Translations under genes and position numbers: made by a program
In this document: one piece after another, positions 1 to 64,000 of the stretch
Numbering within the stretch: position 1 is the first letter of the stretch
Layout: each line of letters begins with the position of its first letter
The notes under the pieces: generated by a model
The model's database searches: none
What the model saw: only the letters and a program-made list of their open reading frames with translations
Told to the model about the DNA's origin: nothing
Source of the DNA: Paragordius varius
Lineage: Eukaryota; Animalia; Nematomorpha
Reading direction: 5' to 3'
DNA length: 64,000 bases
Assembly: GCA_964247055.1 (NCBI GenBank)
Contig: OZ176053.1
Span: 3,596,001 to 3,660,000 of the forward strand

Positions 1-467
1 AATAAAGATACATAATTAGATATAAAGCATCAAATGTTAAAACGATGTTATTCGGCAGAATTATTCTGGGTGATCATTTTATAAATTTTGTTGACCTGGT
101 GATAAAACCATCTTGTTATATATGATTCTGTTTCTTTCATGATAATAATAATATTCTATAGTTAATTTAAATATAAAATTTACTTCGGGAGTTACGTGGA
201 ATATTTTCAATTTGAGCAAAATTTATAAGACTAATTATATTGTTGTTTCTCAATATAAAATAACTGTCAAATATCTGATATAAGGATATTTAAAAAATTA
301 AAAAAAAATTACTTGTAAAGGTTTTCCTTCTGTTATGGCAATGCTTAACATAAATAATAGATATTTGTGATTCGATTGTCTGAAGTTATAGACTTGATTT
401 AAAATGTAAATTTCCTGTTATATTTAGTTAATTATGGATTAATAAATATAAAATAAGCGATAAAACT

Positions 468-577
468 TGGATACAATAGGTGTTTAGTAAATTATTTGCT
501 TTTCAAAGGCCTGGGGTATCCAACTACCCCAATTTGAATCGAAGGACTTAAATGAATGTGTTGTATCCAAGTGTTAA
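468..577 (-). mobile_element. Terminal fragment of TTAA-flanked MITE family A
   Basis: Matches the family A terminus (reverse complement of CACTTGGATACAACACATTCATTT...GGGGTAGTTGGATACCCCAGGCC) and ends at TTAA 574-577. Confidence 0.75.
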
Positions 578-1712
578 GGGTGATAAAACCACCTTTAGAT
601 AATCTGATTAGTGATAAGCGTGCGGCTCAGATTTTACTACAGAAACTTCAGCCACGTTTCCATTTTATATTATGTTACGGATAATTGCTTGGCATGCCTT
701 TTTAATAGATACTGTTTATCTCATTGTTAAAACTATTGCCTTTTTGTGTAGTTTTGCATCCTAAAGAATTTAAACGAGCCTAATTCAAAATATAGCATTC
801 TTTAGCCTTTTAGTGCGTATAAAACAATATAATTTTAAATTGTAAAAATTCTCTCACCTCAAACTTTCAATGCCAAATGTATATTATGGTTAGAAAGTGT
901 AAATAATTTATGTAAAAAAATATTTCCAAATAAACTTTAACAACAAATTTTTTGCATTTTATTTTAAAATCAGCTGTTTGCTTTAATTAGATTTTGAAGC
1001 TTGTTCATTTATGGACTAGATAAGTTAAAAAGATATTATGTTAACTAATAAAAGAAAAAAGATTTTTAAATCTTTAGGTAAACAATATAATCCGCTCAAA
1101 ACTATGCCAGAATGTATCGTCCCTTAAAAATATTAAAAAAATGCGATGATTAATTTGATCAAAATTTTTTATTTTTTATGTAATATTGGGATTTTTTGCC
1201 ATCCCAAAGTTAATCGAAGGTAATAAATTTGAATGTTTTTTAAAATTTTGTTATTAAACACTGTGCATGATTTAATAAAGAAATCCCTCTTCAGACAATT
1301 AATATATATTTAAATTAAAACCTTAAAAAACTAGGCTGAGCTTATTGAAATAGTTCACTATTTAATTTCAAATAATTATGGTTGAAAATTCGATTTAAAA
1401 TTGATTACAATCAGTATGGATAGGGTAAAATAGTATTCTATAAAAGGGTAAATATCAATAAAATTTAATGTTAAAAATAATTTTATTAGTATTTTAAAAA
1501 TATTTATAAGACACAAAAATGAATATATTTTTAAAACAGTTTTTTCGCTCATGGTAACGGATGTATTAGCTTTAGAGACAATTTGCACTTAAGAGTGTCT
1601 TTGAAAATTATAAGTTAGTTCTTGAACATTTCAAGTTGGTCGTTCAAGATTTCGAATTGCTCCTTTTTTTAATTTAAGTTTTATCGTCCAACCGTGTATC
1701 ATTCATCTAACC

Positions 1713-4024
1713 CAGGGCTTCTTAAACTCTTTTAGTTCCCCACCCCATTTATGATAGCGAGTTTCTAAACGACCCCAACAATTCGAAAAACTCTTAGAAA
1801 TTTTGTTGATAATATTTATCAGGATTATTTGGGTTTTAAGAGATTGACAAAAATAAATCTATATTTTTTATAAATTTTTATAACATCGTCTGATTCATAG
1901 TAATATACAAATTCCCCAGAAATGTGTTTAACTGAACTCGTATGGCTTTTTAATTTTTTTGAAAATTAACTCCAAAACACGCCATTTTTGTATGGCGTCT
2001 AAGTTTTAAACGGGTACACCCCTACCCATAGTCCTAAATGGAAAAAGCGCTGAGTTAAATTCTTTGCCTTTATAGAGCAGATATTTGGAATCATCTGTGA
2101 TACAATTGTATCATGGGTTATTAGAAAAAAAACCGCAAACTAAATTATCGCTATATAATGGCGTATTTTTAGGGCATAAAAGCCCCAAATTAACGGCTAA
2201 TAAAAACGCCTGATTTTTTTACCTAGTTACGGATAATATTTCAAGCTTTTAATGAGAATATGGCTTCATAAATATTCTGTAAATTAGCTCCAAAACAAAT
2301 CAATTTCTATATAGTGGCGCGGTTTTTGGCGGGTAGCTCCTAACCCAGGGCAGGTATAAAAAGCGCTGGTTAAAATTTTTGCCCTCATATGGGGAATATC
2401 TGGAATTATCATGGAACCCATATGTTATTAGACTCATAGGTTTTTTGAAATTTGACACCAAAGGCATGGTGGCTGTATCGAGATGGTGCAGTTTTACGCC
2501 GGTAGCCTCTAACCAGTGGCGAAACAATAAAAGGCTCGATTAAATTTTTTGCCTTAATTCGGGTAATACCTGGAATCATGATTGATTCCATATGCTCTCG
2601 TGGTGCCCCTAAACCAAATGGCCATTCTATGCGGCGCATTTTTCAGGGTAAGGGCTTAATTAAGGGGTAATTTAAAACCACTCTACTCAAATTTTTGCCT
2701 TTTTAGGGGCAATATTTCAAGCTCTTATTCAACTCATATGGCTTGATAAGTTTTCTAAAATTTGCCTCCAAAGTCACGCTGTATCGATATGGTGGTGCAG
2801 TGTAAACGGGTAACCCCCTACCCAAAAGTTAAAAAACGTTCGATAAAATTTTTTTATAGGGAAATAGCTGGAATCAAAATTGAATCCATATTTTCTTTTA
2901 GTTTTTGGAAGAATGGCTTTAAAACTAAATAATAGTTCAATGATAGCGCATTTTTAAGGCGTAAAGGGCCTAAACGGCTATTTTTTAAAAAACCGCTAGA
3001 CTTAAATCTTTGCCTTTTTACGGGTAATATTTCAGGCCCTTATTTAACTTATGTGGCCTGATAGGTATTCTGAAAATTCTCCCAAACAACGCGATTTCGA
3101 TATGATGGCAGCGCTTAATTAAAATTTTTGCCTTTTTACGGAGAATACCTGAAATCATTATTGATTCCATAGGCTATCATTAGTTTTTGGAAAAATTGCC
3201 TTAAAACTAAAAAAATCATTCTATAGTGGCGTATTTTTCAGGAAGTAAAGGGCCTAATTAACGGCTAATTTCAAATCGTACGACGTAAATTTTTGCCTTG
3301 ATAGGGGTAATATTTTAAGCACCTATTAACTCATGTGGCCTGATAGGTTTTCTGAAATTTAGTCCCAAAGGATGAGGGGGCAGTTTTTAGCAGATATCTC
3401 ATTACCCAGCAGCCAAAGTTTTTAGCCGATATCTCATTACCCAGCAGCCAATATAAAAAAACGCTCGACTAAAATATTTGCCTTTTGAGAGGGAATACCT
3501 GGAATCATTAGTTAGGGTCTCATACCTTGGGCGAAAAATAGATTCAAAAAATTATATTTGTGGACTTGGCTTTTTCAAAAAGTGGCATACAAAGTGGAGC
3601 GGGTAAAAAGAGGACCTAAATCAAAGCGAGCCGACTATGTTTGGCGCAATTGAAAATAGTAAAAAAGAATCATATTTGAAATCGAATGGTCCAACACGTT
3701 TTCAGAAAATTGTCTCAAAAACACGATTTTGTGGAATTTTGTTTTCAAAAACCCGTTTTTTACACGGGATGAGTGGGGGCCTATTTCAAAAAAAGGGCGA
3801 TATTATCGGGGTATTTATTAATGAATATATTTTTTTGACATTTGGATTTGAATGGGTCTACCGGTTTTCCGGAAGCAGATCACAAAGCCGCATTTTCTAT
3901 TTTTAAAAATATATTCACAAGTTAAAAAACATTTTTTGTTAAATTTTAATTTTATCACTCGCGACCCCATAATTTTGCTAGGCGACCCCAAATGGGGTCG
4001 CGACCCATGGTTTAGGAAGCTCTA
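1713..4024. mobile_element. 2.3-kb non-autonomous hAT-type element carrying an internal tandem array
   Basis: TIRs CAGGGCTTCTTAAACT / GGTTTAGGAAGCTCTA; perfect 8-bp TSD ATCTAACC (1705-1712 and 4025-4032); both ends are homologous to the 370-bp copy at 44633-45002. Confidence 0.88.
1960..3510. repeat. Degenerate tandem array, about 10 units of roughly 120-185 bp (mostly about 155 bp)
   Basis: Recurring motif AAA(A)TTTTTGCC at about 2063, 2378, 2548, 2694, 3009, 3127, 3292 and 3478, followed by either GGAATCA or ATATTTCA sub-motifs; includes a 35-bp tandem duplication at 3382-3451. Confidence 0.8.
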
Positions 4025-4702
4025 ATCTAACCGATTCTCTTGATTTAACCAAACTATTAAATAAATATCAACTATCAAAACCGCATAACTTTATTAACTT
4101 CTAAAATTTTTAAAAAGAAGATAATCGAATATAAGTTTTCTGGGCTATCAATTACAATTTTTCGTTGAAAACATTTATCATTTAATAATATTGTCAAATT
4201 TTAAAAAATTAGTTTGAAACAAAAAAGTTTTTTTAAAGGAAAAATGTATAATAAATCAAGAAAATTAGGTTAAAAAATAATAAAATAAAAAAATGCAATA
4301 CATCTGGTTAGATCCAAATTTAAGTTTAAGTTGAGGATTAACTTGAGGTAAGGACAACTTAAAGTGTTCAAGGACTTGATTTGCAAATTGATGTATATGT
4401 TTTTAATCATTAATTTTTAAATAGTTATCAGGTTTTCTCGATTCGACTTATTAAGCAATCTTCTAATTTGTTAAGTTGTCCATTATAACTTCATTTAAAT
4501 AAATTATATAATATTAATCTCTATTATTAAAAAATTTTAAGGCTAAAAGGCTAAATATATGTGTGAAAAAAATATGGTAAAAACTACTATTTCTTTTTAA
4601 TCTTACCAAACCATTTATTTTATATAGACATAAAAATCATATCGTTATAATTACAAAAATCAGATAGAACTCATTGTCGATATAAATACCAATTCCACAT
4701 AA

Positions 4703-5983
4703 TCATTTGTTTGGGTCTTTTGGTGAAGCTGCTACAGGGGGTGTTTTTAACTTCTCTCGAATTTTTTCGTTGGGTAAGTTTGGTTTCGGCAATGGACAGG
4801 GTAGTCTTGGCCTAGGTGGAATAGGTGGTAAATTTGTATTAAGTGGTTTCAAGTTAATCATTTGTTTGCTTTCGGGCATATTTTGAATAGGTGTTACCAT
4901 TTGACCCATTATTTTTATCTTTCCTGTTTCAGTTTTTCTATTTTCAATTACTGGACTTGTGTGATCGTGGGGAGTCATCTGTTTTTTCCCTAAATCTTTG
5001 GGTGTTGTAGGCTTATTTGTGGTTAAACTTTTGCCAACATTCATTTTTATATCTGATTTAGGTGAGTCCGGGGTTATCTCAGTTTTAGTTTCAATTTTAC
5101 TGGTAATCGGTTTTGGGAGTTTGGATATGTTCTTTGTTAGACTCGTTGGGCTTAAATTTACCCCTGACTTTTGCAGATAGCGTGCATCGTTTGGAGCGTT
5201 TATTTTTGGTAAAGTATAAACATTTTCATTCATAGGTCGCTCGAATTTTGGTATTTTAGATGTTTCATTTAGAGCATAGTTTTTTCCGATATTTGTTGTA
5301 ACATTGTGCTCTTTTTGATGTTCTAAATTTACGTTTTGCAGATACTTTTGTACACCAGGATATTTTAACTTCAATTGCTCAATAATGTGCCTTTCCTTTT
5401 CTGATTCGAGTTTTTTCCGTGTTTTCCAATCTTTAATGTAATTTTCTAAATCAAGGATCACATCTTGCACCATAACTTTGGCGTAAAATAATTTTTTTAT
5501 CTTTGCCGATAATATATCATTGCTTGATGATTGGTCTTTCCATTTAGAAAAACTATTCGTATTGTATTTCTGGTTTCCTTCATAACGAAAAGAATTATCG
5601 TATAGCGATACATCCCTTTCTCCAAAGTTATTTTCTTTATTCTTATCACTAGGTATAAATCGAGTATTGATATCTTCCGTAATTTTTTTATCAGTTTGAG
5701 CCAAATATGTATTATCATTTCTGGTGGTATTGTAACAAAATGAACTGCCATATTTTTGACATAAATAATCATTTAATACTTTATAATTTACACTTAATTT
5801 ATTATCATCGTTTTGGGAAATATAGTTAATATTGTTATCAAATGAAATTGAATTATTATTATCAATTATATTATTCTGCATCCTGAAATGATCTAAATAC
5901 AGGCTTAAAAGCGTACAGTTAGATACATATGGTATATATTGTTTAATTTTTGCTTCATCAAATATTGGTGGTGATGATAACAT
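4703..5983 (-). CDS. Uncharacterised protein of about 426 aa (Asn/Lys-rich, Pro-rich C-terminus); 5' end uncertain
   Basis: 1.3-kb stop-free frame in highly AT-rich DNA; first ATG at 5983; C-terminal PPIPPRPRLPCPLPKP; no domain recognised. Upstream exons are possible. Confidence 0.6.
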   Translation of the reverse strand: MLSSPPIFDEAKIKQYIPYVSNCTLLSLYLDHFRMQNNIIDNNNSISFDNNINYISQNDDNKLSVNYKVLNDYLCQKYGSSFCYNTTRNDNTYLAQTDKKITEDINTRFIPSDKNKENNFGERDVSLYDNSFRYEGNQKYNTNSFSKWKDQSSSNDILSAKIKKLFYAKVMVQDVILDLENYIKDWKTRKKLESEKERHIIEQLKLKYPGVQKYLQNVNLEHQKEHNVTTNIGKNYALNETSKIPKFERPMNENVYTLPKINAPNDARYLQKSGVNLSPTSLTKNISKLPKPITSKIETKTEITPDSPKSDIKMNVGKSLTTNKPTTPKDLGKKQMTPHDHTSPVIENRKTETGKIKIMGQMVTPIQNMPESKQMINLKPLNTNLPPIPPRPRLPCPLPKPNLPNEKIREKLKTPPVAASPKDPNK

Positions 5984-8903
5984 CTCAAAATAACTCAACA
6001 ATCAATCAATAAATATAATTTTCAAATCTGCAAGTTTTATGAAATATTTTATTTGACTTGGTATACCAATTTATATTAATCAAAATTAGCATAAATCGTA
6101 ATATTCAAACTTTTGATAACTGGAATAAAAAATGTATGGAAATTTATTATAAAGGATTCTGCCATCAGCATTAAAAAGAATAAAAATGGAAGTGTGAATA
6201 ATTGTTGCCGTATTTATTATTTAAATGACACGTTTTTAAATAAATTTCCAAATGTTTTTATACTTTCCACCTGTCGAAAATAAATGGTATTCTAGAATCT
6301 TAAAAGCCATACCTGCTATTTAAGAATTTTTTTAAAGTCTATATCAGAATTTAAAACGGGTATACTCATCGATTAACTTGATAAGATTGCTGAAAAAAAC
6401 CTTTTGGAATTAGTTGGTTTAGAAAATAAATTTTTTTACGCCACAATATCAAACTTAAAATTGGTAAAATATAAATTGATCCCATATTTATTTTGACTAT
6501 TAAGTGATAGGAGTGTTGTATAAATTTTAATGTAATTAAGTGATTTAGTGCCATATGAGCTTTCAGCCAGGCATTTCGTTAAATAAGCCGGCCAAAAAAT
6601 AAGTGGATGGCTCAAATAGGTCAAATGTTTTATGACTCAAAATTGGTTAAAATTCAAAACCTTATAAGCTAAAAATTAATAGAAAAATATAAATAAATAT
6701 AGTGTTTTAGCCAGCTTATTCGCATGGCTTATTCACGGGGAAATTTGAATCCGCTCTCAGATTGCCCTAACTGTTAATTTTAGGTATAAGACAACTTTTT
6801 AAAAACGTTGGATTATGTATTGTACTTTTAAGTTTTTAGACATTTTATAAACATATTTTTTATATGATTTATCCTATTAAATTTTTTTCAATAATTTTAT
6901 ATGTTAGTTTGTTGGGCCAGCTCATTATTTTTAAATGTTATAAAAAAATATAAAATTAATATACATAAGTTAATCATTAACACTATTGTATTCACATTTT
7001 TTTGTATTCAAAAACGTTACCCTCAAAATATAATTATGTAATTGCAGACATAGTGTTTTCAAAATGTATTTGAAAAACTCAATATACATCTAACTCTATT
7101 CTTTCTATCTGTAACTTATCTGCATTTATTTTGCGTCTTAGTATAATAAATGACATCCATCTTTTTATTGGAAGTGACTATAGTATGACTATAGTTTTAA
7201 TAAACTTTACCCTACATTATGATTCAAACCAATCTCATTTCAAAAAATTAATTTATTTTTAAAACCTCATGATTCAGTAGAAATTCGTTTACCTTTGAGA
7301 GCATGTTTGCGCCATATTCTTAGGCAGGCAAGTTAATGCAAATAACACCTTTTCTGCGATATTCTATGCGCAGTTTGCGAAACCTTGCTATCTCTTTTCG
7401 TAATTTATATGTAACTTTTTGGGGCAGACTCAAACACAAAATTTGTTTAAACCAGAACCAGACAAGTAGTTTTTAACGGTCATTAATATTCAATATTCTC
7501 CGATTTTTCGCAAAATCGGTTGCAAATGAGTTTGGAAAAAGTACAACTGATCCTGTATACCAAGGCTCTATAAGTAAACGTTACAAACATGCTCTAATTA
7601 TTAGGGACATAAAATATTTTTTGTAAATATTTATGATAAGAATATCTATGTTGTACCTTAAGAAATTGTAGCACTTTTAATAATCTTTTCTGATAACTGC
7701 TTAAAAATAACAATTTAAAATATATTATATTAATATTTGGCACTTTATGGTATAAATAAAATTTATTTATAAAATCATTGTAATAATATATCTGAAGACA
7801 ATACGTTCAAAATCATTATTTAAGCTAAATTTAACACTAAATTATTCCACAATCCAATAGTTCAATGATATCGGATGAAACGTCGAAGAATTCTTCTGGT
7901 AATCTTTGACATTTGTAGGCTATCCTAAGAAAATCCTTGAGGGATTTTAAAAAGAAAAATTTTTTTTCGGAAACGTCATTCTTTTTACTGTCACCATCGC
8001 TATTAATTAATTAAATATAATATTGGTTAGCGAAAAATGGTAATAATATTTGCAAATAGGTTGAAACATTCAATCATTATAATATTTCACTCCTATAAAT
8101 GACTTAACTTTGTTAAAATTTAAACTAAAATACATGCACAGGTTTATTTTAGCTTAAGTTTCGAGGGATGGGGATTTTTTGCAGTAAAGTATATAGCATT
8201 TACAATTTTACCATTTAATAATTTAATTAGTTAATCAGTAAAGGTATAATCTCAAAGGGTAATTAGAAATTAGGGCCATTCTCAATATCTAATACATAGT
8301 TTCCAAATTTCTCACCAATACAGTAAAAATTAAAATTATAAAGAAAAAGGCAAACAAAATGCTATATTTCATCATATGGAAAACCAGATATTTTTAACTT
8401 AATTTTTATTATAACCTATCCTCAGGTTGTAAAAAAGACCTAAATTAGTAGCACTCTGAATTATATATATACAATCGTAATAATTTAAATTATAGAAAAC
8501 TTAAAAAAGTATGGCTATATCTTATAACATTTTATCCTAGTTTTAATATTAAATTAGATATAATATTATGTTCCCCGCTCTGAAGCTCAATGTGTTATGG
8601 GTGGGTAGGGACCTTGACGGCTGGTGGCTGACGATATTCTGACGCTACACCCTTTACTTGTTTACTTGTATAATATTGTGTTAAAACACATTTAACACTT
8701 CCAATAACGTTAAGTTTGTAAAGATTAGCCTAACAAAAATTTAGTTGTTAAAATTGACCAATTTTCAAAAATTGCTTCATCATTTCTTTGTTTTATGAAT
8801 TCATTGAAATAAAATACAACTATTAATATTGATGATTAATGCATTAATCCGAAGTTGTAATGTTTTAAGTTTTTAATTTATCAAAGAATATTATTTTGTG
8901 AGA

Positions 8904-9083
8904 TTACCAAAGCGCACTTTGCGAATATTTTTTGATGAGTTCTCTAACATTCGTATCCGATTTCACCGTTTCCATTTTTGTACGTATTTTGTCCAACAAA
9001 TCTCTAAACTTGAAAAAAAGCTGTCTTTCAAGTTCATCATTATCCATGTTATTTGAATCGTGTTCAATAGTGTGTGTTGTCAT
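8904..9083 (-). CDS. Candidate 59-aa ORF or exon (MTTHTIEHDSNNMDNDELERQLFFKFRDLLDKIRTKMETVKSDTNVRELIKKYSQSALW)
   Basis: ATG-to-TAA frame just under the track cut-off, with charged helical composition and a possible donor TG|GTAATC at its end. Confidence 0.3.
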   Translation of the reverse strand: MTTHTIEHDSNNMDNDELERQLFFKFRDLLDKIRTKMETVKSDTNVRELIKKYSQSALW

Positions 9084-9438
9084 AATACAAAATTTTGATT
9101 GTTGATTTTAGTCTCAATTTTATATTTTTTGTCGCAATATAAAATTTACGTGCAACAACTATAATATATCTGATGAAAATATTATTTTTCATATATATCA
9201 TATATTTAATTACTTATAATGCTAATATTTTCCCTTTATAAAATTACAATGGTATAATAAGTTAAAATCCACTATGATTTATAATGATCATTTATTAAAA
9301 TATTTTTTTTAATAATTAAAAAATAATATTGGTTTTGGTTAAGAATTGGTCTTTCGCACAATTCCCGTGACATTGTCAATGCCTGAAATTTTAATGATTT
9401 CTGGTTAAATATGAATGTGTAACATTACAGGCAATTAT

Positions 9439-9662
9439 ATATACCGTTTACAGTTTCAATTCATCTTTAAACAATTCAAATTCACCCTCGAACAATTAAT
9501 ACACCCTTTAATAATTCGATTTCACCCTAAAAATTAATTATATTTTTAAAAATAAAAAAATAGGAATTTCTTATCTTAAAAACATATAATTTATTTGAGG
9601 GTGAAATTGTGTTTAAGGGTGTTCGAATCGTTTAAGAGTGAATTTGAATTTTAAATGGTATA
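9439..9662. mobile_element. MITE family C (TA-flanked, internal TTCAAATTCACCC repeats)
   Basis: Starts ATACCGTTTACAG, ends TTTTAAATGGTATAT; tandem TTCACCC units on the left and GGGTGAA units on the right. Confidence 0.75.
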
Positions 9663-10313
9663 TATAATAATGCTTTCTATTTCAAATAATATTAAAATTC
9701 TAACATAAATAATAAAAAGTTTTTTTAATAATTACTGTTACGATTTTTAAAATGCAATGATTTCTAATATCGAATATACTGAATATTAGTGCTATGTATA
9801 AAATTAAACTCTGAGAAAAAGATAATTATATTTATAATATAAAAGATCTATTGAACTTTATAAAATCTTAACGTCTTTTATGTTATTTTCTATCGAACTA
9901 TTTTAAATTTAAATACATTTAAAAATACAGTCAAGCGTATTTAATATATCGCCTGTTAAGCGTTAATCAAATAAAATATAATAATTGTAAAAATCCTTAT
10001 CTTATAAAAAATAAATTTGATAATATTAAATTATAATTTATGTGAGCAGATTTTTGTTGATTAATGAAAGTAAAAAAATGTTTGATTAGTTTAAAACTAC
10101 ATAATATTTATTCATTAAGGGTGTCTAACAGACAAGTCGCATGCAGCCCTCAAAAATATTTTTATAGCCGCAAGTTCAAAACAAAAAATTTAAGGAAATT
10201 TAAGTAAAATGATTTTCTTGAACAAATAATTATAAATCTCGAATTTCAAACATAAACCTGCTAAAAATGTTGAAATGGAGATTTTACAAACTTATGTCAA
10301 AAAATTTAGTTAA

Positions 10314-10706
10314 CACTTGGATAAAACACATTCATTTTAGTCCTTCGATTTAAATTGGGGAAATTAAATACTACAGGCTTGTTTAAAATTAAATTCTTTA
10401 AAAAATATGGACCTGGCCAAATTTTGCACCTACATAACATTAATAAACCAAAATATATAAAAAATTTATTTTACCATATATCACGTTAACTAAATTTTTA
10501 CCTTTCGGTTTTAGCTTAAAATAAGTAATATCAAGTATTTTTAAATAATTTTTTATATATATTTCTATTAATTAATGTTATATAAATGCAAAATTTTGTC
10601 ATGGTTTTGATTCCTTCCATATTTTTTAAGAATTTAATTGTAAACAGGCCTGGGGTTAACTACCACAATTTGAATCAAAGGACTAAAATGAATGTGTTGT
10701 ATCGTG
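10314..10706. mobile_element. MITE family A, fold-back copy, TTAA target (piggyBac-like)
   Basis: Long imperfect inverted arms (CACTTGGATAAAACACATTC... / ...GAATGTGTTGTATCGTG) flanked by TTAA on both sides. Confidence 0.85.
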
Positions 10707-11218
10707 TTAAAAATAAAATTAGCTTTAATTTTATGCTTAAAATTAAATGAAGACGATATTTGCAGTTGCATAATAAAAATGGTATGGAGTTTTTTAAAAA
10801 AATAACTTTTATTTAAATATTTTTGTTTATTTTTATATGTTTTATTTAGATTTAAGCATAGATTTAAACCTTCTCCTTTAGCAAATTATTAATAATATCT
10901 ACTTCTATGAGCTCACTATTCTGCCCAAATTGATTCGAAGTTTTTTTTACATCAACTAATTTTAGGGGCAGTCAAATATTAGTCTTATCTATTTAATTTT
11001 AATATATAATTTTTAGTATACAAAAATGCTCATTTACAAAAATATTTTAAAAGTTTTAGTTAAAGATTTTATTAGGAATTAATCTTGGAAGGTATTCATT
11101 AGAGAAAAAGATTTTTCTTTGATTCGTTACAGATAATAAATAAAATAATATATAGTCAACTGGATTTATTTCAATCATATAAATATATGGTTAGTATTTT
11201 CGTACGATCTCCTTGAGA

Positions 11219-11892
11219 ATGGTTCTTGACAAAAGTGTAATAGACGAATGGTTCGATTTTGCTATGGGTATAACTAAGAATGCTGGAGAAATGATGAAAG
11301 ACGCTTTTTACAAAGAAAAACACATAGATATGAAACAAACATTCGCCGATTTGGTCACTCAAACGGATAAGGACATTGAAAATTATCTTTTTACCGAAAT
11401 ACGGAAAAAATATAAAGATCATGAGTATTTTTTATCTAATGCATTAGATGTTTGGGTGAGGAAAGTGAGAAAAGACCCTGGACAGATGCGCCAACATGGA
11501 TAGTTGATCCAATTGATGGTACTACAAATTTTATTCATCAAAATCCAAATTGTGCTATTAGTTTAGGGATATCGTGCAAAAAAACAGTATTATTAATAAT
11601 AATTTTAAGATTGTGATAGGAATCGTTTATAATCCAATGAGAGATTTAATGTACACAGCTAAACTAGGTCAAGGATCTTTTTGTAATGGGAAACCAATAC
11701 ATGTTACTGATGTAAAAGGTTTAATATTGGTATATCTTTAGATCTCAATAAAGCACTCATATTTACGGAGGTTGGTTCTTTAAGAAAAGAAAATATTTTG
11801 GATATGAAATTAGATAATTATGCCCGATTAGCCCGGTTATCTCATGGGTAAAAAATTAAATTTAAGCAATTAATTTTACCAACTCACCAATA

Positions 11893-11927
<35 letters not shown>

Positions 11928-14900
11928 AATAAAGAAGGTCCTATATATGTTATAAAACTCAATAATACTATATCCTCACTGATACTTTAATGAATTTTCG
12001 TTTTTATGGTTTTTTGCCGTTATTTATTTTTCAGCTTGTACAGAATTATTGAATCAAAAATTTACCAATATTATTGACAAAAAATTGAGGTTTTCTAATT
12101 TTCTTTATTAGTATTTTAAAAATTTAACTTTTTGATTAGTGAAATTATTTATCAATAATTTTTTGTTTTTTAACATTAACGGTATAATAGATTTTATATT
12201 ATTTGATCATGACTTTTTATTAGCTTGTTTCATTCTTTATAGCCAACTATCATTAAAAATATAATTATCATAAAACAATATATCACAATGAAGATGAGTT
12301 AAAAGTATCAAAGTTTTAAATTATATTTTAACGTTTTTACGAAAAGAGTAATAAAGTTCTATAAAAGTTTACAGTTTAATGAGCTAAAATTTTATAATAG
12401 TTGTTAAAACGGTGAACTTATAGTATTTTGATTTTGCGCCACTGTATATTTAATGTATTTAAGATCGCCTTTTTTGTTAGTTTTAATAGGTTTTCTTTAA
12501 ACCTATAATAGGAATGAAAGCGTTTTAAATAAATTTTTTACTAAGAAAGATAGGATACAGACTGAATTTAATCTTATTTGATAAGATATTTTCAAAAAAA
12601 CAATTTTTATTATTCAATTCTCTCAATTTTCTTAATATTTTGAACTTCATGATTATCAGCCATGTTAAAATAAATGATGTAACTTAAGCCCGTACTCTTT
12701 AATAAAAGAAAAAGGAAACTGTGTTTTGCATCAAAATAAAGTATAATTATTTAGGTAATTAAAAAAATTATTGTGTTCTTACTTTAAAATCTAGCTAATC
12801 AAATCCTTTACATATAAAGATAAATTGTATTTTTATTAAATTGTATTTTATGTAATAACAAAATTTCTATCATATTTGTTTTACGCCCTTTTAGCCGTAT
12901 CATCAATACTATCAGTACAATAGCTTAAGAATATAATGAGTTATTTATTATAACAAAAAATTTAGATTATTAAATGCGTAAACACATTTGTTATCGTTTT
13001 AGGATATATTAAAGAATATTTTATAGCAATTTAATATTATATACTTAATTTAACAGTGAATAATTTATTATATCAATATGCTATAGGATATAATTAACAT
13101 ATTTTTTGATTGCTAAACATTACACTAGACAACAAATTTTAACTTTTTTTAACTGCTATTTTTGTAAATTTAAAATTTATTTCATTAAAGTATATAATTA
13201 ATATATCTGAAAAGAAAATTGGTCTAGCATGAAAGAATTTTTTTATATTAGAGTTTATCGATAATTTTTGGCCCCGATTTAACATTAAACTCGAAATTTC
13301 GAAAATTAAAAGTTTTAGATATGAAGCCATGTATTTTATATCATTCGAAAGAGCGCAAAAAACTGCATCTTTTAAATGGTAGTAAGTCATTTAAATCAAT
13401 CGGATGTAAAGGTTATTTGGATTTAAATGGTCGAAATTTTCAATCCTTAAATAAGTCAAGAATTTTCACAGACAAACTAATTTGAAAATCATATAAATTA
13501 TTTTAATATAATTATTAGGGTAATATTAGTATTTGATTTGAAAAAAAATGTTTGAAAAAGCTTTTGGTTTGCTTTTTTAATAAAAATTATCATTATCATA
13601 AATATTTTACCTAGTGGATACTGAAATGCATAGTTATAACTGTAAATTTATTACATAATGGCTATAAAAGATCAAAATTACCTTAAACTTTGTTTTTATC
13701 ATAAAATTTTGAAATTATCAGCCTCGTAAAGAAAATAAATTAATATTGATGAGATGGTAATTTTTAAAAAAACAAAAAACTTAAAAATGGCTGTTTTGAG
13801 TGACATAAAAGCAATAAAAAAATGTTTTAATCAAAAAAACTTTCTTGTGTTATCTTTTTTGGACATTCATCACCATCTAAAGAAAGTTTGAGCTATTTTC
13901 ATCCATTAGTTTTAAAAATATAATAATTTAAAAAAATGCTCTCGCTTCGCGCGTTTGTCGGTCTCTGTGTCCAATATTAACTGTCGATGTAATACATATT
14001 AGTATGCATTTTATAGATTTTTTAATACTCTTTCGAATGATATATTACAAATGGGCATTGCTTGTATATTTTCAAAGAAAAACATTTTTTAGTTAAATTT
14101 TGATAAAGAGGGCGCATAATCAAAAAAATCAAATTATACAAAATTCTTCCATCGGTTTATAATTTTTATTTCAGATTTAATGTTAGAATGATACTAAATA
14201 TCAGAAAATTTAAAAAACTCGAATGGCAGAAAAATTTGTTGTCCAGTGTTATATGAAACATTTAATTTAGTAAATTTGTTAAAAACATCAAACTATACAC
14301 TAGCCTATAACAATTTCTAATATTTATTCCAAAGTTCATTTTAATTTCTAAATTTAAATAGGAGGATATCATAAATAATATTTTATTTTTTTGAAATTTT
14401 TAAGTTATCAAAGTAGACATTGTTGATATTATAATTGTCTTTTGAAAATAATATTTGTCTGGTTTTATACGTCTTGTCTGTATTTCAACATTCTAAGATT
14501 AATGCTTTATGCGACTTACTATACCATTTACATTTTAAATTCACCCTTAAACAATTTAAATTTACCCTTGAACAATTGCAAATCACCCTAAAATAACTTG
14601 TGTTTTTTAAGTAAATTACCTATATTTCTTATATTTTTAAAAAATGAAATTTCGTTTGAAATTAATACAATAAATACTGAAAAAATAATAAACTATGCCA
14701 TAAGAGTATTAACTTTTTAATGATGAGTTATATTAGCCCGAAAACACTTAATATGGTGAATTTGAATCGTTCAAGGGTGAATTTGAATCTGTCATATAAT
14801 AACATCTTTTTTTTACATTTAATACAGAATACGATCCCAAGGCTCTGCCGCCCTTAATTTATGTGCAATAGCGTGCGGTCAAGGCGATGCAGGTTTTGAG

Positions 14901-15638
14901 TTTGGCATTCATATTTGGGATATCGCAGCCGGTGTTTTAATCGTTACAGAGGCTGGGGGTGTTATAACGGATCCTCAAGGTTTATCCATATCACAAAAAA
15001 TTATTATCTGGTTTTTTTAAATTTTAATACAAATGATTTTTTTTATTTTTGGAACACATTTGTTGTTGTATTGTACAATTTACGAAAAATATTATGAGCT
15101 CAAAACATATTAACCAAATATATATTAAGGATCGGAAAGGTAGTCGTTTCTGGTTCAGGGTTTGTTTTTATGGTTTAAATTTAGGTTTTATTTTATAAAT
15201 ATACCGTATAGCCAAAATTTTTAGAAATATAAACGGCATATGAAAAAATCAAAGAATATAGTGTGATTAAAGAGAAGACAATAACAAAAAAATTCTATTT
15301 TTAACTGTAGTTTGTTTTTTTGGTTGCAAACAATGATAATGGGTTGAGTTCAAGTTTTCCCCTGAAAGATGGCTTTTTTCTAATAATTTTATATGCATGG
15401 TAAAAAAACTTTTTTTCTATCAATTTGGTGTTAAATATGATTATAAATGATTACATAAAAAACTTTATTATTTAATAATTTAATTAGTTTTAATATGCTT
15501 TTATTCCTTAATTTTGTTAATTTATTTACAGGAGGAGAGATAAATTTATTGCATCGTAAATTCTTATCCGCTTCTACCAAAGATTTAGCCAAAGCTTTAT
15601 CATCTCAATTGAATAATATTGATTTTGAAAGTGATTAG
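11219..15638 (+). CDS. IMPA1: Inositol monophosphatase, 272 aa, 6 exons
   Basis: Exons 11219-11424, 11448-11586, 11610-11718, 11742-11847, 14828-14979, 15532-15638 (819 nt). Motifs [36 protein letters not shown]. Introns 1-3 are each 23 nt GT-AG. Confidence 0.96.
11895..11924. repeat. (TA)n microsatellite
   Basis: About 15 TA units near the start of IMPA intron 4. Confidence 0.9.
13122..14249. mobile_element. About 1.1-kb non-autonomous TIR element in IMPA intron 4
   Basis: TIR ACACTAGACAACAAATTT / AAATTTGTTGTCCAGTGT (one mismatch); no coding remnant recognised. Confidence 0.7.
14520..14797. mobile_element. MITE family C
   Basis: ATACCATTTACA start, TTCACCC/GGGTGAA repeats; ends about 30 nt before the IMPA exon 5 acceptor. 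Confidence 0.78.
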
Positions 15639-16085
15639 CCCATTTTTGCCCTACCTACCATTGTTAAAATCCTGTGATTCAAGCTTATCTATACAAAATT
15701 CTCATTAAATTACTAAATAATACTTTTTGTACTACGCGAAACAAATAAATGGGTTTAGAGACAGTTTTCAATCATATTTATTATAGGTGAGGTGTATGTG
15801 GGGGGTCATTTGTAAAATATCAATAATTATTGAAAGAGAGGGGAGATGTGTCGTAAAATATGTATGTATTTACAATATAATTATGATATGCATGGATTGA
15901 TAAAACAACAACAATAAACTATTACATTATAATGTTTGTTTCTAAAAAAATACTATAGTATATCTGTGGTATTACTTATCAATCAATCACATTTAGAACG
16001 CACACTAATTAATTAATGTAAAAAATGAGATAAATGCACATTCATAATATAGATATGATGCACACACAACACAACTAATTATGAA

Positions 16086-19000
16086 TTAATAAGGTCTTCC
16101 GCCTCCAGCGTTGCGACCTCCACCGCGATTTCCACCTCCACCACCTCGGCCTCCTCGATTGTCTCGACTAAAATTATATTCATAGATATATATATCATTT
16201 ACAGTTCAAATTCACCCTTGAAGAATTCAAATTCACCTTCGAAAAGTTCAAATTCACCCTAAAACTAATATAACTTATTATTAATATGAAATATACCTAA
16301 ATGGCATAGTTTATTATTTTTTTAATTTAAAACATAATTTTATTTTTAAAAAAAATATAGGAATCTTAAAAAGCATATAATTTATTTGAGGGTGAATTTG
16401 AATTTTAAATGGTATATAGTAATTTAGTTTCCCTCTTTAAAATGAGTGTTTGTAGAGTAGATAAATAACGGCCAAACTATAGAAAAGAGTATACGGTAGT
16501 ATAAATAATGCCAGATAAGCATTAATTATTGACCAATATAGAGCGAATAATAACTATTAATCAATGATATTGCCCTTGGATTTATATGCTGTCTGGATAT
16601 AAATTAATGAAAAACTAACACGGTTATACACTTAATCATACTCTAATTGATAAAGGCTAATTATCATGCACTTATCTTTGTAAATAAGTCACAGATAAAT
16701 AATACATTTCTAATGCTTTATGAATGTTGTTGAGTCATTAACCATCATAAAAAATTAATAATTCATTTTTTAATTTTTTTCATGGCAAATAATTTTGACT
16801 GATATAAAAAAGAAACACAATTTCTCAAATAGTAATGATATCCGTTCAAATTAACATTATGAGGTATGTTGTCGTAATTTAATAAATTGATGCATACTTA
16901 AATCCTCCACGACCGCCTCGATCACCGCCCCCAAAACTATTACGGCCTCGATTTCCTCCACCACCAGCGTTACCAGCAAAAGATGAATCTATTTTAATGG
17001 AATAAATACCACAAATTAATTAAACTTTTAGGGAAATCATAATTCATTTTGTTGGCAAATTTAAAAAAAAAATACCACAAGAGTTTTCGTCCCCTTCACG
17101 TGGTTTTTTACAGCGGTTGCATTCAGTGCGCCATGAAAAGTTTTTGTTGTTGCAATCACTAAATAAGGATAAAATATATGAGAATTTTTGTATTCAGCAA
17201 TATAGAAATTTTATTAAAGTATAGAATCTATCCAATATTTACAGTTGAAAAAGTATAGATAGTTTTTCATTAATTATTGCCAAATAGCATATATATAGCA
17301 AAGGACAGTATATTGGGGGGTTATTTTTTTCGATTATTAGTTAATAATAATTTTCTTCGCTGTATGTGCTATCTGGCAATATAGAAAAACTGGTAATATT
17401 TACTCAACAATTAAAAGGGTTTTATTCTAAGTTAAAGACAATGTATCAAATAACATAACTGTCAAAAAATAAAAAACCGTCATCAAAAAGAAATAAGTTT
17501 TTAATCATTATTAAGAAAAGACATAACTATAGCCCAATTTTTACTAAAAACAAGCATTTATTAATCAAAGAATAGGCGAATTCAGCATAATTAAATTTAT
17601 TTATCAGTATATTTTAGTTCGCTATGTCTAAACTTTATTAAACATGCAAAAAAACTAATGTAGTCTAATCATTTTGTAGAGTCCCCTCTCTACGGCACAA
17701 AATAGGTTAGACTGAAAGTATATAGATGAAATACAGTATGCATATTTATGTTGGTTATTGACATTATTATAGGTCAATGGGAAATACAGAATCTCGTTAA
17801 TAATAAGGTAAACAAGTTTAAGGTTGTATAGGGTAGAAAAAAATTGTTTTTAATTTCAACCGTTTGTTCTCTATTACCATGCCAATAGATTGACATAAAT
17901 TTGCAAATAGAGTAATTTAATAAAAAAATTTAAGCTATCTTACGGATCTTTGCAAATCCAGTCGCCTTCACGGGAACCAGCACCGCCCCCTCCTCGGCCC
18001 CCACCTCGACCGCCACCGCCATCTGTGTACGAACCGCCACGACTATCAGCCGAGAAGCGATTGTCTCTTCGGTCTTTCCCTCCTCCTCCACCTCCACCAC
18101 GTGAATTAAAGTTTCCTCCTCCACGGCCACCACGATAACCGCCACCACCACCAAATTCTATCAAATAGGATATAATTATTATTTGAAGTAAAATTGATTA
18201 ACAAACATATTTAGTGAGGAGCAGACGGTATTAATGAAACGGATACAGAAAAACTTTTGTAGTAAAATAAATGTATATGCCATTTTCATTCAATAACTAT
18301 GTTTATTCCGAAGAATGACAAAAAATTCTAGGGCATATATCAGAGAACACATCCATTATATTCTTAAAAAATTGTTTTATGGTGTTTCACTTTTCAGATT
18401 ATTGCATATATTAAAAACATTTAATTTGGTCTTAAAAATAAATCAAAAGCTGTTTTAAGTATGTTTATATCAGGCAATATTTAAATAGAAAGAAAATACA
18501 ATATAATATTGGATCTCGATATTAATCATAAAATATATGAAAATAATTTACAGTATGCATTTTAATAGTTGCTTATTTCACACTATCGTTGGGGAATTTT
18601 AACACAGTAGTGTATGGAAAAAACAACAAAATATTGAATTAAAATTTTTTTCCTTTGTTATATTTTTACTTTATTCAATATTTTGTTGTTGTTTTTTTCA
18701 TAAACTACCGTGTTGCAAATTGCCCAACTATAGTGTGAAATAAGCAACCATTAAAATGCAGAGTGTATATGAGCAAACATAATTTTATCTCGCACCTCAT
18801 ATCATTAAATTACCCAAAGAATATTATATGATTAGGAAAGTATTAATATTCTTACTATTGAATCCATTATCGTTCCCACCATTAGGTCCCCAAGAATTAG
18901 GACCTGCACCCATAGGTGGTCCTGAGGGCGGAAAAGCGCCTGGGTTGTTAAAATTATTTGGAAACGCGTTTGGCCCTAAAAACAGACAAAATTTATTATT

Positions 19001-22000
19001 ATAATCAAAATGTTTTACAGCCTATTTTAAATTTAAAAAAAAATCTTTCTTCTTGCAAAATAAAAAAATATATATGTTTCAATAAATAAAAACAAAATGA
19101 AAAATTTTAAACAATGAGCGGTAAAACAAACTGTTAAGAGACAATTATTAAAGTAAATATATAAAATTTAGTATGGATTTAATTTGGCAAATGAAAAATA
19201 TTATATACCATTTACAATTCATATGCACCCTTTAACGATTTAAATTCATCCTAAAAATAAATAATGTGTATTCTATAACTCATCATTAAAATATATTTTT
19301 GAAGCTTAGTTCATTATTTTTTCAGTATTATATTAATTTTGATCGAAACTTTATTTTTTTTCAAATATAAAAAATTATATGTATAATTTTTAATCTTAAA
19401 AAACACATTTATTTCAAAGGTGAATTTAAATTGTTCAGGGGTGAATTAGAAGTTTAAATGGTATGTATTTGAATTGTTTAAGGGTGAATTTAAATTGTTT
19501 AGGGGTGAATTTAAACTGTAAATAGTATATACGAATTTCGAACGAAATGTGCATTTTTTTATATAATATAATTAATTAATCCTAAAAAACACAATTTGTT
19601 TTAGGGTGAATTTGAATTGTTCAAAGGTAAATTTGAACTGTAACTAGTATATATTTGTTTGTACTACCTTGACCAACACCCCCAAAACCACCAGGCATAG
19701 GTGCTTGAAAGGCAGCAGGAGCAGCAGCAGCATTAGGTGGTGGCATAGATTGCATGGGATTATTCATCGCACCACCCGGTTGTTGAGGGAAAGGATTAAA
19801 ATTGCCAGGTGGTCGATTTTGGTGTTGTTGCTGAGATGGATAAGCATTTATGGATCCTCGTTCATCTTTCCGTGTCGCAGCTTCAACTTTAATCATACTA
19901 TCCATAAACATTTTGCCTGTTGTGTAAAGTTGATACAAGAAAAAATAAATGTCAGGAAGTTAATAATAAAAGTATTATTATTGCTTATATTTTAATAAAA
20001 AATGGTAATATATAGATTTAATGTTTGTTGGGCATTATGCTTTATGTATCAAGTTTATATGAGTCGTTTACAGCGTTATTATAACTCCATTATGTGGCAG
20101 AAAGCAAAAAAAGGCAAAATTTACATGAAATAATCATAGTAAGATTGTGTTTTTGTTACATTCAAATTACAAAAATATATATGTTTTACGAAGCAAAAAA
20201 ATGATAATTTTAACCATTGAACCAGGATATAGCAGCTTGAACCGTTTCAGGATCATCAAAAGTAACGGTGGCTTCTCCCTTACTTCGACCAGTATTCTTA
20301 TCCGTATAAATGTAAACTTTTGGTTTACGCAATTTTTTATCAATCTACATGCCAGGTTATTCAAAAAATATTAACTTTTATCACTCCGATAGAACCAAAA
20401 CGATCAATTAAATCTTTTTCAGTCACGCGTTCAGACAAATTTGAAACAAATATTGTGTCTATAAAGGTAAATATAACAATTACCATTTTGGTTGGCTTGT
20501 TGAAACTGCATGTTTGGACGATTCATTCCCATTCCTATTAAAAAATATTCATATAAATTTAACTCAATATTAAAAGATCATATATTCTTTAAAACCTATG
20601 AAATATAATATAAAGTGTTACTTTAAGAATTTAACAAGATAATAACCGGTTCGATTGTAAAAAACGTGATTTTCAAGAAAAATACTATTTTGTAAATATA
20701 TTAATTTTATTCTTCACGCGCCTATAGATGTTTGTATTAAGTAAATACATCATAGATTTGTCATATACTATTTTGTGAATATTAAACCAAATATTGCCAT
20801 ACCAATACTCATAAATATATAACAACTAAAAAATGTAATTTGAACATAAAATGGCCGAATCCCAACAGCCCTCTAGCACCAAGGAAAATAGTAACCTCAA
20901 ATACTGGATATAAAGTTAATCTCTCATGTTTTAATCAATTATTGGAAATAAAACCCATTTTTGTAGTATAAATCCCAAACGAATCATTTAACCGACCATT
21001 TTAATGCTATTAAATAGTATAAAGAGGATGCAACAACCTCATTCATTACATATATATGGAAAATAGATAACACAAGTGATAGTGATAAAGGTTAACTACG
21101 AACTTTATATCATAACAAGATTTTAATATATACACTGTGTGCAAAAAAATTTGTAACAAAAAATTTTTTTTTCATGAGATAGCTTATGACCAGCGTATTT
21201 ATTTGCCGTAAAAATTTTCTTTGTTGCTAGTTTTTGAAATATTGAGAAAAAATCGAAATCGGACAAAAAGTGAAAATTAAGGATAATTTAAAAATAATGA
21301 TAATGAAATATTATCGTTTATTATCATTTTAGGAGATATTTTCAATATTAGCATAAAATAGAGTTAGGGTTTCTATAAAATTGGTCAAAAGATGGCGTTT
21401 TTTTATCACACTTAAAAGACAAAAAAAAATTAATGAAACTATATAAAATAATTTTTTTAAATTATTTTTTACCTAAACTCACTATTAAAATCTTAACAAT
21501 TATATTTTATTCAGGAAAATAAACTTATATATCAAACTAAAACCAAAAATATTGTTTTTTATTTTTTTGTCATCTGGTTTATGAGTGTATAAAAAATTTA
21601 TACTGTTTTATTTTGGATTCTTACATGAGTAGAATTATTAAGTATATAATTTATGCAAAATATGGTAGTGGAATATCAACCAACAATCCTTTCAAATTCC
21701 TGTAACGAGTCTGTTTAACAAACTAATATTTGTATTGGGATTTGTACGGATTGTTGGTTGATATTCCACCAACTTTTGAGCTGAAATTTTATAGAAACTC
21801 TAACTATATGATTTTACGCTATTTATATATTGGACTCCTAAAATGATAATAAACCATAATATTTCAAATTTTATCATTATTTTTTTTAATTATCCTTTAT
21901 TTTCACTTTTTGCTCAATTTCAATTTTCTCTCAATATTTCAAAAACTAGGTTGTCAACAAATAAAAAATTTTGCGGCAAATGGGCACGTGCAAATTAATC

Positions 22001-23824
22001 CCACCAATATAGTATTTCGCGTATTGTGAGAGAATTTATTCTTACAACTACGCAAATGTTTTATGTTGCAAATATAAATAAAATGCAACTTCTACACAAT
22101 AAACACAATACTGGAGATTACACCCCAAATAACCGTTTCACTTCAATATATTGATGATTATATAGCAGAGTTTACATCATATATATTACAAATTAAATGA
22201 TGATGAAGATAAAAATTTTGTTTGCCAATATTTAACCGTTTGGTTATTTTTTTAATGGTGACACACCATTAAACTATTAGTGTTATATATCATGTTTTGT
22301 ATCGCTTATAGGATAAAATATAACTCCGATATCTAATATAAAAAAACATTTTTTTTGTTAACCGGTGATTGTTGTATATATTTAATAATAAATTCATATT
22401 TACAAAATATATAAGTATATTATTTAGGCATGAAGCAACTATAATTTTACATTAAATAAGTACCTCCACCGAACCCAGATCTGTTATCAATTGGTGGGGC
22501 TGAGTTTGCGCTTTTGAAAGATATGATATGATAGATATTACATTACCGCATATAATTTAACGTTACACAATAAGGTTTTTAACACACACACCCCCCTTGA
22601 TTTTGTTTAGTATAGTAACATACACCCTTCAATAAAACTGAATATGTATGTAGTTATGGAACATAATAATCTTATATAAGATGAAGTTAATAAACACATA
22701 ATAAAATAATTATTACCATGATTTTCATTAATGCTTCTTTTGTAGGTAAATTGTCAATAATGACAATATTTGGATACAATGACAAATAATTTTACCCTAT
22801 CAAGCAGGCCAATACTATAAACAAGTCATGATCAGTAAAAACTACATTTACTAACACATTTTTAACATCGTGGCTTATTCTTAGAGCGATAATTATTGCT
22901 AATAATGTTGTTATCACATGTAGCTGCAACCTTTTGTTCAGCTTATAAATATTTTTTTCCGAGTATCATTGTTAATTTTGAGTGTATTTAGTTTAACGAC
23001 CGTAGCGTAAAATAGGGTTTTTTAACAAATAACTATATTATATATATCGTTAGGTGATTAATTATTCCAAAACCTTCATGTAAATCGTTTTTAAAATTTG
23101 ATTAAGTTTTCATTTTTAAAAACAATTATAAATTGGAGAGTTTATTATCCAAAAGTTAAGTATTGTTTTGGTTACCACTCAGATTTAAACAAACAACTGA
23201 TTTTATAAATAAATAATTTTAGCGAAAATCCAAAAAAATGCTACCAGATTAAAATTTTTAAATTTAGGTCAGTATATTAGTTTTTATTATTGAATAAATG
23301 ACTTTATAAAACAATGAAAAAATTATAAAGTGTTAAGAATTAGGTAAAACTCAATATTGTTAATTTTTAGCAAAAAATAGTTTACTATTTTCGTACCACT
23401 TACACAAACTAAAAACAGTACTGATCATGACTCAATTGTCAATCAAATCATAGTTAGAGCCTAGAATTACTAGTAGGTACAAGTTTCGCTAAACTAAAAA
23501 GCTATATAACGCTGACAAATGTTTTTTAACAAAAATTGTGAAATATTAAAAATACACTGCGCCTTAATTGGCTTACAACCATAAATCATACTTAATGATA
23601 GCGTTAGATAAATAAAATTAAAAAATACTTCATAGGCATCGCAGGCGGTCCACCCATAAGATTCACTAAAATTACAAAAAAAACTAACTTGTTGGATTCA
23701 TTTGAAACTGATTAGCCATGTTTTGCATATTATTATAATCAAAGGGTGGGTACTGAGGTGCTGAAAATTGCTGTGGAGGCATCATACCCGGTGCCATTTG
23801 AGAATACATTGAAAAGTCGGCCAT
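16086..23824 (-). CDS. caz: FET-family RNA-binding protein (FUS/EWSR1/TAF15; cabeza-like), 440 aa, 12 exons
   Basis: Exons 23824-23689, 23665-23629, 22510-22464, 20534-20484, 20458-20376, 20344-20215, 19916-19668, 18975-18856, 18157-17944, 17158-17076, 16988-16898, 16167-16086 (1323 nt). Low-complexity N-terminus, RRM (TIFVSNL...[11 protein letters not shown]), RGG boxes, RanBP2 zinc finger ([25 protein letters not shown]), C-terminal GRPY PY-NLS. Confidence 0.93.
16193..16414. mobile_element. MITE family C
   Basis: TATCATTTACAGTTCAAATTCACCC ... TTTTAAATGGTATAT; about 25 nt from the last FET acceptor. Confidence 0.8.
17232..17408. mobile_element. Degenerate MITE related to 35275-35468
   Basis: Shares ATTAATTATTGCCAAATAGCATA and its inverse TGTGCTATCTGGCAATA. 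Confidence 0.55.
18551..18765. mobile_element. TA-flanked fold-back MITE
   Basis: Arms CAGTATGCATTTTAATAGTTGCTTATTTCACACTAT / ATAGTGTGAAATAAGCAACCATTAAAATGCAGAGTG, TA on both sides. Confidence 0.8.
19205..19650. mobile_element. MITE family C with an extra terminal segment
   Basis: TATACCATTTACA start, multiple GGGTGAATTT units, a second right-end-like segment at 19600-19650; ends about 17 nt from the FET donor at 19667. Confidence 0.75.
21131..21990. mobile_element. Long-inverted-repeat element in FET intron 3 with an internal hairpin
   Basis: About 200-bp inverted arms (21195-21390 versus 21780-21985) plus a perfect 22-bp inverted repeat at 21668-21689 / 21748-21769. Confidence 0.7.
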
Positions 23825-24746
23825 TTTACAAATCAAACGTAGTATAAAATAACGTATGATAAATGCCGAAATAATATTTATATTATAAAAAAGATAAATG
23901 CATTATTATACTATAAAAAAAACTTCGCATTTCTTAGCGCCTAATATAATATTTTTATAACATGCAATGGTTGAAAAATTTGCAAGGTTTCTAAAATTAT
24001 TTTTGTAGAATAGTATTCAATTAGTTATTTTAAAAATATTAAGATACCTCGAAGTTACACGGATTTTCTTTGCAAAAATTTAATTTTATGGATTTCTAGA
24101 TCGGGGTTATATAACGTTAATGTCTCTAAAGGTATACGCTTCCATAAGCGTTACTTTATGTTTATAAAAAAATTAAAAAATAAGTATAGACACTTCGTAA
24201 TCTTTTCATTTTTTAGGTCCGTGATGAAATATTGTGTAGTTAACCATAGACAATATTGTAAATACACTCTCTTTTGAAGGCTTTGCTTAAAATTTAGTTA
24301 TCAAACATTAAATTAGATAAATAACTTTATATTTTTTAAATTTTGTATATTTCAGAGTCTAAAATTTCTCAAATACAAAGGTTTTGCTGGTTAAACGCAA
24401 TTTGAAAGTTTATTAGAGTTTATTGTATTGTTTAACTATTATTTATATTTTGTCTTATTAGTGATTTAAAAAGTTAAACCTCTATTACCTTTCGGGGTAG
24501 ATTTTCCCAGATCCATTTAAAATTGGAATACCATAACGTTTGTGAGGTATGAAGCCGAATATAAAAACAAGTTTTCTTTATTTCAGGAACATTAAACAAA
24601 AAAAATTTTTTTATTGTAAAATTGTAAAAAAACCTGATCTCAAACTTTTTTCCGCCATTTTATACATTTTTTTAAATCGCTAATGCAACTAGTTCATTAC
24701 CTTTTCACTAATTTGTCCTATTTTACATATTGGGATAGTTTTATAT

Positions 24747-24905
24747 CAGAGCTTGGAACCAGAAACGGAACCGTATGAAACCGGAACCCGGCCCCTTGGA
24801 TTTTAACGAGAACCGGTTCCATTGAAATGGAACCAACCTGGTTCCGGTTCCAAACGTTCAGGAACCAGCCCGATTCCGGTTCCACCTCCTTAATTACTGG
24901 TTTCC
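24747..24905. repeat. GGAACC/GGTTCC motif cluster, probable truncated transposon terminus
   Basis: Begins CAGAGCTTGGAACC; about ten GGAACC/GGTTCC-like motifs in both orientations; no partner end found. Confidence 0.5.
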
Positions 24906-25210
24906 ATATGATTTAATTAGAAAAATTTTATTTTAAAATTTAAAGATTGTACCACTATTTACATACTTCAAACTTTAAGCCTAAAACTAAACCCCTATTA
25001 TTATATTAGCGATATTCTCTGAATTTTGGGCGATTCGGCTGTTCTAAAAAAACTTATAGTCTTCTCTCAAGTTTTTTAAATACATATGTTCCTATAAATA
25101 GGTCTCCGTAGAAAGGAGTTTTTTCACCCTTAATTTTGTTTTCAAGCCTGAGAAGCTGTTTGACCAGCGAATTGTTTGGTTCAATAATTAAAGTTAAATA
25201 CACTCATTAT

Positions 25211-27045
25211 TAGGGTGATCAGATATTTTTAATGGAAAAGCGGAAAAATCTTAGAAAGGGTGAGTACAACTAAGTATACAAAACATTTATTGTAATATTT
25301 ATTTATTTTTAACACAATACATTATTATATAAAAAAAAATTTTATTCTTTGGTATATTTTTTATATGAGTGAATGCGTTTTAACAGATTGTCATCATTTT
25401 TTAAAATATTGTAAAAGTCTTCACAAAAATTTGTCATATTCTATCTGACAGATAAAATGGCCTTTAATGTTTCAACATTTAAATGGATTTTTCCGATGTT
25501 CACACCTGATTTACGGAAAAAACGTGCTCAGTAGCAACGCTGGTTCCAGGTAAAGATATGCAAATTCCACAATTTTAAAATATTATCGTATGGAATATAG
25601 TTTTTTTCAAAATGATCAAATATGTCTAACCGTTTCTTGTCTACTGTATTTTTGTCTGTTGTCCATAATTTAAGATTTCATTATTAATATATTTTTTAAC
25701 TAATGATACTTCAGAAAAAATCATTTTCTGAAAGATTACTTTGGAAATTTTTGGGAGATGCAGATGTAATCAAATGATTTTTGAACATCGCACCAATTGA
25801 TTTCTGGTTTTAATGTTATCCAATGAAAATGATCAATCATTGAATTGCACAGTCCAGTTTTCAAAATCTTTACAGTTTGTATAAAACATTTTTATATGGT
25901 ACAAGATATTTTGGCGATTTATTAATCTTTGTTGTTCTAAATTATTTATAATATTGCGGATAGTTACTGGTATAAAATTATTATCTAACCTTTCTTGACA
26001 TTGGAAGGGTTATAACTTCATTGGCTTCGATTGCCGATATTGTCACCTTCTATCAATTTAATAACATTTTGAAAGAGAAAAGCTTGATTATGCAGGAATT
26101 CTAATCATATTTTTGAAGAATCCCTTTCAAAAAACTTTTCCAAAGTTGTAAGACATTTGTTCTGTAATAAAAAATAGAATTTAAAAGACCATACATTTTT
26201 AAAATTTCGATAGCTGGCAGAAGAGCTAACCAACGAGTTTTACAATATCCAAGCATTTTTTAATATTGAACTTCTGCATTTTCACAGAATTTCTTAAGCG
26301 TTTCAATGCGTACTGTGTTTATATAATAATAGGAATATATTTTAACAACTAAATTTTCCACATCTGGGTGTAACAATACAGCAGGTGTTTGAATAGCATT
26401 GTCGCTTCACACCCAACGCCAATAATGTTTTGATTAAAATTATCTGTTAATTTATGAAAAATATTTGTTCCGCTCCTTGCTTTTCCACCAAAGTTCGTAT
26501 GGGTGTTGTCAGCGCAATATGCGATAATTTTGTCTTTTAAATTATTTTTTTCTAGAATATGCATTATTGAAGTAAATATTATTTCGGAATTTACACCTGG
26601 TAGTGAGATATAATATAAAATTTTAATTTTTACTCCGGTTTCTGGATCAAAATATTTTATTAAAGTGGGAGATAACTTTGCCTTGTGATTTGATGCATCA
26701 AAGTATAGCGATATGAAATTAATTTTCAGCAAATCTTTTTGTATTTCAGAAAATGCATGTGGCGAAAAGACATTACATACAATGGCTTCAGCCTTTACCT
26801 TTATGCAGGCACATGTAAAATTTTTATTGAATAAGGTACGAATAACCTGTGAGGTACAATCCATAGATCTAAAAAAATAATTGTAATCTAAAATTGATAT
26901 AGATTTTAAAAATAAATAATCATAAAAAATAACGGATAAAAAATTTTTTTTATATAAAATTTAGATGTATTCAAAAAAATATTTTTTATGTAATTGTGAA
27001 AAAGCGGGACATTTCTAAAAGGTAGCGAGAAGTCTGGTCACCCTA
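25211..27045 (-). mobile_element. Decayed hAT transposon with transposase pseudogene
   Basis: TIRs TAGGGTGATCAGA / TCTGGTCACCCTA. Minus-strand remnants SLYFDASNHK, AYCADNTHTNFGG, KTRWLALLPAIE and dimerisation-like LPGTSVATEHVFS, interrupted by stops and frameshifts. TSD not preserved. Confidence 0.85.
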
Positions 27046-27199
27046 GTCATGGATTATGTTTATCATTTTTAATATATTTGGTCACTACCTTGGAGGCCAC
27101 ACAAAAGGAAAGGTTACCGACCTCTGAACTAAAAGATTTTATAGATTCGCATCATGTTTTCAAAATAATCGTATGGTCGTAAAAAATTTTATTACAAAT

Positions 27200-27960
27200 A
27201 TTTAATTCAAAATGTTTTTTCTTACCAAACTTAAGCGGAGCGCAAAAACGAAAAAGAGCGAAGGAAAACGCAAAAAACGTTTCGAAAATGACAATAATGA
27301 CAGGTTTTTTAAAAAACATTTCGACAAATGTGTCCTTTGATGCTAGTTGACACGAGAAACAAAAAAGTATTGAGATCACCAATGGTTTAGATTAGATTAT
27401 TTGGATAGTTCGAGTAATACTATTAAACCTATACCTCATGCCAGCTCTAGCTTAAATAAGAAAACGGTAATCATTAGCAACAAAAGTGTAGATGATTTAT
27501 ATAGTTTGAGTCATACTAATGTAGAACGTAGTTTAAGGTGTTTGATTTCAGAGAATGATATAGTTAATTATTTAAATATAGAGTTATCAAATGAAGAAAA
27601 ACGAATTCTGATATCGTTTAATTCACATCGTCCAACCAGGTCTTTTAGAGGATGTCTCTTTTTAAAATCGTTGCTTTTCAAAACCTATTACAAAAAGAAC
27701 ACTAAATATGGTCTTGTAAAAAGATCATGGATGGCAAATTAAATGGATAAAAAGATATAATTAGAAATTCGGTCACGCAAAATCGAGAAAAAATTTTAAA
27801 ACATCATTTTCTGATTATTATAAGCTCTTGATAGGTTATTTAATTATTTTAAACTTTAAAAATGAACGTTAAGATTTAGGAATTGGCGGTGGTAATAATA
27901 ACTATCATATATAAAAATAAATGCAAAACTTTTAGACTCAGGATGCCAAGTCATGTAAAT
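27200..27960 (+). pseudogene. Remnant of a second hAT-type (ZMYM1/DUF4371-like) transposase
   Basis: KLSGAQKRKRAKE N-terminus, LSNEEKRIL and GLVKR segments resemble this transposase class; heavily disrupted. Confidence 0.45.
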
Positions 27961-28249
27961 ATTATCATTAAATATAATATTTCTTTACGAATCTAAGTGA
28001 TGCGCCAGGTGAAAAGATAACTGCAAACGATTTTTGGGGGAAAGGGGGGAGTATTTAAATCTTGCGGGAGGGGGAGGGAATTTCTCCTACAAATGATATA
28101 ATCAAAAATAGATCATTTTTTTAAAAAAACTTACAATGTAGGTAATTGAATCCGTAACAAGAGGAGAAAACACTTAAATAAAATTGCATTTAAATATCAT
28201 GTATATAAATTGCAAATATTATTATAAAAACGGAAAAATTTATCTGATT

Positions 28250-28850
28250 TGAGACATATCCCGTCAACTTTATAGAAAAACTAGTTGATGCATACCTTTT
28301 AAGCGTCCTATTACATTTATATACATATAACAAAGCTAACTTCTAGAAGACACCCAAAACCCTAAATGACGCTGGCTTTTATCAAAGATCTCCGCTAAGT
28401 CTCCTACTTTTCATAACGAACATGAATGATATCTAATACCATATAAAATATGCCCCGATGATTTGATACCGAGGAAGAACTACGATAGAGAGATTCACAG
28501 CAACTAGAAAAGTTTCGAAAATCGTAGAATAAAATTAACAAATTCAACACAGAAAACTCCAAAAGCTTTATAAATCAATCAACTAAACTAATAATTATGT
28601 GCAAAACAAATCAGATGATCCTACATATTATAAAAATTTAGTTTCAAACTTCGCACCATATTGTTAAAGATAACTAACAATTTTCACACACACCTTTGGT
28701 GAGACATTTGATATAGTCAACTATTTCACACTCATGTCGATAACGTGTCTAATCTCTGGAAAGCATCTGGTAGTTTTATACCAAAACAGGCCTTTAAAAA
28801 TTAAATATAACGAACACATATTGATAAATAGATATAAATTATAATAAATT
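28250..28850 (+). pseudogene. Decayed non-LTR retrotransposon RT fragment
   Basis: QRSPLSLLLFITNMNDI (QGSPLSP motif) followed by a frameshifted YA-DD at about 28380-28465. Confidence 0.5.
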
Positions 28851-29244
28851 ATCCATAATCTAAATGGGTATTGGACCAGTTTATAATGCAATCGAAACAT
28901 AAAAAAATTATTAATATTCTAATTATAATCAAAATGATTGGAATGGTAAAAATAGCAGTAACTATAGTATTTTTAGTATACAGCCAATGATATTATGATA
29001 AAAGTTAGTTTCTACTAACGTAGATATGATTCTCATGGATTAATTGCCAATACCTTCAAGCCCAAACAAAAAATGCCCAAAGGTCCCAAATCATCGAATA
29101 AAGTAATAATTAAAACACTGACAGCTCTTAAACACCTTATTGGTAATATAATTTTGCACATAATCTTTTTCTTTTTTTCTAATATAAAAGATCGGATATT
29201 TACTTTTGCGCATTTGGCGCAATATTTTAAAAAGCCGTACATAA

Positions 29245-29266
29245 GTGCGAAACGCTTGTTTTTTAG
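29245..29266 (+). other. Candidate 22-nt 5'-UTR micro-intron of GMPR
   Basis: GTGCGAAACGCTTGTTTTTTAG ends 7 nt before the ATG; modal micro-intron length; same GTGCG donor as DHODH intron 1. Confidence 0.55.
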
Positions 29267-29273
29267 GTAAAAC

Positions 29274-33382
<4,109 letters not shown>

Positions 33383-33771
33383 ATAACAATAGATTTTCCA
33401 AAAAACATACAACATATTGCATTTTTAATTATAGTGATTTATAATAACATGATCATATCATATACTTTTATTCATGCCAAAATTTTATTATATGATGCCT
33501 TTTCAAATGCAAACTTACTACAATGAATGCATAATATATTTGCATTTTCTATTATATTTTTGAATTTTAATTATTGTGCATGTTAGTTAATTAGTGTTTT
33601 ATATAGTATAGATATTTATGCAATTCGTGGATGCAACTATATAATATATTAATTTAACAAAAGAAAAAATATAGATTAAATAAATGTCATATTATAATTT
33701 TTAATAAAAAGCGTAATTTAACAATTATTTTTATTGTAATATAATTCATATATTGTTGATGCAACCGCCCC

Positions 33772-36558
33772 ATGTCCGTTAGACATCAAAATATTTTGCA
33801 TTGTGGCGAGACCTATAATCACTTCAATACTGTCATACGCCGATATCATCAGGTTTGGGCTCCTCTCGTTATTGTTTTATTTGGATTTCTGGGGAATGGG
33901 ATTGGGTTTTACGTTACCCGATTAACTGACCTAACGTATTCAAAGGAGAATCGGTATAAAAGGAATTCGGCTCATCATTTACACGTGAGGATAGATAATT
34001 TTATAGCAACATCGCTCTACACCTGTAATTTGATTACGTGTTGCATTATGTTAGTATGGCCTTTGTCGGATTGGTACAATAACCAATTCAACAGCACAGT
34101 GTGGAAACGATTAAATTATCATCGTTACATTTTGTATTTCCATATCCCATTGTTCAAAACATTTTTTGCCACCAGTTTTTTGATAACGGTACTTTTTGGG
34201 GTGGATCATTTTGTAGCAATCAAGTTTCCACATCACTATAAAAGGTAAAAAGCTATTTATTTGCACGGTGCAAAAGTTTTCATTGTCTAATTAATTGTTC
34301 CTAAAGTTTAATCATTATTTATCGTAATTTAAAGTTAAAAAATTGCAAATTTGACGATTTATTAGGCTATTTTTCTGGGGAAGCTATTTAAATAAAAATC
34401 TTTTGTTATTATACAATCCCCTTCTGTAATGGCTTTGGAAATACAAAGTTCATCCGCATTATGTGACACGTTGTGAAAAAGTGTAATTGAATTTTTTATG
34501 TTATTTATAAAATTATTTGAATATAAAATAAAAAAATTATTTTGAGCTTTATAAGTCTTATTATTATGATATCGAAAAAATGCCTGATGATCAGCAAGAG
34601 CTAATTTATAAATTCTGATTACCAATTTTAATTCAATAAAATTGTTGAAAAAAACGGAAAAGAAAATTAAATATTTTAATTAATCAATTTACTTGTAAAG
34701 ATTAATAAAAAAGTATTGATTTTGATGAAAAATTGTCGAGTTTAGATAAAAAATGTTGAGATTGAAGGAAGTGAGGTTGAATCAAAAAGTGTTAAGGGTT
34801 ATATAAAAAGTGTTGATTATAATTCTGATATAAAGGCAATCATGACAAAATGGTTAAATAGTTTTATTGATTCATCAGACCTTTCTGTATGTTAATACAT
34901 TTTAAAGTTATAATAAAATAAGTATTATGCATTCAATGAAATGTTTATCATGGGGCAAATGCTATTTACATTTATGGATTCACGTGTTATAAGGCTTATA
35001 AGTTAATTAATATTTATCATCTAACTTTATGATAATAAGTAAATCAAAAATATATTTTCGGGAATTAGAAGTTTCAGCTTTAAATAAAATTTATAATATT
35101 AAATTATACCAATATTTTTAATCAGTTTAAAGGTTTGTAAAATTTAAAATCCATATTTTTATTGTTTGAGGTACAAAATTTAAGAAAAGAAAGCTAATTA
35201 CTAAGATAAGAGCCCTTATTTTAAATTTGCCCCACAACGAACCAAAAAAATTGTGATATAATTTTATTTATTTACAGTATGAGTAAGTATACACTGCTAG
35301 AAAGTAATTAATTATTGCCAAATAGCATATTCAACAAAGGGCAGTATTATTGACCTATAGTTATTTGTTTCAATTTTTACTTTTATTAGCCAATAATAAT
35401 TCTCTTTGCTGCATATGCTATTTGGCAATAATTAATAATTTTCTAGCAATATACACTTACTTATACTGTATATCACTATAATTAAACAATTTTATGTAAA
35501 GTACGGAGTATTTTAAATGGATAACAAGTGTATTTAATTTCCATGTCTGTTGCCTTTTTGCCACAATTTTTAAGGTCATAAAAAATAATATAAAGGAAAA
35601 ATCTCATACACGTAAATACATCCCTTTTTAGCCATTTAAAATAGGGAATGGCCTATAGCTCTCGTTAATGTATGTCTATTTAAACAGTCAATACTTTAAT
35701 AATTTTAGATATTGTACAATGCGAGTTACAAAGATGATAATATGTCTGACATTCCTCTATGCTTTATTTTGGTGTGCTGGATTAACTATCCCGTACAGGA
35801 TTGTCAAAATAAATTGTATCTCCCAACGGACTTTTAAAAAAGACCATGCCACTATCACCGTGAACGTAAGTGAAACTCAATACATACGAATGTATAGGAT
35901 ATATCTTAACGATCATTTGAGATATTTGTGGATCGTATATTTAACGTTGAGAGAGCTATTCCTCAAATTGTTACCCTTTATCCTAGTCATTTATTCCAAT
36001 TACTTGGTTCTCAAACGAAACAAAATAAAAATCGTTCAAAGCCATGAACGCCTAAGCAATGTGTCAGATTATCTCAGTGATACACCAAACATTGCCAAAA
36101 ATTTACCATCACCTATCATGCTTAATTCTAAAGTTTTATTTAGTACGCTTGCTAAGAGTGTTAAAACAAAAACCATAATGACCAATTTAAAATCCTTTAA
36201 TAGTACCAATAAACACCAGAAAAATAAAACCAATCTTGCCATACTTAGAGCCATACAAAGGAAACAAGACTACGATAATGTCAAATTTTGCATCGTAATT
36301 TTACTGATTCAATTTTTTGTTTTCATCCTACCAGGCATTATATTTTACATTACCGAATCGGTGAAAAACAGAAAATTAGACGGTGCAAAATTAATAAAAT
36401 CTTGGACTATATCATATATGTTAGAATATATTTATATATGCTCCACATTTTACCTCCAAATATTGTTGAGTAAAAACTATCGAAAACATGTTATTACAAT
36501 GTTAAGGCCCCATTGTAAAAAATGCATTTCATACATTAAATATATGAAACTTTGTTAA
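33772..36558 (+). CDS. Divergent rhodopsin-class (class A) GPCR, 440 aa, 2 exons
   Basis: Exons 33772-34244 and 35709-36558 (1323 nt) join in phase 2. Seven hydrophobic segments, TM1 GFLGN, DHFVAIKFP at the DRY position, PF in TM5, long basic ICL3. Confidence 0.85.
35275..35468. mobile_element. TA-flanked fold-back MITE (Tc1/mariner-like) in the GPCR intron
   Basis: TA|CAGTATGAGTAAGTATACACTGCTAGAAA ... TTTCTAGCAATATACACTTACTTATACTG|TA. Confidence 0.85.
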
Positions 36559-36618
36559 TATGTTCTGCCAAAAAAACCCTTAATAAATTAATATAAAATT
36601 AAATATATGTACATCAAT

Positions 36619-38552
36619 TTATTCCGCCTTTTCTTGTTTTACAATATGTTTTTGCTTTTTTCCAAAACACAATTTAACAAACAACAATAGTTCATTATCA
36701 AAATAAAACATGACAATTGCCGAGGTTAAACCCAAAAAGCTACCCATTGCCAAATGACATAATAAATGTTTCAAATTTGTTGTAGAATATATTGTAGACG
36801 TTAGTATGAGATGAGAGATAATTAGACACGCAATTAAAGATATGCAAGGAAAAAGTGTAGGTCTTATTGCATGAATAATCCTTTTACCAAACATGATAAA
36901 GCTTTTGTACGGTGATAATTGTCGGATTCCATTAAGGGAATAGATTATGCGAAATAACATATTTAGGCAATTAGCTAAAACAAGTCCTGAAGGCCCATAT
37001 AATTTTGCCAATGGTATTGCCCCTAACAGGTATAGGGTTGAAAATGCAATCAAATACTTGTTGTAAAGCGTTATGAGTTTATGAGATGCTTTAGCAAAGT
37101 AAAGGCATTCACAGATCCCATTGATGCCCAACAAATAAATGTAGAAGCAATATATGGATAACAAATTGGTAGCACTAAGTATCAAACTATTATCATTAGT
37201 GCTATCTTCTTTTGTACCCAAATATAATTGTAATATAGTTTTGGCATAAGGTGGTCCGAACACAATAGCTAACCAACCTAAAATATTTTGTTAAAGTTAT
37301 AACTAATTAGCATCCATATTATCCATTTATAAAAACTTTTAAAGAAAATACAATTCAACAAATTTAACCTATGGTCGTCACACATTTCAACAAAAGTCCA
37401 AATCGTTTCATGGAAAGTTCTGAGATGGTGTCGGTTTCAAAATCAACATCCTTTTCAGCCTTATTTTTGAATTTTGGATTCAAAGTATCATGATCATTGT
37501 TAGAGACTTGAGTAAAATAGAAATAAGCACTATCCTCAATGGGGAGATAGATTAATCGAGCCACGAGACTTGCCAAATTATTCACTATATCGTAGATACC
37601 TTGTTGTTGCAAAGTTAAGACATGAAAAAAAGTCATAATGTATCTTTCCCCTTCCGTTAATAATTGTTTCAGGAATGATTGGTAAGTGTATGTTAAAACT
37701 AATGATAATAATAGCTAAACCCAATAAAAGAGATTGATTAATGTAGACAAAAAAATTTACCCATTCTTTAGGCGTGAGATGCATGCTAAACAGTTTGAAA
37801 ACTAAATCACGTTTATTTACGTCCGAAAAACGGTAAAAATAAATAATATATTGGGCAACTAGGAACAGAGCATATAAAAGCTTATAATTTAGCACGATAA
37901 ATTACTTGAGAGTAAGCAAAACCTAACAAGGGATAATGTGGATTTAGATATATGACATATATGATTAAAAATACATTTCTAATGATAAGTGCGGATGATT
38001 CAAAATATGCCTTAGATTATGATTACATTAAACCTTTAACGTTACTAAATGGGATAATTGGGCAATTATATAGAATATTTGAGCCCCACATTCTAACTGC
38101 GCGGCAACCGCGTATATAATTAAACAACGATTATAACCCGCATAAGACAATTCTTGAGTTAAAAAATATTTCCATACACAGAGCAACGTTGCAGTACATA
38201 TAAATGATGTCGGTACACTAAATATATATAACGATAATGCGAACCAAAACCGTAAAACATTTAGCAAGGAAGCATGTGAATAATAATTTTTTTGAGCCAT
38301 TAGGGCTCTTTTGTAGCCTTCAGTGGCTAAGAAAATAATTGTAGAATAGAGTAACATAAATCTACGCTTATAAAATTTAATTACCGAACGCTGGACAATC
38401 CCAAAATATCTTTGCTGACATATCGGATAATAATTGTATTTAATATGAAAGAAAATATTTTTATAAATATCTAAAAATTATTCTCTTAAAACTTGACTGA
38501 AAAAATTAGATTGGGCAGATTGAATTGCCTTTCCAAAAACCACGTTTTCCAT
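36619..38552 (-). CDS. RFT1: RFT1 (Man5GlcNAc2-PP-dolichol translocation protein), 575 aa, 7 exons
   Basis: Exons 38552-38493, 38470-38385, 38361-38034, 38010-37906, 37880-37721, 37698-37369, 37277-36619 (1728 nt). Motifs LLYSTIIFLATEGYKRA, QSFLKQLLTEGERY, QGIYDIVNNLASLVARLIYLPIEDS, LGINGICEC, LVLANCLNMLFRI. Introns 22, 23, 23, 25, 22 and 91 nt. Confidence 0.94.
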
Positions 38553-38593
38553 GCCGTCTAACCTTTTGGAGTTAGTAAATTTAAATTATCAAT
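38553..38593. promoter_or_regulatory. 41-bp spacer between divergent RFT1 and DHODH start codons
   Basis: ATGs at 38552 (-) and 38594 (+). The minus strand carries TACTAAC (38577-38571) followed by TTAG five nt before the RFT1 ATG. Confidence 0.7.
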
Positions 38594-41568
38594 ATGATTT
38601 ACAAAGTGCGTTTATTTTAAAATTTAGAAAATTAAACAAGTTATTGCTATTTCTTTGGGAGGATCTTTAGTATTCTCTGGACTTGCAATTGCTAACGGTA
38701 ATGAAGATTTTTATGAGAAAATTTTTATGCCCTGTTTATTTAAATTACCTCCGGAGTTAGCTCATTTTATTACCCTTAAGTTTTTAGAATACGGTCTTAC
38801 GCCCCAATATCATTTTGAAACCGAAAGACTAGTAAATATACTTTATTATATAGAAATTTAGAATAAAAAATTTTGCATTTGAAAATCCAATTGGATTGGC
38901 AGCTGGTTGCGATAAAAACGGAATAGCCATAAATGGATTTTTTAAGATTGGTTTTGGCTTTGTTGAAATAGGATCTATCACACCTTTACCTCAACCTGGA
39001 AACGATAAGCCAAGAATGTTTAGGTTGATACCCGATTTAGCCATTATAAATAGGTATTTAAGTGTTTATGTAAATACTAGGTTAGGATTTAATAATCTTG
39101 GTTTCAACGCCGTTTCAACCAATTTAACGAGCACAAATATTCCAAAAACCAAAATTCTAGGTAATATTAACCTTATATAGAACAAAATTAGGTGTTAACA
39201 TTGGCAAAAACAAATTATCCACCGAGCTTTATAATGATTATGTTAAAGGATATGCTAAATTTGCATCACTCGCCGATTACCTTGTTATTAATGTTTCGAG
39301 TCCTAATACACCAGGTTTAAGGGATTTACAAAAAGAACATCACATTGTCGAATTGATTCGTGAATTGGGATTAGCCAAAACGCATTTTTCGAAAGGTTAG
39401 TCGACATATTCATATGTTTTTTCGTTTAGTTCAAAAAGGATTATTAGTTTGTGTTTTAATTTTATTTTATATTTGAAAAAGATTACTTGTAGTAATCGGA
39501 AATTCATTTTAATAAATTCATTTAGTTATAGCTGAATTCTAATTCTAATATTAATAAATATTATTTGAGTGTCCAAAAAATCTGAAGCGTTTAAGTATTT
39601 TTTATAATTTATAATTTTACATATTTTGACATAAATGTTCATTATTTTTATATATTAAGAGAATCAAAACTGCAAAGTACCGCTCCTTTTTATTAAAATA
39701 TCTCCTGATATGACTCAATCTGAAAATGATTCTCTTATCAAAGCTGTTTTAAACAATAAAGTAAGTAATAATATTTTTGTAATCCCTTTTTGAAAATTAT
39801 AAATATGTCACGATATTTGATATAAAGCTTTATTTGTAATTTAGGATATCATTGATGGTTTAATAATATCAAATACCACGATTACACGACCCAAAGATCT
39901 CAAAAGTTCTTTTGCTCAAGAAACTGGAGGTTTAAGCGGGAAACCATTAAAACAAAAATCCACAGACCTAATAAAATATTATTACAAAACAACTAGAGGT
40001 CCTTCTTTTTCTGTTGATATGCATGAATAAGTGTATTAATGGAATCGAAAATCAAACACATATTTATATTTCTATTTTTAACCTCAAATATTATATGGTT
40101 TTTGAAAAATGTAAGCGCATCCATAACTTTATGCATAAATTAAACCAAATATTTATTTAGTAAAAATTCGAGACTAGTTTTATGCTCATTTATTTGCTTT
40201 ATGCTAGCTATATTAATTTTTTCATAGTTAAATAATGATAAACAAGTAGTCCTAATTAAATTTTATATATGTGCCCCATAATATAATTGTAAAAATAATT
40301 ATATCAAAGAGTGGTATTACATTATCTTACAAAAAAGATATTTTAATTTTCAATAACTTATAGTTATATTATTCCATAACTTATGAATGTAAAGTTTTGC
40401 AAGGCAATTAATTATATTACATATTTTTTACTAGGTACAATTCCTATAATTGGTGTGGGGGGAATCATGAGTGGTCAAGATGCTTACGATAAGATAAAAG
40501 CGGGCGCTTCTTGTGTGCAACTTTATACGGGTTTGGTGTATTATGGACCGCCTTTGGTTAAAAAAATATTAGTGGAGTTAGATGGATTGCTAGAGTAAAA
40601 TTTATTTTTTAAATGCTATATGTAGTAAAAAATGTTATAAATTATACGAATAAAACATTTTTGTAATAGATCATAAATTATCAACCTAAAATTTTATTTA
40701 ACTCGCTTATTAATCATAATAAAATTATAGTTTTTAACATTTAATATATATATATACCACATACCTTTGAACACTCTATTATCTCCGAACAATTCAAATT
40801 TACCCTCAAAATAAGTTGTATTTTTGGATATCAAAAATTATTTATATTTTTTAATTTTTAAAAAATGAAATTTTATTTAAAATTAACATAATACCGATAA
40901 AAATGGCATGCATAAAAAAGTTTTTTATATCAATAATATGATAGATTGTCTAAAAACATATATACACTTTAAATCACCCTTGAACAATTTAAATTCACCC
41001 TAAAATAAATTATGTGTTTTTTAAGATAAAAAATTACCTATATTTTTAAAAATTGAAATTTTGTTTAAGATTAAAATAATTCTGAATAAAAATTAAGCCA
41101 TAGAATATTTTGTCTTAATGATGAGTTATATTAGTCCGAAAACGTGATTTTGAATTGTTCCAGTGTGATGAGTTCAAGGGTGAATTTGAATCGTAAATGA
41201 TTTATATTTATTATTAGGGGTAACTAAAAAATTCAAAAGTGAATTAAAAATGTTCAGGGTGAAATTTGAAATGTTTAAGTATGGTTTTAAGGCGTTAAAA
41301 TTTTTGGTTGTAAATGTTATATATATAAAACCTTAAAAAATAATTACCGTAGATTAAGTTTTTTTGAAATCCACCAAAAATTTTAAGTGTTATTTAAGAA
41401 TGTAATTAATTATATTGTAAATAAACTAATTTATATATTAATATATAGATTTTCTAAATTATTATATTTCTTATATTGGCCTTTTTATTTTATAGAAAAG
41501 ATGGTTACAAAAACGTTTCAGAAGCTATTGGATCGGATGTTAAATTAATAAATGTTGTAAATAAATAA
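38594..41568 (+). CDS. DHODH: Dihydroorotate dehydrogenase (quinone), mitochondrial, 395 aa, 9 exons
   Basis: Exons 38594-38605, 38628-38831, 38854-39053, 39081-39160, 39192-39395, 39660-39760, 39845-39998, 40435-40594, 41496-41568 (1188 nt). Motifs [67 protein letters not shown]. Introns 1-4 are 22, 22, 27 and 31 nt. Confidence 0.96.
40750..41280. mobile_element. MITE family C, degenerate or compound copy
   Basis: TATACCAC start with TTCACCC and GGGTGAA units, in DHODH intron 8. Confidence 0.6.
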
Positions 41569-41619
41569 ATATAAAATCCATATACACTTTTAACATATCA
41601 TCTACCATTTTTTCATTAT

Positions 41620-42490
41620 ATTCAGCTATAAGAATGAATTTATCAAATATTCGATTAATACAAGTAATCTTTGTCAAACAAAAATAAAATTAAAATATAA
41701 ACTAAAAATTAAAGTATAAATTAAAAATATTAAATGTGAAATGAAACTAAAAAACATGTGTTTAATGTTAAGAAAAAAACATAAATTGTTAAGATCTTTC
41801 TTTCTGTTCATTAAATTTTGTTTTTTGTTTATATAAATACTATCCAATATTCTTTTGGTCTTATTTTCTTCTTTATTAACAACTTCGGCATCCCAGGTTA
41901 TTTTATGTTTGCATTACTAGATATGCCAAAGCCGAATCATTAGTTTCATTCTTGTTAACTGCCAATCCTAACATCTAGACCTCACTTACATTGTTGCAGT
42001 CTTGACATTTAATTTTATATGTCACACATTGAGAACTAGGATTTTTTTATGTGAATTTAATAATTTATAGATATTATTCAATGGTTTATATATTATTTTA
42101 TTTTACCTTGTGTATTTCTTTGATTTTGTGACTTAAAGATTCATAGAATGGTATTACAAATCCCATTTTATGATATTATTATTACTCTAAATTTTTTTAG
42201 GTTTTGAGTTTAATATTTTGATTACAATTTGTGGGTAATTTTGTTCCAATAATTTTTTTACTATTTCTGATGTTTGTGAGAATTTTTTCGCTATACTAGT
42301 AGGATTTAGTACTGTTCGACGTAGTAAACTATGCACAAGAGAGTAACAATTATCCGAGGGGTGTGAATTATAGTTTAAATTCATATCTGATTGGTAATAC
42401 ACTTCAGTTGAATATTTTGTTTTTTTATTAATACATCCAAAAATGTAATCACATTGTTTTTTTATTAAATAAACCTTAATAGGCAATTAA
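41620..42490 (-). mobile_element. Penelope-like element fragment (RT thumb, GIY-YIG remnant, 3' tail)
   Basis: TEVYYQSDMNLNYNSHP...YSLVHSLLRR...NYP pattern, then YKIKCQDC, DSALA and HKITWD; homologous to the plus-strand copy. Confidence 0.7.
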
Positions 42491-42554
42491 ACGTTTATAG
42501 TAGTTGTTTTATATTTTTCTCGCCATCAATGATATTAACAAAAAATTGGAGTAT

Positions 42555-43630
42555 TTATGGAATTCCCCTTTTCAAGTATAATAACGGAAATTGCTCGATA
42601 TGTTGGAACCAGAATATTCCAAAGACAAAAAGAACCTTACTTTTATTACAGATATGGAGATGATATAATCTGCATTGATAGCGAGAAAAATATAAAACAA
42701 CTACCAAAATAACGTTTAATTGCACAAGTCCACTAAGGTTCACTTTGGGAAAAACAATAAAATTACATTTTTGGATGTATTAATACAAAAAAACATTAAC
42801 AAATTATCCGCTGGGTCTATTACAAATCAGATATAAATATATTAAACTATAATCACAGCCCCGGATAATTGTTTTAACTCCTGGTACATAATTTTCTACG
42901 TCTAACATTACTATTCCTAACAGTATAGAGAAAAAAACCTCACAAACATCAGAAATAGTAAAAAAAATATTAGAATTATCCACAAATTTTAATCATTAAT
43001 GCCATCAACAAAATTATAAACTCAAAATATAAAAAAATCACAATAATAATGATAACATAAAATGACGATTGTAATACCATTCTATGGACCTTTGAATCAC
43101 AAAATCAAAGATATACTTAAGGCAAAATATAATATAAAAACCATTAAATAATAACAATAAATTATTAAATCACATTAAAAATTCTAGTTCTCAATGTGTG
43201 ATGCAAAAAAATAAATATAGTGACTGCGACAATTTATACATAAGACAAACTAAAAGATGTTAGATGTTCAGAGAAAGAACATAATACGGCAGTTAACAAG
43301 AATAAAACAAATGATTTGGCTTTGGAATATAATGCCTTTAGATGTAAACATAAAATAAACTGGGATGCCGAAGTTGTTGATAAAGCGAAAATAGGTCTAA
43401 AAGAATATTAAAGGAAAGTTTTTAAATAAACAAAAAACATAATTTAATGAACAGACAGAAAGATACTAACAATATAAATCGCATTACACTTTTTTTAACA
43501 TTGCGCACATTTTTAATTTATACCCATTACAATATCATCTTTAATTTATATTTATTTACGTTTGACCAAGCTTACTTGGAAAAATCGAAAATTCACTTTA
43601 ATAAATTCTTTCAATTATAGTTGAATTATA
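42555..43630 (+). mobile_element. Penelope-like element fragment in inverted orientation
   Basis: FYYRYGDDII (RT motif), ITFLDVLI, YIRQT and HKINWDAEVV, with many disruptions. Confidence 0.75.
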
Positions 43631-43774
43631 TTCCCAATATCAACACAAAACTTTGGCGTATTTTATAAAGTAAATTAGTTTTTTCTTCAAATTTGACCAC
43701 ATCAATAATCAAAAATCGCATACCTATCTCCATTGGCAAAGCTCTTTCTTGTTTAGCAATGAGAGTGTGTTTAA

Positions 43775-44155
43775 CACTTTGATTCAAATTGGGGTATCTA
43801 AATACCCCAGGCTAAATTTAAGTTGAGATTTCTACAAAACTACTAAAAGAAACGGTCTTTATTTAAATTTATACTTCTATCCCAATAAAAATATAAATAT
43901 GTCAAATTATCTAAATAAAATTTTGTTTTGAAAAAAAAGTTCCATGTCAAACTACTTGGACGCCATTTTTATTTTACAAAATTTTTGCAAAATATCGTCT
44001 TCATTTAATTTTAAGGGTAAAATTTAATCTATTTTTTTATTTAAATTACTTCTAACATTGATAGAAATAGAAAAATAGGTTTATTTTGTATTATATTTTA
44101 ATTTTACCACTGCACACATGTCAGGTTGACCAAATTTTTACCTTTTGGTTTCATT
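43775..44155. mobile_element. MITE family A, truncated copy
   Basis: TTAA|CACTTTGATTCAAATTGGGG; reverse complement of about 30365-30737; stops where the RTE LINE begins. Confidence 0.75.
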
Positions 44156-44164
44156 AAAACAACT

Positions 44165-46150
44165 TTTTATCAAACCGCTATTAAAGACAAAAACGGCAAA
44201 TTACTCGTTGAGGAAGTGAAAATTTTTGAAGAGATGCAAAGAATATTTCCAGGACCTAGAATTGGGCGTCAGTGAAACGATTTACCCGAAACACCAGATT
44301 ATATATCGTTGCAGATTGAAAGTGTAACAAACGAAGAAGTTCAGGTTGGTTTAGAAATGTCTATAAATAAGGCTGCAGGCCCAGACGATTATAACATAAA
44401 CTGTTGGAAAATAATGTCAGAGAAAGGTATTGAATTTTTAACGGATATTTTTAATAATGTAGTTACTACAGATATGATACCAACATGGAAGGAGAGCTTC
44501 ACTGTTCTTATTTTCAATGGTAAAGGAGATATTAATGACTGTAATAAATACAGAGGTACAAGATCGATGTCGCATACAATGAAGTTATTTGGATTACTAG
44601 AGAAACGAATGAGAAAAATAAATTGTATAGAGCAGGGATTCTTAAACTTTAGTAATTTCCGACCCCATTTATCATTGCAAGTTTCTTAACGACCCCAATA
44701 AATATATATGAAAAATAAATTAATATATTTATTAGGTAGCAATATACATATGCATATGTAAGTATATAAATTAATTCGTTTTGAAACATAAAAATCTAAA
44801 ATTGGAATTTGCGCAAAATGTTATAGAAATGTTTTTTATATAGTTTATAAAAAACATAAGTGGATTATGAACGTCTTAATTCTGATATATTTATCTACGA
44901 TATATAATTTTACAAGTTAAAAAACATTTTTTGTCAATTGGTATTTCAATCACTCGCGACCCCATCCAAATATGGTCGCGACCCATAGTTTAAGAAGCTC
45001 TGGTATAGAGGGTAGTCAATTTGGTTTTATTCTAGAAAGTCCACTATTGGTCCGATTCAGTAAGAAGGCTAATTGAAAAGCATATAGAAATGAAAAAGAA
45101 GTTGCATGGTATTTTAATCAATATTGAAAAGGCGTTTGACAGAATACCACGGAGTACAATATGGTGCAGTTTAAAACGAAAAACTGTTCCTGAGAGTTAC
45201 ATAAAAATTCTAAAAGCATGTACGGCTCTCACCATATTATAATTAAAACACATCAGGAAGTGTCAAATCATATTGAAATAAATTAAGGCGTCTATCAGGG
45301 GTCAGCAATCAGTCCGTTACTATTTAGAATATGCACGGAAGAAATTTCAAAAAATGTGGGGCAACATGGTGGCTGGTATTTTATTTATGCAGACAACCTA
45401 GTAGTGCTGTCAGACGAGTTGCATGAATTGAAAGAATTGGTGGGTAAATGGATTGATGTGTTAGGACGATGCGGTTTAAATGTTAATAAAAAGAAAACTT
45501 AACTTATAAATTTCGGTCTGAAAAAACAAGAAATGAAATTAGAAGAAGGATGGGTAATAGAAGGTCACGGGGAATGCAAATATTTGGGAGAGATTTTAGT
45601 AGCAGATGGTTTTTAACGCATGATATAAATCCAAGAATTTGAAATAGTTGGGCAAATATAAAAAGATCTCAAATGTTTTGTGCGATAAAAATATTGACCT
45701 AAAAGTCAATGGTTAGATTTACAGTGATGTTCAGCCAACAATGATCAACTCACAAACATGGGTAATAAAGAAATCAGAAAAGAGACACTTTGAGGTTACT
45801 GAAATGATAATGCTTAGATTGATTCGCGGTGTAACTAGGAATGACAAGGTGAAGAAAATTTACATAAGAGGAAGTACGGAAATCAAACCGGTAACGCAAA
45901 AGATGATTTACGTCTTGGATGGTTTGGACATGTAGAAAGAAGAGATAATAACTACACTGGTAAAAAGATTGATGATATATTGGGAAAGGTAAGAGGGCGC
46001 CCTAAAACGCGATGGATAGATACAGTTAAGAGGGACATGGTAAAACTGAACCTAAAACGTGAGGACGCCATAGACAGGGTTTTATGAAATAGTTAACGGA
46101 TATGACCACTCGAAAGTGGGATATCATATAATGTAATTATTATTATATTA
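44165..46150 (+). mobile_element. 5'-truncated, inactivated RTE-clade LINE
   Basis: KAAGPDD, KGDINDCNKYRG, QFGF, QGSAISPLLF, YADNL (catalytic YADD altered), KYLG, GHVERRD, GRPKTRWID; ends in (ATT)n at about 46135-46150. Confidence 0.88.
44633..45002. mobile_element. 370-bp hAT MITE inserted in the LINE
   Basis: TIRs CAGGGATTCTTAAACT / AGTTTAAGAAGCTCTG; perfect TSD GTATAGAG; removing it rejoins the RT reading CIE|GSQFGF. Confidence 0.92.
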
Positions 46151-47748
46151 TTAACGACAAACTTGAAAAGTTTAAGGACACTCTTGAAATGTTCAAGGAC
46201 CAACTTAAATGTTTAATTTCTTATTCCAATTCAGTGGTCTACCGAGAGGGGTGTAAACAGTCTTGGCACCATAAAATAATAATGAGAAGCAAGAATTCTA
46301 TCTTTGCGCATTCATTACCGCATAAACTTATTTTTTTTTATTTAAAAATATATATTTTCACACAAAATATTTTTAAAAATATACTCTAAGAAATTTAATT
46401 TTTAGCATAATTTTCTTGATGCCTATTTTCATTTTGGAGCATTCATAAAATTTATAAATAATTGTTATTAAAACCTTTTCTACATAATTGGATGTCGCTT
46501 TAAACTTTTATCAACCCAAAATTTCGATGTCAGTTGATCACAGCCAATTCTAAATTAAAACGTATGTTTTTAAAAAAATTATATGTTTCATTAATAAATC
46601 TTTATAAAAAATAGATAAGCCCCCAATTATGTGAAAAATATGTTTTAAAATATTTAATGTTTCAATCATAAATGCTATTATATAGGCTTCACTCTTGGCA
46701 AAAAAATAATTTTTCAGGCAAAATATGTTTTTTCTAAGAAATTTAATATAATCTAACATATATCAGAAATATTTATCGCCTATTTCCGGCTTTTTACGTT
46801 TATAAAAACATTATCTCATCAATGGATCTATTAAATGAGTTAGTTTCGGTGCTCAAAAGAACAAAGTTTGGTTTTTTAAATGTAAAATAGGATATATATT
46901 ATCAAATTGGGTTGATAATTTTGGCTTTAATCAAAAAAATAATCAAACATTAAAAGTCGTTAAATTTTCTATTTTTAATTTTGAGCATTATCTAAGTCTT
47001 AATTTTCTTAAATATCTCTTTAGCTCCAAAAGTAAGGTCGCCAGAATGATATATACCCAGAATCCATATATTTAAACAGGTGTCCATATATTAATAAAAA
47101 AATTTTTATCCTTCCTTTTACTGCACATTGTTTCTATATACAGTGTGCGATAAATTTGAAAGTCAAAAATATGGATAAAATATATATTTTAGGGCCCTTA
47201 AAATGGATGTTAGTGTTATTTTATGGAGTCGATGACTATCAACTCAAAAAAGGTTTAGGCAAGAAACGAAAAAAGTTATTTAAAAATATAATTATATATT
47301 AATATAATTAGAAAGTTTAGGGTCTCTTGTTTAAAATATAAATTTTAAAATGTGTTTGATGAGTTATTTCAAATCGATTAATATATGCACATCTTTCAAC
47401 CTAAATAAATATCGCGTGCAAAATATGATATGGTATACTTTAAAAAACCATTTAATAAAATCAGCGTACTATTGAAACAAAAATATTCTATTAGATTTTG
47501 ACTATTTTCTATTTATACAAAACAAATAATTTCTAGAAAGTTTAAAAAATAACTAATAATAAGAAAATTCACAGTTATTTATTAACAAACCTTTCGTCCA
47601 TATTTTTATCAATATAACTACAATAAAAAATGGTATATAAATTATTGGTTTTTTTCCAAGGTTGAAAAATAAGTATATTTTAATATTTAAAAAATTAATA
47701 ATTTAGACTCTTTTTATGTTCGAAAAATACGGTTATTGAATTAATTAA

Positions 47749-48610
47749 CACTTGGATACAACTAGGGTTTTGCTGACCAAGTCATGACCTGGTCAATTGA
47801 CCGGGTCTGACCAGGTCAGTGACTATTTATTTTTTGACCATGGTCATTTAAAAAAACAGCTGTTTTTTAAAAAATTGCTGGTAAATTTTTTTTAGAAGAG
47901 AGATGGTAATATTTTATTGTTTTTTAATATACTTTTTAAAAATTATAAATTAAATATTTAAATATGCTCATTTAACAATATAAGGTTGTTAAACATGCAT
48001 CCTTATAACATTAGCATTTAGCAGAAAAACAAACCAATCAACATTTTGCAAAATATGCGATTATTCTATATATATATGAACCAATAAAATGAAAAACATT
48101 TTATAATTGGATATTTTAATGATGAAAGAAATTGTAAAACAAACTAGGTAAAATTTTATTTGAAATATCCAGTAAAAGCTATGAATTTCAAGATTTAAAA
48201 GGCCACAAGAATGTGGCAAATATTTTAAAACAAAACTCTTTTCATTAAAAATATTGTAATAATTATAAAAAATATATAATAACTTTTAAGAAAAAACATG
48301 ACATTATTAGTGAAACGCAAGTGTCGTTCGAACATTATTTTCACAAACCAATATTGCATGGTATTTACTTAGGTAAAGTGGTCATCGGACTTTTTTGAAA
48401 AAGCATTCAAATGCACAATCCTAGATACAACACATTTATTTTAGTCCTTTGATTCAAATTGGGGTAGTTAAACACCCCAAGCTTGTTTAAAATTAAATTC
48501 TTTAAAAATATGAAAGGAATCGAGACCATGGCAAAATTTTGCACTATGTAACATTAATAAACATATATAAAAAAATTTATTCAAAAATATATGATATTAC
48601 TATTTTAATG
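47749..48610. mobile_element. MITE family A left portion, interrupted by a family B hAT MITE
   Basis: TTAA|CACTTGGATACAAC, resuming at 48424 with GATACAACACATTT... Confidence 0.8.
47763..48423 (-). mobile_element. 661-bp hAT MITE family B
   Basis: TAGGGTTTTGC / GCACAATCCTA termini; perfect TSD GATACAAC (47755-47762 and 48424-48431). Confidence 0.9.
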
Positions 48611-49241
48611 GTTAATTTTAAATGAAAAATATATAATAAAGTATAAATAATATAATAGCATATATGCAATCACCCTTTTACGCAAGCTTTCAAAGCATAA
48701 AGACCGACTTGAAGTTTTGAAGGACCAACAAGTGTGTATGGTCACTGAAAAGCAAATGGTACATAATTATAAGCATATTGGATACTTTGGTACTCATGAG
48801 CGGATGTATTATTTGAATTTTTTCAGTCATAAAAAACCATTTCTTAATTTGAAAAAAGTTTTCCTGGTATATTAATTTTTATTATTATTTGACACTTCAT
48901 ATTTAAAAATATCCGATACCTCTACAATAGTTACTAAATACTAACCAAATATGCTTGCTTGACTTTTATGTACTTCAGAGCTGTCCTTTAAATTCTGTAT
49001 ATTATAATATTTTTACCACTTTAAAGGTTATAAATCTATTAATTTTTAAATATTTCTCGAATCGCCCTGGAGAATATAAAATTAATGTAAAGAATTTTTT
49101 TTTAAAAGATATGTGTTATGTCTTGGGTTTATTTCCTGTGATAGGCGTTACTAAAGTTTATGGCACAATTATCATTTCTTGATATAAAAAATATTATTAA
49201 TTATTTTTGAGATATTTTCTTTTTTATGTAAACGACAAAAC

Positions 49242-49490
49242 CAGTGGTTCCAACAGGGGGCGCGAAAAATTCGAATTAAAAAATTAAACCAGAAACAAAT
49301 TTAACGATTTCAGGTGAAAATTATCAACATATATCACCGATAAAAAATATTTCAAAAATTTCAAATACAAGGATCTCATTGATTGTGGTTTTTAAAATAT
49401 AATAAATATAACATTTTTATCTTGGATTTTTTTGAGAGGGGGCGCAAGAATTTTTATCAAGCGTGAACAAAAAAAGGTTGGGAACCACTG
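49242..49490. mobile_element. hAT-Charlie-like MITE
   Basis: TIR CAGTGGTTCCAAC / GTTGGGAACCACTG; TSD not matched. Confidence 0.7.
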
Positions 49491-49920
49491 ATCTACACTG
49501 TTAGTGTCTAGGGGTGGGCTAATGTCAATAACAAAAATCTACGCAGAAAATAAGATTATAAAATACAATATTCGTTCAAAGGAAGTAAATTAAAAATCTA
49601 GAGTGATAAGCCAACACCTATACTAAAGCAAAAAATCCAATTATACCTAATCAATAACGCCAGAAATTAAATTACAATTTATTTTAAAAAGCAACTCTTG
49701 TCACATGAGGATAAAAAATGAAGGCTTTCAAATAGAGATTTATGTTGCGATTAAAGTTTGTGCTAGAAAAGTTACTTATTTTTATTTAAGAGATGTAATA
49801 AATCAAATTACACATAATAGAATGGATATAAGCTAGTTATAATGCAAGCTAAAAACATTAAAAGGTGGAAAAGGTGCGATTTGTTTGGGAAACAGTTTAT
49901 AAAAATATGAGATATATACA

Positions 49921-50487
49921 TAGGGTTGTGCATTTGACTGCTTTTTCAAAAAGGTCCGGTCAGACCCAGTCAGACCATGGTCATGACCACTTTTTACTTA
50001 AGTAAGTATCAAGAGATAATTGTTTTCAAATGAATTTTGCCACATTTTTGTGGCCTTCTAAATCTTCAAATACATAGCTTTTAATACTGATTTCAAATAA
50101 AATTTTCCTAGTTTTACATCTTTATCATTAAAATATCCAATTATAGGATGTTTTTCATTTTGTTAGTTGACTTATATGGGATAATTACATATTTTGCAAA
50201 GTGCTTGATTGTTGTTTTTCGAAATAACTGGATATGCATAAATGCTTGTTGTAAGGAGACATGTTTAACAAATTTTAATATATTGTCAAATAAGCATATT
50301 TAAATATTTAATTTTTATTTTTTTAAATATATATTAAAAAAAATAAAATCTAACAATCTCTATCCCAAAAACTAACATTTTTTCAAAAACAAATGTTTTT
50401 AAATGACCATGGTCAAAAAATAAATATCACTGACCAAGTCATGACCCGTTCAATTGACCGGGCCATGATTTGGTCGGCACAACCCTA
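49921..50487 (+). mobile_element. 567-bp hAT MITE family B
   Basis: Perfect 11-bp TIR TAGGGTTGTGC; perfect TSD TATATACA; opposite orientation to 47763-48423. Confidence 0.92.
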
Positions 50488-50716
50488 TATATACATCTTT
50501 GATTTCAATTTTCATGTCATTATGTGTATCCAGATGACATCAAGTTGTTCATAAGTTGTATCACATGCGAACTTTTAGAAAGGATTAATGCATTTACTAT
50601 AAATGTAATCCATTTCTACCTATCGCTACCGTTCAATGCTTGAAACGATAGACCAGTAAACAGATATAACTTTATTTTCCATCCATTGTTTCTAAAATAC
50701 TCAATTTTAAAGTAGG

Positions 50717-50960
50717 AAAAATTGTGAATGCAAGCATTATCATTTTAATAATACGAAGGAATTAAAAAATACATTTGATGCATGGATTTTTATAAAAATG
50801 GAACATTTTTTATGTTTATAATGGGGTATTATATGTAAAATTGTGAATGCACGCACGCATTATCATTTTAATAATACGAAAAAGTTAAAAAATGTGTTTG
50901 ATGCAATCTTGCATTTTTTTAATAAAAATTGAACATTTTTAATGTTTATAATGTGGGCAT
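50717..50960. repeat. Two-copy tandem duplication, about 120-bp unit
   Basis: AAAATTGTGAATGCA...GCATTATCATTTTAATAATACGAA...GTTTATAATG at about 50717 and 50837. Confidence 0.85.
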
Positions 50961-51273
50961 TTAGTACAAGCTTAAATTTATAAATAAAAAATTAAAATTA
51001 CTGTTTCCGTGATATTAAAAAAGCCTATATTGTGTTGCGTGTTGGTGCTGACCATTAAATTAAATTTGAAACACATGTCAGAAAATGTACGTATGATGTA
51101 AGCGGTATGATTTATTTTTTGAAAATAAAATGTAAATTTACAGGAATGCTTCTCATTAATTATTTATAGATATATATATATATGTATACAGTCAATACCA
51201 AACATATTTTTGTAATTTCACTTTGGATATTTCATTCGTAAGTAAGTGAAGAACTTGCGCTAAAAACTTTGAG

Positions 51274-54200
51274 ATGGCCGGATTAAGCGGAGTTATTATG
51301 AGATCATTCATACTATGGACAATTATTCCATTAGCATTGATTGCGGGTAACATTTACATCTATCTAAGTATAAATTCAAAAAAACCACTTTATATAAATT
51401 AAATTGGATAATAAAAAACAATATGATTTATTGGGGTATTTATGCTAGATATGTAATAATTTAATTTAAATGAAAAGTACCAGCTCAGTACAGACTGTGA
51501 ATATTAATCTGCAAAAACAAAATGTTTTATGAATAAGTAATTTGATAGTTTTATGAATTGTGTCGTCTTATGGAAATTGATATGAAATTGTTTCATAGAT
51601 TAGATGAGTGGTATTCAAACTGCGTGACACGGGCCGCATGCCGCCCTAGTGCTTTTTTGGACATGAATTATTTATTAATTATTTTGCTTTATTTATTTTG
51701 AGAATAAATATCTGCAAGTGTCAAATAGTATTGAAATTTTTATCCGTATTAAATGCGGCTCTTGAGACAATATTTTTTTACGGCCTTATTTTTTTGGTGA
51801 GTACCACTGGATTAGATCATATTTAAATTCAAATAAAATTATTTTTTATTAATTTTAGAATAAAGCCAAATTTATTGTTAAAAACTTTGTATAAATTAGT
51901 TTCTTTTTACTTGGCATTTAATCAGGCAGTAAAATTTACGTTATGACATGTGCTTGACAAAATTATATAGAAAAATACTATTATTTATTGAGAATTAGGT
52001 TTTACTGAAATTAATTGCATATTTCAAAAGCGGGTTTTTGTTTACTCACCATGAAATTTCTAAAATTAGTTGTCACTATATGGAAACAAAACTTATCACA
52101 ACTTAGGAAATCTTACAAAACGTGCTATGCAAAAACCACATCCGGTATTAAATTACATAAGCCATTAATGATTTACCTCTGCATTTCGCTTCTCTTGCAT
52201 CCATAATTTCACGTGAAAAGATTTTCCATGTCAGTGATGAATAATTTATGTTCTAGCCTCAAATGGGGAAAAAACATTAAATCTCCAAAGATTTAAAGAT
52301 TTCGTTCGTGTAAGAGACACTGATCTAGCACACATATATGTATGAGTACACCGTTATGTACTGCATATTACTCATGATATAAAAACTATAAAAAACGCAT
52401 TAATTTTTTGATAGGTCTGCAATAGATTTGAATTATAGTATAGATCAATCTTTGGTGGCGATAGAATTTTTATAGATAAAAGTGTTTGAATTGATGATTC
52501 CATCATGGAATAAAACATATATTTACTACAGATGTTTGTACTACGAATTTAGATTGAGTGAGAATAATATGTTTTGTTGGAATGAACCGTAAATAAGATG
52601 ATTGGGTAATATGATAAAATAACCCAAAGGCGTGTCTGAGATGCCATATATTATCCATTATCTCTGTTATCGATGAAATATTTTATATTCGCTAAAAAAG
52701 AATAAATATATAGTAATGGAAAAGTGGAATATTATGTATGTTGCATATAACAATTATTATTGATTAAATATTTATTTTTATCTATTCGCATATATATTTT
52801 GTTGTATATATAGCTAAAAGCCTTTATAGATATGTGTGTGTAACCATTTTGTTTACATTGGAAATGTTTGCAATTACACATTTATTTCATACCCTAATTT
52901 TTCTTTATTTATTTATCTGATATATCTATCTATATCTGCTTTAATTTAAGTTATAACTATATAACAATTATCATATTCTGTAAATATTTTATCAGTAGTA
53001 TTCTAATCCTTAATACCTTTTATATTTTATAATATCATCTTGGGTATGACAACCCAACACTTAATCATACCATGATTGAATATATATCTTATTGTTAAAA
53101 ATAAAATTTACACACCCAAAATTATTATATTTAATAAATTTTTACCTCAGGCTATGTTCGCAATTTTTTAATGTTTTTTTCACTAAAAATCCGATCAGAT
53201 GATCAGTTATGACTGAACGATATAACGATATAGTTTTATATTTTGGTAAATATAACGTTGTCGTATTAACAATTTAACTTAATATTTTAATGTGACAAAT
53301 TGGTTATTTTTTGATTTTTTTTATATTTTCTAATTTTCGCATGAAGAATGGAATATCTTCTCTCATAAATTTGAAATATGAGATTGTGTATTTTTTCCCT
53401 GTTTCTTATATTAATGTAAGGAAAAAATACCAACATTTTATTGATTAATATTTTAGTGTTAATTATTTCAATAACGATTTGTTTAGTATATATGTATATA
53501 TCTAAATTATCATCATTAATCCGTTACAAAATCAAAAAATTATCTGGTGGCAATCCCGTGGAATTAAACTCTATCCTCTATCCTTTTGAAAAAATAATTT
53601 GGTGCTAAAAAATCAATTATAAAATATTCTAATCATTATACATGATTATACAATTAAAAAATTAATCTATATATTATATAATATATATATATCCATATTA
53701 TCCTTATTTGTCACCCAAAATTGTCGTAATAATAATAAACTATTAAATGAGCATTTATCATGATATTAATAATCCTATATTATCTCAATCATCATCCCCA
53801 TCATCACTATCTAGTCAACCTCAACCTCAACAACAACATGAATTAAAAGATTTAAGTCCTTACCATTTTGCTGTTTCAAAAGAGGCCGCTCTTGGTGATA
53901 AAAAACAGACGACAGAAAATGATTCACATTTTTCAAACGAAAGTTTTAACCCTGAACACAATAATAATGTATTTGGTCTCAATGATGATAGAAAGGGAGA
54001 AGCTTATTCAAAATCATCATTTAATTCTTCGACAAAGCAATTGCCTTTTACCGGAGTGTCATCGATTCCTCCTTATACCAAGGCTGATTATGGATATCAA
54101 ACCCCAACAAGTGATAGCCCAAAGATTAGCTCCTCCTCTAAACTCAATACTGAAACGATTCTCCCGCCACCTGATAAAACCATCACCTCACATAATCCAA

Positions 54201-57200
54201 ATGATGTAATTAGCACAGAAAAGAACACGCATCAACAACGTCAACGACCATCCCTTATCAGTAAATTAATGCAAGCAGGTCGTGATTTTATCACCCCTAA
54301 CAACAACAGTAACAGTCATAAGATTATAGAAGGAAATATGATGGCCAGCAATAATAATAATAATCCTTCTAATCCTAATTCTAATAGTGGTTATCCCTCA
54401 GCAGACGAAACATCATCTAATGTTACAAATAGGTTGAATGATACAATAAATACCCCTCATAGTACGTATGATACGTTTACCCCATCAAAAACTACTACAA
54501 CATCATTCCTATCACCTTCATCGTCCCCGTATTCATTTGAGGGTGGTGAAAAACATCCAACTAATATATCCTACGATTCTGCCCAAAACATCAATAATCC
54601 ATACCTAAACGCCTCACAATATTTATTGTTACAGAATAAAGATCCCAATAAAAATTACTATAATTATTATCCCACTAATCCTTCCTCATCAACCACAACT
54701 TCTAGTAGTGATAAACAACCCATAACATATCTTTCCCTATCGTCACCTACTTCATCTGGGAGTATTGGGACGGTAGGACCTGGTCCCCATCCAATCAAAT
54801 CCATTTTAAAGCATCATCGTGATTTTATACCCACTTCTGCTTCAGCGACCCAACCCAAAAATGCCCTTCTATTTTCATCCTCTTCACCCGAAGATAATGC
54901 CAGTAATACGGATGACACCTCTTTAAGTGCGGGCTTTACCCCCTCAACCCAAAGAAGACCAAGTTTTTATTCATCACCGCGGAAACGGAGAGATCGTTTT
55001 GCCAGTCGGCCCTCTATTTTCACGACGCAAATGCGTTACGCTCATTACGTTTGTTCGGGCCTGTATGAGTTGTTAAACTTTGATTTCTGCTTGTTTCTCT
55101 TGATAAGTAAGACAGATCGATACCCATTTATTTTTGTATATATATATATATCGCACATATCAAACATGAATCAAATATAAACGTTTGTGTATATACATAA
55201 ATTTTATTGTGCTAACCACTGAAATTATATACTCACAGTGATTTTAAGCATTTGTGAGAATGATTTAAATACTATTTATTTTATAACCTTATCATCCTAT
55301 ATTTTTCATTATTTAGGTGCTATCCTACGAATCAATCTCATCTCATTGGTTTATTTAGTATTCATGTTGATTGTTCCCTTATTACCGACGCCAACGGCAC
55401 AATTTAAGCTGGGTTATTTTTTTATTATGTTTCACAAAATCTAGATGAATGTCGGACAATGTTTTAAGTTTAATTTTGTAAAAACAATAAATCTTTTGTT
55501 GTTTTTAATCTATTATCCAAATAGATTTTATTGGCCAATTATTTTGGTATAATATTATCATATAAACTAATAATATAAATTTTTCGCGTATTTATTACTA
55601 AATCTACTTTAAATCTTTGTTTTAGCCTATTTTTGAATTATATAAAGACTTAAATAATTTGGTGACCGTTGTAATGTTTGTTCACTGTCTATAATAACGA
55701 TACATTTAGGTTATAAAATATATAAATTTTAAATCAAAGCTGATCAATTATTTAGATTATAAATGACCCCTGACTGAAAAAAGGGGTTATTTAATTTTCA
55801 AACTATAAATATTATTTATTTATTTTTATAAAGGGCACACCGGAAGATTCCTCAAATGTGTCATGATATTCAGTGCTTTAGCTTGTATTGCACACATTAT
55901 TTTCCATGTAACACTTTTGGCGTTACCTCCATACGGGCATATGTTTCACAATTGTAAGTTATCTACAACAGTCATTTAAAATTTTATTTTTTGATCATAT
56001 ATGACCTGGTAACCTTTGATTTGAAAAATTTATTTTTGGATCTATTTTGCCTTTAAAATTTAAGTTGTTTAACATAAATAGAGATGTTTAAATATTTTTT
56101 TTAAAAAATACTTTTTATTCCAATCAGTAATATAGAGTTGATTAAAATGGAAAATTAGTTAATTATTTTTTTGATTTAGAGAGAGGATAATATCATTACA
56201 ATTATATTAATAGTAAAACAAATGAAGATGCATACAAATTTAGGATGTATAAACATCCAAAAAATCATTATCTTACCATTCTTATATTATATTATTATTA
56301 TTATTATTATTATTGTAAATTACTTTTATTTGGCTGAAATATATATGTACTACTTTTAAGGCATACACGTCGTCCTATTTTATTGATTTTTTTATCTTAA
56401 AAAATTTGCTCCACAAAATGAAAATAGATAGATGAATTTTTAGCGTTAACAAAGTTAAAAGGAATGGTGCAAATCAATATCTTTACTCCATATTCTATAT
56501 ATGGCTAAAACTGTTTTTTTTGAAATACACTTTTATTTATAGTAAATTATATTTATAAAAATATTTTACGCAATTTTTAATAGATTTTTTACCCAATGGA
56601 CATAATAATTTTTAAATAAAACATAAGCTATAACTCCTGAATCGCCTTTAAAATGTATAATGCCTATATTTTGGCATTCTAAATAAATGTAATAATTTAA
56701 ATTGTTTAAATATCTGTCTTTAAAACATAATATGTTTCTCGTTATTGTTCTTTAATTATACAAGTTTTACCACAAAACATTTTTTACTATAAAATAATTT
56801 TTTTATGGATTGTCTAATTTTAGTCCTTTCTGCAAAATATCTGTACCACTTATCGCCTTTATGGGCAGTTGTTTCAAAATTTCTTGAAATTTTACATTTT
56901 AAAATATAGACTTATTATTACTTTTTGGCAGCTTCCAACCTATCATTAAAATATATAAAATTGTGGATTCCATTAAAATTTAATCATAATTTAGAAAATT
57001 TTTTAGAATGAAGTTTAAAAAACACTTAAAGTATTAATCAAACCCACTAAGCCATTTAAGTGTTGAACACCCCTCCTGATTTATGACATACAATAAAATT
57101 TGGTTTAATCAAATATTTTTTAACGGTAAAAGAGATTAAAAAAATGTGTGTTCCCCCCTTTTAGGTACACGCATGGAACGTATCGTACGTGAAATTGGTT

Positions 57201-60200
57201 TTCAAACCTTGGACCATGCTTCACCCGTACAAATGACACGTCTCATTGTCCCAGATATCTTGGTGCTCATAGTTAGTTTTTTAGTTTTCCTCTTGTGCCA
57301 CAAAATGAAACCTTACGATGACGTGGATAGACTGGCGCTAATGCACCCATCTATAGCGGCCCCCTCGTCCGGACTCCCACTGGCTTCAAGAAAAACTTTG
57401 ATTGCCGCTCAAATTAAACCACCAACGCCATCATCTAAATTAAATGATAATGTACAGACACAACAGGATAATCAAATGGCCGATGGTATTTATATTTTAT
57501 TTTAGGTAGGGCGCCGGACTCTAACTCTACGTGCCAGAGTTTGTACCCCGAAACTACGCATTTTTTCCATTGTCAGCTCTGGCCTGGCGAGTGATAAAGC
57601 CTTCACATGTCCGGATACAAATTTAAGTCCTTACCCTTTAATAAAAAAGGAAAAAAGAGACTCTAAACTGTATATTATTTATTTTGAAAGAGAAATAATA
57701 TTGGTGCAAAAGGTCGGTATAATTAGGGTAAGAATAAGAAATAATAGGTTGTAAGTAATGTAGTAAATGATTATGGTTTTTTTCCCTAATTTTTTATTTA
57801 TACGCTCACGCGACAATTACATTTATATATGCTAACAATTTTTCCGCCACCCAAAAGTTGCTTTAACCCAAAATATGAATTTTGATCATTATCATTAGTT
57901 TTTTCTATATTATTACTTTTTTAAATTTAACTTATGAATTTTACCTAGACACTTTGTATGATTCATAGATTTATTATTTTTGTTTATAAATTAATTATAT
58001 ATCAAAATAAGATAAACATTTACAGCAAAATTGTATATTTATTATGCATCCTTTTTATTATCTTACAACCTGTCAAAATTTCAATATTATTTTATTAATT
58101 TGGCATCTTTTAAGCAAACTAAAAATTGATACATATCCAAAAATGATGATTACAAACACTCTGTATGACATGTACACAAATTGTAGCTAAAAAATAGTGT
58201 CACCATAATATTTTTTAACTCTATTTTTTTCAAAAATATTTTTTTTTAGTTTTATTCTGATAAGATACAAAAATGGCATAAATCCCTTAAGCAGCTTAAC
58301 TACTAAGATTTGTTAATATATTATCGACTTGGAAATAGTTTTTTGAATCAAGTTATTTTTATGCTTTTAGGTTTCATCTGTTTAATAAACAATTGTACTT
58401 TTTTAATTTTCACAAGAAAATATGGTGTATTTTGGGATTACACGATAAAAAAATTTATATGAAATATGTAAAAATGTTTAATTATTACCCTTGGTAATCT
58501 TACCCATATAGTGTAGACTTTTTAATACTAATCAATATTTGGGTTTAAATTAAACTTTTTTTGTCCGGAACCGTGCAAAAACGTTATATATAATTACAAC
58601 CTATCATTGGGGCTTAAAAAACACTGTTTTTCTCGTTGTAAATAATAAAAACACAAAACAAATAATGGTTAAGTTGTAAAAAGCTACCATATTTATTTAC
58701 TATGGGAATAAATAAAATTCGCATCCGTCGCGATTAAGAATATGTCCCCAAACTAAATCTATAATAGTTTTTAATTAAACAAGTCACCTAACAACAAATA
58801 ATCCATAAATTTAAAAGTTTATCCTAAAAAATAAGCTTGAATTCGTATAAAATAAAATTAATTTTCCACTCCTCATATTTCTAAGTATTTTACCAAAAAA
58901 ATTATTATGCTTTATTTTATATGATATTAGATACTATTGATCCCATTACGGATGCTCAATTACGTGCAAAATTTTCTGGCACCCTAAGGCCAAACGCCCC
59001 TGAAATTGAACGGAGGCGATCATCACTCATAGATTTGGTGGTTGAGAGTGGCCTTAATCTTTTTTCCAATCCGGCTACCCAGGGGGCCAATACCACAGCG
59101 GTATCATCAAAAAGTGCAATGCAAAATTATCCTACAAAAAGAGATGCTCGCTCAAGTATAAACTTGTCTAAAAGGTTGAGAATGGGAACGAGTATTAGCT
59201 CATCTCAACGTATAACAGGTATAGTATATTGTGCTAAAATGATTTTTTGTAGGTTTTTGAGAAGAATTTTATGTTGGGCGTAAAGGTTAAAAATAGTTTA
59301 TCTAAGGTTTGAAGAAAATCATGTGTTCGTTATCATTATATTTACCCATGTTTTCCTTATTAATTATATTTTATTCAACATTTTACCAATTATCGGCGAA
59401 GGTTTTGATATTTTTATTTAAAATGGTATACATCTAACTTGAATAGATAATACAATCTATCCTTATATCTTAAAATTTTTGTCGAGTGTCTGATATTTAT
59501 TTATGACTTTATCATAATCCTCCTGCACAAATACAGTTTTTTTCAGTAAAAACCATCATATTAGTCAAATAACAATTTATGTCTTTTAATAATATATATT
59601 ATTAATTATAATAACAAATTTATCGAAAAAAAACACAATAACATAATTATAGGGCCCCCATTTATTGCCATGATGTGTGAAGGTGCTCTATTTATACTGT
59701 TGGGATTATGTGGAATCATTTATCCAAGCTTACCGGCCCTTTTATATTTTGCTCTTTTCCTGGGTTCTGCCACAGCTTGGGCTTGTTGTCAACGCTTTAT
59801 TTTCCGGACTACACAATTATTTTGCCCGCCAAAAAACAAGGATAAAACTACCGTATCAAATAACCCCAATAGTAAGATTTGTGGATTTATGTTAATACAA
59901 TTAATAATTTTATATTTCGTTTTAACCTCTTGTCTTTCACTTTTAATTTTTAGTGCGTAATGGTTTTTTAAATTTATGGTTATTTAAACAAAAAAATTAT
60001 ATGAAAGATATAACATGGCATGAAATTCGTTTTGTGGACACCTTAAATGATGAAACTATATATTTCCTTTTTTCTCTAAAATTTTCAAGTAATTACTGTT
60101 ATATTTTATAAATGATTTTTTTACAAAAAACATTTTACCACTCATTAAGTTTGTAATTCATTTAGACATATAAGGTTCATGTATTAGTACATTTTTTAAA

Positions 60201-60493
60201 CCTTTTTTTTCATCAAAATGAACAATAAATTTTTTTGTCTAATGTATGTTTAGCTATGTCCCTTGACAATTTATATGAACGCAAATCATCGTCATCTCCT
60301 TCCGACATCAAATACAAACTGTTAATGGCATTAAAATTTTTGCTCCTTATTTATGTGGCAGTTCACATTCTTTTACTCTACATATATCAGTTTGAAACGT
60401 TGCAAATTGTATTACCTCCACAGCATTTGGCTTCCAGGTTTCGAATTATGATGGTTTAATAAATTATTTTATAATAAATGGTTATTTCTTGTA

Positions 60494-60541
<48 letters not shown>

Positions 60542-63500
60542 CGAAAAATTTACAATCTATGGCCTTTAATGTCTTTTTTGAACTTTAATGTAATTGACTT
60601 TTACAACTGCGCTCCACTGCAAGTGTGAATTCTAACGCAAAGATAATATTAATCATTGGAAAACAAAACCACATTTGTGAAAATTACATAAATAATATCA
60701 AAACAAGTCCGGCAACTATTATGTTACAAATAATTTTAACTAAAATTTTGGTATATGTATATATGTCTTATGCAGGGTTATGGGTTTTACTGCCATAGTC
60801 CACACTAATTGTACCGTACCTCATGAAATGAATTTATATCCAGTAGGATGGGACGTCTATATTAATCCAGCTCTTCTCCTGTTTCTTTATTGGATCATAT
60901 GCATGAATATCAAAATTAGTTTAGCGGTAAACCATTTTTTTCTGTGGTAATTTTAAACCCTTTTAAAACACCCTATATTTTTGGAATTTACAGTAATGAT
61001 TTTATACTGACTGTAATATGTTTATGTAATGTAATTTTGGGGCTAATTTACATGAATATTCAAATATATAGTTAAAAAATTTCGAATCAAAAAATATTAC
61101 TATGGACACTAGTGGAAACAACCCTCCAACTTCACGGCGACCATCTCGGATAGCGATGACTGCAAAAGTAATTAATATTTAATATATTATAATATAGTTA
61201 TTACATAATAAATGAACTTGGCTATGATTTTAGAATACTACCAAAAAAATAGATTTTTTCATGATTTAAGTTTGTTTTCAATTATTATAATTGATCTGTT
61301 ACCAATTTAATTATTACACGTATTGATATCACGCTTAATTACTGTTTTAATTATATTATAATGATGTAAAATTCGGTAATATGTTAAGTATATGGGTGGA
61401 CCTATTTATTCTTTTCGTTTTCTCTATCGTCTTCAATAACTTAGATTTTTTGAAGGACATAATTTAATAGATTCTTATATAATTATTATCAATGAACAAT
61501 GTATGATTTATTTGGAATGATGAATCATTAAATATATTCAAAACTTAAATTTTTGTATACTACTAATCAACTTTGTCCAAAATACATGATAAAACCAAAT
61601 AAATATCTAATAAATTTGTTACAGATTATAGATAAGAAATTACATGATGGATCCGGTAATGATACACCCCCAACCGAATATACAGTTAAAACGACAACTA
61701 ACATTGACACTGCCCTAAATAATACCAATAAACCTACCATTAATATTCCAATTATAAGTACTGTTTCAAATGAAAATAATTTAAAAACTCCAGAAGGCGC
61801 ACCTAAAGCCCCACCTTTACCACAATTTTCTACCTCAACTCCTGTCTTACCATACAGCAATCATAGTAATATAACTGTTTTAAAAGATGAGAACGAGTTG
61901 ATTGATAATAAACCACTAGGGAGTGTTGTTAAACGCAAAGTACATCACTTATCAGATATCAGTAATAATCCAATAAATGGTGATGATGATGTAAGACGAC
62001 TACCATCTACTGTAAAAGCTACCCAATTTAGGGACAATGTTATTGGAACTTCAAAGTCGGACACCTATGCATTAATGAACGAAAAAAAGTACGTGGTAAA
62101 AAGGGAATTTAGATGGCTACTGACATAAATAATTATTATCAGTAAACTATTATTTTTGAAACATAATATTTTACCTCCTTTTCTTTGTTTAATAATGATT
62201 TTTTTGTGGCAAGTTTTTTATTTCAGTTGGGGCAAAAATAATAATACATTTTATATATTTTGCATTTGTCATCTATTTTTTTTCGTAAATTATCATAAGT
62301 TTTTTACAAAAAAAAAGTTGTACTATAATCCATTGGTGCAAAATTATTAATTTATGTTTTTTCATCTTGATAGAAAGAAATCGTTCACACACACGGAGGG
62401 AAGGCAGAGTACTTTGCAAAAGCATCGAAAACACTGGACCAAAAAGATATCCCCGTTATATTACATCTTTGCTGCACTTGTTAACGTTATTATACGTCAA
62501 ACTTATGTCATATCTTTGATTCTCATGATGGTATGATAATATCATTAAAACTTTTTAAATCATTTAGAGATTATTGTTTAAAATTTTATGAAAAACGGTT
62601 CTATAAAAATCGCTCAGTCAATCTAAACGTTTCTCATCATTCATATTGATCGAGAAAATGTTTATATTCAATAGGAAAACGATTTGATTGAACAAAAAAA
62701 AGTATGATTAGTTATTGGTAAACCGTTTTTAGAGTGTAAAAAGGTATATTACAACATTATTGCTTTTTAAATAGGTATGGGCCATAACATATCATTCATG
62801 GTTGACATTTGTCTTCTTGATTTGGGCATGTATTGTATGGATTACACCCAATAGTCGAACGGCTTGTCTGTATAGTTCACCCTTTTTCGTAGCATATGCT
62901 ATGATTCTCATCCTTCTTCAATACATATATGGCTTAAAATTAACCAATTCTGAACTCCCTTCAGGGAGTTATCATGATTTCCCACTCACCCAATTCGGGC
63001 TGATAAAGTATCGATACCCTTGTTTGCCTTTAGCTCTAAAGACTATATACACTTGCTTGTTTTGGATAACTATGCGACAATTCATTATTGAAAAGAAGGA
63101 AGCTAATGTCACCAAAGTCGTAAGTATAGATGGACAACATTCTCAATTCATACGGGGTTCGCTTAAACCATCAGATATTGCTTCACAAGATGGGACACGC
63201 ATTACATCACGTCTCGGGGATATGGCTTATTGGTTGTGCGTTAAATATTGGATCCTTATATGTTGTGGTTTCCTACTCTTTATGGGTATATCATCATCCA
63301 ATGTTGTCCTCTACCGCATTGGATACGTTATGTTTTTCGTATTTTTTCTCATCGTTTTCCAAATTGCTTACAGGGTATGGCGCCTAACTATGTACGCTTT
63401 TTGGCTCTTTCTCATAGGCTATTCCATGATAATCCTAATCCTTATTTACACGTATCAATTCGAAAATTTCCCTGAGTTTTGGCACAATCGTACCCGATTA

Positions 63501-63884
63501 TCGTATGAATTCTTGAGGGATGTTGGCCTTGAACAATACGATACAAAAATGTTGTTTGTTCGACTGTTTACACCTACGGCCTTCATTGTCATCATTATAT
63601 TGCAAGTCCATTATTTTCATAAACCGTTTATGGAATGGTGTGATGTGGAGAAAAGAGCAACCGTTTCCCTAGACAGCAAAGATGACCTGCTAAGGTTGCG
63701 TGCCTCCGAACGCCGACTCCAAATAAACTTGAAGGAGAAAGAGGTGTTAGTCTATTACTTTTATTGGTTTTTGGGACGACTTGCCTATTACTGGCGTATT
63801 GGTGCACGTTATGCTTGGAGAGCTGCTCATATCCATTGCTTTAAACTTGTGGCTCTTGCGCTCATGTTTTTGGCCATTTACGAG
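51274..63884 (+). CDS. Piezo: Piezo mechanosensitive channel, 5' part (continues beyond the window)
   Basis: Exons 51274-51346, 55317-55412, 55834-55953, 57165-57485, (57510-57626 tentative), 58931-59218, 59653-59871, 60254-60437, 60776-60926, 61072-61167, 61625-62088, 62374-62530, 62775-63884, all phase-compatible. Motifs LRINLISLVYL, GHTGRFLK, RLIVPD, PSLPALLYF, MMVWAITYHSWLTFVFLIWAC, LYRIGY, FTPTAF...ILQVHYFH. Confidence 0.9.
51606..51809. mobile_element. 204-bp hAT-Charlie-like MITE
   Basis: GAGTGGTATTCAAAC / GGTGAGTACCACTG termini; perfect TSD GATTAGAT. Confidence 0.85.
52000..52270 (+). pseudogene. Possible hAT transposase C-terminal remnant
   Basis: Disrupted YLCISLLLHP*FHVKRFSMSVMNNLCS resembles the hAT dimerisation region. 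Confidence 0.3.
53747..55106 (+). CDS. Probable alternative first exon of Piezo: 453 codons, Ser/Asn/Pro/Thr-rich disordered region plus a hydrophobic segment
   Basis: ATG 53747; stop-free frame of 477 aa; strong phase-1 donor A|GTAAGA at 55107 compatible with Piezo exon 2; preceded by GLYELLNFDFCLFLLI. Confidence 0.7.
60497..60539. repeat. (TA)n microsatellite
   Basis: About 21 TA units in a Piezo intron. Confidence 0.95.
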
Positions 63885-64000
63885 GTAGCATTACATATAA
63901 TTTTTATCATTTTAATTCAATCGTAACATTTAATATATGTTTTAATTTGATATATCTACCGTAAATTTATTAATAAATATACTGAATAAATTGCTTAGTT

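Follow-up and report, generated by a model that had tools for sequence, protein, structure and literature searches.

The 64-kb stretch of nematomorph DNA analysed here (Paragordius varius; hereafter the window) contains the 5′ end of a Piezo gene. Pfam family PF24871 (Piezo_TM1-24) matches exons at 55317, 57146, 59670 and 62802 in profile order, with E values down to 3.5e-97, and these Piezo domains on colinear plus-strand exons identify the host gene. Ahead of the first of these exons lie two putative alternative first coding exons, 1a and 1b, which are laid out as follows (window coordinates).

51274–51346, plus strand: Piezo exon 1a, the canonical short first coding exon; ATG, 24 codons plus 1 nt, donor G/GTAACA, phase 1.
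53747–54979, plus strand: variable part of exon 1b; 411 codons, rich in Ser, Asn, Pro and Thr, a predicted disordered N-terminal extension.
54245–54292, plus strand: short predicted helix and motif (amino acids 167–182) within the extension; motif RxSL[IL]S[KR][LI][MF]Q, common to Gordionus.
54980–55106, plus strand: conserved part of exon 1b (amino acids 412–453 plus 1 nt); a basic juxtamembrane motif, then a putative alternative TM1 helix.
55031–55033, plus strand: conserved internal ATG (Met429), 25 codons upstream of the 1b donor.
55107–55316, plus strand: putative intron between exons 1b and 2; 210 nt, donor GTAAGA, polypyrimidine tract and AG acceptor.
55317–55412, plus strand: Piezo exon 2; 96 nt, phase 1 at both ends, coding for the end of TM1, the RIN loop and TM2.

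Exon 1a was located by scanning for hydrophobic, ATG-started mini-exons with a phase-1 donor, followed by direct reading, and it corresponds to the canonical 24-codon first exon named in a preliminary description of this DNA. Its position places exon 1b within Piezo intron 1. Another candidate for exon 1, a 34-codon open reading frame (ORF) at 50148 whose donor is GTAAGG, was rejected for lack of a Gordionus counterpart and for its wrong spacing to exon 2. Exon 1b belongs to the longest open frame of the window, an ATG-started plus-strand ORF of 477 amino acids (53747–55180) that begins one codon downstream of an in-frame TAA and, if left unspliced, reads through to a stop at 55178–55180. From its ATG the exon runs for 1,360 nt (453 codons plus 1 nt; 53747–55106) to a consensus phase-1 donor, AA/GTAAGA, at 55106/55107. 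The next acceptor, TTTAG/GT at 55316/55317, is that of exon 2, 210 nt 3′ and in the correct phase; joining the two would form the junction codon A+GT (Ser), followed in frame by AILRINLISL. The 1.36-kb exon, phase-1 donor and 210-nt spacing reported earlier are thus confirmed, and exon 1b has its own ATG, a donor of the same phase as that of exon 1a and a position upstream of the common exon 2, as is expected of an alternative first exon.

Exon 2 matches positions 1–25 of the PF24871 profile, and its residues 2–26 align to residues 24–48 of mouse Piezo1 in solved chains. Because exon 2 residue 2 corresponds to mouse residue 24, canonical Piezo has about 23 residues before this point, in line with the earlier statement that it begins almost directly with TM1, and the last ~22 residues of exon 1b occupy the place of TM1, as had also been proposed for its terminal hydrophobic stretch. 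By itself the 1b tail provides ~16 hydrophobic residues, including a conserved Glu and a conserved Asp; exon 2 contributes x-A-I-[LI] before an Arg, completing a helix of normal transmembrane length. The maximum KD-19 window (1.68) lies at the extreme end of exon 1b, and AF2 predicts a transmembrane helix over residues 424–452 (pLDDT ~87). Searched with phmmer against PDB chains, 53- and 25-residue queries from the 1b tail gave no match at E values up to 10, that is, no detectable similarity to solved Piezo N termini. The exon 1a query found no match either, which shows that such a similarity test has low power for segments this short; with both segments unmatched to Piezo by sequence, the label TM1 denotes position and not demonstrated homology.

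New in this work is a relative of exon 1b at the equivalent position of another Piezo gene. Among 1.84 billion representatives covered by an exhaustive protein search, the sole relative is a 257-residue 'unnamed protein' of Gordionus (CAK9295695.1), whose ORF lies on the same strand, in the interval that separates exons 1a and 2 of the annotated Gordionus Piezo gene (locus L001: 1a, 1532–1604; 1b, 10001–10762; exon 2, 14280–14375). The locus corresponds to OX940784.2:20,472,461–20,493,234 in Gordionus montsenyensis assembly GCA_954871325.2. Region-restricted word-indexed searches recovered the Gordionus ORF alone; a word-indexed protein search with the whole of exon 1b, in which low-complexity words swamped the candidate list, returned no relative, and the window ORF had no exact match recorded among public assemblies. 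Pfam scans assigned neither the window ORF nor the Gordionus ORF to a family.

The Gordionus exon 1b comprises 253 codons, with a 211-residue upstream extension; its GTAA donor falls at exactly the corresponding codon, again in phase 1, and its ATG likewise follows closely on an in-frame stop (1–3 codons across the two species). Its exon 1a, which has 24 codons plus 1 nt as in the window, is the start of the annotated 2,861-residue Piezo product carrying PF24871, PF15917, PF23188, PF24874 and PF12166; the longest annotated Gordionus Piezo product begins there, and exon 2 is likewise 96 nt long. The order 1a–1b–exon 2, the strand and the phase-1 ends of both first exons are therefore kept in two genera, each represented by one species, so that the conservation in relatives proposed as a check on the isoform extends to both the arrangement and the donor codon. 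With exon 1a found in both species, the idea of 1b as the only first exon was dropped. The Gordionus annotation (BRAKER/TSEBRA) lists the 1b ORF as a separate single-exon gene, and probably thereby splits a piece of Piezo off as an 'unnamed protein'.

Conservation is concentrated at the 3′ end of exon 1b. HMMER aligns window residues 412–453 to residues 212–253 of the Gordionus ORF with 79% identity (E = 1.1e-10), a match reported also by tblastn and blastn and missed by BLASTP with composition adjustment. Over the final 38 codons identity reaches 84%; 13 of the codon differences are synonymous and 6 non-synonymous (dN/dS 0.07, dS ~1.8), which indicates strong purifying selection on the 1b tail. 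Between the two species exon 2 is 65% identical and exon 1a 48%; that the 38-residue block outconserves neighbouring Piezo exons at saturated synonymous divergence suggests that something binds or packs against it. At the DNA level, blastn between 14 kb and 20.7 kb of the 5′ regions returned a single significant block (54992–55110, E = 1e-21), which ends 4 nt beyond the 1b donor. Two polymorphisms are listed within 54980–55106, both synonymous. In both species the block carries the motif RKR(R)DRFxSRPSIFTTQ, in which RKR precedes RxRxxSxP, a string matching both RxRxxS (AGC kinases) and RxxSxP (14-3-3 mode-1-like).

Upstream of this block the two extensions (411 versus 211 residues) are unalignable, and Smith–Waterman comparison against shuffles gave no significant similarity between them (p = 0.24); yet both are open, GC-enriched and predicted disordered. 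A chance open frame is excluded for exon 1b: at its own base composition the probability of meeting no stop in 453 codons is ~2e-12, and none of 2,000 shuffles stayed open. Its GC content is 0.38, against 0.215 in the neighbouring Piezo intron (55950–57140); the Gordionus extension has a no-stop probability of ~3e-6 and a GC content of 0.40, with flanks at ~0.22 in the two species. Ser, Thr, Asn, Pro and Gln make up 53% of the window extension, and both extensions fall on the disordered side of the charge–hydropathy boundary. AF2, run on single sequences and hence a weak test here, gives pLDDT below 50 for nearly the whole window extension and more than half of the Gordionus one. From its composition, the absence of a confident fold and its fast turnover, the extension is predicted to be an intrinsically disordered region. 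The disorder claimed in the preliminary description thus stands as a prediction, with the length corrected from ~430 residues to 411 before the conserved block; 13 SP/TP sites are present, but only one strict RRxS site (RRPS, residue 403).

Taken together, we regard it as likely that exon 1b serves as an alternative first exon, from which Piezo would gain an extended N terminus, a TM1 specific to this form and a conserved basic motif next to the membrane. In nematomorph Piezo, exon 2 would then be reached by phase-1 splicing from either of two alternative first coding exons. The 24 codons of exon 1a would yield the canonical protein beginning almost at TM1; exon 1b (453 codons; 253 in Gordionus), which presumably has a transcription start of its own inside intron 1, would swap TM1 for a different, highly conserved helix, preceded by the conserved basic motif and by a long, fast-evolving, probably disordered stretch in which Ser, Thr, Asn and Pro abound. 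The isoform proposed earlier finds partial support, in location, frame, TM1 position, conservation and predicted disorder; among the points against it are the separate single-exon gene of the Gordionus annotation, the failure of either first exon to match Piezo by sequence and the unalignable extensions.

The Gordionus annotation belongs to the main rival, which we consider unlikely: a separate orphan gene lying within Piezo intron 1 and sharing its strand, encoding a tail-anchored protein that ends at 55180 and is never joined to exon 2. Such a protein would run from a disordered cytoplasmic N terminus through a single C-terminal helix into a short luminal tail; the class is taken here to require one hydrophobic transmembrane domain of ~18–25 residues, at most ~30 residues from the C terminus, and an independent mRNA. 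The unspliced ORF, complete from ATG to stop in both species and called as a single-exon gene by the Gordionus pipeline, does resemble one in its N-terminal cytoplasmic bulk and in its basic residues followed by a single near-C-terminal helix and 24 (window) or 4 (Gordionus) further residues. Against this, the pre-donor helix is short and its conserved Glu and Asp make it a poor tail anchor, and the conserved part stops at a consensus GT in exactly the phase that exon 2 requires; the post-donor tail is unconserved, its 24 codons in the window crossing a (TA)n microsatellite (~55124–55162) inside the 210-nt intron. An orphan otherwise lacking relatives would also have to sit in the first intron of Piezo, in sense orientation, in both genera, a repeated coincidence. 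In the window, AATAAA and ATTAAA are absent from the interval between 1b and exon 2, 137 nt past the stop, a weak argument given a chance probability of ~0.28.

Still less probable, in our judgement, is that 1b is a coding exon of some other architecture, its donor serving a partner other than exon 2, or 1b being the main first exon and 1a a rare one. That 1b is better conserved than 1a would fit the latter; exon 2 is nevertheless the next acceptor, 210 nt away and in the right phase, and 1a keeps its length and phase in Gordionus, whose gene model makes use of it. Least credible is translation from Met429 (55031), whereby 1b would be used with Piezo, the protein would have canonical length and an exchanged TM1, and the first 428 codons would act as 5′ leader outside the channel: although Met429 is kept in Gordionus and the remaining exon (25 codons plus 1 nt) has the size of exon 1a, the 13 aligned residues directly before it are also conserved (6 synonymous versus 1 non-synonymous difference), which carries coding upstream of Met429, a further 411 and 211 codons stay open despite dS ~1.8 and a stop probability of ~5.8% per codon, and the first ATG in the path of scanning ribosomes would be the in-frame one further upstream.

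If exon 1b does supply an extended Piezo, its topology would follow from the rest of the channel. Since the membrane helices of Piezo are even in number and its C terminus is cytoplasmic, the extension would be cytoplasmic too, hanging from the far end of each blade. The blades are believed to detect membrane curvature and tension, and no part of the channel is less well understood than their distal tips. With only ~23 residues ahead of the exon-2 segment in solved structures, there is no cytoplasmic N-terminal domain at that position; the 1a form resembles canonical mouse Piezo1 and Piezo2 (6B3R, 6KG7) in having ~25 residues ahead of exon 2, whereas the 1b form would add such a domain at the blade tip. 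Searches of the literature turned up no report of a Piezo that carries an N-terminal extension or uses an alternative first exon.

Regarding function, the juxtamembrane motif would most likely confer isoform-specific control of trafficking, clustering or tethering, reading as a basophilic-kinase site (RxRxxS) that overlaps a 14-3-3-type RxxSxP beside an RKR cluster. The disordered part would provide spacing or carry short linear motifs as a scaffold. Arginine-based ER-retention signals pair with phospho-dependent 14-3-3 sites in channels, as in Kir6.2/SUR1 (RKR) and TASK; exon 1b likewise combines RKR with RxRxxSxP, a likeness of short-motif pattern and not of membership. The 'phospho-regulatable or tethering' role suggested in the preliminary description would fit the conserved RxRxxSxP, but the many SP/TP sites lie in unconserved sequence. 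The fullest version of the proposal is a second, promoter-specific Piezo isoform of horsehair worms in which an exchanged outermost helix, a conserved kinase/14-3-3-type switch and a long disordered tether form a handle at the blade tip, steering the channel to its destination or linking the tip to the cytoskeleton; we offer it tentatively, as a possibility with the balance against it. To our knowledge no such cytoplasmic handle has been described for any Piezo. If real, a TM1-exchanged isoform with a regulated disordered tip arm would be a natural experiment, informing whether the blade tip serves tethering, clustering or trafficking control.

Parallels exist for parts of this architecture. 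C. elegans pezo-1 encodes 14 mRNAs through differential splicing and transcription start sites, and an N-terminal GFP fusion of PEZO-1 is expressed at the plasma membrane (PMC7340503). As there, the nematomorph locus would be one invertebrate Piezo gene with start-site-dependent N termini and a common C-terminal pore. The pezo-1 isoforms in PMC7340503 differ by length, with no disordered extension or TM1 swap described, whereas the nematomorph forms would share their number of helices and differ in the first, one of them bearing 411 (or 211) extra residues. Myosin-15, a mechanotransduction protein whose 133-kDa N-terminal domain comes from an alternatively used giant exon (PMC4592939), similarly has a short and a long form from one gene, the long one with a big N-terminal domain encoded by a single large exon and with isoform-specific roles; being an unrelated soluble motor, it is an analogy of gene architecture only.

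Two smaller features deserve mention. All five sequencing runs that contain the locus are of DNA, and the four aligned to it cover the introns evenly and show no splice junctions; the (TA)n repeat is flagged as interrupting reads, and three variants fall within 7 nt just before it (55117–55123). Inside the extension, AF2 predicts a short helix at residues 170–182 (pLDDT ~80), and a Gordionus helix at residues 109–121 overlaps the shared 10-residue motif at amino acids 114–123; by itself the similarity is not statistically significant, which makes this helix and motif a lead only.

The 5′ part of the Piezo gene lies on the + strand of this AT-rich animal DNA (window GC ~26%), running from ~51.3 kb to the window end, and Pfam Piezo_TM1-24 matches its colinear exons at 55317, 57146, 59670 and 62802 with E-values down to 3.5e-97. 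By scanning 40.6–55.2 kb for hydrophobic, ATG-initiated mini-exons with a phase-1 donor, we located the 'canonical 24-codon exon 1' of the preliminary description (here exon 1a) at 51274–51346, and the long ATG exon under study (exon 1b) therefore falls within intron 1 (51347–55316). The exons concerned are:

51274–51346, + strand: exon 1a, 24 codons plus a G/GTAACA donor, phase 1
53747–55106, + strand: exon 1b as read here, 1360 nt (453 codons plus 1 nt), donor AA/GTAAGA
55317–55412, + strand: exon 2, 96 nt, acceptor TTTAG/GT

A 34-codon hydrophobic ATG ORF at 50148–50250 (+), with a phase-1 GTAAGG donor, has no Gordionus counterpart and probably arose by chance.

Exon 1b forms part of the longest open frame of the window, an ATG-started ORF of 477 aa at 53747–55180. 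Chance cannot explain its openness (P(no stop) ~2e-12 at its own base composition; 0 of 2000 shuffles open), and its GC is 0.38 vs 0.215 in the neighbouring Piezo intron (55950–57140). Joined to exon 2 across a 210-nt intron, 1b would give the junction codon A+GT (Ser) followed by AILRINLISLVYL; the ORF, donor and 210-nt spacing first described were all recovered. Exon 2 residues 2–26 align with residues 24–48 of mouse Piezo1 chains, so the last ~22 residues of 1b would take the place of the exon-1-encoded canonical Piezo start. On these sequence features, and on those shared with a second genus, we consider 1b to be probably an alternative first exon of Piezo.

A word-indexed protein search with the whole 1b exon as query gave no match; HMMER, run exhaustively against 1.84 billion representatives, gave a single one, a 257-aa protein (E 1.1e-10, 79% identity across query residues 412–453) recorded as CAK9295695.1, 'unnamed protein product', from Gordionus sp. 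m RMFG-2023 (GCA_954871325.2, annotation built with BRAKER1/2 and TSEBRA). Its ORF, at 10001–10774 of the Gordionus Piezo locus (L001, on OX940784.2), is nested in sense orientation within the annotated Piezo gene, whose 2861-aa product has five Pfam domains of the Piezo family. This product begins at L001:1532 with a 24-codon exon ending G/GTAAAT, the counterpart of 1a (48% identical). Within the ORF, ATAG/GTAAAA falls at the same codon as the window donor, in phase 1, with a stop just 4 codons on, and exon 2 follows 3.5 kb further downstream at L001:14280–14375 (96 nt, phase-1 entry, 65% identical to that of the window). Exons 1a, 1b and 2 thus come in a conserved order on the same strand, with conserved sizes and with a phase-1 donor on each of the two first exons; intron lengths are far apart (210 vs 3517 nt and 4.0 vs 12.7 kb). 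Conservation in relatives had been suggested as a check, and both 1b and its place are kept in Gordionus.

Comparison of window 46–60 kb with the 20.7-kb Gordionus locus by blastn yielded one significant block (54992–55110 against L001:10646–10764, E 1e-21), which stops 4 nt past the 1b donor. Half of the last 38 codons differ between the two species (19; 13 synonymous, 6 non-synonymous), with dN/dS 0.07 (dN 0.13, dS 1.8; NG86). Although neutral sites have reached saturation, peptide identity between the genera is 84% in the 1b tail, higher than in exon 2 (65%) and exon 1a (48%). The five sequencing runs that cover the locus are all genomic DNA, with even depth over introns and no splice joints. 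A partial list of the best-supported variants from four DNA runs is illustrative only: both of those in the conserved tail are synonymous, and the extension holds two synonymous and four non-synonymous variants plus one 3-nt deletion. About 23 nt (codons H-Y-V-C-S-G-L-Y; 55004–55030 against L001 10658–10684) are identical including third positions, dS being saturated elsewhere; this may reflect additional RNA-level constraint, or chance.

The conserved block consists of RKR(R)-D-R-F-[AL]-S-R-P-S-I-F-T-T-Q-M-R-Y-[AF]-H-Y-V-C-S-G-L-Y-E-L-L and then a hydrophobic stretch. Since the helices of Piezo number 38 and its C-terminus is cytoplasmic, the N-terminus lies on the cytoplasmic side as well, and the basic cluster ahead of the predicted 1b helix would fit this topology. 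R-x-R-x-x-S is the textbook AGC kinase consensus, R-x-x-S-x-P is a 14-3-3 mode-1-like binding consensus, and RKR matches the arginine-type ER-retention signals classically described for some channels; in the 1b block we treat all three as pattern matches only.

As a first exon, 1b would account for conservation that reaches up to a consensus donor whose phase is the one required by exon 2, for an ORF that in both genera occupies the first Piezo intron in sense orientation, and for the unconserved sequence past the donor. It would likewise account for a helix incomplete without exon 2: the 1b tail alone provides ~16 residues, a conserved Glu and a conserved Asp among them, to which exon 2 adds x-A-I-[LI] ahead of Arg. 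In Gordionus, CAK9295695.1 is annotated as a separate single-exon gene nested in Piezo, reading 4 codons past the consensus donor; the annotation has probably split off an alternative first exon of Piezo by mistake. Taken at face value, this BRAKER outcome corresponds to a nested, tail-anchored orphan gene in Piezo intron 1, a reading we find unlikely as it requires several coincidences recurring in two genera; the 137 nt from stop to exon 2 in the window also contain no AATAAA/ATTAAA, a weak point (P ~0.28 by chance). Other transcript architectures for 1b carry only a slight probability. The mini-exon scan also showed an internal Met at 55031, 25 codons upstream of the donor; counted from there, 1b is as long as a canonical first exon. 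Translation solely from that Met is highly improbable, being at odds with the conserved residues upstream of it and with two long open frames. The extended Piezo isoform with its own TM1, as originally proposed, stands in part: the open frame and its donor are confirmed, the isoform reading is strengthened by cross-genus conservation that lay beyond the view of the first reading, and the splicing of 1b to exon 2 is what we infer.

Upstream of the block, the 411-residue (window) and 211-residue (Gordionus) extensions are not alignable (Smith–Waterman vs shuffles, p = 0.24). The Gordionus extension is open too (P(no stop) 3e-6), GC is 0.38 (window) and 0.40 (Gordionus) vs ~0.22 in the flanks, and in both species the 1b start ATG stands 1–3 codons past an in-frame stop. 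Had they been untranslated, the two frames would not have remained open in both lineages at dS near 2. The disorder ascribed to the extension is borne out by prediction: composition and a charge-hydropathy test place both extensions on the disordered side, and single-sequence AlphaFold, a weak test without an alignment, gives pLDDT <50 over nearly all of the window extension and more than half of that of Gordionus. The same models show a confident terminal helix (residues 424–452 and 224–252, respectively) and a short internal helix (170–182 and 109–121), with an adjacent Gordionus helix at 91–106. Overlapping the internal helix is a 10-residue pattern common to both, RxSL[IL]S[KR][LI][MF]Q (window 54245–54274; residues 114–123 of the Gordionus protein); this helix is the only confident one inside the window extension and one of two adjacent, moderately confident ones in Gordionus. 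Either a conserved short linear motif or chance could explain the pattern, which is a lead rather than a finding. Of the kinase motifs in which the extension was said to be rich, 13 SP/TP sites are present, lying in unconserved sequence, and strict RRxS occurs just once.

In C. elegans, pezo-1 produces 14 mRNAs via alternative splicing and alternative start sites, with a C-terminus common to all, and plasma-membrane expression is seen for PEZO-1 fused to GFP at its N-terminus (PMC7340503). Our literature search, of incomplete coverage, turned up neither an N-terminally extended Piezo nor one with a TM1-swapping alternative first exon, which is absence of evidence only. The nematomorph 1b would add to the Piezo isoform diversity already known from alternative 5′ ends.

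Several minor features accompany the two loci. At L001:18788–20089 (minus strand), a Gordionus Piezo intron contains what looks like a hAT transposase insertion, with an intact 433-aa ORF and a PF05699 dimerisation domain (E 1.3e-7), an ORF missing from the window's counterpart region. The second longest open frame of the window (432 aa, 4706–6001, minus strand) has no Pfam match. Between DHODH and exon 1a, short ORFs in series at 44126–45935 (+) resemble broken reverse-transcriptase pieces, a putative LINE remnant, of which the piece at 44309–44686 has no Pfam match. Just past the 1b donor lies a (TA)n microsatellite (55124–55162), flagged as a repeat that breaks contigs and cuts reads, and three variants fall within the 7 nt next to it (55117–55123).
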